NCBI GenBank assembly: GCA_023957315.1
Contig: JAMLHE010000002.1
Location: 263,750-327,749 of the forward strand
Length of the DNA stretch: 64,000 nt
Direction of reading: 5' to 3'
Origin: Candidatus Kapaibacterium sp.
GTDB lineage: Bacteria; Bacteroidota; Ignavibacteria; Kapaibacteriales; UBA2268
Shown here: positions 1 to 64,000 of the stretch, piece after piece
How positions within the stretch are numbered: the stretch's first letter is position 1
Layout of the letters: each line of letters begins with the position of its first letter
Notes under the pieces: generated by a model
Databases searched by the model: none
What the model was told of the DNA's origin: nothing
What the model saw: the letters and a program-made list of their open reading frames with translations, nothing else
Position numbers and translations under genes: made by a program

Positions 1-257
1 CTTTGATTCTCAACGCATCGAAATTGACATTTGTCATAGTTGTAAATAATGCTTCTATAACATATTTATCATATTTTTCGGTATTGATATTATTTTGGTT
101 GAGTATGTGTGTGTAAAATGATAAGCCCTGAGTGGCATACTGCAAAATATCTTGCAACTTGGAAGTCAAATCATCTTTGCCGCACACGCCCATATTGTCC
201 ATGCATCTAAATCGTACATTTTGTTCACATTGATAGCAAAACATGTTTATTCCTTAA

Positions 258-590
258 TTAATTTGACCTTTTCATCAACAACAATGCCTTGGATTTTTCC
301 AAAGTCTTCAACGAATGCGGAGCCTTCGACGGGATAATAAGCAAATCGCCCGTTTTGAGATGATTAACATCACCTGAAACCGTGAAATCAACTTTCCCTT
401 CGATTACATAGAAAAATGCTTCGTATGGTGCTGAGTGTTCGCTGATGTATTGGTCTGCATCAAATGCGAATAGAGTAACTTTTAAATTGTCAAAATGCTT
501 GATAATTTTGCTCACGATTGAGCCTTCGTTGTAATCCACCATTTCTGCGAATGGGAATACTAATGCTTTTTGTTCTGAATTGTTTTCCAT
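258..590 (-). CDS. cupin domain protein
   Basis: 110-aa ORF; small beta-barrel cupin-like sequence (GKVDF..GD....P..PH motif region). Confidence 0.55.
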   Translation of the reverse strand: MENNSEQKALVFPFAEMVDYNEGSIVSKIIKHFDNLKVTLFAFDADQYISEHSAPYEAFFYVIEGKVDFTVSGDVNHLKTGDLLIIPSKAPHSLKTLEKSKALLLMKRSN

Positions 591-604
591 TTTCTTACCT
601 CTTA

Positions 605-1474
605 TTAATTAATAGATTTTATTTTGGCACTGCTGCCATTGATTCCAATTGTATGTTCTTCGATTGGCAAATGCTGCCCGACTGCATTGTATGCTTTTTT
701 CAAAATGTCTGTAAGCCCTGAGCAACATGGCACTTCCATTCGAAGTACAATGATTTTTTCGAGATTAGCCGTCGCAATAATTTGGGCTAATTTGTTCTGA
801 TAAGGCTCAGTATAATCTAATTTAGGACACGCAAGAACGACGGCGTTATTTTTGATGTAATCTTGCTGAATATTGCCATATGCCACAGGAGCACATGTGG
901 ACATAAGAATGAGTGTTTTGCCTTGCAAAAAATCAGAACCGGGATTTACTAAATGCAACTGAACGGGCCAATGTTCCAATTCGGAATTATTGTCCGATTT
1001 CTTTTGATTGCTTGATTTGTCCTCGATTACATTCAATGGTTTGAATATCTTCTTCTGTGCACTGCCCGGGCATCCGCCACCACTTTGTTCTGTCGGCATA
1101 TCGTGCCCTCCGCCTTTGTTAATGATATTGATTTTGATTCCTATTTCCTCGAGATAATGCACTGCTAAATTGAAATTATCCAAGTCGCCCATATCAAAAA
1201 GATGCAACAAATGAGCTTTGATATCGGCGTCCGGTTCGTGTAGCAATCTCTCCAGTACTTCGATTTCGTCATAAGCTTCTGTTTCGCGTTCTTCATAAGT
1301 AATAGCTCCCAAGGGGCACTCGCCGATACATGCTCCAAATCCGTCGCATAGGGAGTCTTTGACAAGTTTTGCTTTGCCGTCAATTATTTGAATAGCACCT
1401 TCGTGGCATGATGGAATGCATATTCCGCATCCGTCGCACTTATCTTCGTCAATTTTTATTACCTTTCTAATCAT
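605..1474 (-). CDS. 4Fe-4S dicluster ferredoxin-domain protein with C-terminal Cys-rich domain
   Basis: Two CxxCxxCxxxCP motifs (CDGCGICIPSC, CDGFGACIGECP) at N-terminus; C-terminal CCSG motif. ATG at 1474 (MIRKV) preferred over the TTG-initiated extension to 1528. Confidence 0.6.
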   Translation of the reverse strand: MIRKVIKIDEDKCDGCGICIPSCHEGAIQIIDGKAKLVKDSLCDGFGACIGECPLGAITYEERETEAYDEIEVLERLLHEPDADIKAHLLHLFDMGDLDNFNLAVHYLEEIGIKINIINKGGGHDMPTEQSGGGCPGSAQKKIFKPLNVIEDKSSNQKKSDNNSELEHWPVQLHLVNPGSDFLQGKTLILMSTCAPVAYGNIQQDYIKNNAVVLACPKLDYTEPYQNKLAQIIATANLEKIIVLRMEVPCCSGLTDILKKAYNAVGQHLPIEEHTIGINGSSAKIKSIN

Positions 1475-1589
1475 TTTGTGTAATCTTTTCTTAATCAGAC
1501 AAAAAACTCTGAAACAAAAATAAGACAAAATTTTCTTATTTGCAAATTTTTTTTTATTTTTGTCATAATATTTAATAGGAAATTAAAAA

Positions 1590-2027
1590 ATGACTGTCAT
1601 CTTCTCAAAAAAATGCGAGCTGGGGCTTCAAGCAGTCTTATATCTTTCGGCTTTCCCTAAGAACACTCTTTTTTCAGCTTTGGAAATATCAGAGAAAATA
1701 AATGCACCAAAAGAGTTTGTTTCCAAAATTTTGCAAACCCTTACATCATCGGGGATTGTTGGCTCTAAAAAAGGCAACAGCGGCGGATTTTATCTCAAAA
1801 TTGACCCGGGCTCTGTCCGACTGATTGACATTGTATCAGCAATTGACGGATTAGACTTGTTTCGTAACTGTGTGCTTGGCTTTCCGGGATGTAGCGTGGA
1901 CGAACCTTGCCCCGTGCATGAAACTTGGGGTAAGTTGCGAAATGAAACATATACAATGCTTAGTAATCAGACATTGGCAGAATTACGTGACATAACTGTA
2001 AATAAAATAAATTCTCTAAAGAAATGA
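1590..2027 (+). CDS. Rrf2 family transcriptional regulator (NsrR/IscR-like, 3-Cys cluster ligands)
   Basis: N-terminal wHTH Rrf2 fold sequence; C-terminal C..GC....PC cluster-ligand motif (CVLGFPGCSVDEPCPVH); immediately upstream of nrfHA. Confidence 0.75.
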   Translation: MTVIFSKKCELGLQAVLYLSAFPKNTLFSALEISEKINAPKEFVSKILQTLTSSGIVGSKKGNSGGFYLKIDPGSVRLIDIVSAIDGLDLFRNCVLGFPGCSVDEPCPVHETWGKLRNETYTMLSNQTLAELRDITVNKINSLKK

Positions 2028-2095
2028 TTTGTCACATTAAATATTTTTTCATACATTTGATAAAAGATATTGGTGTCTGATTATAAAAAAGATAT

Positions 2096-2683
2096 ATGCA
2101 AGCTAAAAAAATAATAAGGGCTCTTATTCCACCCTATAATTGGCGAATGGCAGTAGCTATCGCCTTTGGAGCGTTGGTAGGTATTGGAGCAACAGCATTC
2201 CATTTGTCTAATTTTACTTCATATATGTATGATGACCCAACGACTTGTGTGAATTGCCATTTGATGACACCGCATTATGTTACTTGGATGAAAGGCAGCC
2301 ATGGCGGTAAAGTTACCTGTAATGATTGCCATGTGCCTCACGATAATATTTTCAACACCTACTATTTCAAGGCAAAAGATGGCATGAGACACGCATATGT
2401 GTTCACAACGCGTACCGAACCCGAAATAATTGCTATCAAAGAAGCAGGCATTGCTGTCGTTCAGGAAAATTGCAAACGTTGCCACGACCACCAAATCAAT
2501 TCTGTTACTGCAGGAATTTTTTCAGAACGTAGTTTCAGCCATGGCGGAGACAGACTTTGTTGGGATTGCCACAGAGAAATCCCACACGGAAGAATCAACA
2601 GCCAAACTGCTACGCCTTATGCGAAAATTCCGGACCAAAACACTACCATTCCCGAATGGATTAAAAAATTGCAAGTTAAATAA
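2096..2683 (+). CDS. nrfH: cytochrome c nitrite reductase small subunit NrfH (NapC/NirT tetrahaem quinol dehydrogenase)
   Basis: N-terminal TM helix; four CxxCH haem motifs (CVNCH, CNDCH, CKRCH, CWDCH); followed by nrfA. Confidence 0.85.
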   Translation: MQAKKIIRALIPPYNWRMAVAIAFGALVGIGATAFHLSNFTSYMYDDPTTCVNCHLMTPHYVTWMKGSHGGKVTCNDCHVPHDNIFNTYYFKAKDGMRHAYVFTTRTEPEIIAIKEAGIAVVQENCKRCHDHQINSVTAGIFSERSFSHGGDRLCWDCHREIPHGRINSQTATPYAKIPDQNTTIPEWIKKLQVK

Positions 2684-2697
2684 TATCGAGGTTTAAA

Positions 2698-4187
2698 ATG
2701 TCAGAACAACCAAAAAGAAAACATTGGGTCAATTGGGCATTATTTGGTGCCACAGTTGTTGTCGTATTCCTTGTAGGAATTTTCACTGCTCAAATCATGG
2801 AACGCCGTGCGGAAAAAGTAGCACGATTCCAAATTATTCACGAATTACCGGAATACGAGCCTCGTAACGAGGTTTGGGGCGAAAACTTCCCCAGACAATG
2901 GGAAACTTATCGCGAAACTTTGGACACAAATTTCACAAGTGCTCACGGTGGCTCATCAAAAATTGATTATCTCGAAGAATTCCCCGAACTCGTGATTCTG
3001 TGGGCTGGTTATGCCTTTTCAAAAGACTATAACCAAGGACAAGGTCATGCGAATGCTATTAATAATATCCGTAAGACTTTGCGAACAGGCGGTGTTGAAG
3101 ATTCTCCATTGCCTTCGACTTGTTGGACTTGCAAAAGTACCGACGTGCCGAGAGTCATGGCAGAAATCGGTGTTAAAGAATATTACGATAAAAAATGGAT
3201 TGAAGTTGGGCATGAATTTGTCAATCCAATTGGTTGCCAAGATTGCCACGACCCGAAAACAATGAGTTTGCGAATCACTAGACCCGCTTTGATTGAAGCA
3301 TTTGAACGTCAAGGCAAAGATATTAAGGAATTTTCGCATCAAGATATGCGCTCGCTTGTTTGCGCTCAATGCCACGTTGAATATTATTTTAAAAAACCGG
3401 GCAATTATCTCACTTTCCCATGGGACAAAGGTTTTTCGGCTGACGATATGGAAGCCTATTTCGACGAAATAGATTTTAGCGATTGGACTCATAAACTGAG
3501 TCGCGCCCCTATGCTCAAAGCACAGCACCCGGATTACGAATTATTCATGACCGGTGTTCATGCCGAAAGAGGCGTGTCATGCTCGGATTGCCATATGCCA
3601 TACAAAATGGAAGGCGGCGTTAAATTCACAGACCACCATTTAAGCAGCCCACTCAGAAACGTTGCGGCTTCGTGCCAAGTTTGTCACCGCGAAAGCGAAG
3701 CGCAGCTGATTAAAGATGTGACCTCGCGCCAAGATAAAGTATTGGAACTCAGACGTTTGGCTGAAAAGTCACTCGCAGCTGCTCATATCGAAGCTAAAAG
3801 CATCGTGGGATGCAGGTGCTACGAAGCTTAAAATGGCGCCGGTGCTCAAACTTATCCGCCACGCTCAATGGAGATGAAGTTGGGTTGCTGCTGCTAATGG
3901 CGTGGGATTCCACTCACCCGTTTGAAGCTCTCAGAGTGCTTGGCACTTCCATCCAAGCTGAACAAGCGCGCGTGCTCAAAACGCTCTTGTTCTTGTAAGA
4001 TTAAGTGTGCGCTTCTATTCCGATGCCCGATATTTCAGCAAAAGAATTGGCTCAAAAATATATCGGACTTGATATTGACGCATTGAAAAAGGATAAAATC
4101 AAGCTCTTGGAAACAGTTGTCAAAGAGTGGGATAAAGAAGCTTTGAAAAGACAAGGTACTTTGATTGATTATAAATTGAACAAATAA
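2698..4187 (+). pseudogene. nrfA: cytochrome c552 nitrite reductase NrfA; 5' 1.1 kb intact, 3' end disrupted by 2 frameshifts and 3 in-frame stops
   Basis: CWTCK active-site haem motif plus four CxxCH (CQDCH, CAQCH, CSDCH, CQVCH) in frame 1. Homology to the NrfA C-terminus (WDAGAT..IRHAQWRWD..EALRVLGTS..IPDIS..) continues through frames 2 and 3 to 4187. The annotated ORF stops at 3831. Confidence 0.7.
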
Positions 4188-4250
4188 ATTTTCATTATAA
4201 TTTTGAATTTTGACTAAGAAATTACGAACTACTTTTTAACAGAGGGTTAA

Positions 4251-5456
4251 ATGAAAAAATTTACTTTATTATTTTTATTGATTATTTTTCCTTATATCAT
4301 GAGTGCTCAAGATTGGGGAATCAGATTTAACGGATTTGTCAAAACTGATGCGATGTTTGACACGCGCCAGAATGTAACTGCCCGCGAAGGACATTTTCTC
4401 CTTTTTCCAATGGATGTAGATGAAGTTGAAGGCGGCGATGTCAATGAGACAATGAATTTCAACATGTTGTCCATCCAATCACGTATTACAGGCAAAATCA
4501 CTGCACCTGACTTCCTTGGAGCAAAAACTACAGGTATGATTGAAGGTGCATTTTTTGGGCATACTAATTCAGATATTAACGGTTTTAGATTGCGCCATGC
4601 AACTTTGAATTTGGATTGGGGTACATCTGAACTGTTGATTGGGCAATATTGGACGCCACTTTTTATTGATGAAGCCTTTGCCAAATCTATTTCGTTCAAT
4701 ACCGGAACACCGTTTCAGCCATTTGCTCGCAATCCTCAAATCCGCTACACATTCAAAGCCGATAAATTCCACGTAAACGTAGCTGCTTACTCGGAACGCG
4801 ATTTTGCATCAACTGGTCCTGACGGCGAAACGTCAACTTATTTGCGTAATGCGGTTCTCCCTGTTCTGAATTTTGGCTTGAAATACAATACCGGGAATAT
4901 GCTTTTTGCAGCAAATGCAAATTACAAATCCATCCGCCCACGATTGTTAACCGAAAAGAATCATATTGACGAAAACAAAGTTAATGCAATGACTTTCAAT
5001 GGTGCGATTAAGTATTACGAAGAGGATTTCTTCGTAACATTGCAGGGTTTATACGGTCAAAACACTTCGGCATTAACGATGCTTGGCGGCTATGCTGTAA
5101 CTGCGATTGACGAGAGCAACGGCATGTGGGAATACACTCCTTTGAACACTTTTTCCGGTTTTATTGATATGGAATACGGTAAAGTTTGGAAAATCGGCTT
5201 TTTGGGAGGCTATACAATGAATCTCGGTGCTGACAAAGATATTGTCGGCAATACCTATGGTCGCGGTGCAAATATTGATAATGTCCTCCGCATTTCACCA
5301 AGGCTTTCATATCGCACCGGTATGACACAATTCTCCACTGAATTTGAAGTTACTCAAGCTGCTTACGGAACAAGAGCTACTGTAAAAGGGGTTAACGAAA
5401 ACACTCACAATGTAATGAACATTCGCGTACTTTTAGCGGCAATATTATTCTTCTAA
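4251..5456 (+). CDS. outer-membrane beta-barrel protein (porin-like), signal peptide
   Basis: Signal peptide MKKFTLLFLLIIFPYIMSAQ; alternating amphipathic beta-strand character; C-terminal aromatic residue; downstream of nrfHA. Confidence 0.55.
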   Translation: MKKFTLLFLLIIFPYIMSAQDWGIRFNGFVKTDAMFDTRQNVTAREGHFLLFPMDVDEVEGGDVNETMNFNMLSIQSRITGKITAPDFLGAKTTGMIEGAFFGHTNSDINGFRLRHATLNLDWGTSELLIGQYWTPLFIDEAFAKSISFNTGTPFQPFARNPQIRYTFKADKFHVNVAAYSERDFASTGPDGETSTYLRNAVLPVLNFGLKYNTGNMLFAANANYKSIRPRLLTEKNHIDENKVNAMTFNGAIKYYEEDFFVTLQGLYGQNTSALTMLGGYAVTAIDESNGMWEYTPLNTFSGFIDMEYGKVWKIGFLGGYTMNLGADKDIVGNTYGRGANIDNVLRISPRLSYRTGMTQFSTEFEVTQAAYGTRATVKGVNENTHNVMNIRVLLAAILFF

Positions 5457-5482
5457 TCCAAAATTAACTTTGCAAAATGAAA

Positions 5483-5516
5483 TCAACCATTTATGACAAT
5501 GGTTGATTTTTTTTTT
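5483..5516 (+). terminator. rho-independent terminator after porin gene
   Basis: Hairpin tcaaccatt-tatgaca-atggttga followed by T10. Confidence 0.7.
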
Positions 5517-5601
5517 GTTAAAATTGTCAAAAATTTGCATAATTTAACAGCGTTAATTATATTTGCAATATAGAATATTTATATTGTAAAATATATTAAA
5601 G

Positions 5602-6201
5602 GTGTTAAAGATGAATAAGAAAGAAATCCAAGAGCAAAGGATGAAGATGTATTTCATCAATGCTACAAAGGAGTTGCTGAAAGGCGAAGGGCTTAAAAGT
5701 ATCAGTGTGCGTAATATTGCCGATAGAGCCGGATACTCATTTGGAACATTGTACAATTATTTTGACGATGTTAAGGAACTGATTTTTATATGTGTGGAAG
5801 ATTTCCAAACTGAGTGTCGAGATTTTATCGAAGAACGAACAAAAACTCAGTCACAGGGAAAAGACAAACTTCGTGCAATTGTCAAATTCTATATGTACTA
5901 CTTTGTTCAATATCCGGGAATTTTCGAATTATTCTTTTTGGAACGAGCTAATGATGTCGGCAACAAAAAGCCTACTTTCGAGATGATTTATTCCTTTTTG
6001 GATAAATTATGCCGTGATGAATGGAAGTATTTAGTTGAGCAAGGTGCTTTGAGCAAACAGCAAGCCCGAGTGAAAGCTGAAATAACAAAAAACATGGTTG
6101 TGGGAATGTTGATTTTTTATCTTAATCGGCATAATCCTCAATCATTTGATGAATTTTCGCAAAGAACTGAATCATTATTAAATGAAATTTTGAATTTTTA
6201 A
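5602..6201 (+). CDS. TetR/AcrR family transcriptional regulator
   Basis: N-terminal HTH (RNIADRAGYSFGTLYNYF) typical of TetR. Confidence 0.8.
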   Translation: MLKMNKKEIQEQRMKMYFINATKELLKGEGLKSISVRNIADRAGYSFGTLYNYFDDVKELIFICVEDFQTECRDFIEERTKTQSQGKDKLRAIVKFYMYYFVQYPGIFELFFLERANDVGNKKPTFEMIYSFLDKLCRDEWKYLVEQGALSKQQARVKAEITKNMVVGMLIFYLNRHNPQSFDEFSQRTESLLNEILNF

Positions 6202-6263
6202 TTCAAAAATATTGTCATTTGAAATATTTATATTACGTTACGAAAAAAAAACGGTGAAATATT

Positions 6264-7076
6264 ATGTTAGAATGGGCAAGTCGTCAAGACCCTGTGATGT
6301 TGGCATTGTACGCATCACTTTTTACATGGAGCATAACAGCTTTGGGTGCCGCCACAGTATTCTTTTTCAAAAGTATTAACAAACGCGTACTGAATGCTAT
6401 GTTGGGATTTGCAGCCGGAGTCATGATAGCTGCATCATTTTGGTCATTGCTCAATCCCGCAATCGAAATGGCTGAAGCAATGGGAATGATTCCTTGGGTT
6501 CCGGCTGTAGCAGGCTTTCTGAGCGGAGGTTTGGCACTATTTTTAATTGATAAAATATTGCCTCACTTGCATTTGGGTTTGCCCCCGACTCAAGCAGAGG
6601 GTATAAAAACCTCGTGGCACAGGAGTATATTGCTCGTTTTGGCAATTACATTGCATAATATTCCCGAAGGACTTGCAATCGGTGTTGCATTTGGGGCTTT
6701 AGCAACGGATATGCCGGGCGCTTCAATGACCGGAGCTTTGGCTTTAGCTTTGGGTATCGGATTGCAGAATTTCCCTGAAGGTGCTGCGGTATCCGTTCCA
6801 TTGCGTCGCGAAGGCTTTTCACGTCTCAAAGCTTTCATGTATGGTCAATCATCTGCAATTGTCGAACCGATTGCCGCCGTGATTGGCGCTTTGGCTGTTA
6901 TTTCATTCTCCTCAATATTGCCTTTTGCATTGTCTTTTGCCGCAGGAGCTATGATTTTCGTTGTTGTGGAGGAGTTGATTCCCGAATCGCAGCAAGGAAA
7001 CGACACCGACACTTCAACGATTGGCGCGATGCTCGGTTTTGCTATAATGATGCTTTTGGATGTCGCTTTGGGGTAG
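6264..7076 (+). CDS. ZIP family metal (zinc) transporter, ZupT-like
   Basis: Multi-TM protein; HNIPEGLAIGVAF and QNFPEGAAV ZIP signature motifs. Confidence 0.8.
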   Translation: MLEWASRQDPVMLALYASLFTWSITALGAATVFFFKSINKRVLNAMLGFAAGVMIAASFWSLLNPAIEMAEAMGMIPWVPAVAGFLSGGLALFLIDKILPHLHLGLPPTQAEGIKTSWHRSILLVLAITLHNIPEGLAIGVAFGALATDMPGASMTGALALALGIGLQNFPEGAAVSVPLRREGFSRLKAFMYGQSSAIVEPIAAVIGALAVISFSSILPFALSFAAGAMIFVVVEELIPESQQGNDTDTSTIGAMLGFAIMMLLDVALG

Positions 7077-7095
7077 GGATGGGTAGGGGGGATTC

Positions 7096-7141
7096 ATTAT
7101 TCTCCGCAAAAACAAAATAATCTCCGCAAAATGTGCGGAGA
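7096..7141 (-). terminator. candidate terminator downstream of R-M operon
   Basis: Hairpin tctccgcacattttgcggaga followed by T-rich tract when read on the minus strand. Confidence 0.4.
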
Positions 7142-7171
7142 AAGTTTTGATGTGATTTTGAATAGGCGGAA

Positions 7172-8092
7172 TTAAGCTACTACAAGTTGCAATGCTAATT
7201 GTTCAGGTCTCTTTTTCAAGCCGTGATTATGTGAAGTGATGTGGTCTGTATCGAAATTACAAACTAACGCTTCTACAACTGTACGTCTGTTTTCGATATT
7301 AGGACCGTTATGATAAAAATGGTCTTTAGTTACAATGTTGAAATTACTCCAAAATTTATTTATCATTTCATTCTCGCGCCAGTCATTATGATGCCAAGTT
7401 GAAAGGATAAACTTTGCTTTTGTTTCAGTCAATAGCTTAAACAAAAGTTCTTCATCTTGTTCTGTCCATCCGTTGTAATAATCAACGTGTCTGCCATAGT
7501 ATGGTGGGTCGCAATAAATAACATCGTCTTTTGTCGCAAGTGGAATAATATGTTCAAATGACTTGTTGTAAAAAGTCCAGTCCGGTTCGGGCTGAATAAT
7601 TTGCGAAACTGTCGCAAGTTGGTTAGTTATTTTAGTAATATATGCTTGAGCAAATCTTTCAGGTTTTTTGCAAAACGGAATGTTCCAATTTCCTTTACTA
7701 CCAAACCTCATCATACCATTGAAACCTGCACGGGAAAGAAAAATAAAGTCATAAGGTGAAAATTCTCCACTATTGAACCTTGTCCTGACTTTCAGATAAT
7801 GCTCATAGCCATTATTGTCGGCTTTGAATAAAAGCTCGCCTTCTTTTTCGAGGTAGTGTTTCATCAAAGGTGCAGTGATTGTCTTTTGCTGAACACCTTT
7901 GTAGAAATTAATGATATGAGGATTCGTGTCGTTAAGAATTGCCTTTTTGTAGCCGGAATTGAAAGCTACTACTCCGGTTCCCAAAAATGGCTCAATCCAT
8001 TTGCCATTAACCTTTGGTGCAAGTTCCATAATCCAAGGGACTAACTTAGTTTTTATTCCCTGACTTTTTATTGGTGGGACGAATACTTTCAT
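7172..8092 (-). CDS. Dam-family (D12 class) N6-adenine DNA methyltransferase, M.EcoRV-like
   Basis: EPFLGTGVV (FxGxG AdoMet motif) and DPPY catalytic motif; N-terminus MKVFVPPIKSQGIKTKLVPWI matches my memory of M.EcoRV; overlaps upstream REase gene by 4 bp. Confidence 0.7.
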   Translation of the reverse strand: MKVFVPPIKSQGIKTKLVPWIMELAPKVNGKWIEPFLGTGVVAFNSGYKKAILNDTNPHIINFYKGVQQKTITAPLMKHYLEKEGELLFKADNNGYEHYLKVRTRFNSGEFSPYDFIFLSRAGFNGMMRFGSKGNWNIPFCKKPERFAQAYITKITNQLATVSQIIQPEPDWTFYNKSFEHIIPLATKDDVIYCDPPYYGRHVDYYNGWTEQDEELLFKLLTETKAKFILSTWHHNDWRENEMINKFWSNFNIVTKDHFYHNGPNIENRRTVVEALVCNFDTDHITSHNHGLKKRPEQLALQLVVA

Positions 8093-9006
8093 TTCGATTT
8101 TGCCCTTGAGGTTCTTGAAACAATTTTATCCCAAAGGTCAGTTCTTCCTTTAAACTCCAAGAAAGCTTTAAGTGTCGTGATTTTGGTAGCGACACCGTCT
8201 TTTACCATCGTGGCAGTACCGTGATTTATCCAATATTCGTCAAACCATTCTTCACCCAACTGACTGAAAATTCCATTCTCATTTTTCAAGTCGTCAATGT
8301 CCAAAATTGAGCCAATATTTGCAGTGTTCCCGGAACCTTGTTTGTCGCTTGCAATTTTCCATTTCTCTGCTGCGAAAAAGTCGAAGTTCTTGATTACTGA
8401 GGTTATAGATTTCAAATTCTTTACAGTTGTTACTTCCCGTTGTCCAACTTTTTTGTTTGGTGTTTCATATTCCTCTTGAAGTTCTTTAACTTGATAAATT
8501 TCAGTGTTTGAAATGTCATCTGCAAAGTCCGTCCGAGTGTAAATTACACCTAAACAATAATGACCTGTGTATTGGCTGTATGGAAACTGTATGTTTTTGT
8601 CTTTGTCTCTTTCCTTGAAATAGCCACCGTGACTTCCAAGTGTAAAACCAGCTGTTTTGTTGTTTCGTCTGAAAGTTGTTTTGATGTCAAGAGCGAATTT
8701 GACGTCCTCGTTCTTCTTGTTTACAAAAGTAAGGTCGGGATACCAATTTTGCTTCTCAGCAAGAATAATATTGTAACCGATACTATCGGCAAACTGTAAG
8801 ATTTGAGGGAAAATATGTATTTCAAGAATTTTAGAAACGATTTTGGTGTCTGAAGAAATTGTATAGATGTTTTTGTATACGTCAATAAATCCTTTTACTG
8901 TCCAGTCGCCATTGTCAGTCGAAACATATTTTTCAAGCTTGTCGGCAAATTTGTCAAGCTCACTTTTGAAGTCATTTTTATATTTATTTTTTTCGTCTAA
9001 ATTCAT
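8089..9006 (-). CDS. type II restriction endonuclease, EcoRV-like (PD-(D/E)xK)
   Basis: Segments YPDLTF...LDIKTT (PD..D/ExK), GSGNTANIGSI, FTLGSHGGYF, YCLGVIYTRT match recalled R.EcoRV blocks; translationally coupled to MTase. Confidence 0.6.
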   Translation of the reverse strand: MNLDEKNKYKNDFKSELDKFADKLEKYVSTDNGDWTVKGFIDVYKNIYTISSDTKIVSKILEIHIFPQILQFADSIGYNIILAEKQNWYPDLTFVNKKNEDVKFALDIKTTFRRNNKTAGFTLGSHGGYFKERDKDKNIQFPYSQYTGHYCLGVIYTRTDFADDISNTEIYQVKELQEEYETPNKKVGQREVTTVKNLKSITSVIKNFDFFAAEKWKIASDKQGSGNTANIGSILDIDDLKNENGIFSQLGEEWFDEYWINHGTATMVKDGVATKITTLKAFLEFKGRTDLWDKIVSRTSRAKSK

Positions 9007-9066
9007 AATTCAAATGTAGTTAAAAATGTAGAACTTTACCGAGCATTAGTATTAAAATATAAAATC

Positions 9067-9297
9067 TTACTCTTGCAAATTACTTTCTAACTTGTCTGCA
9101 AGCCATACTTTGATTATTGATTGGCGAGTAACTCCGAGCCGATTTGCTTCATCATCGAGTTTAGCAATCATCCAAAGTGGCAAATCAACATTTACTCGTT
9201 TCATCTCACGAGATGTTTTTTTCGACTTTTTAATATCCAAATAAGACGTGAGGTCTTCCCCATCGTCAAATTTTTTGTCAAATTCTTGAGCTTTCAT
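9067..9297 (-). CDS. ribbon-helix-helix (CopG/BrnA-antitoxin-like) small DNA-binding protein
   Basis: 76 aa; C-terminal RVNVDLPLWMIAKLDDEANRLGVTRQSIIKVWLAD typical of RHH antitoxin/CopG family; no toxin partner adjacent; sits at head of R-M operon. Confidence 0.5.
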   Translation of the reverse strand: MKAQEFDKKFDDGEDLTSYLDIKKSKKTSREMKRVNVDLPLWMIAKLDDEANRLGVTRQSIIKVWLADKLESNLQE

Positions 9298-9393
9298 ATA
9301 TTTTAATCTCCTCTATTCTTGCATCTGAATCAGCCCTTATACTTGGAAAAAACGTTAGCTTTAAATTTATATTTGAATAGAGTTTACTCAATT

Positions 9394-10278
9394 TTATTTC
9401 CGCCGTTTTTCAAAGAAGCCGCCGATTTCGGAAATGAAAAGTCCTGCCATCATGATTGAAGCACCGATATATTCGCGAAGGTTTAAGTATTCCTGCAGTG
9501 TAAGTGCTGCTATGAACCCGGCGATTACGGGTTCGAGTGAGAATATCAATGCCGCTTTGATAGGTGTCGTGTATTTTTGGACGCCGGTATGTATGAAGGT
9601 CACAAAAAATGATGCAAGAATGCCATTGAAAGCGAGTGCGATGAAGAGGTCTTTTGTAGGATTGAAATAAACATCGCCAAAATCAAGTATGAAAAAGGAA
9701 ATTACCGCAAGCGGTGTTGCGGCTACGAATTGCATTACAACGTAAGCAGCCGTAAGATTGAATCCGCGATTGTTCTTGGTATATTTATCCATCAATGTGA
9801 TGTAAAACGCCCAAAAGAATGTGGAGAGCAGCGTGAGGAAATCGCCGAAATTGATGTTGTCTATGCTTGGGTCGGTAAAAATGTACAAGCCGATTGACGA
9901 CACTCCGACACCAATTTTTGACCATAACTGAATTGGTTTTCGTTGTATCAGGTAAAATACGAATGGAGTAATCGGGACAGTCATGCCGGTAATAAATGCG
10001 GATTTGGATACAGTTGTATAGCTCAATCCATATGTTTGGAGCAAAAATCCACCTCCGAAAAGCAAACCGAGAATTGCTCCTCGTTTGAAAATTACGCGGT
10101 CAATTGATTTGAGATGCTTTCCGAAAAATGCTAATGAAAGAAGCAGAGCAATGCAAAATCGCAAAATTACAAATAGTGATGGCGGGCAATCGTCAAGCCC
10201 AACCTTTGTGAAAATAAATGTAGCTCCCCAAATTAAGGTTGCCGAGAATAGCATCAACTCTGCTTTCCAAGATTTCAC
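9394..10278 (-). CDS. EamA/DMT superfamily transporter
   Basis: 10 predicted TM helices, duplicated EamA-like halves. Confidence 0.75.
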   Translation of the reverse strand: MKSWKAELMLFSATLIWGATFIFTKVGLDDCPPSLFVILRFCIALLLSLAFFGKHLKSIDRVIFKRGAILGLLFGGGFLLQTYGLSYTTVSKSAFITGMTVPITPFVFYLIQRKPIQLWSKIGVGVSSIGLYIFTDPSIDNINFGDFLTLLSTFFWAFYITLMDKYTKNNRGFNLTAAYVVMQFVAATPLAVISFFILDFGDVYFNPTKDLFIALAFNGILASFFVTFIHTGVQKYTTPIKAALIFSLEPVIAGFIAALTLQEYLNLREYIGASIMMAGLFISEIGGFFEKRRK

Positions 10279-10323
10279 TAATTGTAGCTTCCGGAAAAAT
10301 TATAAACTACAAAAGTACGCAAT

Positions 10324-11508
10324 TTATCTAACTGAATTAGAATCTTGCGCTTGCCGGTTGAATTCAGGGTCTGAGTCATATTTCGAATCTGCTTCTTCGG
10401 CTTCTTTTGCTTTCTCTGCTTCGCTTTTTAGTTTTGCAGCTTTTTTCTTGCGTCTTACTTCGTTGAAGTCAACAGATTCTGTCAATTTCACTCCTTCTCG
10501 GATATGACCTCTGGCTCGCAAAGTATCTTCGGCAACAATGTATCTGTTTCTGTCAGGTAAAATTCCGCGTGAAGTTTTAGGTATTTGCTGTATCGGAATA
10601 TATGCCTCTTCAAATTCCATCGGGTTTTCGGGCACCTTAATTATAAAATCTTTATTGGATTTGAGTGCGAACCATGGACCGGTTTTCGGACGTGTAAAAT
10701 CGAATACATCAAGTATCAGAACCGGTGTTCCGGTCAAGTGGATGAAATGATTATTCGAATCCAATTTGCCGCGTTGCCCCCAATTGTAGAGCCATTCAGC
10801 ATCGTCAAGAAATTGCCTTACGCATGAATGCGATGCAGCATAGCCCGGCATATCAAATTTATGGAAGGCACTTCCGGCATAACGGTGAAAATTCCATGTG
10901 AATGGCATAATCCAAGTGCTGTCTAAAGATGATTTCCGAACTAATTGTTTCCAAACTAAAGCGTATCTCCCGGGAAAAGTTGGTGTTTTTTCTTTGCCGG
11001 TATTTGCAGCAGCAAACCTCACTTGCACACCATTTTCATAACAAGCATAAGCTTGCCAACGATTAGATACCAGAATTAACTTGGGTATATCGCGAGCTCC
11101 GTGATAATATTGCGGAAAAACCGAATATGCGCACATGTCATCGAAATATTCCTTAGGGACGACAATTGTATCTCCAACTTTCACGAAGCGCCTCTCTTTT
11201 CGATTAAGCGTCAAGAATGCTTTGTTTATAGATGGGTTCTCCTTGTCTAATTTGAACTGTTCACGAATTTCACCCAAATGCTTATTGTCGCGAATCACAA
11301 TATGCTCGTACTCTATAAGCGGGTATATATCGTGTTTAGCGATTAATTCAGCTAATTCGACCGAATCTCTATGAGCTTTGTCTAATTTTTCACTAATTTC
11401 ATCTTCATATTCTTCCGATTCTCCTTTACGGCTTTCGGAACAAGAAGAAAGAATGATAACTATTGTTAAAAGAAGCACAGATTTTATTAAATTCAAACTA
11501 TTTCCCAT
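10324..11508 (-). CDS. L,D-transpeptidase (YkuD) family lipoprotein
   Basis: Lipobox ILSSC; HGARD...SHSCVR matches the L,D-transpeptidase H..SHGC(I/V)R catalytic motif; Lys/Glu-rich C-terminal tail. Confidence 0.6.
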   Translation of the reverse strand: MGNSLNLIKSVLLLTIVIILSSCSESRKGESEEYEDEISEKLDKAHRDSVELAELIAKHDIYPLIEYEHIVIRDNKHLGEIREQFKLDKENPSINKAFLTLNRKERRFVKVGDTIVVPKEYFDDMCAYSVFPQYYHGARDIPKLILVSNRWQAYACYENGVQVRFAAANTGKEKTPTFPGRYALVWKQLVRKSSLDSTWIMPFTWNFHRYAGSAFHKFDMPGYAASHSCVRQFLDDAEWLYNWGQRGKLDSNNHFIHLTGTPVLILDVFDFTRPKTGPWFALKSNKDFIIKVPENPMEFEEAYIPIQQIPKTSRGILPDRNRYIVAEDTLRARGHIREGVKLTESVDFNEVRRKKKAAKLKSEAEKAKEAEEADSKYDSDPEFNRQAQDSNSVR

Positions 11509-11509
11509 T

Positions 11510-12925
11510 TTAAAAGTTAGATGACTCACGCGCACCTATGAATTTTTGATACAAAAGCAATCCTATTATGCAAAATACACCTATTCCGCTGAAAAGCAAC
11601 CACAATTCTGCAGTATGTGCATGTGCTGAAACTTGATCTTTCGTGATTCCTGCACCTTCGGCTATTTCTATTAATTTAGGAATTTTAATATCATCGCTTA
11701 TATTAGCACTAGGCACACTATTACGAACGAATGCAATCATCGGATTGTCAACTAACTTAACGTATAACCATGCACCTAAATAGCCACCGACGAATGAACC
11801 GAAGAATCCATACAAAAATCCAAATCCCATATAAGTAGCTTTTTTATCTTTGGGAGCAATCAGACCCAAATACGATATATATTTAGGATGTGCGGTCATT
11901 TCGCCGATTGAAAACAAGATTATACCGGCTAAGAAGACCCAAATATTATTGCTGAAAGCCAATATTGCCATACCAACAGTTCCCATCGAAATCCCTACAA
12001 TTAAGGTGGGAAGAGCCTTTGTATTTTTAACTATTGATGAAACTAACAGTTGCAACACGATAATCGTAAAAGCATTCACAACGGTAACGTGCTCTACATC
12101 AAATTTCCAATCCAATCCCGTAACGGAATGTACGAAGTTATTCAGAGCCGTAGCGTCAACAAATTGTTGGACGTACCACAAGACTGAATCAAACATTTGG
12201 AAGTATAAAATCCAAAACCATGAGTAGATAAAGATGAAAAGCATAAAGCGCCAGTCCATGAAAACTAAGCCGATTTTCTTTCCAATATCGCCGAAAATTG
12301 CAAATATGGAATTATCCGAATCGTCAATTTTTTCTCTTTCGGGCTCTTTATACAAGAACAATGTTGGTATAAGCATTAATGAAGTTACAATTGCTGCCAT
12401 AATCAACACATAAGACCAATCCATTGATTTGAGCCAGGGTACAACTACTAATGGAAAAATAAAAGCACCAAGATTGATTGACCAATAAAAAATGCCAAAT
12501 CCAAGGGCGCTATTGCCTTCGTCTGTGACTTTTGCAATTGTACCCGAAATAATCGGTTTAAAAGTACCGGCGCCGAAAGCCATTATGATTAAAAATACAA
12601 ATACTGCAAGATAATCAGTTACCTGTGCAGTGAGATAATATCCGATACCAAGCAGTGTGAATGCCACCATCAAAGTTTTACGATAGCCCAATCTGTCGGC
12701 GATTGCACCCGATAAAATCGGCAAGAAGTAAAGCAAGGGTTGAATTGTACTTTTAATCGTTCCAACTTCGGTTTTGGAGAAACCGAGCATATCAGTCAAA
12801 TATACTGATAAAATACTCATAACGCCGTAATAGGCGCCTCGCTCGAAAAATTCAAATACTATAACTACCCAATACGTGGGGGGGAAATCCCGAAATGAAG
12901 TCTTCTTTTTTAATTCTGAATTCAT
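11510..12925 (-). CDS. POT/PTR2 family proton-dependent di/tripeptide transporter (MFS)
   Basis: FEFFERGAYYGVMSILSVYLT (ExxERFxYYG POT signature), ~12-14 TM. Confidence 0.8.
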   Translation of the reverse strand: MNSELKKKTSFRDFPPTYWVVIVFEFFERGAYYGVMSILSVYLTDMLGFSKTEVGTIKSTIQPLLYFLPILSGAIADRLGYRKTLMVAFTLLGIGYYLTAQVTDYLAVFVFLIIMAFGAGTFKPIISGTIAKVTDEGNSALGFGIFYWSINLGAFIFPLVVVPWLKSMDWSYVLIMAAIVTSLMLIPTLFLYKEPEREKIDDSDNSIFAIFGDIGKKIGLVFMDWRFMLFIFIYSWFWILYFQMFDSVLWYVQQFVDATALNNFVHSVTGLDWKFDVEHVTVVNAFTIIVLQLLVSSIVKNTKALPTLIVGISMGTVGMAILAFSNNIWVFLAGIILFSIGEMTAHPKYISYLGLIAPKDKKATYMGFGFLYGFFGSFVGGYLGAWLYVKLVDNPMIAFVRNSVPSANISDDIKIPKLIEIAEGAGITKDQVSAHAHTAELWLLFSGIGVFCIIGLLLYQKFIGARESSNF

Positions 12926-13019
12926 AATTTTACTAATTTTTATAATAAAAAGCCGATTCCAAAATTTTCGGCTTACTAAATTAATAAAAAGTGTGAAATC
13001 AAGAATTAATTTTTTTTGA

Positions 13020-13997
13020 TTATTTTATATTATCCGATAAATTTAAAGTTTTTGAATTTCGTATCAAACCGAGCAGTTTTAACCTTTTGATTGGCGATTT
13101 CCGAAATCTCTCGCTAAATTGGACTTGGGTCATCTGTACAACTTCGTCATGATGCAATACTGTACTGCCTCCGCGTGGCAAAAAGGATGCGAAGTCTGTT
13201 ATTTTGGGCTTGTTTTTATTCCAAGGGCAAACTTCTTGGCAAATATCACAACCGAAAATCCAGCCCTCCATTTTTTCGGAAATCTCGGTCGGAATATCTA
13301 TATGATGCTTTGCTTCGATTGTCCAATACGACAAGCATTTTCGCGAATCAATGACTGCGTCCGCAACAATTGCATCTGTCGGGCAGGCTTTTATACATTT
13401 GACACATGTTCCGCATTTGTCCGCAATTGCAGTATCCGGCTCGAATTCGACTGTAGAAATGATTACACACAGAAAAAAGTATGAGCCGTAATCCGGCGAT
13501 AGCACAAGGCTGTTTTTGCCTTGCCATCCGATTCCTGCTCTTGCAGCCCACTGTTTTTCGAGTATTGGACCGGTATCTATGTAGCAAAGATTCTTTGAAT
13601 CGGGGAAATCTTGGCTTATGACCGATTCGATTTGTTTAATTTTCGGCATCAAAACATCGTGGTAATCATCGCCCCAAGCATATCTTGAAATTTTTCCTGC
13701 TTTACCGGCTTCGATTTCGGATTGCGGATAATCAACACCTGTGAAGTAAGAATGGCTCAATACTATTACAGATTTTGCATTTTCGAGCACAAGCCCAATG
13801 TTGCGTCTCTTGTCTTGGTTTCGTTCGAGCCACTGCATATCTGCGTGCATACCGTCTTCTAACCATTTTTGCATATTAGCCGATTCGGCGAGTAATTCTG
13901 TAGCTTGTGCGATTTTCAAATCCAAAAAACCAAGCTCTGAAGCGTGAAACTTTATCTTGTTTTTGAGGATTGTTTCGAACGACATTATCGTCTCCAA
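13020..13997 (-). CDS. queG: tRNA epoxyqueuosine reductase QueG
   Basis: Two 4Fe-4S motifs CGTCVKCIKACP and CDICQEVCPWNK; conserved QueG core. Confidence 0.75.
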   Translation of the reverse strand: METIMSFETILKNKIKFHASELGFLDLKIAQATELLAESANMQKWLEDGMHADMQWLERNQDKRRNIGLVLENAKSVIVLSHSYFTGVDYPQSEIEAGKAGKISRYAWGDDYHDVLMPKIKQIESVISQDFPDSKNLCYIDTGPILEKQWAARAGIGWQGKNSLVLSPDYGSYFFLCVIISTVEFEPDTAIADKCGTCVKCIKACPTDAIVADAVIDSRKCLSYWTIEAKHHIDIPTEISEKMEGWIFGCDICQEVCPWNKNKPKITDFASFLPRGGSTVLHHDEVVQMTQVQFSERFRKSPIKRLKLLGLIRNSKTLNLSDNIK

Positions 13998-14383
13998 AGT
14001 GGGATTTGGAAACTTGGCTTTTGGACATAAATCATATCGTCAATAATTTCCACTTTATAAGTGTTCAAATTCTTGATTCCTTGCCGTATATCAACGTTTT
14101 TCCCTGTATCAAGCGAATATGTCCATCCATGCAAAGGACACATCACGGTCAAATCTTTGATGATTCCCTCGTGAATACGGTCTGCATGGCGATGAGGGCA
14201 AATATTATCAACGCAATAGTAAATTCCGTCAATTTTAAACAGTGCAAGTTGGAAATCATCGTCGCCCGTAAATTGGATTTTTCTGCCCTTGTTGTCGATG
14301 ATTTCATCAACGCGGCAAATCTCAACGAAGCTTTCGCCACCGATGTTAACAGTTTTGGGGTGATTTAGTTCGATATCCATCAA
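13985..14383 (-). CDS. Rieske [2Fe-2S] domain protein
   Basis: CPHRH...CPLHGW Rieske ligands; overlaps queG start by 13 bp and the MBL gene by 4 bp. Confidence 0.8.
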   Translation of the reverse strand: MMDIELNHPKTVNIGGESFVEICRVDEIIDNKGRKIQFTGDDDFQLALFKIDGIYYCVDNICPHRHADRIHEGIIKDLTVMCPLHGWTYSLDTGKNVDIRQGIKNLNTYKVEIIDDMIYVQKPSFQIPLWRR

Positions 14384-15231
14384 AATCCTTGCACTTTTTC
14401 TCTGACAACGAATCCTTTGGGTCCGTTTTCGATTCTGACCGCTTGAGTGAATGCGTCATGCTCGAAAAAAATAATCCAATTTTCCTCAGCCGCTTGAGTG
14501 AAGTATTTCTTCTTTTCCTCGATTGTCGTAAGCGGGAAATTATCGTAGCCCATTCCGTATGCAATTCCCAAATGAGCCGTTGTAGGAGCTAAGTCGGCAC
14601 AATAGAGCAAGGTCTCGCCCCCATCGGTAATCTTTATCATTTGCATAAAACTTGTATGCCCATGAATTGGTATTACGCTGATACCGGGGAAAATTTCTCC
14701 TTCACCGTCAGTAAATTCCAAGACATTTTCATTTATTAAGGGTTGGTAATTTTCTGGCATGAACGAAGCTCTATCTTTAACCGAAGGTGATTTTGCCCAT
14801 TCGAGATGCTTTTTCTGAACATAATATTTGGCATTGCCGAATACTGGTTGAGCCTCACCATTTACCATTTCAGTCGAACCACCGCAATGGTCGAAGTGCA
14901 AATGAGTCAGAATTACATCGGTGATTTCTTCGGCTTTAATGCCTGTGGATTGGGTCAGTGTGTTGCGAATCTCGGATTTTTCAAGGTCAATGTTGTACAT
15001 CGAAACGAACTTATCGTCATATTTTGTTCCGTTGCCGTTGTCAACTAATATTTTTTTATCGTCAAAAGTGATGACTAAAGGGCGCGATGCGAGTGGAATG
15101 CGGTTGAACTCGTCGCCCTGATTGTATTTCTTAGACCAAAGATTTTTTGGTATCACTCCGAACATAGCCCCGCCATCTAATGCAAACAAGCCAGTATCAA
15201 GTGACTTTAATTCAAATTTGCCTATTTTCAA
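14380..15231 (-). CDS. MBL-fold metallo-hydrolase
   Basis: THLHFDHCGG metallo-beta-lactamase motif. Confidence 0.8.
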   Translation of the reverse strand: MKIGKFELKSLDTGLFALDGGAMFGVIPKNLWSKKYNQGDEFNRIPLASRPLVITFDDKKILVDNGNGTKYDDKFVSMYNIDLEKSEIRNTLTQSTGIKAEEITDVILTHLHFDHCGGSTEMVNGEAQPVFGNAKYYVQKKHLEWAKSPSVKDRASFMPENYQPLINENVLEFTDGEGEIFPGISVIPIHGHTSFMQMIKITDGGETLLYCADLAPTTAHLGIAYGMGYDNFPLTTIEEKKKYFTQAAEENWIIFFEHDAFTQAVRIENGPKGFVVREKVQGF

Positions 15232-15295
15232 TTTCGTTCTCGATTGGTTAACAAATATGTATAGTACAACGAAACAATCTCGAATTTATCATATA

Positions 15296-15331
15296 AAAGA
15301 AAAACCGTACAGCATTTTCATACTGTACGGT
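15296..15331 (-). terminator. rho-independent terminator (minus strand) downstream of repeat array
   Basis: Hairpin accgtacag-cattttcata-ctgtacggt followed by U-tract on the minus strand. Confidence 0.55.
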
Positions 15332-15398
15332 TAACCTATTAAAACCTATTTTAAATCAATCTTTGAGATTTCAATTCAACTATTACAAGAAATAAAAA

Positions 15399-15609
15399 AC
15401 CGCATAGTATTCTGTAATAGAGAAAAAAAGCAAATACGTAAAACAAAATCCAAAAAAATGAAACATAAATATAGAAAAATGAAACATAAATCTAAAAACA
15501 TGAGACATGATTCAAAAGTACATAAACAAGATTCTAATATATGTGAAACATAAATCCAAAAAACGTAAAACATAAATCCAAAAAGTCTGAACCCAAAATA
15601 CTATGCGGC
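15399..15609. repeat. array of ~7 degenerate ~21-bp direct repeats (core GAAACATAAATCCAAAAA) bracketed by a 12-bp perfect inverted repeat
   Basis: Units cgtaaaacaaaatccaaaaaaa / tgaaacataaatatagaaaaa / tgaaacataaatctaaaaaca / tgagacatgattcaaaag / ... / tgtgaaacataaatccaaaaaac / gtaaaacataaatccaaaaag; flanks ccgcatagtatt (15402-15413) and aatactatgcgg (15596-15607). Confidence 0.7.
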
Positions 15610-15614
15610 GATTT

Positions 15615-16586
15615 TTAATTAGCTACTATAAGTCTAGTGCTGAAAGCCCTCGAATCCATAATCATTTGCAACACATAAACGCCGTTACTTAAACTCGATA
15701 CGTTAAAACTCACTTGTTTTGAGCCCGGAGCTGAATACTCATTTACTATTACAGCCTCCTCATAACCAACACATGAATAAACACGAATAACGATTTGAGA
15801 TATTGTTTCAACTTCATAAAAAATATTTGCAACCGAAGAAACAGGATTAGGGCTGACTCTCAGGTAAACCTTCTCTGTATCGTTTTCGATTTGCGAAAAT
15901 TTTTCGACCATCGCCAATTGCTCTGACGAGAATTGTGATTTGATTGCATCTTCAATCATCTCTCTGCAAAGTTTGAATTCACCTTTTGTGGCTACTAAAG
16001 CCTTATCGAAAGCAGTGCAATACAAATGTTTGAAGTCTTGGTCGTTGAGATTGAAAGCAAAGATATTATAAACACCAAATTTGCTTTCGTCGAATCCGTT
16101 TTTCATGAAGGATGCAAAGTCAATGTTCGCAAGATTGAATTCCGTTTTTGACTTCTCGAGCAGCTTTTCAAATTCATCAATGCTTTTGGTCTTGTAAAAA
16201 TCGGTAAAGTCAATTCGCGAAAAGTCAAAATGAACCCCGCTCTGCTGCGAATTCATTTCATAGAACTTATTATAAACGTCTTCGAGAAAAGTGTAGTCTT
16301 TGTCGTATAGCAGCTCGAATTCTATCTCTTCAAGTGTAATTGAAATTCCTTTATTGTTCGGGACGTAGTAGTCAAATTCGTAATGTTCGGTGTATAATTG
16401 TAGGAAATTTTGTTGGGACAAGTCAAAATCGAAAGTGATGAAACCAACGTTCAAATCAGTATTCATCTCATTCTGTGAAGAATTTAAGTTGATTTGTGGT
16501 CGCTCTTGGCTGTTTAGTGTCAATGTCAGAACTAAGCTAAGTGCTATTGCGATTATAGCTTTGGGTGCATACATAGAGATTTTCAT
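15615..16586 (-). CDS. secreted hypothetical protein with T9SS C-terminal sorting domain
   Basis: Signal peptide; C-terminus ...VYSCVGYEEAVIVNEYSAPGSKQVSFNVSSLSNGVYVLQMIMDSRAFSTRLIVAN matches T9SS type-A CTD pattern. Confidence 0.65.
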   Translation of the reverse strand: MKISMYAPKAIIAIALSLVLTLTLNSQERPQINLNSSQNEMNTDLNVGFITFDFDLSQQNFLQLYTEHYEFDYYVPNNKGISITLEEIEFELLYDKDYTFLEDVYNKFYEMNSQQSGVHFDFSRIDFTDFYKTKSIDEFEKLLEKSKTEFNLANIDFASFMKNGFDESKFGVYNIFAFNLNDQDFKHLYCTAFDKALVATKGEFKLCREMIEDAIKSQFSSEQLAMVEKFSQIENDTEKVYLRVSPNPVSSVANIFYEVETISQIVIRVYSCVGYEEAVIVNEYSAPGSKQVSFNVSSLSNGVYVLQMIMDSRAFSTRLIVAN

Positions 16587-16814
16587 TTCTGTTCCTCCAC
16601 TTATTGAGCTTTTGTTTTCTGCTAAAAGTAATATACAAAATTATTATATACTATCCAAATTATTTTTTCAAATTTACTCAATAAAAATATTTTTTTTATA
16701 TTTAGTCTAATAACAATTGGTTATTAAGCTACTATGTATTAGTTTTGTAGATTGAATTAAAATGCTTTTGTTAGAAAGATTATAAAATTATTATAAAATG
16801 GAGATAACGAACTG

Positions 16815-19013
16815 ATGGGAACGTTACAAAACATAAGAAGAATGTCGCCGTATGTATTTGGAGTTTTTGCGGTTTTACTGGTTGCCTTTTTTACTATCGG
16901 TGACCCTACAGTAATTGAAGGTGTCAGAGGTACAACCGGTGATCCGACAACTCAAGTAATTGCAACAGTAAACGGGACACCAATTTATTACCTTGAGTAT
17001 GAACAGAGAATCAAAGACGAGGAAGAAAATGCAAAGCGTGAAGCCGAAAAATCAGGTCAAACGTCAGATGCAAATGCTATCCGCCAACGTGTTTGGCAAG
17101 CTTTGGTTGATGAAGCTCTACTCGAACAACAAATCAAGAATTTCGGTATAATGATTACCGATAATCAAATAAGAGAGCAATTGATAGACAATCCGCCCGA
17201 TTTCCTAAAGCAAATGTTTTCGGATAGTGCCGGCAACTTCATGCGTGCTACATATCTTGAACTGGTTACCAAACCTGAAAATTATGTTAATTATATGGGT
17301 GGCGACCCAACTCAAATTCCGGTTGCTGAAAAAGAATTAGCAGTAAGCAATTTCCGTAAAGATTTGTTCCGTATCCAAAAATACGTTGAGCAAGTTTTGA
17401 AACAAGAAGAATTGACGGCTGCAGTAGCAACAAGTAGTTCAATTATTTCTTCGGAATATGCACGTATGAAATTCGTCCAAGAAAACAGTACTGCAGATGT
17501 GAGATTTTTTCCATTGACAATCAGAGATTTGCCCCAACAAGCTATGGAAGCCAAAAAAGAGGAAATCGAAGAGTATTATAACAAGAACAAAAAATTATAC
17601 AAACAGAAACCACAACGCAAAATTAAATATATTGTGATGCCTTTAGTACCTTCGACTGAGGATTCGGCTCGTTCGGAACGCAGAGCTAAAAACGTATCTG
17701 ATGAATTGATGGCAGCCGGAACTGATGCCGCAAAAGATAGCATATTCGATATTAAATTGAGCGAGTATAATGGTACGACTCACAACTATTTGATGGTCGA
17801 AGAAATTGACCCGCAAGTTTATGGCATATTGAGCATACTCAAACCCGGTCAAGTAGCCGGTCCGATTAATCGCCCCGATGGAACTTACTTCTTAAGAGTA
17901 GATGATGTCCGAAGTGGCGAAAACGAAGTGGTCAAAGCAAGTCATATTCTGATAAATTTTGACAATAACAAAGATAGTGCAAGAGCTGAAGCTAATCGCA
18001 TATTGCGTGATGCGAGAAGCAATCCTAATAATTTTGCTATTCTTGCAATGCAATATTCAAAAGACCCGGGCTCCGGACAACGTGGCGGCGACCTTGGATT
18101 TTTCGGCAAAGGACGCATGGTGCCTGAGTTCGAAGCTGCTGCATTTGCTGCTAAAGTCGGAGATATTGTCGGTCCGGTCGAATCTCAGTTCGGATTTCAT
18201 ATAATCAAAGTTGACGATAAACGCTCAGAAGAACTCAAATATAGCGAGTTGAGATTGTCGCCAACATTGAGTACAGCCACGAAATCTCAGTTATTCCGTG
18301 ACGCTCATTCAATCAAGAGCCAAGTTCAAGACGGTCTCTCCTTCGATACAGTAGCAGTAAGATTGGGATTGGAAGTGAAAGAAAGCCAATATTTTGAAGC
18401 CAACATTCCTGTGTTAGGCTCAAAACGCTTATCCGATATTTCTTTCTCTGAAGAGGTTGGCTTTGTAATCGAACCTGTCGAAATGGAAAGATACGGTGTT
18501 GTTTTGGCGCAAGTTGCTGATGCTAAGGAAATTGGCATCAAAGCTTTGGATGATGTCCGCGAAGAAATTTCACGCAAGATTATCAAAAAGAAACAATTAG
18601 ACATGCTTGCCGAACAAATTGCTCCATATTTTGATAGAATTAAAGCACTCGGCGGGCTTCAAGCTGCTGCTGAACAAGATACAGAATTAGCCGGTAAAAT
18701 TCAAACTTTGAGTGCTTTCAATAACACTCCTACTGTTCCCGGATTTGGTCAAGATGCGGCTTTTGCTGCAACAGTCTTTAATTCCGAAACTAACAAACTG
18801 ATTGGTCCTTTCCGCGGCGAAAACGGCTATTATATTATATCAGTCGAAAATGTCACCAAGCCAACAGACGAAGAAATCACAGCGGCAATGAAAGAATACA
18901 AAGCTGAATTGCAAGTTGCCACAAAGGGTGCTGTATTTTTCCAATGGTTCCAAAAAGTGAAAGAAGACGCTAAAATTGTTGACAGTCGTAGCAAATTCTA
19001 TCCCGAATATTAA
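16815..19013 (+). CDS. periplasmic chaperone/peptidyl-prolyl isomerase PpiD/SurA family (parvulin domain)
   Basis: N-terminal TM anchor; PpiC/parvulin rotamase domain (ASHILINF...GGDLGFFGKGRMVPEFE...GFHIIKV). Confidence 0.75.
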   Translation: MGTLQNIRRMSPYVFGVFAVLLVAFFTIGDPTVIEGVRGTTGDPTTQVIATVNGTPIYYLEYEQRIKDEEENAKREAEKSGQTSDANAIRQRVWQALVDEALLEQQIKNFGIMITDNQIREQLIDNPPDFLKQMFSDSAGNFMRATYLELVTKPENYVNYMGGDPTQIPVAEKELAVSNFRKDLFRIQKYVEQVLKQEELTAAVATSSSIISSEYARMKFVQENSTADVRFFPLTIRDLPQQAMEAKKEEIEEYYNKNKKLYKQKPQRKIKYIVMPLVPSTEDSARSERRAKNVSDELMAAGTDAAKDSIFDIKLSEYNGTTHNYLMVEEIDPQVYGILSILKPGQVAGPINRPDGTYFLRVDDVRSGENEVVKASHILINFDNNKDSARAEANRILRDARSNPNNFAILAMQYSKDPGSGQRGGDLGFFGKGRMVPEFEAAAFAAKVGDIVGPVESQFGFHIIKVDDKRSEELKYSELRLSPTLSTATKSQLFRDAHSIKSQVQDGLSFDTVAVRLGLEVKESQYFEANIPVLGSKRLSDISFSEEVGFVIEPVEMERYGVVLAQVADAKEIGIKALDDVREEISRKIIKKKQLDMLAEQIAPYFDRIKALGGLQAAAEQDTELAGKIQTLSAFNNTPTVPGFGQDAAFAATVFNSETNKLIGPFRGENGYYIISVENVTKPTDEEITAAMKEYKAELQVATKGAVFFQWFQKVKEDAKIVDSRSKFYPEY

Positions 19014-19043
19014 GATTTGGACAGCATTTCAATATACAAAAAC

Positions 19044-19074
19044 GGGGTTGATGCAAATCAACCCCTTTTTTTTT
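19044..19074 (+). terminator. rho-independent terminator after ppiD-like gene
   Basis: ggggttgat-gcaa-atcaacccc hairpin followed by T9. Confidence 0.75.
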
Positions 19075-19155
19075 GTCAACTTATTTCAGGACAAGACATG
19101 GGGCTTCTTCGCGTTTTTTGCGTTTTCTTTTGTATGCTTCATTCTGCTCTCATTA

Positions 19156-19362
19156 TCAATTATCACTTAATTTTATCAATTTAATATCTCTTGGGACACC
19201 TAATTCCCTGCATTTGATAGCAAATTCTTCAAGATTCATTGGACCATGTACTTTATCAGTATGTATTTCCACAATCCAGTAATAGTAAAGTTTGCTTTGT
19301 CTTACTAAAGTTTTTTTAACATCAAATTTTAAAGGTTGATCTTCCCCCAGTTTTGTGTACAC
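19156..19362 (-). pseudogene. possible 3' remnant of IS-interrupted gene (GTG-initiated 68-aa ORF)
   Basis: Begins inside the IS terminal repeat; no independent start signal. Confidence 0.3.
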
Positions 19363-20591
19363 AAATATAAGAGATTATTTGTTACTAAAAAATTGTTGTT
19401 CAAATTCTAGCGGAGATAAATAATTCAAACTGGAATGCATCCTATGTCTGTTATAGAACACTTCAATATACTCGAATATCATCATCTCAGCTTCACTCCT
19501 TGTTTTAAATCGTGTTTGGTAAACTAATTCCATTTTTAATGTATGGAAAAATGTTTCTGTTATTGCATTGTCATAACAATTGCCTTTTCTACTCATACTT
19601 TGCGATATATGATTATTTTCAAGCAGATTGCGTACCTCGTTGCTTGCGTATTGCACACCTCTATCTGAGTGAAAAATCAATCCTTGCTTGGGCTTCCTTT
19701 CCGTGATTGACTTTTCTATCGCAGAATGTACAAACGCTTTGCTTAATCTTGTGTCAACTCGCCAGCTGATTATCTGTCTTGTAAATATGTCAATTACAAC
19801 GACTAGATAAAGCCAGCCTTCTCGTGTCCAGATATATGTTATATCCGATGCCCATACTTTATTTGGGCTTATTGTTGTAAAATTCTGTTTTAATTGATTC
19901 TCAGCCACCGGAAGACTATGATTTGAATTGGTAGTTGCTTTAAATTTTCGCTTTACGACTGATTTTAAAGATTGCTCTCGCATCAGTCTTGCAACCTTGT
20001 TCTTACCTATCATGATGCCTTTACGACGCAATGCCTGTGTTATTCTGGGCGACCCGTAAACTTGGCGGCTCTTTTCAAATATCTCCTTTATTTCTTTATT
20101 AATTAATTTGTCTGCATTCTTTCGATTGCTTGTTTTACCTTGCTTGTATTTATAGTACCCGCTCGTTGATACTCCTATTGCCCGGCATATTCTCAATACT
20201 GCATATTCTGAGCAGTGCTTTTCCACAAAGGAGTATTTATCTTCTATTCTTTTGAAAATATGCCGAGTGCTTTTTTTAATATGTCTCGCTCCTCTTTTAA
20301 AACCCGATTCTCTCGCTTAAGCCTTGTAAGCTCTGAATCTATAGGGCTTTGGTGTCCTTTACCGGGGAATGCACCTTCAGCATCTTTCAAATACCGTTGC
20401 TTCCAGAGATGCAAGGTATTTTCGTTTATACCAAGTTCTCTTGATAATTCCGATATTCGCTTTTGTTTGCTTAATATCAGTTTTACAGTATTTATTTTAA
20501 ATTCTTTGTCGTATGTTCTTTTTACTTTTTCCATTTTTGACCTCCGTTTTTCTCAAATCTAACTAGTTTTCATCTCTTTTCCTAATGTCCA
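19354..20591 (-). mobile_element. IS3-family insertion sequence (orfA 20244..20534, orfB 19375..20226, A7G slippery site)
   Basis: OrfA HTH transposase (IS3/IS911-like) and OrfB rve/DDE integrase core on the minus strand; AAAAAAAG slippery motif near orfA 3' end (plus-strand ctttttttaa ~20264-20273); imperfect ~21-bp terminal IRs starting TG (tgtacacaaatataagagatt at ~19356 vs revcomp tggacattaggaaaagagatg at 20571-20591, ~14/21 identical). Confidence 0.65.
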
Positions 20592-20885
20592 CTCTATTGG
20601 GGGAAGGTCAGGTCGGTATTCTTCACGTAGTTTATCTTTAATTTCATAAACAGGTTTTTGAATAGCTACAATAAAATCCGAGTTGTTTCCATATTTTACT
20701 ATATCTCCGTCTATTATGTTTCCTTTTTGGGTCTTATTTAATTTAGAATAACTGTTAGGATCGCTCATTATACCATAATCATTTCCAAATATTATAAATT
20801 GCTTGCTATCACAAGAATTTACAAGTTCATCACATGAAGCGATTAGTGTAACTAATAAAATAAAAAGCAAAAAATTTAAATTCAT
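20559..20885 (-). CDS. lipoprotein, 3' end replaced by IS3 terminal sequence (truncated)
   Basis: Signal peptide + lipobox LIASC; last ~11 codons are encoded by the IS left end. Confidence 0.45.
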   Translation of the reverse strand: MNLNFLLFILLVTLIASCDELVNSCDSKQFIIFGNDYGIMSDPNSYSKLNKTQKGNIIDGDIVKYGNNSDFIVAIQKPVYEIKDKLREEYRPDLPPIEWTLGKEMKTS

Positions 20886-21016
20886 AACTACTCCGTATTA
20901 TATACTTTCTTCGTCCCGTCAGGTGTTACACCTGACGGAACAAAATGTAATCATAAAAATCATATCAATCATACAATTCATAGTTCAGACCCATCTCTCA
21001 CTCTGTTTCCCCAAAT

Positions 21017-22297
21017 CTAATACTGCATCATCTTTTTGATTGATACATGGTCAAGTGGTTTCGAGAGCATATAAAATTCATCAATTCTACCTCTGAAATA
21101 TGAGGAGCCGTCGTCGCTTGCGCCTATTACCAATGGTAGCCCGGATTTTTGCGGATTACCGGATACAATTTCTGAAATCATATTTCCATTTACATATAAA
21201 ACCATTCTCCCCTTATTTGAAACTATGGCAATATGCGTCCAAATAGCTTTTGCGGGTATTGGCGCCTTTACATGACTTTCGTAACTTTCGCCATCACACA
21301 CTCTGAAATAAAATGTATTTGTGCTGTAAATGTAGAAAACATAGCTTGCATTTGCCGGAGCTATCGGTCCCCATTTACCAAAGATATTGTTATCGGTTTT
21401 ATTAGTTTTACCCATTGAGTTATCAGGAAATATCCAGAACATTATGGTATAATCTTCGCCAATATTTGTCAAATCGCTCGGTATTGATATTTTCGACGAT
21501 GTACCATTAAAATAGACAGCACCATCTTCAACACCGTTGCGGTCTTGAGCAAATTGAATATTGTGAGGTGCGGTTTGGAGCAAATATTTCCCTTGGTCTA
21601 AAGTATGACCGTTGAATGATAGGTAGAGTTCGACATCATTTAAATCAAATTGTGTTCTGAACCTTGTTGTAAAATGCGAGACGTCGCTTTCTGTCATTGC
21701 GTCGTAAATGTCGTAGGCTACAATTCTAATATAATATTTCATCGAATCTTTAAGGTTTTCCACATGAAATTCGCTTTTGCTTATTCTATTTGCCACTTTG
21801 TATATCGGAGGATTGACCGTGTCGCAATAGACATCATATGTCAATTTATCGCCGTCAATATCTATACAACTCCAAACAATATTTGTTGTGTCGTCATAGA
21901 CCAAGGCACCACTTGCCGGAAATTCAATGATTGGCAGCTCGGGAGCATTATTTGCATCAACTTTGGCTGTTAGCTTCACGTAGGCGCGGGTTTCCTTGTC
22001 GGATTTGACACTAATACTGACATTGCCAAGGTAGTAATCTTCCTTAGTCGCGATAATTCTATATGTTCCGGGACTGGCGTTGCCCAGATAAAAATATCCT
22101 TCGCTATCAGACAGAACCGATTCTGTTGCCGGTTCCGAGGATACTAAGGCATTTTGCAGCGGTTCCAGAGTTTTGTTATCATGCACATACCCAACAATCT
22201 TGCCATCAGCAACTATCGGTGCTTCAACAACAGGCTCATCAATACACGATGTCACATATAGACAAGCCAGCAGTACGAGTGTATAAAATTTTCTCAT
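21017..22297 (-). CDS. lipoprotein with carboxypeptidase-regulatory-like, Fn3-like and LamG/concanavalin-like (Laminin_G_3) domains
   Basis: Lipobox YVTSC; CarbopepD_reg-like GKIVGYVHDN...SDSEGYFYLGNASPGTYRI; C-terminal LamG-type FNGTSSKISIP...FRGRIDEFYM; ATG at 22297 preferred. Confidence 0.55.
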   Translation of the reverse strand: MRKFYTLVLLACLYVTSCIDEPVVEAPIVADGKIVGYVHDNKTLEPLQNALVSSEPATESVLSDSEGYFYLGNASPGTYRIIATKEDYYLGNVSISVKSDKETRAYVKLTAKVDANNAPELPIIEFPASGALVYDDTTNIVWSCIDIDGDKLTYDVYCDTVNPPIYKVANRISKSEFHVENLKDSMKYYIRIVAYDIYDAMTESDVSHFTTRFRTQFDLNDVELYLSFNGHTLDQGKYLLQTAPHNIQFAQDRNGVEDGAVYFNGTSSKISIPSDLTNIGEDYTIMFWIFPDNSMGKTNKTDNNIFGKWGPIAPANASYVFYIYSTNTFYFRVCDGESYESHVKAPIPAKAIWTHIAIVSNKGRMVLYVNGNMISEIVSGNPQKSGLPLVIGASDDGSSYFRGRIDEFYMLSKPLDHVSIKKMMQY

Positions 22298-22881
22298 ATA
22301 AAATCCCGTAAAAATATGTTTGAATCCAACGTTTCTTTCAAATATAATGAATATTCTGAATTTAGACAGTTTCATGAACTCAAAATGCACTATATTTCAA
22401 AAAACAATCAGCTATCTATACACTATGACACATGAACAGCAAAAAAATCTCAGGGTGAGAAAAATATAAAAATCCCCCTGCTCGCAAGCTCGCTTTCCCC
22501 CTTTCAAAGGGGGATTAAGGGGGATTTGTATTTGGTTTTTGTCAACTTTTTTTAGGACTAAACAAAAAAAATCTAAATATTTTGTTCCTTTTTTGGGTTT
22601 GAAGTGTCATCATATATATAAAAAGTGTTTTTTTCTGTAAATTTGACAATTTCGATTGTCTATACATTTAGGGAGAATCTTTTCTCCGGAAAGTTTTTTC
22701 CGTCCCGTCTTTAACAAAACCGGAACATCTTAACCTCGAAGAGGTTACATGTTTATAGAAATGATGATTGATGTTCGGTTCGATGCGACCTCGTAGAGGT
22801 CGAATTTAAATAATTAACGTTTTGCTATAAACATATGACTCCTTCGGAGTCAAGAGGGATTCAAAGGAGCAGCTTTTTCAT

Positions 22882-22955
22882 CACCCACGGTTAAAACCGT
22901 GGGCTATGTTTGTCTTTCTCCCTCTCCTTCGGAGAATGTCGGGGTGAGGTTTCTT
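22882..22955. repeat. composite hairpin-module repeat (X: cccacggttaaaaccgtggg-ctatgtttgtc; Y: ctctccTTCGgaga..ggggtgaggtttctt), copy A
   Basis: Near-identical inverted copies of both modules at 40861..40939; Y also inside CDS at 36680..36727. Confidence 0.75.
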
Positions 22956-22965
22956 GGGTTTTCGC

Positions 22966-22997
22966 ACAAAAAAAAAGGTACGGAAGCCGTACCTTTA
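22966..22997 (-). terminator. rho-independent terminator (minus strand) after sigma/anti-sigma/DUF4252 operon
   Basis: aaaggtacgg-aag-ccgtaccttt hairpin with U9 on the minus strand. Confidence 0.65.
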
Positions 22998-23028
22998 AAT
23001 TTGAGATTTGAAAGAAGCAAAAAAAAAA

Positions 23029-23553
23029 TTACTCCAAATCTTTAATCTTGTCTGCTCCCTTGATGTTGAGCAATTTGCCGATGGTCGAAATCTGTTTGAG
23101 ATTGATTGTACCGTTCATCCAGATAATGACAGCTTCTTGTGGTCCTGCAACGGTCATCACGAAGTCGGAGATTTTTTCGCCCTGTTTTTTGACCATTACC
23201 TTGATGTTGCTTTCTTTGTCATTCATATTCATGATTGTACTAAAGCCTGCACCTGGCTGGAATTTCCGGACATCTTTGATAAATAAAAGACCTTCACCGG
23301 GCTTTTTTGATTTCCCGATGGCAAACGAAAGCACTTTAAGATTCTCGACTCCTGCCAAGGCGTTTTTGAGAGCTCCTTGGTCTTTTACATCCGACATTTC
23401 CGAAAGCATTACTGCAGGGTCGTTCAAACTAACCGTAGTGAAGCCCTCTTTGGAGCCAAATTTCTCGATTAATTTATCCAACGATTCGTTTTGAGCGTAC
23501 CCAAAAAGTGTGGCAAAGAAAAAGAAAAAAGCAATGTGTATTAATTTTGTCAT
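23029..23553 (-). CDS. DUF4252 family secreted protein
   Basis: Signal peptide; typical position downstream of ECF sigma/anti-sigma in Bacteroidota. Confidence 0.55.
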   Translation of the reverse strand: MTKLIHIAFFFFFATLFGYAQNESLDKLIEKFGSKEGFTTVSLNDPAVMLSEMSDVKDQGALKNALAGVENLKVLSFAIGKSKKPGEGLLFIKDVRKFQPGAGFSTIMNMNDKESNIKVMVKKQGEKISDFVMTVAGPQEAVIIWMNGTINLKQISTIGKLLNIKGADKIKDLE

Positions 23554-23562
23554 GAAATCCCC

Positions 23563-24099
23563 TTAATTATTATTGAAATTATTATCGTCAAAATTGACAA
23601 GTGAGAATGTTCCCAATCCCATAAGACCTTGCTCGACCATATTCAATTTGTCGAGGTCGCTTGTAGCGGCATCCATACGCTCTGCAATTATTTGCAAAGC
23701 TTTTGCCGTTTCGTAATATACTTGTTCGGGGTCGCTTTCGTTGTGATAGACATTTTCCAAATCCTTACTTTGCTGAAAAACAGTAAAGAACAAGGTAACA
23801 GCTATCAGAACGACTGCGGCGGCACTCGAATAGTACATATAGTTGCGAGATTTTACAATCTTCGAAGTTGCTTCGTAACTGTTAATCGAATTGATTAGTC
23901 GTTTTTCGAAGTCATCTCCGGGAGCAACAATTGCAGATTCGGCTTTGTAGAATCTGAACTGTGCGGCTTCAGTCATAAGTTCTTTAGGAACTTCTGACTG
24001 TTCAAAAAATTCGTTGATGACGTTCTCTTCTTCCAAAGAGCTTTCGCCGTCGTAGAATTTTACAAGCAACAGCTTGATTTCATCAATGTTATGCTTCAT
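23563..24099 (-). CDS. putative anti-sigma factor (single-pass membrane protein)
   Basis: Overlaps sigma gene by 11 bp; one TM helix (AAAVVLIAVTLFFTVF). Confidence 0.45.
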   Translation of the reverse strand: MKHNIDEIKLLLVKFYDGESSLEEENVINEFFEQSEVPKELMTEAAQFRFYKAESAIVAPGDDFEKRLINSINSYEATSKIVKSRNYMYYSSAAAVVLIAVTLFFTVFQQSKDLENVYHNESDPEQVYYETAKALQIIAERMDAATSDLDKLNMVEQGLMGLGTFSLVNFDDNNFNNN

Positions 24100-24616
24100 T
24101 GTAGTAATAATTATAATTGTTATTCAAAAATTCTCTTATTTTTTTTCTTGCTCTGGAAAGATTTACTTTCAAAGTGTTAATGTTCATGTCCATAATCTCG
24201 GCAATTTCTTGGTAGCTGAGTCCCTCGATGTCTCTAAGTTGTACAATCATCTTTAGATTCTCCGGCAATTGTTCGACTACTTTTCCTACAATTTCGACTG
24301 CATCCGCTAATTCGGCTTTTCTGAGCGGCGATATATCTTTTTCCTGCAAATTTAACTCCGTAATGTCTAACCCCGAGTGTACGGTCTGGAAATGCTTGCT
24401 TCTGAATCTGTCAATACATAAGTTTTTGGTCATAGCCATAGCAAACGCCTCCACGCTCTGTTTTTTCTCTAAAGATTCGCGGTTAATCCATAATTTCATC
24501 ATTACATCCTGGACCACGTCTTCAGCTTCGTCATGATTGTTCAACATTCGCTTAGCAAATCTGAACAACCTGTCTTTTACCGGCATAACCTTTGCCGTAA
24601 ACTCGTTTATTTCCAT
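24089..24616 (-). CDS. RNA polymerase ECF-type sigma-70 factor
   Basis: Region 2 (DVVQDVMMKLW) and region 4 HTH (LSYQEIAEIMDMNINTLKVNLSRARKKI). Confidence 0.85.
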   Translation of the reverse strand: MEINEFTAKVMPVKDRLFRFAKRMLNNHDEAEDVVQDVMMKLWINRESLEKKQSVEAFAMAMTKNLCIDRFRSKHFQTVHSGLDITELNLQEKDISPLRKAELADAVEIVGKVVEQLPENLKMIVQLRDIEGLSYQEIAEIMDMNINTLKVNLSRARKKIREFLNNNYNYYYNEA

Positions 24617-24753
24617 ATTATTCTGACGATTAATCCCAAAAAAGGTAACTATAAAAAGTAAAATATAAAAGTAAATATAAAAGAAAAAGAATACTTTTGT
24701 TGTAGTAACGAAATAAGTAATAGTTTAGATATATTTTTTTTTGCGGAAATGAA

Positions 24754-25476
24754 ATGGATACACTGAAAGACTTTTGGAAATTAGCGGGATTACGCTACAA
24801 ATCTCATCCTTGGCATGGTATTAACATTGGCGAGGATGCACCCGACATTGTGACTGTATTTGTCGAAGTAGTACCTTCGGACACTTTGAAGTATGAATTG
24901 GACAAGGAAACAGGGTATTTGAAACTCGACAGACCTCAAAAATTCTCTAACATTATCCCGGCTCCTTACGGTTTCGTGCCTCAGACTTATTGCTGGAAAT
25001 CAGTGGCTGATTATTGCAATGACAAAACCGGACGAACTGACATTATCGGTGATGGCGACCCATTGGATATTTGCGTTCTGACCGAGCGGAATATAATGTA
25101 TGGCAATATTATTCTTCAGGCTATCCCAATCGGTGGATTCAGGATGATTGACGGTGGAGAGGCAGACGATAAAATCATTGCTGTGCTTAAACAGGATGAA
25201 GTTTATTCGCAATGGAAAGATATTGCTGACGTTCCGGCTTCGCTGGTGACGCGTTTGAAGCACTATTTCCTTACTTATAAGGATATGCCCGGGCATCAGA
25301 TGCAAAGATGCGAAATTACGCATACATACGGACGCGAAGAAGCACTCAAGGTAATTGATTTGAGCCGCAAAGATTATACTAAGAAATTCGGGAAATTGGA
25401 GAATAAGCTGTCAATAGCTGCTATGGAAGCGATTTCATTTGGGCAAGATTTGATACAAGCAAACAAGAAAAAGTAA
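24754..25476 (+). CDS. ppa: inorganic pyrophosphatase (family I)
   Basis: HPWHG, DGDPLD, active-site Asp cluster. Confidence 0.75.
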   Translation: MDTLKDFWKLAGLRYKSHPWHGINIGEDAPDIVTVFVEVVPSDTLKYELDKETGYLKLDRPQKFSNIIPAPYGFVPQTYCWKSVADYCNDKTGRTDIIGDGDPLDICVLTERNIMYGNIILQAIPIGGFRMIDGGEADDKIIAVLKQDEVYSQWKDIADVPASLVTRLKHYFLTYKDMPGHQMQRCEITHTYGREEALKVIDLSRKDYTKKFGKLENKLSIAAMEAISFGQDLIQANKKK

Positions 25477-25483
25477 AATTTTG

Positions 25484-25558
25484 TCGGGGTGGAGGGATTC
25501 GAACCCCCGGCCCCCTGGTCCCAAACCAGGTGCGCTAACCGGACTGCGCTACACCCCG
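25484..25558 (-). tRNA. tRNA-Pro (anticodon TGG)
   Basis: Minus-strand read CGGGGTG-TA-GCGCAGTCCGGTTAGCGC-A-CCTGG-TTTGGGA-CCAGG-GGGCC-GGGGGTTCGAATCCCTC-CACCCCG-A: 7-bp acceptor stem, anticodon loop TT-TGG-GA, GTTCGAATC T-loop. Confidence 0.9.
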
Positions 25559-25608
25559 AAAAAACAGATTACAAAAATACGACTTTTTTCGGACAAAACA
25601 AAATCTTT

Positions 25609-26640
25609 TTAGAATTTTGATGCAATTCTATTATCTCGGCGTTGTTTGGCAAGCAATCGCAAGTCAACGACTTTGTCCACCTCATCTACAATTTCTACGC
25701 CGAGCATAGTTTCGACGACGTCTTCCATGGAAATAAGTCCTTCTACGCCACCATATTCGTCCACTACAACAAATAAATGCTGGCGGCGATTGAGGAATCT
25801 CTCAAGAGCGGTGTCCAATTCAGCATTTTCGGGAATAAAATAAACTTCTCTGCAAAAATCTCTCAATTTAGTGGCACCTTTGCCCTTGAGCGCAGCAAGA
25901 AGTATATCTTTGGACATGACATAGCCCAATATACCGTCATCAAAAGATTCGCCCTCCCATATTGGAAATCGCGAATACATCTGAATTTCGGGCAAATTAA
26001 CTACATCATCAACCGTTTTATCTGCATCAAAAGAAAACATTACAGTTCGCGGAGTCATAACGTCTGTTACATAAACTTCGCTGAAATTCATTATATTTTT
26101 GAGAATTCTATATTCGCCGGGTTCGATTAATCCATCCTCGTGAGCAGACTCAACCAAAGCGGAAATTTCTTCACGACTTTCATCGCTTGTGCTTTTTCCG
26201 CGAATATTATCGTGCATCTTCGAAAAAACCCAATATAGCGGGAAGCCCAAGTAAAAATACAACTTGATGATTGCTGTCATCGCCGGACCAATTGAATCCG
26301 CAGAAACCGCTCCAAAAGCATAAACTATGGTTCTTGAAAACATTAATATCAATGCTGTGGCTATTAACATCGCAATTAGATTAACAAATCCAAATCCGAA
26401 TTCCGATAGATAATATCCTAAGAATACGGATGAAGAGATATACAATCCTGTTTCGACTATCAACAAAGGATTGAGTGTTTCATCGTGCTCGGATTGCATG
26501 TATTGCAGGGATTGTGCTTTTTTGTAGTTTCGTTCTATAAGGCTGTTGATTTCATCATTGGACATGTATGTTAGTATAGCCGAACACAGTGATGCGCCAA
26601 TGCCAATTACGTAAAGAAGCAAAATAAGAGGGACTTCCAT
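25609..26640 (-). CDS. CNNM/HlyC-CorC family transporter-associated protein (DUF21-CBS pair-CorC_HlyC)
   Basis: N-terminal 4-TM DUF21, CBS pair, C-terminal CorC_HlyC domain. Confidence 0.75.
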   Translation of the reverse strand: MEVPLILLLYVIGIGASLCSAILTYMSNDEINSLIERNYKKAQSLQYMQSEHDETLNPLLIVETGLYISSSVFLGYYLSEFGFGFVNLIAMLIATALILMFSRTIVYAFGAVSADSIGPAMTAIIKLYFYLGFPLYWVFSKMHDNIRGKSTSDESREEISALVESAHEDGLIEPGEYRILKNIMNFSEVYVTDVMTPRTVMFSFDADKTVDDVVNLPEIQMYSRFPIWEGESFDDGILGYVMSKDILLAALKGKGATKLRDFCREVYFIPENAELDTALERFLNRRQHLFVVVDEYGGVEGLISMEDVVETMLGVEIVDEVDKVVDLRLLAKQRRDNRIASKF

Positions 26641-26801
26641 TTTTGCAGAGCTAACTCCACCTGATTGTGTAACAAAATAATTTTATAAAAATAAGAAATT
26701 ATTGCTAATTTGAATTAAACTTTTATCCAAAGTGTAATCTTTTTCATTTTATAGTGTCTATACATATAGAGTATTGTTGAATTTTAAAAAGAAAAATCGT
26801 T

Positions 26802-27242
26802 ATGAACCAAAAAATTAAATATTTGTTATTTTCAGCACTCGTTGCTGTTTTCTTTGTGCTTGCCGCTCAAGTAAGTTTTAGCCAAAGTGTGCATTCTTCA
26901 ATTACCTCAGGTAAAAAATTCATCGTTTACTTTGGCGAAGATTCGACACATATCACTCTTGATGCAGCTGAAGTTTTAGACAAAATGGTCGCTCACGGCA
27001 AGAAAAATAAAGGGCAAAGGTTTCTGATTACAGGCTTTTTCCACGAATATGAAACGGATGGATTAGCTGAAAGAAGAGCCGAAGCTGTCAAAAAATATTG
27101 TATGATGCTCGGAATGCCAGAATCACAAATACTCACCAGGCACGCAAAGCAATTATTGGCTCAAAATGAAGAGGGCATATTTGAAGACGAAGACCGTATC
27201 AAAACCCGTAGAGCTGAATTGATGTTTATTGACGCACCTTAA
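26802..27242 (+). CDS. small secreted OmpA-like (peptidoglycan-associated) domain protein
   Basis: Signal peptide; LAERRAEAVKKY OmpA C-terminal-like motif. Confidence 0.45.
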   Translation: MNQKIKYLLFSALVAVFFVLAAQVSFSQSVHSSITSGKKFIVYFGEDSTHITLDAAEVLDKMVAHGKKNKGQRFLITGFFHEYETDGLAERRAEAVKKYCMMLGMPESQILTRHAKQLLAQNEEGIFEDEDRIKTRRAELMFIDAP

Positions 27243-30033
27243 GAGATTTGAAGAAATCTTTTAGTGCCCTTGCAGTGTGTGATTGCTCCACATTGCAAAT
27301 TTCTTCGGGGCTACCTTGTGCAATTACCAAACCTCCGTCATCTCCCGCTTCGGGACCCAAATCTATGACATAATCTGCAGATGCAATCACATGCAGATTA
27401 TGTTCTATTATTATTAGCGTATTTCCGGCATCTGCGAGCTTGTGAAAGCAAGTGTTAAGCGTGGCTATGTCATCAACGTGCAATCCCGTAGTTGGTTCGT
27501 CGAGTATAAACAGCGTTTTGCTGTTCACGCTTGTATCTAAATGACTTGCGAGTTTGATACGTTGTGCTTCGCCACCTGAAAGCATTGTGGATGGTTGTCC
27601 CAATTTCAAATATCCAAGCCCGACTTCCTCCAAAATTTTCAATTTTTTCAGTATTCTCGGCTTATCCTTGAAAAAGTTGATAGCGGTTTCGACTGTCATA
27701 TCGAGTATATCAACGATATTTTTGCCTTCGTGGCGGATTTCGAGCACTTCCTTTTTGAATCGAGTTCCTCGGCAAGATTCGCAAACTAAAGAAACATCGG
27801 ACATGAATTGCATGTCAATCGTTACATAGCCTTCGCCCTCGCACGTTTCGCATCGTCCACCTGCCACATTGAACGAAAAATGTCCTGCTTTCCAACCTAA
27901 TTGCTTTGATGCTTGAGTGGAAGCATACAAATCGCGAATCAAATCGAAAACTTTTACAAATGTTGCAGGAGTGGAGCGCGAAGATTTGCCGATTGGTGTT
28001 TGGTCAACCATTTCTACATGGTCAAAATTTTCGAATCCCAAAATTGATTCAAATTTGCCGACATGGTCTTGAAAACCGCCTCGGTGCTTTTTAATTCCCG
28101 AATAAATAATATCTTTGACTAAGGTACTTTTGCCGGAGCCTGATACGCCCGTAACGGCAGTAATGCATTCCACAGGAAATGACACGGCATCAATTTTCAG
28201 ATTATTTTCCTTAGCTTTCGTAACGGTTATAAATTTCCCTGTTCCTTTTCTTCTCTTTTTCGGAATATCAAATTGAATTTTATTCGAGAAATATCTCCCT
28301 GTTAGCGAGGTATCTGATTCTAACAATTCGGTGTAATTCCCACTGAAAACGACTTCTCCGCCATGTTCGCCGGCTCCGGGACCCATATCAATAATGTAAT
28401 CGGCATATTTTATAACGTCAGGGTCGTGCTCTACAACTATGACCGTGTTCCCGAGATTGCGAATTTTGAGCAAAATCTTAATCAATTTCATGGTATCTCG
28501 CGGGTGCAAGCCGATGCTCGGCTCATCAAGCACATATAAAGTTCCGACTAATGCCGAACCCAATGCAGTAGCAAGACTGATTCGTTGCGATTCGCCACCG
28601 GACAAAGTGTGCGATAACCGAGCAAGATTGATATATTCCAAACCGATGTCATTGAGCAAATTAAGCCTATGATTGATTTCATCGAGTAATCTTTCAGCAA
28701 TTTTGTAATCATATTCATTCAGTCTCACTGTCAAGAAGTAGCTTTTCAAATCTTTCAATGACATTACTATCAGTTCGGGAATGTTTTTGCCGTTGACATA
28801 AACCTGCCGTGCAGATGTTCTGAGTCGAGACCCATTGCAGGCTTTGCATTTGGTATATCCGCGGTAACGGCTCAATATCACACGATAGTGCATCTTGTAG
28901 CTTTTTTCTTCGAGCAAATTGAAAAAGCCGTTAATGCCAATGTAAGTGTCTTGCCCGTTCCAAATTATTTCCATATCTTCGTCGCTCAAATCGGCAATCG
29001 GTTTTTCTAAGTCAATTCCATATTTAGGAGCAATCTGCATCAAATCTCGCAAATACTTGGACAAAGTTTCTCCTTTGAACGGGTGAATTGCGTTATTTAA
29101 AATTGATTTTGAGCGGTCGGGGAATACCAAATCTTCATCAATTCCGATTGTCCGCCCGAATCCTTGGCATTTGTGGCATGCACCGTGCGGATTATTAAAT
29201 GAAAAGAGTCGTGGGTCGGGCTCTTCGTACAAAATGTCGCAATCGGGACATTCGTAGAGATTTGTGTATTTGTAGCTGTTATTTGTGCTGATGTCATAAA
29301 CGTGAATCTTACCGTTGCCTAAAGTAAATGCAGATTCGAGCGAATCAGTTACGCGACTGACGAACTCTTCATCATGGCGAACTATAGTCCTATCCACCAA
29401 TACTGTGAGAGCAGCGCTATCGTAAGATTCAAATACTTCACGATTGTCTATTTCAACGATTTCCAAATTGTCAGACTTCACAAATCTGAAAAAACCCAAC
29501 TGTTTGAGATTTTCAAAATAATTTTCAGTACCTTTTGATGCGTCTTCCGGTGGGAACGTGATGTACAGCTTAGTGCCTTCGGGCATTTTGTATAATAATT
29601 TTGCAACTGATTGCGGAGTGTCCTTGTAAATTTGATTGCCGCAACTATAGCATATTGTCTTGCCGATTCTGCCGAAAAGCAAACGGAAATAATCATAAAT
29701 CTCGGTGGAAGTGCCAACCGTAGAGCGTGGGTTTCTGGAATGAGTATTTTGCTCGATAGCGATAGCAGGCGGCAATCCCGTAATCGTATCGCAATCCGGC
29801 TTTTGCATTCTCTCCAAAAATTGGCGGGCATAGCTGGACAAGGACTCGACGAAACGTCTCTGTCCTTCGGCATAAATTGTATCGAAAGCAAGAGATGATT
29901 TGCCCGAGCCGCTCACACCCGTGATGACAGTCATTCTGTTTCTCGGGATGCTGACATCAATGTTCTTCAGATTGTGCAGTTTTGCACCTGTCACATTCAA
30001 GAATCTCAATTTTGGATTTGGTTTGGCTTTCAT
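27226..30033 (-). CDS. uvrA: excinuclease ABC subunit A
   Basis: 935 aa, two ABC ATPase modules (GVSGSGKS Walker A x2, LSGGE signature x2), Zn-finger Cys pairs. Confidence 0.95.
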   Translation of the reverse strand: MKAKPNPKLRFLNVTGAKLHNLKNIDVSIPRNRMTVITGVSGSGKSSLAFDTIYAEGQRRFVESLSSYARQFLERMQKPDCDTITGLPPAIAIEQNTHSRNPRSTVGTSTEIYDYFRLLFGRIGKTICYSCGNQIYKDTPQSVAKLLYKMPEGTKLYITFPPEDASKGTENYFENLKQLGFFRFVKSDNLEIVEIDNREVFESYDSAALTVLVDRTIVRHDEEFVSRVTDSLESAFTLGNGKIHVYDISTNNSYKYTNLYECPDCDILYEEPDPRLFSFNNPHGACHKCQGFGRTIGIDEDLVFPDRSKSILNNAIHPFKGETLSKYLRDLMQIAPKYGIDLEKPIADLSDEDMEIIWNGQDTYIGINGFFNLLEEKSYKMHYRVILSRYRGYTKCKACNGSRLRTSARQVYVNGKNIPELIVMSLKDLKSYFLTVRLNEYDYKIAERLLDEINHRLNLLNDIGLEYINLARLSHTLSGGESQRISLATALGSALVGTLYVLDEPSIGLHPRDTMKLIKILLKIRNLGNTVIVVEHDPDVIKYADYIIDMGPGAGEHGGEVVFSGNYTELLESDTSLTGRYFSNKIQFDIPKKRRKGTGKFITVTKAKENNLKIDAVSFPVECITAVTGVSGSGKSTLVKDIIYSGIKKHRGGFQDHVGKFESILGFENFDHVEMVDQTPIGKSSRSTPATFVKVFDLIRDLYASTQASKQLGWKAGHFSFNVAGGRCETCEGEGYVTIDMQFMSDVSLVCESCRGTRFKKEVLEIRHEGKNIVDILDMTVETAINFFKDKPRILKKLKILEEVGLGYLKLGQPSTMLSGGEAQRIKLASHLDTSVNSKTLFILDEPTTGLHVDDIATLNTCFHKLADAGNTLIIIEHNLHVIASADYVIDLGPEAGDDGGLVIAQGSPEEICNVEQSHTARALKDFFKSLKVRQ

Positions 30034-30211
30034 ATAATTTTAAGCAACATGCACAAATAAAACTTGTAATATAAAGCAAGAAAATGAATTGTTGGGATAT
30101 TTGTTGAAAATAATTTCTAAAATATTCCATTTTCAAAAATAAATTATTGTTATTCGATTTGTTTTTGTTAAATTTATCCTTTGTGTTATCTATAAATATA
30201 AATATAAAATA

Positions 30212-31417
30212 ATGAACTCTTTTGTTTTCTATATTTTGAATGATTTGCTCTCTGAATCGGCAGTTATGGAGAAGTTGATTATAAACTATTTCCCCGATGC
30301 AATCGTGAAGCGTTTTTCCGATGCTAAGTCTTTTCTATATGATATGGAAAGCGAAGTGATGTCGCCCATTTCATTAGTCGAATTCCAACTCAGCGGAATT
30401 GGTGGAGTCAGCTTGTTGAAGAAAGTGAAGAGTTTTGAGAAATTCCGCAACTCGATTTTCATAATGATACTTGACAGCTATGACAAGGAAAACTATATCA
30501 AAGCACTGCAAACCGGAGCTGACGATGTGCTAATCAAGCCCATCGTTGCCGAACAGCTTTTTGTCAAATTAAAAAATGCTATCCGATTGAATCAGCAATT
30601 TGAGATTAATGCGGTCTTGAATCAGCAATTAAGCTTGGCTAAGGAGAAATACGATACAGAAGTAAGCAATACTTACAAAATGCTCAGAAAAATCTTGAGT
30701 ATGAAATTGCCAAGCAAGGACAGTGAACTAAGTCGAATTCATGACGCCTGTAAATATATCGCCCATCAAGTTATTGATGATAGTGCAGAAATCGAAAATC
30801 TTTTATTAGCTACTCAATTTTGCTATCTTGGCAAATTACCTTTTAATGATAAAATCATACTTAATCCGGTTATGATAGAAGGCGTTGTCCAAAACGAAAC
30901 GATGCTCCAATATCCGGAAAACGTTAAAGCTGTGATGAGTCTGATGCCCGATTCAACTGAAGTAGAAGCTTTACTTTACCATACTTACGAAAATTTTGAC
31001 GGAACCGGAATTCCCAAAAAACTCAAATCATGGGAAATTCCTTTAGGAGCGAGAATCTTACGTGTTGCCATTGATTTCGAATACCTCAATACGAAAAACT
31101 CCGGCAGAGAATCAAAAGTTATTGACATCATGTTCGAGCAAATCAACCGATTATATGATTACAGAGTATTGGCATTTTATGACCAATATTTAGCATACAA
31201 AAATTCTCGTCCGGGACTGAGTGGCAGAGCTTTGGAGGAATCAATTGCCCCAAAAGGCTTACGCGAAGATATGATTTTGTCTCGAAACATAATTACAAGT
31301 TCAGGTCTGAAATTGTTAGCTTCAGGTACAAGGTTGAATGATGCCAATATTGAAAGAATACAATCTATATTGTTGTCAGACAGCATCATAGGTAAAATTT
31401 GGATAAAAGTATTCTAA
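30212..31417 (+). CDS. atypical (pseudo-)receiver domain protein fused to HD-GYP-like domain
   Basis: REC-like N-terminus with Glu at the phospho-acceptor position (LVEFQLSGIGG); C-terminal HD...HTYENFDGTGIPKKL resembling HD-GYP. Confidence 0.5.
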   Translation: MNSFVFYILNDLLSESAVMEKLIINYFPDAIVKRFSDAKSFLYDMESEVMSPISLVEFQLSGIGGVSLLKKVKSFEKFRNSIFIMILDSYDKENYIKALQTGADDVLIKPIVAEQLFVKLKNAIRLNQQFEINAVLNQQLSLAKEKYDTEVSNTYKMLRKILSMKLPSKDSELSRIHDACKYIAHQVIDDSAEIENLLLATQFCYLGKLPFNDKIILNPVMIEGVVQNETMLQYPENVKAVMSLMPDSTEVEALLYHTYENFDGTGIPKKLKSWEIPLGARILRVAIDFEYLNTKNSGRESKVIDIMFEQINRLYDYRVLAFYDQYLAYKNSRPGLSGRALEESIAPKGLREDMILSRNIITSSGLKLLASGTRLNDANIERIQSILLSDSIIGKIWIKVF

Positions 31418-33561
31418 ATTATATGGATAGTGACTCAAATTCGGATTATAAGCTTGATGTCATTAGTGGATTGCTCAAGCAAATTCAAAATTTGAGCGAA
31501 TCTGATAAAATCAGCTTAAATAAAGCAATTGCTGATTTGAAAACTCAATTAGAAAACTCTTCCAAACACGAAGCAAATCTCCGACATACACAAGATGCAC
31601 TCAGCCAAAGTGAATTAAGTCTGCATAGTATAATCGAAAAAACTCCTGTGGGAATATGTATCACAGACAAAGACGGCAACTTCGAGTATGCAAACCCATC
31701 ATACCAGAAAATTTACAAATACACAAGCGACGAACTAATCGGACAGCATTTCACGATTGTCGTTCATCCTGATAATCGCGATTATCTTAGTGATTTGCAT
31801 GATAAATTCATTTTGGGAAGCGATGGTTCGGAAGCTCGGGGCGAATGGACTGTGATTAACAAATACGGCGATGAAATCAATATTATTGCCGATGCTGCCA
31901 AAATTATCGGCTCCGATAATAGCCCCAAGAAAGTCACATTTGTTATTGATATAACGGAACGAATGCGTGCTGAAAAACTCCAAACGGGTATCAACAAAGT
32001 CCTCGAAAGTGTTGTTGAGGGCAGAGAGCTCGAAGATATACTCCAAATGCTTGCCGATACTATCGAATCGCAAGATAAAAATATTGAAAGTGGCATTGTA
32101 ATCACTGATATTGATTCTAAAAGTATTTCACTTGTGGTATCAAAAGCGGTTTACAATATTCGCTCTGTTTTAATTGAACTCGAAACCAAAAAATTTGATT
32201 TGGACACAGAGCAAATATTGCAGCCGAATCCAATATACACATCATTTGATTCCGAAATATTCATCAACCCTCTGATGGAAAGGCTCAGCATCCGATACAA
32301 ATCAATATTAGCTATTCCGATTATAATTTCCAATACAAGATATTGCGGAAGTATATATCTTCTCAATAAGTTAGACCGTAAACCCGATGCAAATATTAGG
32401 CGAATGATTGAATCCGTATCGCATGTCGCAGGAATTGCAATTAATTTGAAAGAAACGAATAGCAAGTTAATTAATGCAAAAGTCGAATCGGAATTTGCAA
32501 ATAGAACAAAAAGCGAATTTTTGGCAAATATCAGCCACGAAATTCGCACTCCGATGAATTCTATACTCGGTTTTGCAGAATTATTGAAAGACATTAGTCC
32601 CCAACACCCGAAATATCAGGATTATCTCGAAGGAATTTTGGTTGGTGGCAATAATTTGCTTCAGCTTATAAATGATATTTTGGATATGTCGAAAATTGAA
32701 GCAGGAAGATTAGAAGTTCATCCGGAAATAGTTGATGTCCGGAAAATTTTCCGCGAAATCGAATATATTTTTTCATTGATAATAAGAGAAAAGGGCTTGG
32801 ATTTCATCGTTTCTGTTTCAGATAATGTTCCGCAATATTTATATATTGATGAAATTCGCCTGCGACAAGTGCTATTCAATTTAGTAGGCAATGCAGTCAA
32901 ATTTACCGAAACAGGCTCCATTAAAATTAATATTGATTGCAAACTCGAAGACGTAAGCCATTGCGATATGAGAATTTGTGTCGAAGACACAGGCATTGGA
33001 ATCCCAGAATCCCAAAGACAAATCATTTTCGAACCATTCAGGCAGCGCGAAGGTCAAAACGCCAGAAAATACGGTGGGACAGGATTGGGGCTTACAATCA
33101 CCAAAAGATTGCTCGAAATGATGGACGGCAAAATTGAATTAGAAAGCGAAGAAGGAGTCGGCTCGAAGTTTTCGGTGATAATTCACAATCTTTTCATTGG
33201 TATCGAGATGGACCCGCTTGAAAATGCTGAAAATGAGATACTTGATGACAATCAAATCATCACATCCGGGGAAATCAGCCAAATAATCGAAAATTCGCAT
33301 ATAATTTTACCCAAAGAATACGAAGCCACGCTAAAGAGCGAGATATATCAATTATGGATGTCGGCACATAATACATTCATCTTCGACAAAATTAATGCTT
33401 TTGCCGATAAACTAAATCAAATTGCACACATTACGGGAAATCCGATTTTGATTAATTACAGCGTACTGCTTTTGGAAGATGTCCGAAAACTGAATATTGA
33501 CAATATTATCAAAATATTGCCATTGTATTTTACAATTATCCAAAAAGCAAAGTACGAATAA
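31399..33561 (+). CDS. sensor histidine kinase with PAS and GAF domains
   Basis: PAS (HSIIEKTPVGICITDKDGNFEYANPSY), HisKA H-box SHEIRTPMNSILGF, HATPase_c GxGLGL (GGTGLGLTI). Confidence 0.85.
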   Translation: MDKSILNYMDSDSNSDYKLDVISGLLKQIQNLSESDKISLNKAIADLKTQLENSSKHEANLRHTQDALSQSELSLHSIIEKTPVGICITDKDGNFEYANPSYQKIYKYTSDELIGQHFTIVVHPDNRDYLSDLHDKFILGSDGSEARGEWTVINKYGDEINIIADAAKIIGSDNSPKKVTFVIDITERMRAEKLQTGINKVLESVVEGRELEDILQMLADTIESQDKNIESGIVITDIDSKSISLVVSKAVYNIRSVLIELETKKFDLDTEQILQPNPIYTSFDSEIFINPLMERLSIRYKSILAIPIIISNTRYCGSIYLLNKLDRKPDANIRRMIESVSHVAGIAINLKETNSKLINAKVESEFANRTKSEFLANISHEIRTPMNSILGFAELLKDISPQHPKYQDYLEGILVGGNNLLQLINDILDMSKIEAGRLEVHPEIVDVRKIFREIEYIFSLIIREKGLDFIVSVSDNVPQYLYIDEIRLRQVLFNLVGNAVKFTETGSIKINIDCKLEDVSHCDMRICVEDTGIGIPESQRQIIFEPFRQREGQNARKYGGTGLGLTITKRLLEMMDGKIELESEEGVGSKFSVIIHNLFIGIEMDPLENAENEILDDNQIITSGEISQIIENSHIILPKEYEATLKSEIYQLWMSAHNTFIFDKINAFADKLNQIAHITGNPILINYSVLLLEDVRKLNIDNIIKILPLYFTIIQKAKYE

Positions 33562-33568
33562 CTAATAG

Positions 33569-34318
33569 CTACATTACATCCCAAGGCAAAACAGTAGTTT
33601 CGACTACTCTGCCATCTTTGAATTTCATTATCAACCCAACAAGACCGAATTTGTGATTGCCAACATACACAATTGATTGCAAAAGTGGGTCATCAGGAGT
33701 CATTTCTTCTACTTTTATAGTTTTGACACGCCAAAATGCAAGGTCCCAATCTTCATCAGGATTCTTTTCAATTACTGTTCTGACGATTTTCTTTCCTTCG
33801 GAATTAGTGAATTCGTACTTGTCGCCAACATTTGAAGAATATTTTATAGCAGTAAAGGGTTTTGACAAATCGCCTTTGGCATGGAAATAGTCTTGAATTC
33901 CTTCTGAAGTAATTTTCAACTTGAATTCGACATCAAGTCGCAAATTTGCATGGTCGCTCGTGTCAATAGTGGCACCATATTTTGCCAAATAAATGTCAAC
34001 AACTTGATGCTTCATTTCTTCTGACAAATCTTGAGTCCCAAGCAAAGTATCAATAGCTTTCAAATCGTCAACAGTTGAGAAAAAGGTCCCCTTGAAAGTG
34101 ACAATTCCGTTTTCGTTTTTCGTAATTATCACCGAATCACGGATATTTTGTAGAGCCGGTGTATAGACATCCTTGATTTTGATTGATACACCAAATTCAT
34201 TCCCGACTTTAGTAAGATCGATATCGGTATTGCCACCCATATCGTTAGGTCCCGTAGTCGAATCGCAAGCAAACACTGCTAAAACGACCAAAAAAGCAAA
34301 GAGAGTTCTAATTTTCAT
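33569..34318 (-). CDS. hypothetical lipoprotein
   Basis: Signal peptide + lipobox VFACDS; no recognisable domain. Confidence 0.45.
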   Translation of the reverse strand: MKIRTLFAFLVVLAVFACDSTTGPNDMGGNTDIDLTKVGNEFGVSIKIKDVYTPALQNIRDSVIITKNENGIVTFKGTFFSTVDDLKAIDTLLGTQDLSEEMKHQVVDIYLAKYGATIDTSDHANLRLDVEFKLKITSEGIQDYFHAKGDLSKPFTAIKYSSNVGDKYEFTNSEGKKIVRTVIEKNPDEDWDLAFWRVKTIKVEEMTPDDPLLQSIVYVGNHKFGLVGLIMKFKDGRVVETTVLPWDVM

Positions 34319-34512
34319 TTGAAAATCTCCAAAATGGTTAAACACAATCCAAAAGTAATACAAAAAACTGAAGAATGCAAGAAAAATACTTTATTATTAT
34401 TTAAATATATCTATATTTGATTGCTGATTTGGTTTTTTAGTTTATTTTAGAAAAATAAGATTAATAAGAATATAAATAAAAATACACTATCTATAATAAT
34501 TGGAGTATTAAG

Positions 34513-36159
34513 ATGAAGACTATCCTTGTGGCTGTTTTAGCATTATTCATGTTCGCTGCCAATCTCCATTCAACAGTATTAAAAGGTGAAATCACCGGTC
34601 ATGACGGGAAGGCGATTTCAATGTCCCATGTTTTTCGTTCTTGGAACTACTATCAATTTGATGAAATTGTGCAGGCAGACGAAAATGGAAAATTTGAAAT
34701 TCCTCTTACGGCGCAAGGTCCGATTGAGTTTACTTTTTGCGGATTGAATCATTTGCCTCACATTGTAAGATTTGAAGTGCTTGATTCCACAAAGCCTATC
34801 GAAATCAATGTGCAATTGCAGTATTACGTTTACGAGAAAGATGTCACAGAACTAAGCATCATCGGCGGTTTCAATGACTATGATTTTGAAAAAGCAGTAG
34901 CAATGACAAATATTGGCGATGGTAAATTTACTTACAAATTGGAAAATTTCAGCTCCGATACGCTCAAATATCAAGTTTTGGGAATGGTGAACAGACCCGA
35001 AGCACGCAGCATCAACGGGACTCAAGCCGATTTTTATACGCTCGACGGGGGTGGAGATTATTATTCCGTGCTTGTTTCGCCAAGCAGAAATTTTGAAATT
35101 ACTTTTGAAACATCGAAATTAAAATACATAGAGAGCGTAGCAAAAGTCACATTTGTTGACGAAATATATAGCAAACAATATGCTTTGTCATCAAAGCTGA
35201 ATGAGCTTGAACAATCCTCTCGAATGCACTTTTCCAAAGCTTTGCAAACCCATAACAGGGATAAAGTGTCCGAGCCATTTCTTGCTTTATCACAGGAATA
35301 TTTAGATTTAATCGCTGCCCAAGACATGATTGAATCCAAAGATAAAGTAACAATAGCATATATGAGATATTTGAGCCATCTCAGCTATTACACGGAACTA
35401 CCAAAAGTAAATCTGACACCTGTGCTTGATATGATTAAGAGAACGCCGGCAGAATCAGACAAAGTTAAGGAATTCGGAAACGGATTCGATTTGTTGGCGA
35501 TAGCAAAACATCAAGGGATACCTCCCCACGAATATGAATATATTTTGGATGTAATTGAGAAAAATCCTGATAAAGCATTTGCTGCTGAATTGCTTAACTA
35601 TTTGATTCATAATATTATCCGCACCGATGAAGAAACCGGATTGAAACTATACAATCGGATAATCGCAGAGTTCCCGAATGAAGAAGCTACAAAACGCGCT
35701 CGCCAAGAATATGACCCGAATCGTGCAATGCAAGTTGGCAGGAAAATCCCCGATTTTAAATTCAAATCCTTAGACAATCCCGACCAATTCATAACACCCG
35801 AAACACTGAAAGGCAAGTATGTTTTGATAGATTTGTGGGCTACTTGGTGCGGACCCTGTATAATGGAAATGGAAAATTTGCACGAAACATACCAAGCCTA
35901 TAAAGATAAGGGATTTGAAATATTGAGCATATCAGTTGACCCAATGGCGTCGCGAGTTGTCGGATTCAGAAACGGGAAATGGAAAATGCCCTGGTTGAAT
36001 GTATGGTCAGAGGGTCAATTCCAAAGCGAAGCCGCCAAAATATTCGAAGTGACCGGAATCCCCCGCTTTGTGCTAATCAACCCCGACAGCGAAATCATAG
36101 CCGTTGACACAATTCGCGGCGCAGGACTAAAAGCAAAATTAGCCGAATTATTGAATTGA
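34513..36159 (+). CDS. TlpA/redoxin-family thiol:disulfide oxidoreductase with large N-terminal extension
   Basis: Signal peptide; C-terminal thioredoxin fold with WATWCGPC. Confidence 0.75.
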   Translation: MKTILVAVLALFMFAANLHSTVLKGEITGHDGKAISMSHVFRSWNYYQFDEIVQADENGKFEIPLTAQGPIEFTFCGLNHLPHIVRFEVLDSTKPIEINVQLQYYVYEKDVTELSIIGGFNDYDFEKAVAMTNIGDGKFTYKLENFSSDTLKYQVLGMVNRPEARSINGTQADFYTLDGGGDYYSVLVSPSRNFEITFETSKLKYIESVAKVTFVDEIYSKQYALSSKLNELEQSSRMHFSKALQTHNRDKVSEPFLALSQEYLDLIAAQDMIESKDKVTIAYMRYLSHLSYYTELPKVNLTPVLDMIKRTPAESDKVKEFGNGFDLLAIAKHQGIPPHEYEYILDVIEKNPDKAFAAELLNYLIHNIIRTDEETGLKLYNRIIAEFPNEEATKRARQEYDPNRAMQVGRKIPDFKFKSLDNPDQFITPETLKGKYVLIDLWATWCGPCIMEMENLHETYQAYKDKGFEILSISVDPMASRVVGFRNGKWKMPWLNVWSEGQFQSEAAKIFEVTGIPRFVLINPDSEIIAVDTIRGAGLKAKLAELLN

Positions 36160-36170
36160 GGGTTGGGGAA

Positions 36171-36248
36171 TGCGTCATTCTGAGCGAAGCGAAGAATCAA
36201 GATTTATTAAAAGACATGGATTCTTCGCCTTCGTCTCAGAATGACCAG
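36171..36248. repeat. long imperfect hairpin (~25-bp arms) cgtcattctgagcgaagcgaagaatc ... gattcttcgccttcgtctcagaatgac
   Basis: Read directly; immediately downstream of TlpA-like gene; could act as terminator or repeat element. Confidence 0.6.
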
Positions 36249-36260
36249 TTGTCTGAACTA

Positions 36261-36296
36261 TGATTTGTGTGATTAGTGTGATTAGTGTGATTAGGA
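36261..36296. repeat. tandem 9-bp repeat (tgtgattag) x ~3.5
   Basis: gatttgtgtgattagtgtgattagtgtgattagg. Confidence 0.8.
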
Positions 36297-36310
36297 AGCT
36301 CTCAAATTCT

Positions 36311-36400
36311 CCATTCATCCGATGACTCGAAGTATTCAGATTAAGTGAATTGATAAAAGCTGTGGCACATCTAAGTGGGAGTCATCGGATGAATTATAAT
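36311..36400. repeat. 16-bp perfect inverted repeat (attcatccgatgactc / gagtcatcggatgaat) separated by ~55 nt
   Basis: Read directly. Confidence 0.75.
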
Positions 36401-36590
36401 TTCCCGTAGGATCTTACAATAGACGAAACCTTCGGAAGGTTAGGAAAGCATGCCTTTTCATGTCCCGTCAGTTGTTATAATTTACGGATAGGGATAAATC
36501 TGTAGTATAGTCGTTAGTTGTAACAAAGATGATACACTAACTTTGGAATAACTGACGGTACAGTAATTAGACTTCCGAATTCTTCATTCG

Positions 36591-38207
36591 TCACAACTTC
36601 ACAAACATCCGCGTCCGGCTGCCGATACGGACGTAATACACACCACGAGAGAGATGCGAAATATCAACTCTCAAATTCCCGCTCCCTGAGCCTGTCGAAG
36701 GGTGAGCGGGCGGGGTGAGGTTTCTTACGCATTCACCAAGCGTATTGAAAATGTGAATTTCAGCACCTTCATCAACCCTACGGTTAACCGTAGGGTTGAT
36801 GGTGTGGGAACTGATTTCAATATATTCCGTTGCGGGATTGGGGTGGATTATCGTGCTGATTTGCACTGCTTCGTTGATGCTTGTGGGTTTCGTGCAGATG
36901 CTGCTTGTCCTGTGAATGTTGTTCTGGAACATTGTCCAGTCGGGACCTTGCCCGGTTCCTGCTGAAATTGCGTATGCTCTGCCGTAATTACTGTGCCAAT
37001 CGGGATATTCGACAAAGCCACCAATTATGAAAACATCGAGTATTCCGTCGCCGTCAAAATCCGCTACTACCGGGGCATGGTCTATCGAAAACTCTTTGCC
37101 GATATGGTCAGCAAGGTCAAGAGTCCAAATGACTGAAGCGTCAATGCCCCTAAGTGCGATTACTTGTCCGCCGGTAGTGCCGAAAATGACATCCGGCAAT
37201 CCGTCATTGTCTATATCTGATAGCGCTGCTCCACGAAATGATTGTTCGATATTGGGAATATCATATTCCCAAAGTACTGAGCCGTCGCCTTTTAGGGCAT
37301 AGTAGCGGTAAAAGCTCGAAAAGACTAATTCGCAATTTCCATCGCCGTCCAAATCGCCCACAACAACAGGCGAACCGATATATGAAATCGCCTTGAAACG
37401 CCATTTCAATGTGCCGTCTGCGGAATTGAGTGCAAAGAGATTGCCGGCATAATCGCCTATTACTAAATCATCTATTCCATCGCTGTCGAGGTCAACAACT
37501 GCGGTTCCGTGATAAACAACATCTTCCAAGTCGAATGTCCAGATTAATTGCTGGTCGTAGCCACGATAAGCATAAACTTTGCTTTGGTTGTCAGTTGTAT
37601 CAAAATTCCACGAGGCTACTACGAAATCTAATTTTCCGTCGCCGTCAAGGTCAACAATTGTCGGAGCAGTCTGAATCCATGAGTTAGTGTCCACTTTTAA
37701 GTCCCACTTTTTGATGCCATCGCTTGCGTTCATACATATTACATATCCACCGAATTGTCCGTGCAAAATTTCCAATTTTCCATCGCCATCAATATCTGCT
37801 ATTGTAGGCGGTGAATCGCTTCCACGTGTGAGAGTTTGCCATTTTACTGCTCCTGTTGCTCCGTCGAAACAATATGTGTAGGGATTGCACGAACTTGCGA
37901 CGATAACGTCGAGCAAGCCATCGCCGTCCACGTCGTAAATGAGTGGCGCCGTGTCGTTGCATCCCTCCTGCCAACCGGATGTATTGTACTTCCAGAGCAA
38001 TGTGCCATCGTCTAAATTGAGGGCATAAACCATGCTATCGTTGCGATAACAGCCGAAAACCACTTCGTATTTTCCGTCATGGTCAATGTCTGCGAGTGCG
38101 GACTGACCGTACGAATTATCGTTCAGGTCGTACCACCACTTAATTTCAGGTACTTGTGCAACACATTGGATTGCAACCAATGTAAAAATAAGAATCAAAG
38201 TTTTCAT
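36591..38207 (-). CDS. FG-GAP/VCBS beta-propeller repeat protein with T9SS C-terminal sorting domain
   Basis: Eight D-x-D-x-D-G-x-x-D repeats (DIDHDGKYEVVFG, VDGDGLLDVIV, DIDGDGKLEIL, DLDGDGKLDFVV ...); C-terminal IFNTLGECV...ISHLSRGVYYVRIGSRTRMFVKL. Confidence 0.75.
   Translation of the reverse strand: MKTLILIFTLVAIQCVAQVPEIKWWYDLNDNSYGQSALADIDHDGKYEVVFGCYRNDSMVYALNLDDGTLLWKYNTSGWQEGCNDTAPLIYDVDGDGLLDVIVASSCNPYTYCFDGATGAVKWQTLTRGSDSPPTIADIDGDGKLEILHGQFGGYVICMNASDGIKKWDLKVDTNSWIQTAPTIVDLDGDGKLDFVVASWNFDTTDNQSKVYAYRGYDQQLIWTFDLEDVVYHGTAVVDLDSDGIDDLVIGDYAGNLFALNSADGTLKWRFKAISYIGSPVVVGDLDGDGNCELVFSSFYRYYALKGDGSVLWEYDIPNIEQSFRGAALSDIDNDGLPDVIFGTTGGQVIALRGIDASVIWTLDLADHIGKEFSIDHAPVVADFDGDGILDVFIIGGFVEYPDWHSNYGRAYAISAGTGQGPDWTMFQNNIHRTSSICTKPTSINEAVQISTIIHPNPATEYIEISSHTINPTVNRRVDEGAEIHIFNTLGECVRNLTPPAHPSTGSGSGNLRVDISHLSRGVYYVRIGSRTRMFVKL
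36770..36801. repeat. perfect 32-bp palindrome inside the T9SS-CTD coding sequence (encodes INPTVNRRVD)
   Basis: catcaaccctacggttaaccgtagggttgatg; centre GTTAAC. Confidence 0.85.
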
Positions 38208-38502
38208 TTTTCACCCATGATAATGATTTTACAAACATAATAAAAGACTGTGAATAAGATAACATAAAGCGTGAATATTTTATATAGTAAATTTCCAAAT
38301 CAACAATATTGCCTGCCCCATTGCTTATAAACAATTCAAATTCACACCAAACGTGATTAATCAATAGTCAAAAACCAATGTATTGATTGGATTCTTTAGA
38401 TTTTGTAGTTTTTTTCAAAATGAAAGCTTGATAAAAATTAGCTTTGACTAAAAATTAGTTTTCAATATGTATAATTCTACGTGAAATTATTTATATTCGC
38501 AT

Positions 38503-40269
38503 ATGGAACAAGTAATAGTTTTTGCAACACTTTTTATAGTTTTGGTGCTTTTTGCATGGGGACGAATCCGTCATGATTTCGTCGCATTGATTGCTTTGTT
38601 CATACTTGTCATAGCAGGTATCGTTGCACCGGCAGACGCCTTCCTCGGGTTTGGTCACCCTGCTGTCATTACTGTTGCTGCAGTGCTTATTATCGGGAAG
38701 GGAATCGAATACTCGGGTTTGATGGATTTGCTCGGCAAGTGGATGATGAAACTCGGCAATAACGTTACAGTCCAATTGTTAGGATTGACAACTATGACGG
38801 GTATCGCATCTGCGTTCATGAATAACGTCGGTGCTTTGGCAATTATGATGCCGATTGCAATCCATTTAGCACGTAAAAGTGGCAACCCACCATCATATTT
38901 TTTGATGCCGATAGCTTTTGCATCATTGCTTGGCGGTATGACTACTTTGATAGGCACTCCACCGAACATTATTGCATCATCTTTTAGGATGAAGGAATTT
39001 GGTACACCATTTCAATTGTTCGATTTCGCTCCTGTTGGAGTCATCGTTCTTGTTGTAGGAATTTTATTCATCAGTTTGGTTGGCTGGAGATTGCTCCCTA
39101 AACGTTTTGCGGAAAAGTCGGAAAAAGACTTATTTAATATTGATGATTATATCACAGAAGTCAGAGTTACAGCACGCTCTAAAATGAAAAATTCTCTTAT
39201 TGAGAATTTGAAAAAAAGCACTAAAACCGATATCCAAATTCTTGGTTTAATACGGCATAACGAAAGAATTCATGCTCCCGACCCAAAGGAAGAGTTGCAA
39301 GTTGACGATATTATTATCATTGAAACTGATGCCGACGAATTGAGTAATTTTCTCGAGTCAACTGATTTTGAACTTGTCGGTGGCAAAACGCTTTACAAGG
39401 AAGCCGGCGGCTCGGAATATATTACAACAACCGAAGCCATTGTCATGGCTGATTCACCTCTCGTCGGGCAAACAGCAACAAGTTCGCAAATGCGTACACG
39501 GTTTGAAGTTAATCTTCTTGCGGTTGCTCGACGAGAAACGAAAATTCATCGCCGATTAGACCAAATTATTTTCCGTACAGGCGATGTGCTTTTACTACAA
39601 GGGAAAGCAAAATCTGTTGACGAGGTCATCAAAACGATTGGATGCTTGCCTCTGGCACGTCGCGGATTGAGATTGGGCTATCAGAAAAAAATATTGTTGA
39701 CTATGAGCATTTTCATTGCTTCAATATTGCTTGTGGTTTTTAATTTACTCGAAGTGCAAGTGGCATTTTCTTTAGCGGCAGTTACAATGATATTGAGCGG
39801 AATTTTGCCCCTCAAAGACGTTTACACAAGTATAGATTGGCCCGTAATAGTTTTGCTTGGTGCAATGATTCCTGTGGGTATGGCACTCGAAACTTCGGGT
39901 GGTGCTGCCACTATTGGTATGCATATTCTGAACATCGGCGATTCATTCCCAACTTGGGCTATGATTGCGATAGTTTTATACATCACAATGACTTTATCGG
40001 ATGTGATTAATAATGCCGCAACGGTTGTTATAATGGCACCGATAGCCTTGAACGTTGCTCATGGTCTGGGTGTCAACTCTGACGCATTTATTATGGCTGT
40101 TGCAGTAGGTGGCTCATGTGCATTCTTAACTCCAATCGGTCACCAATCAAACACGCTCGTGATGGGTCCCGGCGGTTATCGCTTTACCGATTATTGGCGA
40201 ATGGGTTTGCCTCTTGATATCTTAGTTATACTTATCAGCGTCCCATTGATTATGTATTTCTGGCTGTAA
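38503..40269 (+). CDS. SLC13/DASS family anion:cation symporter with two internal TrkA-C domains
   Basis: N- and C-terminal multi-TM halves separated by TrkA_C-like soluble domains. Confidence 0.7.
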   Translation: MEQVIVFATLFIVLVLFAWGRIRHDFVALIALFILVIAGIVAPADAFLGFGHPAVITVAAVLIIGKGIEYSGLMDLLGKWMMKLGNNVTVQLLGLTTMTGIASAFMNNVGALAIMMPIAIHLARKSGNPPSYFLMPIAFASLLGGMTTLIGTPPNIIASSFRMKEFGTPFQLFDFAPVGVIVLVVGILFISLVGWRLLPKRFAEKSEKDLFNIDDYITEVRVTARSKMKNSLIENLKKSTKTDIQILGLIRHNERIHAPDPKEELQVDDIIIIETDADELSNFLESTDFELVGGKTLYKEAGGSEYITTTEAIVMADSPLVGQTATSSQMRTRFEVNLLAVARRETKIHRRLDQIIFRTGDVLLLQGKAKSVDEVIKTIGCLPLARRGLRLGYQKKILLTMSIFIASILLVVFNLLEVQVAFSLAAVTMILSGILPLKDVYTSIDWPVIVLLGAMIPVGMALETSGGAATIGMHILNIGDSFPTWAMIAIVLYITMTLSDVINNAATVVIMAPIALNVAHGLGVNSDAFIMAVAVGGSCAFLTPIGHQSNTLVMGPGGYRFTDYWRMGLPLDILVILISVPLIMYFWL

Positions 40270-40278
40270 ATTTTTGCA

Positions 40279-40695
40279 TTATTCGCTTGGCATTGCGCTC
40301 AAATCCGTAAACATCACTTCCCACTGATGCCCGTCCGGGTCGGCAAAGCTATCGTAATACATCCAATCATGGTCTGCAGATTCACGATAACGAGTGCCAC
40401 CATTTTCAAGAGCCAATCTGGTTATTTCATCTACTTCATCGCGGCTTTCGACTTCGATTGCAAATAATACCTGCGAAGTGCTTCCGTCCGCAATCGGGCG
40501 ATTACAAAAAGTTTGGAAATATTCGTGCGAAATCATCATCGAGTACATTGTCGGGTCGCTCAAAATCAGACACAAAGCCTTATCATCGCTGAATTGCTCG
40601 TTGAACGAAAAGCCCAATTTTGACCAAAACTCTCTTGTCTTGGCAAGGTCTCTCACCGGAAGATTTATATATATAGATTTTACATTCATAATCAA
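40279..40695 (-). CDS. VOC/glyoxalase family protein
   Basis: 138-aa glyoxalase/bleomycin-resistance fold sequence. Confidence 0.55.
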   Translation of the reverse strand: MIMNVKSIYINLPVRDLAKTREFWSKLGFSFNEQFSDDKALCLILSDPTMYSMMISHEYFQTFCNRPIADGSTSQVLFAIEVESRDEVDEITRLALENGGTRYRESADHDWMYYDSFADPDGHQWEVMFTDLSAMPSE

Positions 40696-40860
40696 ACGCT
40701 AAAAATAAATTAAAAAAGTTCCCAAATGATAAACGGACAACAGTTTTTTTTAGTTAGTTTTTCTTATTCCCCCTCTTTCAAGAGGGTGTTACGAAATATT
40801 TTTAGGGCGTGCTAATTCTATCTAGCCGCAAAGGACACAAAGAGTTGAAATTGGTAAGAA

Positions 40861-40939
40861 GACAAACATAGCCCACGAATTTTGATGGTGGGTTAAGAAG
40901 GAAACCTCACCCCAACCTCTCCGAAGGAGAGGGAGAAAG
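40861..40939. repeat. composite hairpin-module repeat, copy B (rcX-rcY)
   Basis: gacaaacatagcccac..ggtggg + ggaaacctcaccccaacctctccgaaggagagggagaaag = reverse complements of modules X and Y of copy A. Confidence 0.75.
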
Positions 40940-41063
40940 AAAAATTGAAAAAAATAAAAAATTTGAAATTTTATTTGGAAATGACAAAAGTTTTTTATTT
41001 TGGGATATTGAATTTTACATTTTTGTAAATTGTTGTTAAATAAGGAGTAATTTATAATGAGTA

Positions 41064-42749
41064 ATGTATTCGCCCCCCCCCCTCAAAGCCTCATGGCTAT
41101 TGACAATTGTATTATCCTTACTATACTTTACTAATGTAACTGTAATGATTGCACAGAACGAAAAAGAGCTGTTTCCTGAGCAATTGCTTAGTTCATGTTG
41201 CGAAGAAATCGATATTGACTACTATGTGACGGAAGATTGTTGTATTCAAATTGATATTGACAATCCAAGTTGTGAAGACGCGAAAATTTCAATTTTGTCA
41301 AAAGCACCAAATTCACCGTTGTGGAATTTAAGATATGTAGAATCCGCACCTGCTACAAGTGTCAGTTATAAACTCTGCCCGTCTAATTATTCTACCTCAA
41401 TGAGGTTTAGAATTATAATTCAACATGCAAATGGAGCACCGCATTGCGACACAAGCTTAATGGTTGAAGGAGTAAACCAATTTACTTATGATGTTGACAT
41501 CAGTCACTGTTGCAACTGTGAAGGTAGTAGTTCATGGATAACCTCATACAAAAGTTCAGATACACTTTGTCCGGACTCATGTTCTTTTGGAGTGTATTTA
41601 AATATACCGGATTCTATTACTTGCTTTAAATACTATGGTACATGGATTGCAGAGTCAGGCAATGCGGCAAAAGATATTGATTCAGTTTCTAATATTATTA
41701 AGTGTGTTGGACCAGGAGAAGAATCAAGCATACGAATTAGATTGCTAACAAGTATGGAAGAATATCATTCTGCTTCAGGTTGTTATTTGAGTGCACAAAT
41801 CTCTTGTGATACTACGACATACTTTTGGATGCCTGACATTGATTTAACTTGTTGGGATGATTGTGAAGAAGCGGAAGTAAGAAAAGATACTTTATCTGAT
41901 TTTCATGTGCCTGGATGCTTTAATTGCCCAGTCACTGTTTCTTATGTAACAAGAAAATGCAATGACAAGCAAGAGTTACAAATTACAGGCTTCTGGACTC
42001 ACAATACTTGGAATTGTAGAAATTGCCCGGACGAAATGCTTTACGATGCTGCTTTGAAAGAAATAATTTATAAAAATAAAATGGAATTTGAACCTACAGA
42101 AGTCAATGATTGTGATACGACTTGGCGTGTTGGAATAAGCAGTTGCTTTGGTACATACATATATACAAATTGGATAATGAAATGGGAAGAAGCAGGACCA
42201 TCCGGCCCCGGTGGTTGGGTTTCAGTACTCGATACAATAGTTGTCAGAGTTGTATGCGATACTATTGATTGTTGCTTTAAGCAACTAACTGTTTGTAGAT
42301 ATGATGACCATATTACGATTGCAGATGGAGCATCAAGCGACACAAATATCATCTGTTTACCACCTCTTCAATTCCCAATGCTTGAACCACCAGTATTTTG
42401 CGGACCTTCGTGTGATTGGCTTGATAGTTTGGAAGGTTACTACTACCCCCATCTGAGTAGTAAAGAATCTTATGGAGCGAAATTCTTCCTATACGAAGAA
42501 ATAAAGGTTAATTCTTATATACAGAATGGAAAATTTAATCTTGAAATTGAATCACCAAACTCCTCAGAAATAAAATTTACTGTATATGATTATTTAGGTA
42601 ATATTTTTATCCAAAGTCCTATAAGAATTCAAGCTGGCACAACAAGATATAACATTGATTTAACACCATTAAATACAGGAACATATATATATACGATAGT
42701 CTTTGATGAGAATCTGATAAAAACAGACAAGTTTATTTATATTAAATAA
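41064..42749 (+). CDS. novel cysteine-rich (~40 Cys) secreted protein with T9SS-like C-terminal domain; poly-C tract at codons 4-7
   Basis: Signal-peptide-like N-terminus; CC/CxxC-rich body (SSCCEEIDIDYYVTEDCCIQIDIDNPSCED, HCCNCEG...); C-terminus KFTVYDYLGNIF...TGTYIYTIVFDENLIKTDKFIYIK resembles T9SS CTD; AT-rich. Confidence 0.6.
   Translation: MYSPPPLKASWLLTIVLSLLYFTNVTVMIAQNEKELFPEQLLSSCCEEIDIDYYVTEDCCIQIDIDNPSCEDAKISILSKAPNSPLWNLRYVESAPATSVSYKLCPSNYSTSMRFRIIIQHANGAPHCDTSLMVEGVNQFTYDVDISHCCNCEGSSSWITSYKSSDTLCPDSCSFGVYLNIPDSITCFKYYGTWIAESGNAAKDIDSVSNIIKCVGPGEESSIRIRLLTSMEEYHSASGCYLSAQISCDTTTYFWMPDIDLTCWDDCEEAEVRKDTLSDFHVPGCFNCPVTVSYVTRKCNDKQELQITGFWTHNTWNCRNCPDEMLYDAALKEIIYKNKMEFEPTEVNDCDTTWRVGISSCFGTYIYTNWIMKWEEAGPSGPGGWVSVLDTIVVRVVCDTIDCCFKQLTVCRYDDHITIADGASSDTNIICLPPLQFPMLEPPVFCGPSCDWLDSLEGYYYPHLSSKESYGAKFFLYEEIKVNSYIQNGKFNLEIESPNSSEIKFTVYDYLGNIFIQSPIRIQAGTTRYNIDLTPLNTGTYIYTIVFDENLIKTDKFIYIK
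41073..41082 (+). repeat. C10 homopolymeric tract (candidate slipped-strand phase-variation switch)
   Basis: cgCCCCCCCCCCtc directly after two out-of-frame ATGs (41057 with AAGGAG SD at 41042-41047; 41064). Confidence 0.8.
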
Positions 42750-42810
42750 AAACAATGTCATACTCCTACTGAAAATGTAGGAGTATGACTCTTTTTCTTT
42801 AGGAGTTAAT

Positions 42811-44238
42811 ATGATTTCGTATATTTTAAATATAATATGGCTTGTCCTAATATTGAATTCAATTTTGTATTCTCAAACCGAATGGGAGCAAGTGCATCCT
42901 TCTACTTATGGTACAGCTGCAAAATTTAATACTGTAAGATGTTTAGACAGTTTAAATTGTGTGTGTTTGGTATGGAATGGTACAGTATGTTGCGAAGGTG
43001 TTCTAAAATCCACAGATGGTGGCAAAACATGGAGTGAATTATATTACGAAAAAATTACATATGATGAAGAAGGTAATTTGATTTGGCCACAACCCAGATA
43101 CATGAATTCAGTTTCATATAAAACAGTAGAAAATATCCTAATTTCACGTAGCCATGGGATGATTTTCAGGAGTAAAAATGGCGGTGAATCCTTTGATACC
43201 GTTCGAGTTGTAGTACCAGTCGATGGAAAATATCCAAGCAGTTCAGAATTAAAAAATATCCACATGTTCAGTAATTCAAAAGGGGCTGTTGTATCAACAC
43301 CAAATATTTATATTACTAATGATTATTGGGACTCCTTTGAAATGATTGAAATATCACATCCCGATGTACCTGATGATTATATAATTAAAGCATTAGATAT
43401 TCATTTTTTTGATAAAGATAAATTTACAATTTATTTCTTTGCCAATAAAGAAATTTCACCTAATAATTTCCATTTTTTATTCAAAGGATTCCTGACAACT
43501 ACGGATAATGGCAAAACATGGCATATGCAAGATATTTTAAATGATTTTCAGGCAAGAAATGTTTACATTAATTCATTGTTTTCTCTAAATCCTATGATTG
43601 GATGGGCTGTCGGTTATGTTGTTTATGATACAGACAATGGGGGTAGATTAAGACACGGACTTGTTTATAAAACTTATAACGGAGGTTATACATGGGATTT
43701 AATTCATGTAGATGAAACTGAACCAAAATTTGGTTTATGGGACATTGCTTTTTATGATGAACTAAACGGAATAACAGTAGGTAAATACGGGAAGATTTTA
43801 CGTACAACAGACGGAGGTTATAAATGGTTCTCCGATGTTCAATTGAGTGCCGAACAAGAATCTTCTCGACTCACTCAGGAAATTACTTTTGCCGGGCAAA
43901 ATCCAATTGTATGTGCTTGGCAAGATGGTATTGTTCGTGGCACATACACACCATCTTCTGTAAAAGAAAGCGCAGAAGCAGGGAGCGGGCTGTCCGTCTT
44001 TCCCAATCCGGCAAGCGAATATATAGAAATAACCATAGCTATCAACCCTACGGTTAACCGTGGAGTTGATGAAATTGCTGACATCAAAATCTTCAATACT
44101 CTGGGTGAATGTGTTGAAGAAATCCCCCTTAATCCCCCTTTGCCAAAGAGGGAAACAAGAATTGATGTTTCGCATCTTCCTCGTGGTGTGTATTATGTTC
44201 GTATTGGCAGCCGGACGCAGATGTTTGTGAAGATGTGA
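42811..44238 (+). CDS. BNR/Asp-box repeat (Ycf48/sortilin-like beta-propeller) protein with T9SS C-terminal sorting domain
   Basis: Asp-box repeats STDGGKTW, SKNGGESF, TTDNGKTW, KTYNGGYTW, RTTDGGYKW; C-terminal VFPNPASEYIEI...IFNTLGECV...VSHLPRGVYYVRIGSRTQMFVKM. Confidence 0.7.
   Translation: MISYILNIIWLVLILNSILYSQTEWEQVHPSTYGTAAKFNTVRCLDSLNCVCLVWNGTVCCEGVLKSTDGGKTWSELYYEKITYDEEGNLIWPQPRYMNSVSYKTVENILISRSHGMIFRSKNGGESFDTVRVVVPVDGKYPSSSELKNIHMFSNSKGAVVSTPNIYITNDYWDSFEMIEISHPDVPDDYIIKALDIHFFDKDKFTIYFFANKEISPNNFHFLFKGFLTTTDNGKTWHMQDILNDFQARNVYINSLFSLNPMIGWAVGYVVYDTDNGGRLRHGLVYKTYNGGYTWDLIHVDETEPKFGLWDIAFYDELNGITVGKYGKILRTTDGGYKWFSDVQLSAEQESSRLTQEITFAGQNPIVCAWQDGIVRGTYTPSSVKESAEAGSGLSVFPNPASEYIEITIAINPTVNRGVDEIADIKIFNTLGECVEEIPLNPPLPKRETRIDVSHLPRGVYYVRIGSRTQMFVKM
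44041..44070. repeat. imperfect copy of the 30-bp palindrome inside paralogous CTD coding sequence (encodes INPTVNRGVD)
   Basis: atcaaccctacggttaaccgtggagttgat. Confidence 0.8.
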
Positions 44239-44295
44239 TTATGTTTTCGGACAGAACGCTGTTCTGTCCCTACAAAATATGATAATCCTGTTCAA

Positions 44296-44333
44296 GACAA
44301 AAAAAAATCCCCGCTTCCGAAGGAGCAGGGATT
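44296..44333 (-). terminator. rho-independent terminator of sdhCAB operon (minus strand)
   Basis: Minus-strand ccctgctcc-ttcg-gaagcgggg hairpin followed by U9. Confidence 0.65.
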
Positions 44334-44354
44334 AAATTATTTTGATTCAATGAT

Positions 44355-45098
44355 TTATCTGGTGAATGAGGCTTTCATAAAGTCGCGGTTCATCATTGCT
44401 ATGAATTCGACGGAAATGCCTTTGGGGCAAGCTGCTTCACATTCGTAGTGGTTTGTGCATGCGCCAAATCCTTCGGAATCCATTTGCTTCACCATTGCTA
44501 TTACGCGTTCTTTGCGTTCGGGCTGTCCTTGCGGAAGTAAAGCAAATTGTCCAATTTTAGCGGAGGTGAAGAGCATCGCTGCACCGTTGGGACAAGCCGC
44601 TACACATGCACCGCAACCAATGCATGCCGCAGCATCGAATGCTTTGTCGGCTGCAACTTTGGCGATAGGCACTGCGTTGGAATCGGGTGAACTGCCTGTG
44701 TTGACCGATACGAAGCCACCGGCTTGCTGAATTCGGTCAAACGATGTGCGGTCAACTATCAAATCTCGGATTACCGGGAAAGGTTTCGCTCTGAAAGGCT
44801 CTATCGTAATCGTTTCGCCGTCGTTGAATTTCCGCATATGAAGCTGGCACGTTGTAGTTTGCTTTTCGGGACCGTGCGGGCGACCGTTAATTGTCATCGA
44901 ACATGCTCCGCAAATGCCTTCGCGGCAATCGTGGTCGAATGCTACGGGTTCATCGCCCTTGTGGAGCAAATCTTCGTTCAGCACGTCGAGCATTTCCAAA
45001 AATGACATATCGGGCGACACTTCGTTCAAATTATAGTTTTCAAACTGCCCTTTGGAATTCTTGTCCTTTTGTCTCCATATATTAAGTGTTAGTTTCAT
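44355..45098 (-). CDS. sdhB: succinate dehydrogenase/fumarate reductase iron-sulfur subunit
   Basis: 2Fe-2S (CREGICGAC), 4Fe-4S ([12 protein letters not shown]) and 3Fe-4S ([12 protein letters not shown]) cluster motifs. Confidence 0.9.
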
Positions 45099-47014
45099 TA
45101 TTTATAACTCCTGACAGATAAGGGTACATTTTCGAAAGTTAATTCTTCTTGGTGTCTGGTTGGCTTATTGCCTACTCCGGTGTATTCCCAAGCTGCGACG
45201 TGAGTGTATTTTTCATCATTACGAACTGCTTCGCCATCGGGAGTTTGGTGTTCTTCGCGGAAGTGACCTCCACAGGATTCATCTCGTTCGAGTGCATCCC
45301 ATGCCATTACTTCGGCAAATTCGAGGAAATCGGCTACACGCAAAGCTTTTTCGAGTGCCATATTGAGCGAGTCGGGTTCACCCGTGACGTTCAAATTCGC
45401 CCAAAATTCTTCTCTGATTTGGGGAATTCTTGCAATGGCTTCTTTCAGTCCGGCTTCATTTCTCGCCATTCCAACTTTATCCCATATCAAGGTACCCAAT
45501 TCTTTGTGGAATGATGTAGGAGTTCTTTTGCCATTAATCGAAAGCAACAAGTTGATTTTGTCTTTAGCTTCTTGCTCTGCTTTTTGGAATTCGGGATGCG
45601 AAGTTGTGACACTTTTATCCATCGGATTATTTGCAAAGAAATGACCGATTGTGTAAGGAATTACAAAATAGCCGTCTGCCAAACCTTGCATCAATGCGCT
45701 TGCTCCGAGACGATTTGCACCATGGTCGGAGAAATTTGCTTCGCCGATAACGTGCAATCCGGGAATGTTGCTCATAAGATTGTAATCAACCCATAAGCCA
45801 CCCATTGTATAATGCGATGCCGGATAAATCCTCATCGGCGTTGTATATGGGTCTTCGCCTGTAATGCGTTCGTACATTTCGAAAAGATTTCCGTAGCGTT
45901 CTTCGATGGCATGTTTGCCTAAGCGTCCGATTGCATCTGCGAAATCGAGATATACACCATAACCTGTGCTGCCAACGCCACGACCTTCGTCGCAAACTTG
46001 TTTTGCTGCACGTGATGAAATATCGCGTGGTGAAAGATTGCCAAAGCTCGGGTATTTGCGCTCTAAGTAGTAATCGCGCTCTTGTTCGGGAATATCCTGA
46101 GGTGCACGATTATCGCCTTTATTTTTTGGAACCCAAATTCTGCCATCATTTCTGAGCGATTCCGACATTAGCGTTAGCTTAGATTGGTGGTCTCCACTAA
46201 CGGGAATGCAAGTTGGGTGAATTTGTGTAAAGCAGGGATTTGCAAATAATGCGCCCTTTTTGTAAGCACGATAAGTTGCAGTAACGTTACATGCTTGAGC
46301 ATTTGTCGAGAGGAAAAATACATTGCCGTAACCGCCTGTAGCGAGTACGACTGCATCGCCAACGTGCGATTCGATTTTGCCCGTAACGAGGTCGCGTGTA
46401 ACAATTCCTCTGGCATAGCCATCAACTAAGACTACATCCAACATCTCTTTGCGAGTGTGCGATTTAACTTTTCCGGCAGCAATTTGGCGGTTTAGAGCCG
46501 AATATGCCCCAAGTAGAAGTTGTTGCCCCGTTTGTCCTCGAGCATAAAATGTTCGCGATACCTGTGCCCCACCGAATGAACGATTAGCTAAAGTTCCGCC
46601 ATATTCGCGTGCGAAAGGCACGCCTTGAGCCACGCATTGGTCAATAATATTGGCGCTTACTTGTGCTAAGCGATAAACATTAGCTTCGCGAGCACGGAAA
46701 TCGCCACCTTTTACAGTGTCGTAAAATAATCTCCAAATGGAATCACCATCATTTTGGTAATTTTTTGCGGCATTGATTCCACCTTGTGCAGAAATGCTAT
46801 GAGCGCGTCTTGGGCTGTCATTATATGTAAAAGTTTCGACATTGTAGCCAAGTTCGCCAAAAGTGGCAGCAGCCGCGCCACCTGCAAGTCCGGTACCGAC
46901 GACTAAAATCTTGAATTTGCGCTTGTTAGCGGGATTAATCAGCTTCATATCAAAGCGATATTTGTCCCATGATTGTGCAATTGGTCCGGATGGTATTTTT
47001 GAATCTAATTTCAT
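45098..47014 (-). CDS. sdhA: succinate dehydrogenase/fumarate reductase flavoprotein subunit
   Basis: FAD-binding [10 protein letters not shown]; 638 aa Bacteroides-type Frd/Sdh flavoprotein; conserved HPT/R..H catalytic region. Confidence 0.9.
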
Positions 47015-47781
47015 TATCCTATTACTCCTTTACCTAATCCGAAAATTAACACCGAAACGGGAATTGAAGCAAATCCTACGAATAATCCCCACCCGATTAG
47101 CTTGCTAACGAGCATCAATCGGGGAGTCGTTTTCGGACCGCTCCATCCCAATGTTTGGAACATTGATTGAATAGCATGTGATAAATGTAGTGCCAAAAAC
47201 AGCACCGCTAAAATATAAACAACAGCTACAATTGGCTTGTTGAATCCTGCGATTACCATTTTGTAAGCATCATGTCTGTCAAAAATTCCTTCACCTTCGG
47301 TAACCTGAATAATATTGCCGCTGTGGTCAATCACACCTGATGATTGCAACACGGGACCATAGTTTTCACGATAGTCGGCATATTCGGGATTGGTTACTAA
47401 AGCTGTAAAATGTAATAAATGATATACTACAAATAGAAAAATCACTATTCCCGAGTAAATCATAGTACGGGAATAAAGTGTGGATTTGACATAGCTTGTG
47501 ACGCTATATCCTTCCGGTCGGGCTTTCATGTTCAGAAACTTCAATTTGAGAGAAGTATAAACATGAAGCACTACGCAAAGAAGCAACACTAAACGCATAA
47601 GCCAGAGCAATTCGCCCGTGCTTTTCAGAAAATGTGCGTAAGTATTGAATACATCTGCGCCCAAGAAAACCTGCAAATTTCCGACCATATGACCAATTAC
47701 GAAAAGAACAAGTATCACGCCTGTCCCAGCCATAATGACCTTATTAAAAATGGTAGAGTTGAACGGGTTGTAACTGCTCAT
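47014..47781 (-). CDS. sdhC: succinate dehydrogenase/fumarate reductase cytochrome b subunit (Bacteroidota-type)
   Basis: ~5 TM membrane anchor with conserved His ligands, first gene of sdhCAB. Confidence 0.8.
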
Positions 47782-47974
47782 GGCATCTTTATGTATTTAT
47801 TAATAAAAAATTGTTAGTTGTCAATTTTAACATATTTATTTCATGATTTCCAAAAATTCGTCAAATACAAAGTTCAAAATACAAAATGTGAGCGTATTTT
47901 CAAAGTTTATGTGGTATTTTTTTGAATAAATTTGGATTTGTGTAGGTATTGAGAAATCAGGAACATAATATATA

Positions 47975-48018
47975 TAAAAATGGCATGAGTAATGACTTTT
48001 TACACATCACTCATGCCA
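47975..48018 (-). terminator. candidate terminator after TonB-dependent receptor gene
   Basis: ggcatgagt...actcatgcc hairpin followed by U-rich tract on the minus strand. Confidence 0.4.
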
Positions 48019-48050
48019 ATATTAAAATTCACCAATTCAGTGCATTGTTT

Positions 48051-50450
48051 TTACATCCCAAAAACGAAGTTCACCCAATAATTTCTTTCGGCGGCAGGGA
48101 AAAATTCCGGTCCGATGGCGCCCGATGCATAGTACAAATTCGTCAGATTGTTCACCACGGCATGAATTTTCATTTCTTCGAAAAATGGCAATTGCTTGAA
48201 AGTGTAAATCAGGCTTGCATCCAGCACTGTATATGCATCAAAGTTGTTATCTGCGTAATATCCACCTCCGAGATGACTTCTGATTCGCTCGTCAGTGGTC
48301 AGCATATCTCCGAAATTGTCCGTTTTATAAGTGCCGACATGCTTTAGGGCTACACCGAAGTACAAATCTTTGGTGCTGATGCCTACTCGTAAATTCGCCA
48401 TAAAATCGGGGAAACCGGCAATATTATTATCCGCAAGCGATACGAGATGACCCTGGCGAGTTGAGAAATTGTATTCGATAATTTTATTTTGGCTATAAGT
48501 TGCGTTGCCACTGATTCTCAAATCGAATAAATCCGAAACGTTGAAGATTTTCGTAGCCTGAAGCTCAATCCCATAGTGGCGGGTTTTTGGTGCATTGCCA
48601 TCAATCGGCGAGCCGAACAAATCGGTTTGCCCGCTTTTGACAAGCTCATCAGCGTATTCCATCCAATAGAATCCCGCATTTACGCTGAAATCTGTAGTCA
48701 AGTATCCCCAACCAAGCTCGAGATTGAGCATCTTTTCGGGTTTGACGAGTGCTTTGCTGAAGTCGTAAAGCCGAGTGCCATCTGAAGTAGTATCAAATGC
48801 AAATAGAGGTTTAGCACCCCAAAAAGCATCACTTGCAGCATAGAGATTCTTCATCCGCGGCTCGCGAGAAGTGTGTGCAAGTGAAATGTATGTGTTCATT
48901 TCATCAGTGACGTTGTAGTTAACGCCGATTCGCGGATTGAAGAAAACGTAATTAACATCAAAAAGTCTTTCGCCATTGCCCACTATAGTGCCGTCAGTAG
49001 TCGAATATTCAGTGAAAACATTGCCTGCTTTTTCGTTTTCGATTCCATAAGATTGATAAACGATTTGTGCATCCAAATTCAGTGCTATTCTTTCGGTCAG
49101 AAATAATTTCTCATTTGCAAATACGGAAAAGATATTGCGAATTCCATCATAATTGTAAAATTTGAAACCGGGGTCGAAATTCTCGGGCAAATTTTCTGCA
49201 AAATTAATCTTACCCCAATGATTGGAGCGGTGCATTCTTATTTCCATTCCACTTGTGAAAATGCCGTTTCCGTGATTCCAAACCAGACGCGGAATCCATC
49301 CGCCGTATTTATTGCCAACAAAAGCGCGTATTATCGGATTTGTCGGGTCATTGGCATCAGGATAGCCATTTTGCTCATTCAAACGGAATGACGAGGCATC
49401 TGTCCAGCCTGTGCCGTCATAATCAAAATATCCTTGACCTGTTTTGAAAAAAAGTGCTGATTTCAGCTCAAGATTCTCGGAAATGTGCCAATCATTCAGC
49501 AATTCAATCTGTGGTTGCGAAAATTGCTCTACTTCTTGATTTCGGCGAACTGTCACCCAATCTACTTCCGTTCCGTTTTCGCGGTCGTAAGACCAATAAT
49601 TGTAATTAGCTCTGCGTTTGTCGGCATCTTTTACATATGCTTTGGGCAAGCCCGTATAAGCCAAGCCGTCATCTTGCGAACCTGTAATAAAATTTATTTG
49701 CGTTGTCAGATTATCGTCAAATCGTGCGACGCCGAATTGGTAACTGTTCAAAGTTGCCCAAGATTGGTCGCGGTAACCGAATGAATTAATGCGATTTATA
49801 CGAGTATAAAAAGCATATTTATTATCAATTAATCCACTCGAAGCCGAAAGCCCGAATTTCGAGCCATATTGCCCGGCATTATATAGCGATGAGGCGCTTT
49901 CCTGAAAGCCAATTCCGGTGCTGAATTCGACAGACCTTTCACGAGCGAAATTCTTGGTGGTCATGATAATTGAACCACCAATTGCAGCAGCACCATAACT
50001 GCCAATTCCGGCTCCGCGTTGGACTTGGATGCTTTCGAGCCCCGAAGCCAAATCAGTCATGTTAATCCAATAGAAATTGTGGTCTTCGGGGTCGTTCTGA
50101 GGAATGCCATTAATGACAATAGAAATTCGTCGCTGGTCGAATCCGCGAAGTGTAAGATTGGTATAGCCGATAAAATTTCCACTTTCGGAGTATGCCAAAA
50201 TTGACGGCGTCTCGCTCAGGATTTTCGGCAAATCGTTTACTGTGTGGCGCTGGGCAATTTCCGAAACAGTGATTTCAGAAAAGGGTACAGGTGATTCTCG
50301 CTCTTGGGCGCGAGATGTGGTAACGGTTAGACTCGGTATCTTATATACACGAGTGGAATCTACGTTCAACTCTTCGGAATGAACGGTGAAAGCACCAATA
50401 AAAATCAGTGCAAATGCGATTAAGAAAATATTTCTCATGGAAAACTCCAA
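48051..50450 (-). CDS. TonB-dependent outer-membrane receptor (probable thiamine/thiamine-precursor transporter)
   Basis: Signal peptide, plug domain, 22-strand barrel, C-terminal ...NFVFGM; TPP riboswitch in 5' leader. Confidence 0.8.
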   Translation of the reverse strand: MEFSMRNIFLIAFALIFIGAFTVHSEELNVDSTRVYKIPSLTVTTSRAQERESPVPFSEITVSEIAQRHTVNDLPKILSETPSILAYSESGNFIGYTNLTLRGFDQRRISIVINGIPQNDPEDHNFYWINMTDLASGLESIQVQRGAGIGSYGAAAIGGSIIMTTKNFARERSVEFSTGIGFQESASSLYNAGQYGSKFGLSASSGLIDNKYAFYTRINRINSFGYRDQSWATLNSYQFGVARFDDNLTTQINFITGSQDDGLAYTGLPKAYVKDADKRRANYNYWSYDRENGTEVDWVTVRRNQEVEQFSQPQIELLNDWHISENLELKSALFFKTGQGYFDYDGTGWTDASSFRLNEQNGYPDANDPTNPIIRAFVGNKYGGWIPRLVWNHGNGIFTSGMEIRMHRSNHWGKINFAENLPENFDPGFKFYNYDGIRNIFSVFANEKLFLTERIALNLDAQIVYQSYGIENEKAGNVFTEYSTTDGTIVGNGERLFDVNYVFFNPRIGVNYNVTDEMNTYISLAHTSREPRMKNLYAASDAFWGAKPLFAFDTTSDGTRLYDFSKALVKPEKMLNLELGWGYLTTDFSVNAGFYWMEYADELVKSGQTDLFGSPIDGNAPKTRHYGIELQATKIFNVSDLFDLRISGNATYSQNKIIEYNFSTRQGHLVSLADNNIAGFPDFMANLRVGISTKDLYFGVALKHVGTYKTDNFGDMLTTDERIRSHLGGGYYADNNFDAYTVLDASLIYTFKQLPFFEEMKIHAVVNNLTNLYYASGAIGPEFFPAAERNYWVNFVFGM

Positions 50451-50497
50451 TGTTAATAATGAGTTCCCCGTTGAGATTATGAGAGACTTGAATAATT

Positions 50498-50598
50498 GGG
50501 CTGTCCTTGCGGCAACGCGTTTCCCTCCGCCGGTATTACCCGGATCAGGTTCAAGGAGACTCTCTCAGCCATACCTATTTTGGTATAGCACCTCCAAC
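50498..50598 (-). promoter_or_regulatory. TPP (THI-box) riboswitch
   Basis: Minus-strand RNA ..GGUGCUAUACC..GCUGAGAG..CCUUGAACCUGAUCCGGGUAAUACCGGCGGAGGGAAACG.. matches TPP aptamer consensus (GGUGC / CUGAGA / ACCUGAUCyGGnUAAUrCCrGCGnAGGGA). Confidence 0.85.
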
Positions 50599-50716
50599 GG
50601 TCTTTAATTCTTTTGCCCAAACGAAGCAAAAATGAATTTATTGTTAATATCGAATTCTAACTCAAACTACGCAAATGTCGCATTGTACGTTAATAATAAT
50701 TTACAAATAGCAAATA

Positions 50717-51409
50717 ATGAAAAATTTAATTCAGTTAGAAAATTTAAGCAAAAGTTACGACGAAGGTTCGGGCAAACATCAAGTATTTTTGGGATTGAAT
50801 TACCAATTCAAAGTTGGTGAAATCACCGTCATGTTCGGCAGAAGCGGCAGCGGAAAATCAACTTTGCTCAATCTAATCAGCGGAATTGATGTGCCCGATA
50901 GCGGAAGTATTATTATCAACGATGAAAATATTTCCGAGCTGAACGAGCACAAACGTACGATATTTCGCAGAAATCATATCGGCTTCATTTTCCAATTTTT
51001 CAATCTTATACCGACTTTGACATTACTCGAAAATCTCCTTTTGCCGATGGAATTGAAGGGCAAATTAACGAGTGAGGACATCGAAAAAGCAAAAATGATG
51101 CTCGTCGAGGTTGGATTGGGTGGCAAAGATGCCAAATACCCCGATATGCTCTCAGGTGGCGAGCAACAACGCGTAGCAATTGCAAGAGCATTGATTCACA
51201 ATCCCGATATTATTTTGGCAGATGAACCCACCGGAAATTTGGATAAACATACCGGAGCAAGTATAATCGAGCTCTTGGATAGGCTTGTCAAGCAAAAAAA
51301 TAAGACTATGATTATGGCTACGCACAGCAAAGAGCTAATCGGATTGGCAGATAATATTTTGTCAGTTGAAGGCGGCGGTCTGGTCAGCATAAGCAAAGAG
51401 GACATCTGA
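50717..51409 (+). CDS. ABC transporter ATP-binding protein (LolD/MacB/FtsE family)
   Basis: Walker A GRSGSGKST, signature LSGGEQQRVAIARAL, Walker B ILADEPTGNLD. Confidence 0.9.
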   Translation: MKNLIQLENLSKSYDEGSGKHQVFLGLNYQFKVGEITVMFGRSGSGKSTLLNLISGIDVPDSGSIIINDENISELNEHKRTIFRRNHIGFIFQFFNLIPTLTLLENLLLPMELKGKLTSEDIEKAKMMLVEVGLGGKDAKYPDMLSGGEQQRVAIARALIHNPDIILADEPTGNLDKHTGASIIELLDRLVKQKNKTMIMATHSKELIGLADNILSVEGGGLVSISKEDI

Positions 51410-53958
51410 TGGGATTCACGATAAATCTGTCATCTTTGCGCTATTATCTCAAAAACCCGATGCAATTGATTTTGTCAATAGTTGGTGTGGCGCTGGGAGT
51501 TGGTGTAGTCGTTTCGATAGATTTGGCGAACGAAAGTGCTTACGAAGCATTCAAACTTTCGATGCGTAGCGTGTCAGGCAATGCCACTCACTATATTTCC
51601 GGCGGTCCGAACGGATTCAGCGATTCGGTTTATAGGCACATCAAAGTAGATAAAGCGTTTCGGAAATCTGCACCTGTGGTCGAAAAATTTATACGAATCC
51701 AAGATGAAAAGTTTGGTGTTGTTACCTTGATGGGAATTGACCCTTTTGCAGAGCAAGGTTTCAGAAACTACGTTAATGCCGATGATTTCAATTTCGGTGG
51801 AGCATTGGGCGATTTTATTATGTCTGAAAATGCTGTAATTATTCCTAAAGATTTGGCAAATGACTTGAATAAATCAATCGGCGACACAATTATTGCCGAA
51901 TCCGACGGTAAGATTTTCACAATGTCAATAGCCGGAATTATCGAACCTGATGAGAATTCGATTGATTTGAAAAATTTCGTATTTACCGATATTTCTACCG
52001 CACAGCATCTTTTGGGAATGGGCGATATGATTTCGCGAATTGATTTGATTTTGCCCGAAGAAAATGAAAAAGAAATCTTGGCGGAATTAAAGCAAAATCT
52101 ACCCGAATATACAAATATTAATCCCTCTGCGGCTCGCTCTAAAGCCGGGTCGGGAATGACGGAATCCTTCAGAATCAATCTCGCAGCAATGAGTTTGTTG
52201 GCATTAATTGTCGGTATATTTTTGATTTATAATACTATGACATTTGCCGTAGTTCGCCGCCGCCGATATATCGGATTGTTGCGTTCATTGGGCGTCACAG
52301 GGAAAGAGATTTATTTTTTAGTGCTGAGAGAGGCTTTCATAATCGGCTTGATTGGCACTTTTCTGGGAATTGCGATTGGAATTCAATTGGGCTATTTCAT
52401 GACCAATTTGGTTACAAAAGTAATTAATGATATGTATTTCGTGCTTCAAGTGCAAACCGTTGAAGTGTCTTCACTTAGCCTGCTCAAAGGGATGTTGCTC
52501 GGTTTGGCAGCAACAGTGATTGCGGCACTCAAACCTGCCCACGAAGCCGGTAAAGTTCCTGCCGGAATGGCACTCGCCCGCTCATCACAAGAGAAAAAGC
52601 TCAAATCACAAATTTCAAAATTCAATATTTTCGGCATAATTATATTTTTATCGGCGATTCCAATATTATTTATCGAAACTGATAGTATTTATTTAACTTA
52701 TCTCGGTGTTGTTCCGGTGATTTTGGGATTCAGTTTGCTAATACCGCAATTTATCATAATAATCGTAGCAATAATTAAACCTGTAGTCTCTAAATTATTC
52801 GGAACGATTGGCTCGATGGCTGCTCGCAGTATAGTTACTCAGCTTAGCCGGACGACTATTGCTGTTGCGGCTCTGTGTGTGGCAGTTTCTGCAGCAATCG
52901 GCATCGGGACTATGGTCAAAAGTTTTCGCAATACGGTTGATGATTGGTTGCATTTCAGGCTCAAAGCGGATATTTATGCTTCGGTTCCGACAAATGTTTC
53001 GCGATTCAACGATGGCTCATTTTCGCGTGAAATTGCCGCTCGAATCTTGGAATTGGACGAAGTTAGAGCAATGAATTTATATCGCGAATATCAACTCAAT
53101 GACGGCGGCAGGATTTATCACCTGCTTGCCGCTCAGGTACAGTCTTTCGAGCATGAACAATTCAAGACGGAAGGCGGAATTTCGATGGATGAACTTTGGG
53201 ACAAATTCCAAAATGAAAATTCAATTATCATGAGTGAATCATTCGCTTTCAAAAATAAAGTTGAAATTGGCGATACTTTATCATTAGTCACAGACAGAGG
53301 GCGAGTGACATTCAATATTGACGGTTTATATTATGATTACAGTTCGGACATCGGGCTGTTGATGCTCGGGATGGACACTTATTTGAAGCACTTTGATGAT
53401 GAGATGTTATCCGGAATTGCTGTATTTGCCAATGAAGGAGTAAATATTGATTCTTTGGAACGACAAATTAAAATTGCGGCAGGTGACGATATCGAATTTC
53501 TTGTGCGCTCGAATAAACGGCTAATTGATGGCTCGATTGAAATATTCGACCGAACATTCATTATCACTAATGTTTTGCAATTGCTTGCTATTTCGGTAGC
53601 TTTTATTGGGATTTTATCGGCATTGATGGCATTGCAACTCGAGCGTGCTCGCGAATTCGGCGTTCTGCGCTCAATCGGGATGACTCCCGCCCAACTCCGA
53701 AAACTTGTAATATTGCAAACGGGAATTATGGGATTCATTGCGGCAATCGCAGCGCTTCCCCTCGGGAATATTTTGGCTTATATTTTAGTTACTGTGGTGA
53801 ACAAACGTTCTTTCGGATGGACTGTCAATTTTGAATTTATTCCGGAATATATGCTCCAAGGATTTGTCGTTTCGATATTAGCTTCAGTATTGGCAGGTAT
53901 TTATCCGGCAATCAAGTTGTCTCAGTCTTCACCGGCTAATTCGTTGAGGGAGGAATAA
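51409..53958 (+). CDS. FtsX-family ABC transporter permease (two FtsX domains, 849 aa)
   Basis: Two 4-TM FtsX-like modules each preceded by a large periplasmic loop; translationally coupled to the ATPase. Confidence 0.8.
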   Translation: MGFTINLSSLRYYLKNPMQLILSIVGVALGVGVVVSIDLANESAYEAFKLSMRSVSGNATHYISGGPNGFSDSVYRHIKVDKAFRKSAPVVEKFIRIQDEKFGVVTLMGIDPFAEQGFRNYVNADDFNFGGALGDFIMSENAVIIPKDLANDLNKSIGDTIIAESDGKIFTMSIAGIIEPDENSIDLKNFVFTDISTAQHLLGMGDMISRIDLILPEENEKEILAELKQNLPEYTNINPSAARSKAGSGMTESFRINLAAMSLLALIVGIFLIYNTMTFAVVRRRRYIGLLRSLGVTGKEIYFLVLREAFIIGLIGTFLGIAIGIQLGYFMTNLVTKVINDMYFVLQVQTVEVSSLSLLKGMLLGLAATVIAALKPAHEAGKVPAGMALARSSQEKKLKSQISKFNIFGIIIFLSAIPILFIETDSIYLTYLGVVPVILGFSLLIPQFIIIIVAIIKPVVSKLFGTIGSMAARSIVTQLSRTTIAVAALCVAVSAAIGIGTMVKSFRNTVDDWLHFRLKADIYASVPTNVSRFNDGSFSREIAARILELDEVRAMNLYREYQLNDGGRIYHLLAAQVQSFEHEQFKTEGGISMDELWDKFQNENSIIMSESFAFKNKVEIGDTLSLVTDRGRVTFNIDGLYYDYSSDIGLLMLGMDTYLKHFDDEMLSGIAVFANEGVNIDSLERQIKIAAGDDIEFLVRSNKRLIDGSIEIFDRTFIITNVLQLLAISVAFIGILSALMALQLERAREFGVLRSIGMTPAQLRKLVILQTGIMGFIAAIAALPLGNILAYILVTVVNKRSFGWTVNFEFIPEYMLQGFVVSILASVLAGIYPAIKLSQSSPANSLREE

Positions 53959-55124
53959 TGAAGCGATATTTAATGTCCACAGGCGCGCTTGTCCTATTTG
54001 TTGCAATGGTTGTATTGTTCTTAATCTATGGCATCAAAAGAGATAGTAAATTGCCCCAAAGTTTTAACACTATTTCGGTCAGCGATGCTATGAGTGCAGA
54101 CGAAGGCAACTATACGAAAGCATTAGAGCCGCGAGAGTTCATCTTTCCCGAAGACCACGGAGCACATGACGATTTCAAAATTGAATGGTGGTATTTCACG
54201 GGCAATTTATCGGATGAAAAAGGCAATCGTTTTGGCTACCAATTTACAATCTTTCGTAATGCATTGTCCTCCGATTCAGTTTCCAAGCAATCGTCAATGT
54301 CAACAAATCAGCTTTATCTCGCACATTTCGCTCTGACTGATGTTTCAAACGGCAAATTTTATTATGCCGATAAATATTCTCGTGGAGCCGCAAATCTTGC
54401 CGGTGCCTCGTATTTGCCACTGAAAATTCATGTCGAAGATTGGACAATTTCAACAAATGAAGAATATAATAGTGACTATCTCATGCCCGAATTTAAAATC
54501 AATGCCGATGCAGGTGATTTCGCTATCGAATTTGATGTAGTTCCACTTAAAAGCATTGTGAAACATGGAGTAAATGGACTCAGTGCCAAAAGCAATACGA
54601 CCGGAAATGCTTCATATTATTATTCATATACGCGAATGGACACTCGCGGACAAATCAAAATCGGAAATAGGAATTTTTCGGTAAGCGGCAATTCGTGGAT
54701 GGACAGAGAATGGAGCACAAGTGCCTTGGATTCGGCTCAGGTCGGGTGGGATTGGTTTTCGCTTCAATTAGACAACGAACACGAAATTATGTTTTTCATG
54801 CTCCGAAATCGAGACGGCAGTTTCAATTTTGGCAAAGGAACGTTGGTTAATCCCGATGGAAAACACGAATATATCAGCCCAAACGATATTAATATTAGGG
54901 TCACCAATCATTGGACAAATGAGGATGGACATAAATATCCCGCAGTCTGGACAATGAAAAGCGACAAATATGATTTTGATTTGAAAATTGAAACTCAAGT
55001 GCCCGACCAAGAACTGAAGCTAATCATTAGATATTACGAAGGCTCGGTATTGCTCGACGGAACACATAAAGGGCAAAAAGTCAAGGGTTATGGCTATGCA
55101 GAATTGACGGGATATACGAATTAA
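53958..55124 (+). CDS. lipocalin-like CrtC/AttH-family protein
   Basis: N-terminal anchor; HGAHDDFKIEWWYFTGNL motif region typical of hydroxyneurosporene-synthase-like/AttH proteins found next to FtsX-type ABC transporters. Confidence 0.5.
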   Translation: MKRYLMSTGALVLFVAMVVLFLIYGIKRDSKLPQSFNTISVSDAMSADEGNYTKALEPREFIFPEDHGAHDDFKIEWWYFTGNLSDEKGNRFGYQFTIFRNALSSDSVSKQSSMSTNQLYLAHFALTDVSNGKFYYADKYSRGAANLAGASYLPLKIHVEDWTISTNEEYNSDYLMPEFKINADAGDFAIEFDVVPLKSIVKHGVNGLSAKSNTTGNASYYYSYTRMDTRGQIKIGNRNFSVSGNSWMDREWSTSALDSAQVGWDWFSLQLDNEHEIMFFMLRNRDGSFNFGKGTLVNPDGKHEYISPNDINIRVTNHWTNEDGHKYPAVWTMKSDKYDFDLKIETQVPDQELKLIIRYYEGSVLLDGTHKGQKVKGYGYAELTGYTN

Positions 55125-55178
55125 TTTGTTTATTAGCTGTAAGTTTGTTAAATTTCATTTCTGTATCTTACAAATTAT

Positions 55179-56003
55179 TTGGAGTATATTATGGATTTCG
55201 AATTATTCCCTATCGTTTTAGTTTTAGTCGCAATAATATTAGCTTCTGCAATTAAAGTCGTTCGCGAATACGACAGAGCCGTCGTTTTCAGACTTGGTCG
55301 CTTGATTGGATTCAAAGGTCCAGGACTTATCATACTCATCCCTTTCATTGACCGTATGATAAGAGTCTCACTCAGAACTATTACTATGGATATCGAGCCT
55401 CAAGATGTTATCACCAAGGACAACGTCTCAATCAAAGTCAACGCAGTGCTTTATTTCCGCGTAGTTTATCCTGACAAAGCAATTGTTGACGTAGAAAACT
55501 ATTTGTATGCCACTAACCAAATCGCTCAAACTACTCTCAGAAGTATTCTTGGTCAATCAGATTTGGACGAAATCCTTTCTGAACGAGAACAAATCAACGT
55601 TAGGCTTCAACAAATCATTGATGAGCATACCGAACCTTGGGGTATTAAAGTCGCTTCAGTCGAAGTTAAACAAATTGATTTGCCTTTGGAAATGCAACGT
55701 GCAATGGCTAAGCAAGCCCAAGCCGAACGCGAACGCCGTGCCAAAGTAATCAATGCCGACGGCGAATTCCAAGCCTCTAAAAAACTTGCCGAAGCAGCCG
55801 AACAAATCTCGAAGCATCCTATTGCATTGCAATTGCGCTTTTTGCAAACATTAGCCGATGTTGCTACCGAAAAGAATTCTACTATTATATTCCCTGTGCC
55901 GATTGACTTATTGACTCCATTTATGGAGCAATCTCGCAATATGACAAGTGAAAATTTGGATGAATTCAAGAAACTGATCGAAGCTTTCTCTAAAAAAGAT
56001 TAG
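55179..56003 (+). CDS. SPFH/band-7 (stomatin/prohibitin-like) membrane protein
   Basis: N-terminal TM then SPFH domain and coiled-coil ([18 protein letters not shown]). Confidence 0.8.
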
Positions 56004-56019
56004 GGTAATAAGATAAAAT

Positions 56020-58161
56020 ATGAAAAATTTTCTTAATTCCGCTTTCACTTTGAGTATTATATTCATTGCTTTTTTTGGGGTATCTGCTGAAACAAAAGGG
56101 CAGATACCCGATTATTTAACCCCGTTTAACGAAAACAAGCATATATGCACAGACGCTTGTGCTAAATATCATAATCACCTGAATTTCCAATCAGAAGATG
56201 AACCGACCACTTTGAATTACGATGTTCTGAGATATGATTTGTTTTTAGATTGGCGAGAACTATTGCTATTCGGCAAGAATGACAGCATTTTTTATACTGC
56301 AACCCAGACAATTCAACTGCAAATAACCGAAGACGACACCAAAACAATCGTATTAGATGCAGGCGATATGATTATTAATTCCGTTTTTATCGATGGAGTC
56401 TTGCTAACTGACAATGCTTTCCATTCATACATAAAGCTCGAAATCGAATTTCCGCAATCAAAAAACAAAAATGAAATCGTTGAAATTGTTATAAATTACG
56501 AAATTAATCGCAGTTACAGATATGGTATAGCTTTTTTCCAAAAAGGTGAAGTTCGATTCCAGGGACGTGATTATTTAGTCGAAGAAAATATAGCATATAC
56601 ATTCGGTCAACCCGAGATTTCAAGATATTGGATGCCGTGCAACGACAATCCAAACGATAAAGCCTTAACTTCGGTTGCTATCAAAGTACCCGAAGGATAT
56701 ACAGGATTATCAATCGGTTATCTGGATTCGCTCTATACTAATCCCGATTTGGATAATATTCATGGCGGATATTCGATTTATTACTACAAAAGCAATGAAC
56801 CTATTTCAACTTACTTAATGGTTGCCGTAGCTTCAAAATACAAACATTTCAGCGACGAATACATTAGAGTAACTAAACCTACTGAATCAGTTCCGATTGA
56901 TTATTACGTTTGGCAAGTTGACTACGATGGTGATTTTACCAAAGGAGATGCTCGCGATGCTAAGAAGTCGCTATTGCTAAATCCGGAAATGCTGAAGTTA
57001 TTTTCCGAACTTTTCATTGAATTTCCTTACGATAGTTACGGTATTGTTGCAATCGAGCCGGTCTGGTACGGTGGTATGGAACAACCAAACATGGTGACAA
57101 TAAACCGCAATTGGCTCAGAGGCATAGGGGAAATTGGCTTAGCTCACGAAGCAGCACACCAATGGATTGGCAATTTGATTACTTGCGCCACTTGGCAAGA
57201 TATTTGGATAAACGAGGGTGGAGCATCCTGGTGTGAGGCGCTTTGGTTAGAACATCGAAATGATGACCCATATGCATACAGATTTTTGATTAGCATTCAT
57301 GCGCGTAATTATCTGAACAACAAAACCGCTCATCATGTCACGCCATACGGAATTTCTACAGATTCGGTTTTTATTCACGCAGTAGTAATATATTCCAAAG
57401 CCGGATTTATATATAATATGCTTCATTATTATTTTGGACGCGAAAAATTCTTAGAATTCTTAAGAGTGGTAATGCACGATTATAGATTTGCTCCTATTTC
57501 TACAGCTGAATTTAGGGATGCTTTGATTAAATTTTCGCCCGATGATGAATCATTTATTATCAAATTTTTCGAACATTGGCTATATTCTCCCGGACATCCG
57601 GTTTTCAAGATTGATTACAATGTCAACGAAATTGGCGAAAGCGATTATGCAATAGACCTATCAATATCGCAGGTGCAAAATCCGGCTCATTTCCGAGATT
57701 ATTACATCTCTAAAGTTCCGCTTCTATTTTACAAAGATGGGCAACTACTAAAACGTCACGATTACCTACATCAACAGCGGCAAATGTTCGTTGGGGTAAA
57801 GACAGATTTTATTCCTGATTCGATTTCGATTGATTGGTCGGAATTGCTTTTTACTATAGACAAAGGGGGAGCAAGCTCAATTCGCACTGCCGGATTAAGC
57901 AAGGAACAAATTTCTGTATCTCCCAATCCGGTTGTAAGCGGTGGTATATTCAACTTGACATTCGATTTGCCGAACGCTGCCCAATCACGTATTTATCTCG
58001 TAGATGCTCTCGGGCGAGAAGTTTCGGAAATCCAATCGGGTATGCTCGATAGCGGAAATTACCAATTCAATATCCCGACAATAAATCTGCCCTCAGGAGC
58101 TTATACTGTGGTATTTGATTTTGATAGTAGGATTGTGGTTAATAGGGTCGTAGTTTTATAG
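56020..58161 (+). CDS. M1-family zinc aminopeptidase with T9SS C-terminal sorting domain
   Basis: HEAAHQW (HExxH) + WINEGGASW (downstream Glu), GGMEQ (GAMEN-like exopeptidase motif); C-terminal ...LPSGAYTVVFDFDSRIVVNRVVVL. Confidence 0.8.
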   Translation: MKNFLNSAFTLSIIFIAFFGVSAETKGQIPDYLTPFNENKHICTDACAKYHNHLNFQSEDEPTTLNYDVLRYDLFLDWRELLLFGKNDSIFYTATQTIQLQITEDDTKTIVLDAGDMIINSVFIDGVLLTDNAFHSYIKLEIEFPQSKNKNEIVEIVINYEINRSYRYGIAFFQKGEVRFQGRDYLVEENIAYTFGQPEISRYWMPCNDNPNDKALTSVAIKVPEGYTGLSIGYLDSLYTNPDLDNIHGGYSIYYYKSNEPISTYLMVAVASKYKHFSDEYIRVTKPTESVPIDYYVWQVDYDGDFTKGDARDAKKSLLLNPEMLKLFSELFIEFPYDSYGIVAIEPVWYGGMEQPNMVTINRNWLRGIGEIGLAHEAAHQWIGNLITCATWQDIWINEGGASWCEALWLEHRNDDPYAYRFLISIHARNYLNNKTAHHVTPYGISTDSVFIHAVVIYSKAGFIYNMLHYYFGREKFLEFLRVVMHDYRFAPISTAEFRDALIKFSPDDESFIIKFFEHWLYSPGHPVFKIDYNVNEIGESDYAIDLSISQVQNPAHFRDYYISKVPLLFYKDGQLLKRHDYLHQQRQMFVGVKTDFIPDSISIDWSELLFTIDKGGASSIRTAGLSKEQISVSPNPVVSGGIFNLTFDLPNAAQSRIYLVDALGREVSEIQSGMLDSGNYQFNIPTINLPSGAYTVVFDFDSRIVVNRVVVL

Positions 58162-58177
58162 ATAAGAAACTATACAA

Positions 58178-58218
58178 CAAAAAAAATAGCTACCCGATTG
58201 GAGTAGCTATTTTTTTTA
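58178..58218. terminator. bidirectional rho-independent terminator between aminopeptidase and rpsD
   Basis: A8-atagctacccgattggagtagctat-T8. Confidence 0.75.
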
Positions 58219-58230
58219 TTTTCATTAGTA

Positions 58231-58833
58231 TTATCTTGAGTAGTATTCGACAACAAGCGAAATTTCGCATTGAATTGGAATTTCTTCTCTTGCAGGAATG
58301 TAAGCCAATTTTGCAGAAAATTCGGCTTTCGAAACTTCGAGATATGCAGGCGAGCCTGAGTTTCTGATTGCTTCTTGGAAACAATCAAGGCTTCTGCTTT
58401 TTTCTTTAATCGAAACCACATCGCCCACTCTTACTTGGTAGGATGGCACATTTACTTTGCGACCATTGACCAAAACGTGTCCATGGACTACGTATTGCCT
58501 TGCAGCATAAGTTGAACGTGAGAAACCGGCTCTGTAAACTACTGCATCGAGTCTTGTTTCGAGTAACTGAACCAACAAGTCTGCTGTGTTTCCGGTCAAT
58601 TTTGTCGCCTTAGTATAATAAGCTGACATTTGGCTTTCGGAAATGTTATATTGCAGACGAATACGTTGCTTTTCGAGTAATTGCTTACCGTAGTCGGATT
58701 GTTTAGCGCGACGTTTTGTATTGCCGTGCTGTCCTGGTGGATAAGGCTTTTTGCCGGCAATTTTGCCTGCTTTGGGTGTCAGATTAATACCCAATTTACG
58801 GGAAATCTTTACTTTCGGACCATTATAATTCAT
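58231..58833 (-). CDS. rpsD: 30S ribosomal protein S4
   Basis: Conserved S4 N-terminus (MNYNGPKVKISRKLGINL...) and S4 RNA-binding domain. Confidence 0.95.
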   Translation of the reverse strand: MNYNGPKVKISRKLGINLTPKAGKIAGKKPYPPGQHGNTKRRAKQSDYGKQLLEKQRIRLQYNISESQMSAYYTKATKLTGNTADLLVQLLETRLDAVVYRAGFSRSTYAARQYVVHGHVLVNGRKVNVPSYQVRVGDVVSIKEKSRSLDCFQEAIRNSGSPAYLEVSKAEFSAKLAYIPAREEIPIQCEISLVVEYYSR

Positions 58834-59046
58834 TATTGCTCGCTAAAAATTTTATTACTTTCTTATAACATTATAAAATTAGAACTACAAATATAGCAGA
58901 TATTTTTCATTCAGCAAAAATATTTTTTCGTAACCTTCAATTTTTTCAAACGTGTAGTTATTACAGTTGTAGTATTTTGATACTTTGCAATTTTTATCGT
59001 TTCTATGTGTTATTAGTGTATGTTCAACATCATTTTAGGATTATTC

Positions 59047-60117
59047 ATGAAGTATATTAAGATTCTGCTTTTGATGAGTGCAGTGATTTGGTTAAGTTCT
59101 TGTACTGAGGAAAATGACCCGACCAATCCCAGTAGTCAGGTTAGTATCATATCAGTAAGTCCGGGGCAAGGCAATATTGGTGACGTGATTACTATTACAG
59201 GTAATAACTTTTCGAATATCAAATCCTCAAATCAAGTGTTTTTTGCGGGTGTAATTGCCTATCCTGATGAAGTTATTTTAGGAAATCCAATGAAATTGCA
59301 AGTGCGAGTTCCCCAAGGAGCAATGTCCGGCTTTATTACTGTCAGAACCGGTGGGAAAGAGGCACAAAGTCCTTCACAATTCACTGTACTTAATGAAATG
59401 ATCGGTAACCTATATCCGTTTTCGGGCGGTACATATTGGGTTTACAACTATTTCATGCTTGATTCATCTGATAATAGAGTCCAAGGGAGCAATCTCAAGG
59501 ACTCTCTTTTTATTTCCGGCACCACTAATTTTTTTGGCAAAGAAAGCTTCATAATTCAAAAATACAGCACAAACCCCGAGACATCGCAGTACGAAAAGAA
59601 GGACGACCAATATTTCTACACGGAAGATAATAAGCTCTATACTCACCCTAACTTTTTTGTTGACTTGCTGAATTTGAGCGGAACAGCTATCCAACTTCCA
59701 TTTTCTATGGATGAAAAATGGTATAAAATCAGCGACCGTACCCAAAACGAATGGGATATATTTGCCAAATTATTCAGCAACGAACCTATGACATTTGGTG
59801 CAACCGAAGGCACTGTTTCCGGCAACCTTACTATCAAAGGCAGTAATGACGGGACTGAACATATCACGGTTCCGGCAAAATCCGGCAATTCTTTCAAATT
59901 TAAAATGAAAATCAAATTCGATGGTAAAGTCAGCGTACCTTCAATTGGAATGAATAATTTAGACCTCAAACTTGATAGGGAAGTAGAATTTTATTATATG
60001 GCTGAAATTGGCAGAGTAATGATGAAAATGAAAGCTATGAAATTGTTTATTCCAAATGTAATTGATTCGAACATTCCAGGGTTTGAAACTGAATTATTGA
60101 CATATTTGATAAAATAA
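59047..60117 (+). CDS. lipoprotein with IPT/TIG domain
   Basis: Lipobox LSSCTE; IPT/TIG-like IISVSPGQGNIGDVITITGNNF. Confidence 0.5.
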   Translation: MKYIKILLLMSAVIWLSSCTEENDPTNPSSQVSIISVSPGQGNIGDVITITGNNFSNIKSSNQVFFAGVIAYPDEVILGNPMKLQVRVPQGAMSGFITVRTGGKEAQSPSQFTVLNEMIGNLYPFSGGTYWVYNYFMLDSSDNRVQGSNLKDSLFISGTTNFFGKESFIIQKYSTNPETSQYEKKDDQYFYTEDNKLYTHPNFFVDLLNLSGTAIQLPFSMDEKWYKISDRTQNEWDIFAKLFSNEPMTFGATEGTVSGNLTIKGSNDGTEHITVPAKSGNSFKFKMKIKFDGKVSVPSIGMNNLDLKLDREVEFYYMAEIGRVMMKMKAMKLFIPNVIDSNIPGFETELLTYLIK

Positions 60118-60186
60118 ATGAAAACTTTGTAACTTTTCATTCGTTTATGGTATATATACTATAGATAATAGCATAAAAAGGAAAAA

Positions 60187-61122
60187 ATGTTCGGTAAAGG
60201 AAAATATATTACAATAGCCATGATAGCACTTTTATTAGTACTATCATCATCTAAAATTATGTTTTCGACTAATTTTGCCGGCAAAGAATTATCCAAAGCC
60301 GATTTTTTCAAACCGATTGTCGAAATTCTAATCGAACGTGGGATTGATACTAATTTCCTAAATGAAATGATTTATGACACTCGGACTCAATTCGATGAAA
60401 AGTATGTCAAAATCAATGTCACCGGTTTTTTGACCAAAGCTGATTATAGCTCTCATTATAACAATCGTTCGGTTGGCAATACTGTCAAATTTCTCGGCGA
60501 GAATATGGCAACTCTCCAACTTGCAGAGATGCAATTTGGAGTACCCAAAGAAGTGATAGCGTCCATTTTGTGGATAGAAACCCGTCATGGCTCATATCTT
60601 GGCAACCACCATATCACAAGTGTGTATCTGAGTACTGCTATGTGCAATCAACCTGAATATATCGAATTGAATATCGAAAATATGAAAAGTACTTTCAAAG
60701 GTAGCGAGAAAGAATTTGAAGAACTAAAAACCAAAATTTTTGAACGTTCCGAAAGGAAAGCAAATTGGGCAATTGACCAATTAATCGCTATGGAAAAAGT
60801 CAACACGCTGCTTCCAAATCCGATTCTGGATATCAGAGGTTCATGGGCAGGGGCATTTGGTATCTCGCAGTTTTTGCCGAGCAGTTTCGTATCATGGGCA
60901 GTTGATGGCAATGGCGATGGTGTGATTGATTTGTTCAATACCGAAGATGCAATCTTTTCTGTAGCTAACTATCTCGTTGCTAACGGATGGGGAATTGAGC
61001 AAGAACAACGACGTGCCGCAGTTTTCCATTATAATAATTCGAGTGCGTATGTTGATGCAGTTTTGAAACTTGCTGATTTGGCGGCTTCCAAATTCGACGA
61101 TTCAGATTACTCCGGCGAATAA
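60187..61122 (+). CDS. lytic murein transglycosylase (MltB/SLT_2 family)
   Basis: GAFGISQFLPSSF...DGNGDG motifs of the MltB family. Confidence 0.75.
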   Translation: MFGKGKYITIAMIALLLVLSSSKIMFSTNFAGKELSKADFFKPIVEILIERGIDTNFLNEMIYDTRTQFDEKYVKINVTGFLTKADYSSHYNNRSVGNTVKFLGENMATLQLAEMQFGVPKEVIASILWIETRHGSYLGNHHITSVYLSTAMCNQPEYIELNIENMKSTFKGSEKEFEELKTKIFERSERKANWAIDQLIAMEKVNTLLPNPILDIRGSWAGAFGISQFLPSSFVSWAVDGNGDGVIDLFNTEDAIFSVANYLVANGWGIEQEQRRAAVFHYNNSSAYVDAVLKLADLAASKFDDSDYSGE

Positions 61123-62240
61123 GGCGAAAGCAACTTCTCAACGTACTCTGCAATAGCCAAACAGGCAGTCAATCCCGGCGATTCTATTCCAATTAAATTT
61201 ATAAATCCGGGCAAATTTTTGTCCTTCTCATCGCAAATCACAAAATCCCTGAAATCTTCACCACTTGCTTGAAGTTTTGGGCGAATTCCTGATTGGTCCG
61301 GCGACAAATCGCTAATTTCTAATGACGGCAAATATCTCACAACGCTTTTGTAAAATTTTTCGATTATTTCATCACTAACCTTGTAATCGCAATTCCTGTC
61401 GTTTAGATAGTGAATATCCGGACCGAATTTAACCGCTCCATCAAGGTCAATAGTGGCATGAATACCAACGCCTTCGTGCTTTTCCGTCGGAACGGGATAT
61501 ATCAAATGCTTAATCAATCCGGATTTTGAGTGATTGAGCCTGAAATAATGCCCTTTGCAATAGTGCAACGAATAATCTGACTTCTGAATATCAATTCCGG
61601 CTCGCGATGCAATTGTATCCGCATCGAGCCCTGCGGAATTAACTACAAATTTCGTGCTTACTTCAAAACTGTCTCCCTCACAATTCGCAACTACTGCATA
61701 TCCTTCATCGAGCTTGTGGATTTGCATTACTTCGTGATGAAAGGCAAAATCGCAGCCGTTTTTGATTGCTTCATTATACAGGCTTTTCATCAAACCGTGA
61801 GAATCAACAATTCCCGTTGATGGCGACCATAATGCAGCTACAGCAAATACATTGGGTTCGATTTCCTTAAAACTCTCTGAATTCATCATCTCCAAATCAT
61901 TTACACCATTTTTCTGAGCATTTTGAGCCAAAATTTCCAATTTACGAATCTCATTTTCATCATGAGCTACTATAAATTTCCCGAGTCGTTTGAAATTTAC
62001 ATTGTGATTTTGGCACCAATCATATAGCATCACTTTTCCGGCTACGCAAAGTTTGGCTTTGAGCGAACCGGGCTGATAGTAAATCCCTGCATGAATGACT
62101 TCGCTGTTCCGCGAGCTTGTTTCCTGCCCGAAACTGCTGTGGCGCTCGAGCACCAAAACGCTGTATCGCTCGGATAATCTTGCTGCGCAAGCCAATCCTA
62201 CGACACCTGCGCCAATTATTATGACATCATAATCAAGCAT
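61107..62240 (-). CDS. FAD-dependent oxidoreductase (L-2-hydroxyglutarate oxidase LhgO-like)
   Basis: N-terminal dinucleotide fold DVIIIGAGVVGLACA; overall LhgO/L2HGDH-like architecture. Confidence 0.6.
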   Translation of the reverse strand: MLDYDVIIIGAGVVGLACAARLSERYSVLVLERHSSFGQETSSRNSEVIHAGIYYQPGSLKAKLCVAGKVMLYDWCQNHNVNFKRLGKFIVAHDENEIRKLEILAQNAQKNGVNDLEMMNSESFKEIEPNVFAVAALWSPSTGIVDSHGLMKSLYNEAIKNGCDFAFHHEVMQIHKLDEGYAVVANCEGDSFEVSTKFVVNSAGLDADTIASRAGIDIQKSDYSLHYCKGHYFRLNHSKSGLIKHLIYPVPTEKHEGVGIHATIDLDGAVKFGPDIHYLNDRNCDYKVSDEIIEKFYKSVVRYLPSLEISDLSPDQSGIRPKLQASGEDFRDFVICDEKDKNLPGFINLIGIESPGLTACLAIAEYVEKLLSPYSPE

Positions 62241-62271
62241 AAAGAAGATTTTTCATAAATTATTCTTACCT

Positions 62272-63423
62272 TTGTTACAAATATTAATAATTTTTCGATA
62301 TAAAAGCAATTTGAACAAAAATAAATACGATACGGCGATAGTTTGCGGTTCTTACGGTCGGGGCGGTTTGGAGTTTAATACTGTCAAATTGGCATCAGAA
62401 CTCATCAAACGGGGCAATTCCATAGTGGTTTTCGCCAAAGCCGATACTTTTATCGCCCAACGGTGCCAAGATTTGGCGATTCCGTTGATGAATTTGCCCA
62501 AATACATGAAATATTTCGATTTTTATAATGCTTGGAGATTGGCTTTTAGGCTGAAGATGATTGCTTGTAAAAATATCATTACAAGTTTTCATCCCGATTT
62601 GAGCTTGCTTGCTAACACGAAGCTCATCAATCAGCAACTGAATTTGATTTACCAACAACAAATGCACATTGGTCGCCGAAAAAAGGATATTTTCCATCGG
62701 ATTCGCTATTCGCAAGTTGATTACTGGGTTTCGCCTTTGCAATTGCTTGCCGGTGACGTATTGCGACTAAGCACAGTTCGAGAAGACCAAATCCGAATAA
62801 TTCCGCTCGGAGTTGATACGGAAAAAATCAAGCCGCAAATCCCGCGAGAAGAGTATCGCAAAAAGTCTGGATTTGCCGATAATGATATTGTTTTTTGTAT
62901 CATCGGCAGAATTGACAGTCAAAAGGGACAACTGACTATTTTGAGGGCATTTGATAAAATTAAGCAGGAAAAGAACATCAAATTGCTAATTGTTGGTGAG
63001 AAAACTGTCGGAGAAGGCGAAGAATATTATAATCAGCTTTTGCAATTTATTGATGAGCAGAATCTGGGCGATAGAGTAACAATTACCGATTTTGAAAAAA
63101 ATGTCGGGAATGTGATGAATGCCGTTGATTGCTTTATTTTGGCATCGAGTTCAGAAGCCTACGGCATGGTGACTGTTGAAGCATTTTTGTCGAAATTACC
63201 CATAATCGCAAGTGCCAATGGCGGCACTCTCGAACTTACTCAAAATGGGCAATACGGCAGATTGTTCAAACCGCACGATGTCGAAGATTTGGCAGCGGCT
63301 ATGCAGGAGTTCGTGCAAGATAGAGCAGCCTTCATTTCCCGAGCCGATAAAGCGTATGATTATGCCAAATCGAGCTTCACTTTGGACCACGAATGCAAAG
63401 GCATTGAGAGTCTATTCAGATAA
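62272..63423 (+). CDS. glycosyltransferase family 4
   Basis: C-terminal GT-B domain with EAYGMVTVEAFLSKLPIIAS (E-x7-E-like GT4 motif); start codon uncertain. Confidence 0.7.
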   Translation: MLQILIIFRYKSNLNKNKYDTAIVCGSYGRGGLEFNTVKLASELIKRGNSIVVFAKADTFIAQRCQDLAIPLMNLPKYMKYFDFYNAWRLAFRLKMIACKNIITSFHPDLSLLANTKLINQQLNLIYQQQMHIGRRKKDIFHRIRYSQVDYWVSPLQLLAGDVLRLSTVREDQIRIIPLGVDTEKIKPQIPREEYRKKSGFADNDIVFCIIGRIDSQKGQLTILRAFDKIKQEKNIKLLIVGEKTVGEGEEYYNQLLQFIDEQNLGDRVTITDFEKNVGNVMNAVDCFILASSSEAYGMVTVEAFLSKLPIIASANGGTLELTQNGQYGRLFKPHDVEDLAAAMQEFVQDRAAFISRADKAYDYAKSSFTLDHECKGIESLFR

Positions 63424-63450
63424 AATATCTCCGCAAGAAATTCATTTCAA

Positions 63451-63951
63451 ATGAATTATGCAAAATATTCGTTTACATATAATTACAAAATGTTTAACGG
63501 ATATTTCATGAAAGATTTATATTCAGAAAAAAGTATGCACATCGGCTTACTCGTCGTAAGAGTGGGTATGGGTTTGGCAATGATTTTTCACGGTTATCCG
63601 AAACTTATGGGTGGCGCTGAAAAATGGGAAGCTATCGGCAGTTCCTTGAATTATTTGGGAATCACTTGGGGGCACAGCACTTTCGGGTTCTTGGCAGGTT
63701 TAATCGAAACACTCGGCGGTTTGCTTCTTATATTCGGACTTTTCCATTTGCCTGTGGTCTTCTTATTGTTGTCCACCATTCTCGTTGCCTTAATTTATAA
63801 AATCAATGTATCGGACGGATTTTTGGGCTTTGCTCATCCGCTCGAAGTTTCAATTATTTTCCTTGGATTGCTTATAACGGGTCCGGGAATTTATAGTATA
63901 GATAAAATTTGGAATAAAAATGATTCAAGAAATACAAATCTTAAACAATAA
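63451..63951 (+). CDS. DoxX family membrane protein
   Basis: 4 TM helices; DoxX-like sequence; true start probably internal (MKDLY.. or MHIGLL..). Confidence 0.6.
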   Translation: MNYAKYSFTYNYKMFNGYFMKDLYSEKSMHIGLLVVRVGMGLAMIFHGYPKLMGGAEKWEAIGSSLNYLGITWGHSTFGFLAGLIETLGGLLLIFGLFHLPVVFLLLSTILVALIYKINVSDGFLGFAHPLEVSIIFLGLLITGPGIYSIDKIWNKNDSRNTNLKQ

Positions 63952-64000
63952 ATCGGCTGCTCAACAGCCAAAATCAGTTGAAATCGCAGACAGTAACAAT

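Follow-up and report, generated by a model that had tools for sequence, protein, structure and literature searches.

The locus studied here raises the question of whether two adjacent genes, designated A and B, of an uncultured Bacteroidota (Kapabacteria) genome constitute a secreted module that has not been described before, and whether the interval that they occupy is a recently acquired island. The window, that is, the whole stretch of DNA analysed, comprised 64,000 nucleotides, and both open reading frames were located in it exactly at the coordinates and placement previously given for them. The features of the locus are detailed in Table 1. The interval represents a conserved, undescribed two-protein T9SS surface module, which is probably phase-variable and whose biochemical function we infer. 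The dN/dS values were 0.19 for gene A and 0.31 for gene B, indicating purifying selection on both, and were counted as support for functional genes.

Table 1. Features of the A-B locus and of its immediate surroundings in the 64-kb window.
Feature	Position	Strand	Details
Short intergenic repeat ("copy B")	40859-40944	+	Hairpin CCTCTCC-GAA-GGAGAGG; within the conserved region upstream of A
Conserved 5' region, candidate promoter/leader	40905-41056	+	Includes Shine-Dalgarno AAGGAG (41043-41048)
Candidate phase-variation switch	41057-41082	+	ATG1 41057; ATG2 41064 (+1 frame); C10 tract 41073-41082
ORF A	41064-42749	+	561 aa
A, signal peptide		+	About residues 1-31; by inspection
A, domain N, Cys-rich beta-sandwich	41193-41453	+	About residues 44-130; profile matches
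A, domain M, Cys-rich beta-sandwich	41454-41828	+	About residues 131-255; profile matches
A, domain C, Cys-rich alpha/beta	41829-42473	+	About residues 256-470; profile matches
A, T9SS type-A sorting domain	42504-42746	+	Residues 481-561
Intercistronic hairpin	42757-42789	+	13-bp perfect stem, 7-nt loop, then UCUUUUUCUUU
ORF B	42811-44238	+	475 aa; signal peptide, Ycf48-like BNR/Asp-box beta-propeller, sorting domain
B, T9SS type-A sorting domain	43996-44235	+	Residues 396-475
Near-palindrome, 30-31 nt	44041-44071	+	In the sorting-domain coding sequence of B; encodes INPTVNRGVD
Hairpin past the B stop (3' boundary)	44249-44269		9 bp; no U tract
sdhB terminator hairpin	44306-44333		A run on one side, T's on the other; terminator scan

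The family of protein A has 334 cluster representatives; none is named, and almost all are metagenomic. Its modular make-up, with domains N, M and C, had been overlooked when the locus was first read. The sorting domain aside, A was matched by no model of Pfam or NCBIfam, in agreement with the earlier statement that it contains no catalytic domain, and no sequence relatives were found in the PDB. The AlphaFold2 model of the full-length protein reached a pLDDT of 82, and domain C modelled alone was confident (pLDDT 89.5, pTM 0.86); Foldseek searches with the latter model gave no match in the PDB (best E-value 0.05, TM ≤0.18) and nothing in BFVD. The preliminary description had proposed profile searches and structure prediction with AlphaFold and Foldseek for the 561-aa protein, and these led to no characterised family; the claim of an undescribed Cys-rich protein stands, as neither a family model, a solved relative nor a fold match was detected. 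No evidence supported the suggestion that A is toxin-like. Some members of the family carry M+C in the same polypeptide as a propeller of another type (DUF7948+SBBP) or an S8 peptidase.

The cysteines of A numbered 32, an even number, instead of the approximately 40 reported before; all were within residues 45-450, and the signal peptide and sorting domain had none. The motif CCEEIDIDYYVTEDCCIQIDIDN, also reported before, was found at residues 45-67. CC and CxxC motifs are present (4 CC pairs and 3 CxxC, together with 1 CxC), but their dominance had been overstated. Approximately 29 of the 32 cysteines were invariant across 8 homologues with identities down to 27%, and most were more than 90% conserved among 155 representatives of the family. 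In these representatives cysteines were lost pairwise (C350-C411, with phi 1.0, and also C45-C70, C46-C128, C285-C321 and C60-C105), a pattern that would be expected of disulfide partners.

Both proteins carry signals for export. The sorting domain of A was above the cutoff of TIGR04183 (25.1 bits; cutoff 23) and below the threshold of Pfam PF18962 (25.5 bits; threshold 27), and the AlphaFold2 model contained a 7-stranded sandwich at residues 481-559; the T9SS-type C-terminal domain (CTD) attributed to A is present, although marginal by sequence. For B, 30.7 bits were obtained with TIGR04183 and 42.4 bits with Pfam Por_Secre_tail, and TIGR04183 confirmed the sorting domain in each of the two proteins. 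By inspection, in A the hydrophobic core WLLTIVLSLLYF follows an n-region with Lys and is conserved among the homologues, and B has a hydrophobic leader at its N-terminus MISYILNIIWLVLILNSILYSQ; both are consistent with Sec signals. No core T9SS machinery genes were detected within the 64-kb window. The same contig encodes several further sorting-domain proteins, one of them in the window (an FG-GAP protein, 36591-38207), which implies that the T9SS is present.

Protein B was matched by PSII_BNR/Ycf48 (PF14870; 48.4 bits, gathering threshold 27), partially, and by Sortilin-Vps10 (PF15902; 34.9 bits, threshold 33) at profile positions 2-111 of 446 alone; both are above threshold, as expected from its first assignment as a Ycf48/sortilin-like Asp-box propeller. 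The best solved relatives were the Ycf48 proteins 8am5, 2xbg and 5oj3 (E = 4e-16 to 1e-10), and GH74 and GH33 structures gave weak matches at the Asp-box level (E = 8e-7 to 1e-2), far below Ycf48. On these comparisons B, suggested earlier to be a carbohydrate-binding partner, is closest to the non-enzymatic Ycf48 scaffold propellers. Source annotations of its family read "YCF48-related" or "photosystem II stability/assembly factor-like". An assignment of B as a Ycf48 orthologue was rejected, since the Ycf48 equivalog model PRK13684 aligned with residues 295-365 alone and scored 40.3 bits (cutoff 326). The near-palindrome in the sorting-domain sequence of B has a perfect copy at 36771-36800, on the opposite strand, in the sorting domain of the FG-GAP gene, and is also conserved in the B orthologues of loci L001, L002 and L018; sorting-domain DNA is approximately 77% identical (mean column identity) across the B orthologues and the FG-GAP gene.

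The two genes remain together in other genomes. Of 13 informative independent loci, 12 have an A-type gene directly followed by a Ycf48-like BNR propeller with CTD (among them the window, L001/L018, L002, L003, which has two propellers after A, L004, L005, L008, L019, L020 and L021), in at least five different flanking contexts and down to an identity of approximately 25%, as anticipated for a two-gene module. A and B diverge in step, with identities of 52-53, 50 and 27-28% for A versus 54-57, 50 and 24-30% for B. Domain C also occurs in stand-alone proteins (P0137, P0147; minimal, 200 aa and without a sorting domain), and a Ycf48-like propeller with CTD lies directly after them; these minimal cases are counted among the 12 loci. 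When the pair was compared with that of L021, a close relative, the segments with the greatest divergence were domain C and the propeller; domains N and M, the sorting domain of A and the hairpin were 95-100% identical.

The hairpin between A and B, not mentioned in the preliminary description, has a free energy of -23 kcal/mol in the window (z = -5.4), and its GC-containing stem-loop followed by a U tract has the sequence features of an intrinsic terminator or attenuator. Wherever A is full-length, a strong hairpin separates the two genes: that of L021 is identical to the one in the window, and equivalent structures of divergent sequence were found in L001-L005, L008, L018, L019 and L020 (z from -2.3 to -7.5), with a U tract that is weak or absent in L004 and L005. 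It is a candidate attenuator, terminator or mRNA-stabilising element; it may also be simply the terminator of A, B having its own promoter.

Approximately 230-300 nt of conserved upstream DNA move with the gene pair. In the candidate promoter/leader most columns were invariant among the window, L002 and L018 (alignment A6, mean column identity 79%), the proteins behind it being only about 52% identical and the genes upstream of it being different (a glyoxalase gene in the window and UvrD in L018). The repeat noted on the left side of the pair was confirmed, with an inverted copy at 22877-22953 (83-91% identity), and L002 and L018 retain its core CACCCCAACCTCTCCGAAGGAGAGGGAG upstream of A. The Rfam "drum" match at this repeat was weak (25.8 bits; threshold 43) and was not reproduced in other copies. 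To the right of the pair, the sdh terminator was also located as a hairpin.

Near its 5' end, gene A contains a poly-C tract preceded by two start codons in different frames; these features had likewise escaped the first reading. The C10 tract is the sole run of C or G of at least 8 in the 64 kb, the number of runs of C9 or longer expected by chance being approximately 0.05. Gene A, with a GC3 of 0.26, has five CCC proline codons, three of which are inside the tract. As in contingency loci, this homopolymer of at least 8 lies in the 5' coding region, its length sets which of the two ATG codons is in frame, and it varies among relatives. With C10, in the window, ATG2 is in frame and ATG1 leads to a 25-codon dead end; ATG1 is in frame in L002 (C9) and L020 (C13), and ATG2 in L018 (C11, by substitution), each length being one consensus from one of four separate assemblies of diverged orthologues and homopolymers being prone to sequencing errors. 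The contig of L001 breaks off exactly at the tract. The conservation of ATG2 is possibly incidental, because it overlaps conserved Ser-Asn-Val codons of the ATG1 frame. From its sequence, the tract with its two starts is a candidate on/off phase-variation switch for A.

A single explanation that accommodates these data, and to which we give slightly better than even credence, is that of a two-gene surface complex with docking through domain C, control by the poly-C tract and a ratio-setting hairpin. The interval would be a self-contained surface module of a T9SS-bearing Bacteroidota (Kapabacteria) bacterium. Protein A would be exported through Sec and the T9SS as three disulfide-stabilised domains (N, M and C) of an undescribed family, and B, a Ycf48-like BNR propeller of the seven-blade type, would follow the same route. 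Both would act jointly at the cell surface, with domain C as the part of A that docks on the propeller, and the complex would bind a ligand or a surface and carry out no catalysis. The hairpin would uncouple A and B or set their ratio. Slipped-strand mispairing at the poly-C tract just past the start codon would control the production of A: in one length class the Shine-Dalgarno-proximal ATG1 would be in frame and A fully expressed, in the next, the state of the window, the poorly placed ATG2 would give reduced expression, and in the third neither ATG would be in frame and A would be off. The tract would switch within a population.

The same data admit other readings. A and B could be independent T9SS cargo, merely co-transcribed or co-regulated and forming no complex, for example an adhesin (A) and a lectin or glycosidase (B). 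Both proteins come with a signal peptide and a sorting domain of their own, between their genes stands a strong hairpin followed by a U tract, and one A-like homologue (P0015, in L013/L014) has no propeller directly downstream, an ECF sigma factor gene lying upstream and a BNR gene approximately 6 kb away. Some adjacency is also expected by chance because Ycf48-like T9SS propellers are very abundant in these genomes (228 matches at E ≤ 1e-10), and the adjacency could reflect co-regulation only. However, it extends to approximately 25% identity in at least five flanking contexts and to the minimal systems, where the domain C protein itself lacks a sorting domain, M+C modules also form single chains with another propeller type, and A and B diverge in parallel; we regard independent cargo as unlikely, though plausible. 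It is far less probable that the cysteines of A bind metal or serve as redox centres, as in a metallothionein-like or electron-transfer surface protein, instead of forming structural disulfides. Their density, with CC and CxxC motifs, and a Thioredoxin_3 match around C318-x-x-C321 that is weak and below threshold (E = 0.039) would agree with such a role, but C285 and the CxxC pair C318/C321 are the least conserved in the family (49-61%), A contains neither CxxCH, as read from its sequence, nor conserved His or Met partners, cysteine loss is pairwise, and the domains model as well-packed, beta-rich folds.

As regards the poly-C tract, the length differences may be fixed differences or sequencing errors, A being constitutive and the tract merely encoding Pro-Pro-Pro in the n-region of the signal peptide. 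This would account for the single consensus length per assembly, for proline being encoded in every frame and for the intact ORF obtained from one or the other ATG in all four assemblies, and we hold it to be a doubtful but real possibility. Against it, C9-C13 at the same site in four diverged orthologues with a GC3 of approximately 0.25 points to selection on the homopolymer itself, the lengths fall into two frame classes, and the L001 contig is interrupted exactly there. The reading of the interval as a recently acquired AT-rich island, its composition derived from a foreign donor, was also considered. The AT-rich composition noted earlier is real and is clearer at third codon positions: A and B have the two lowest GC3 values of the 49 ORFs of the window (0.263 and 0.256; mean 0.390, sd 0.048). 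The total GC of 0.355 is just about -1.5 sd from the mean of 0.400 (sd 0.030) of the same ORFs and not unique, one gene being lower and several 1-kb windows elsewhere equally AT-rich. An acquisition would also fit the conserved upstream region carried by the pair, the small repeat at its left edge and the different chromosomal contexts in which the pair lies in different lineages; the synteny comparison proposed earlier showed both these contexts and the co-inheritance of the pair. Yet the orthologous pairs of L001, L002 and L003 have a GC3 of 0.22-0.30, for the most part lower than that of their neighbours; the AT-richness is therefore no evidence of recent transfer and belongs to the gene pair, not to an insertion here. 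Moreover, no integrase, transposase, tRNA or direct-repeat boundary was found at the edges of the pair, the left repeat belongs, in the orthologues, to the conserved leader, and both genes are under purifying selection. The term island, in the sense of a recent import, was not sustained, and such an origin is improbable.

A bolder form of the surface-complex explanation, speculative as a whole and rather unlikely to hold in every part, is that domain C represents a new disulfide-locked fold that docks on Ycf48-like propellers, rides its partner through the T9SS and is poly-C-switched. In the minimal systems, the propeller would take along a domain C protein that lacks a sorting domain; in the Kapabacteria clade, a tract read from two start codons in different frames would switch the complex between strong, weak and off. 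The pair would be a two-chain bacterial counterpart of the design of sortilin, a propeller with 10CC modules.

T9SS cargo proteins number tens of thousands, and most of their passenger domains have no known function. The family of A is compact, has three unmodelled Cys-rich domains, one of them without a detectable fold relative, and is tied to a specific class of partners, the "YCF48-related" propellers, which are abundant in non-photosynthetic Bacteroidota and Ignavibacteria and to which, as far as we know, no role has been assigned in those groups. Docking of domain C on the propeller, if real, would make a testable function available for a large set of orphan propellers, and the minimal pairs would raise the question of whether the T9SS exports a partner without its own sorting signal. 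Simple-sequence phase variation has been studied mostly in host-adapted pathogens; the poly-C tract and the two starts, if they act as proposed, would extend it to free-living uncultured bacteria, where switching could reflect the pressure of phages or predators on surface proteins. The literature searched contained no report of a simple-sequence switch in T9SS cargo; if real, the switch would be the first of this contingency type on such cargo in an environmental lineage of Bacteroidota.

In comparison with known systems, A and B resemble T9SS type-A cargo in the N-terminal Sec signal, in the C-terminal beta-sandwich sorting domain of approximately 80 aa and in belonging to a genome with several further such proteins. 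A differs in its passenger of three Cys-rich domains without a family model and in domain C, which has no fold match; T9SS cargo in general is without the obligate propeller pairing, intercistronic hairpin and poly-C tract seen here. B shares with Ycf48/HCF136 the scaffold type, with PF14870 above threshold, but has a T9SS sorting domain instead of a lipobox or thylakoid targeting. In fimbrial operons, for instance papA-papH, the ratio of subunits is set by intercistronic hairpins. The A-B hairpin is similarly a strong stem-loop that lies between a first structural gene, whose product is presumably the more abundant, and its partner, immediately 3' of the former, and is kept in structure and not in sequence; it differs in the U tract missing in some loci (L004, L005) and is known from sequence data.

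Contingency loci with start codons in two frames are exemplified by lic1 of H. influenzae. In Gardnerella nanH3, the length of a poly-C tract varies within cell populations (bioRxiv 10.1101/2020.09.16.300947). Gene A, coding for an exported surface protein, resembles such loci in the homopolymer of its 5' coding region and in the shift of frame with tract length, and its two-frame starts would yield strong, weak and off states; it differs in that its host is an uncultured lineage of environmental Bacteroidota and no host-associated pathogen, and the variation is known here between assemblies. The sortilin/Vps10p domain consists of a ten-bladed propeller and two disulfide-stabilised 10CC modules that pack on it (PMC5700061). 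Membership of the pair in this family was rejected, the PF15902 match being partial and A giving no Sortilin_C/10CC match in Pfam at E ≤ 0.1. The pair nevertheless combines in the same manner an Asp-box propeller (B, with a marginal PF15902 match) with disulfide-rich modules (A), which in some A-family members are fused as M+C to a propeller in one chain. The propeller of B, of approximately 360 aa, is of seven-blade size in contrast to the ten blades of sortilin, and the modules of A are far larger (approximately 110 and 210 aa) and are placed on a separate polypeptide; the likeness to sortilin is best regarded as an analogy of design and not as membership.

ORF A, which encodes a cysteine-rich T9SS cargo protein, and ORF B, which encodes a Ycf48-like BNR propeller with a sorting domain, form a conserved, undescribed module of two T9SS proteins, predicted by sequence to be displayed on the surface; the module has a leader of its own and a hairpin conserved between the cistrons. 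Both reading frames were located exactly in the preliminary description, whose overall finding was real; the locus is more structured than was seen there, the leader, a putative switch and the hairpin being additional to it. The features are collected in the table. The neighbours of the pair are ordinary chromosomal genes; UvrA, a TonB-dependent receptor, MacB, a SurA-like isomerase and an M1 peptidase are encoded at a greater distance, and the sdh terminator described at the right flank was confirmed. Recorded proteins identical to those of the window assign it to a Candidatus Kapabacteria MAG, a lineage now placed within the Bacteroidota in NCBI. About 5 kb upstream of A, adjoining the T9SS FG-GAP gene, lies the gene for a 548-aa protein whose C-terminal domain is of the thioredoxin/redoxin (TlpA-like) type; the product is possibly a periplasmic thiol-disulfide oxidoreductase and may then play a part in the folding of cysteine-rich cargo.

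Features of the A/B locus, its surroundings and the loci compared (window coordinates unless another locus is named)
Feature	Position	Strand	Remarks
IS-type integrase/transposase (rve, HTH_21)	19375-20226		another AT-rich stretch, not adjacent to A/B
CarboxypepD_reg/Laminin_G_3 protein gene	22390-21017
Hairpin repeat, second copy	22877-22953		inverted (GAAACCTCACCCC..CTCCGAAGGAGAGGGAGAAAG)
ECF-sigma operon	24616-23029		includes DUF4252 gene
TlpA-like protein gene	34513-36159		548 aa
T9SS FG-GAP protein gene		-	neighbour of A/B pair
Sorting-domain DNA, FG-GAP gene	36591-36870	-	compared with B
Palindrome, 30 nt	36771-36800	-	in FG-GAP gene
CitMHS transporter gene		+	neighbour of A/B pair
ATG1	41057	+	9 nt after AAGGAG
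ATG2	41064	+	+1 frame relative to ATG1
ORF A	41064-42749	+	561 aa
C10 tract	41073-41082		5' end of A
A-B intercistronic hairpin	42757-42789		13-bp perfect stem and U tract; -23 kcal/mol, z = -5.4
ORF B	42811-44238	+	475 aa
Sorting-domain DNA, B	43960-44238		compared with FG-GAP gene, L002 3930-4211 and L018 7815-8087
Palindrome, 30 nt	44041-44070	+	in B
Palindrome in B orthologues	L001 2984-3007; L002 4008-4031; L018 7896-7919		conserved across genomes
Glyoxalase gene (upstream of A)		-	neighbour of A/B pair
sdhB, sdhA, sdhC		-	downstream of A/B pair
Module N of A	profile positions 1-110		bears CC...CC...NPxC hairpin
Module M of A	profile positions about 112-222		tandem repeats possible
Module C of A	profile positions about 228-435		found alone too
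N and M domains, A sorting domain, hairpin, start of B			95-100% nucleotide identity to L021
First half of domain C			80-85% nucleotide identity to L021
Rest of B			68-93% nucleotide identity to L021

Protein A contains 32 cysteines, fewer than the approximately 40 first counted, all within residues 45-450, the leader and the C-terminal domain being free of them; they include four CC pairs, three CxxC and one CxC. The motif that had been described as duplicated is present at residues 45-67. As had been claimed, no catalytic domain was recognizable, the T9SS sorting domain being the sole family-model match (TIGR04183, 25.1 bits against a cutoff of 23; Pfam, 25.5 against a threshold of 27, just below it). 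Searches of Pfam and NCBIfam with A and 63 domain C sequences returned sorting domains and chance-level matches only, PADLOC gave no match for A or B, and the profile of A against PDB sequences found nothing below E = 0.7. A cytochrome was considered and rejected, as the sequence has no CxxCH motif. The public NCBI record of A (P0001) starts at Met28 and has 534 aa, leaving out 41064-41144 and dropping the signal peptide; the longer ORF is favoured because the hydrophobic N-terminal leader is conserved in the homologues.

The word-indexed search with A retrieved only 8 proteins, in whose alignment the leader was kept and about 29 of the 32 cysteines were invariant down to 27% identity; a repeat with the alignment of domain C contributed little more. 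When genome and metagenome contigs were scanned with the A profile, a method that relies on exact peptide patterns, the yield was for this reason limited to 4 and 2 loci, respectively. An exhaustive profile search, with leader and sorting domain removed from the query, yielded 334 cluster representatives at E <= 1e-3 (63 at E <= 1e-30), none informatively named (all "hypothetical protein"). Mapping the A profile onto these family matches delimited the three cysteine-rich modules N, M and C. Domain C on its own makes up secreted proteins 190-330 aa long, which contain 14-16 cysteines and in some cases lack a sorting domain altogether; M+C stands immediately before the sorting domain in long proteins that also bear either an S8 peptidase or a DUF7948+SBBP propeller. 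Of the cysteine positions, most were more than 90% conserved in 155 representatives, and missing cysteines tended to go in pairs (C350-C411, phi 1.0; C45-C70, C46-C128, C285-C321 and C60-C105), which reads as the behaviour of disulfide partners. The literature was searched for T9SS proteins that are rich in cysteine and accompanied by a propeller, with nothing relevant returned, and A represents an undescribed, modular, cysteine-scaffolded family.

The structure of the whole protein was predicted with AlphaFold2 from a 35-sequence alignment (pLDDT 82). In this model a leader helix is followed by the beta-sandwiches N and M and then by the alpha/beta domain C, and a 7-strand sandwich forms the C-terminus. 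The comparison with Foldseek, proposed in the preliminary description, gave no informative fold relative: the full-length model matched only generic strings of Ig/FN3-like domains in the PDB (TM about 0.15-0.24), a result for the predicted structure that is uninformative past a chain of beta-sandwiches, and domain C had no match at E < 0.04 in the PDB or BFVD.

Protein B was above threshold for PSII_BNR/Ycf48, Sortilin-Vps10 and the sorting domain, in agreement with its first description as a Ycf48/sortilin-like propeller exported by the T9SS. Its family is large and named by the sources "YCF48-related" or "photosystem II stability/assembly factor-like", and its nearest solved relatives are Ycf48 proteins. 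The Ycf48 equivalog cutoff was missed by a wide margin, so B has the scaffold in common and is not an orthologue.

The DNA coding for the sorting domain of B was compared with that of the unrelated FG-GAP cargo gene of the same genome and with foreign B orthologues. Mean column identity was about 77%, with long invariant blocks and an identity far above that predicted from the rest of the proteins; this suggests that the sorting-domain cassette is lineage-specific and either evolves in concert or is exchanged. Within this coding sequence there is a 30-nt palindrome, ATCAACCCTACGGTTAACCGTAGGGTTGAT, with centre GTTAAC, that reads INPTVNRRVD either way; it may have been inserted in frame as a palindrome, it may serve in recombination or gene conversion of sorting-domain cassettes, or it may form a structure in the mRNA. 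A itself has an ordinary sorting domain of a different type.

The genomic context was compared with loci of other genomes (numbered L001 to L021, L021 being the closest relative). An A homologue was followed directly by a B orthologue, with BNR propeller and T9SS sorting domain, in L001/L018, L002, L003, L004, L005, L008, L019, L020 and L021; L003 has two propeller paralogues after its A homologue, and L008 is a second pair within the same MAG as L003. The minimal pairs are the most telling: there, stand-alone domain C proteins with no sorting domain of their own (P0137, on three contigs, and P0147) are directly followed by a Ycf48-like propeller of 500-730 aa with a sorting domain. Counting informative independent loci, the propeller directly follows the A-type gene in 12 of 13. 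The flanks vary by lineage: glyoxalase and sdh in the window, UvrD and ABC-F in L018/L001, YbeY/DUF494 in L003 and a transposase in L019. The two-protein module originally proposed is thus borne out by synteny. Divergence proceeds in step, with identities of 52-53, 50 and 27-28% for A against 54-57, 50 and 24-30% for B. The exception is the A-like protein P0015 (L013/L014), with no adjacent propeller and a BNR gene about 6 kb off; DoxX lies downstream, and an ECF sigma factor gene directly upstream hints at sigma-factor control of some members of the A family. PorZ was rejected as the identity of the double-propeller partners, for which NCBIfam gave only sub-threshold Ycf48-like and F510_1955-like matches. 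Contigs with T9SS sorting-domain genes labelled Desulfobulbaceae (L001/L007, L018) or Hyphomicrobiales (L005/L006), one of 334 kb, are probably mis-binned or mislabelled Kapabacteria/Bacteroidota, since T9SS cargo is implausible in the labelled groups.

The pair had been interpreted as an AT-rich island. The compositional part of this claim stands for GC3, which is 0.263 in A and 0.256 in B, the two lowest values in the window (mean 0.390, sd 0.048), but total GC (0.355 for each, against a mean of 0.400, sd 0.030, in 49 ORFs) is unremarkable alone, several 1-kb windows elsewhere being equally AT-rich. A recent insertion is not supported: the orthologous pairs in L001, L002 and L003 have a GC3 of 0.22-0.30, mostly under that of their neighbours, and no mobility gene, tRNA or direct repeat was found at the edges of the interval. 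The skew is a property of the two genes themselves rather than the mark of a recent insertion at this site. In comparison with L021, amino-acid identity was 92% for A and 81% for B, and dN/dS was 0.19 and 0.31, respectively; therefore both genes are functional. Nucleotide identity over 41185-44285 is a striking mosaic in which blocks of 95-100% take turns with blocks of 68-85%, the divergent ones lying in domain C of A and across the B propeller, and suggests allelic recombination within the locus, concentrated in these two regions.

Over the ~230-300 nt preceding A, the window, L002 and L018 agree at most positions. The composite hairpin repeat reported at the left flank was confirmed and falls inside this region; it is therefore part of a leader/promoter travelling with the pair. 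An Rfam "drum" sRNA match over the repeat (25.8 bits against a threshold of 43) was rejected as chance and is missing from the second repeat copy and from the orthologous leaders. This second copy lies just past the terminator of the DUF4252 gene and upstream of the CarboxypepD_reg/Laminin_G_3 protein gene, and may be a small REP-like element or a shared regulatory site. Between A and B, every locus with a full-length A has a hairpin at the same position with a different sequence (z -2.3 to -7.5); the minimal domain C loci have no such hairpin.

The C10 tract at the 5' end of A is the sole run of C or G of at least 8 within the 64-kb window, and two offset candidate starts precede it. In the window ATG2 is in frame with ORF A and ATG1 reaches a stop after 25 codons. 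ATG1 is in frame in the orthologues of L002 (C9) and L020 (C13), and ATG2 in that of L018, whose C11 arose by a T-to-C substitution with the total length unchanged. More distant A homologues have no poly-C tract. Retention of a C run at one site, in a gene with a GC3 of 0.26 and between proteins about 52% identical, speaks for selection that acts on the homopolymer itself. The tract has the sequence characteristics of a contingency locus and is probably a phase-variation switch. Tract-based switching has a precedent in the lic1 locus of H. influenzae. In Gardnerella nanH3 a poly-C tract is documented to vary in length within cell populations (bioRxiv 10.1101/2020.09.16.300947). A literature search for homopolymer phase variation together with T9SS found nothing relevant. 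The L001 contig (JAGXRP010000014.1) ends, at position 1, exactly at the poly-C tract of its A orthologue, which is the appearance expected if assembly had broken at a homopolymer of heterogeneous length or one difficult to sequence. At L019 4399-4416, ~520 nt upstream of a distant A homologue that lacks a tract in its coding region, a C9 run passes directly into an A8 run; this may reflect a variable tract of the promoter-spacing type, or coincidence.

Biochemical function, contact between A and B, and switching are what we infer from these data. According to their export signals, both proteins would be exported by Sec, then by the T9SS, and displayed on the cell surface. They would act as one unit, with domain C touching the propeller, because their adjacency is deeply conserved, the sorting signal of the minimal pairs sits on the propeller only, M+C is fused in a single chain to another propeller type, and A and B diverge in parallel. 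Binding or adhesion would be favoured over catalysis, since A has no apparent catalytic motif and the scaffold closest to B is non-enzymatic; no other step of the argument is as weak. Slipped-strand mispairing at the poly-C tract would switch A between strong (ATG1), weak (ATG2) and off states, and the intercistronic hairpin would set or uncouple the A:B ratio.

With respect to known systems, the pair belongs at the sequence level to the T9SS type-A cargo, and B shares the scaffold of Ycf48 without being Ycf48 itself. In sortilin, the Vps10p domain comprises a ten-bladed propeller and two disulfide-stabilised 10CC modules packed on it (PMC5700061); by the membership tests the A/B pair falls outside sortilin and is an analogue of it in design only.
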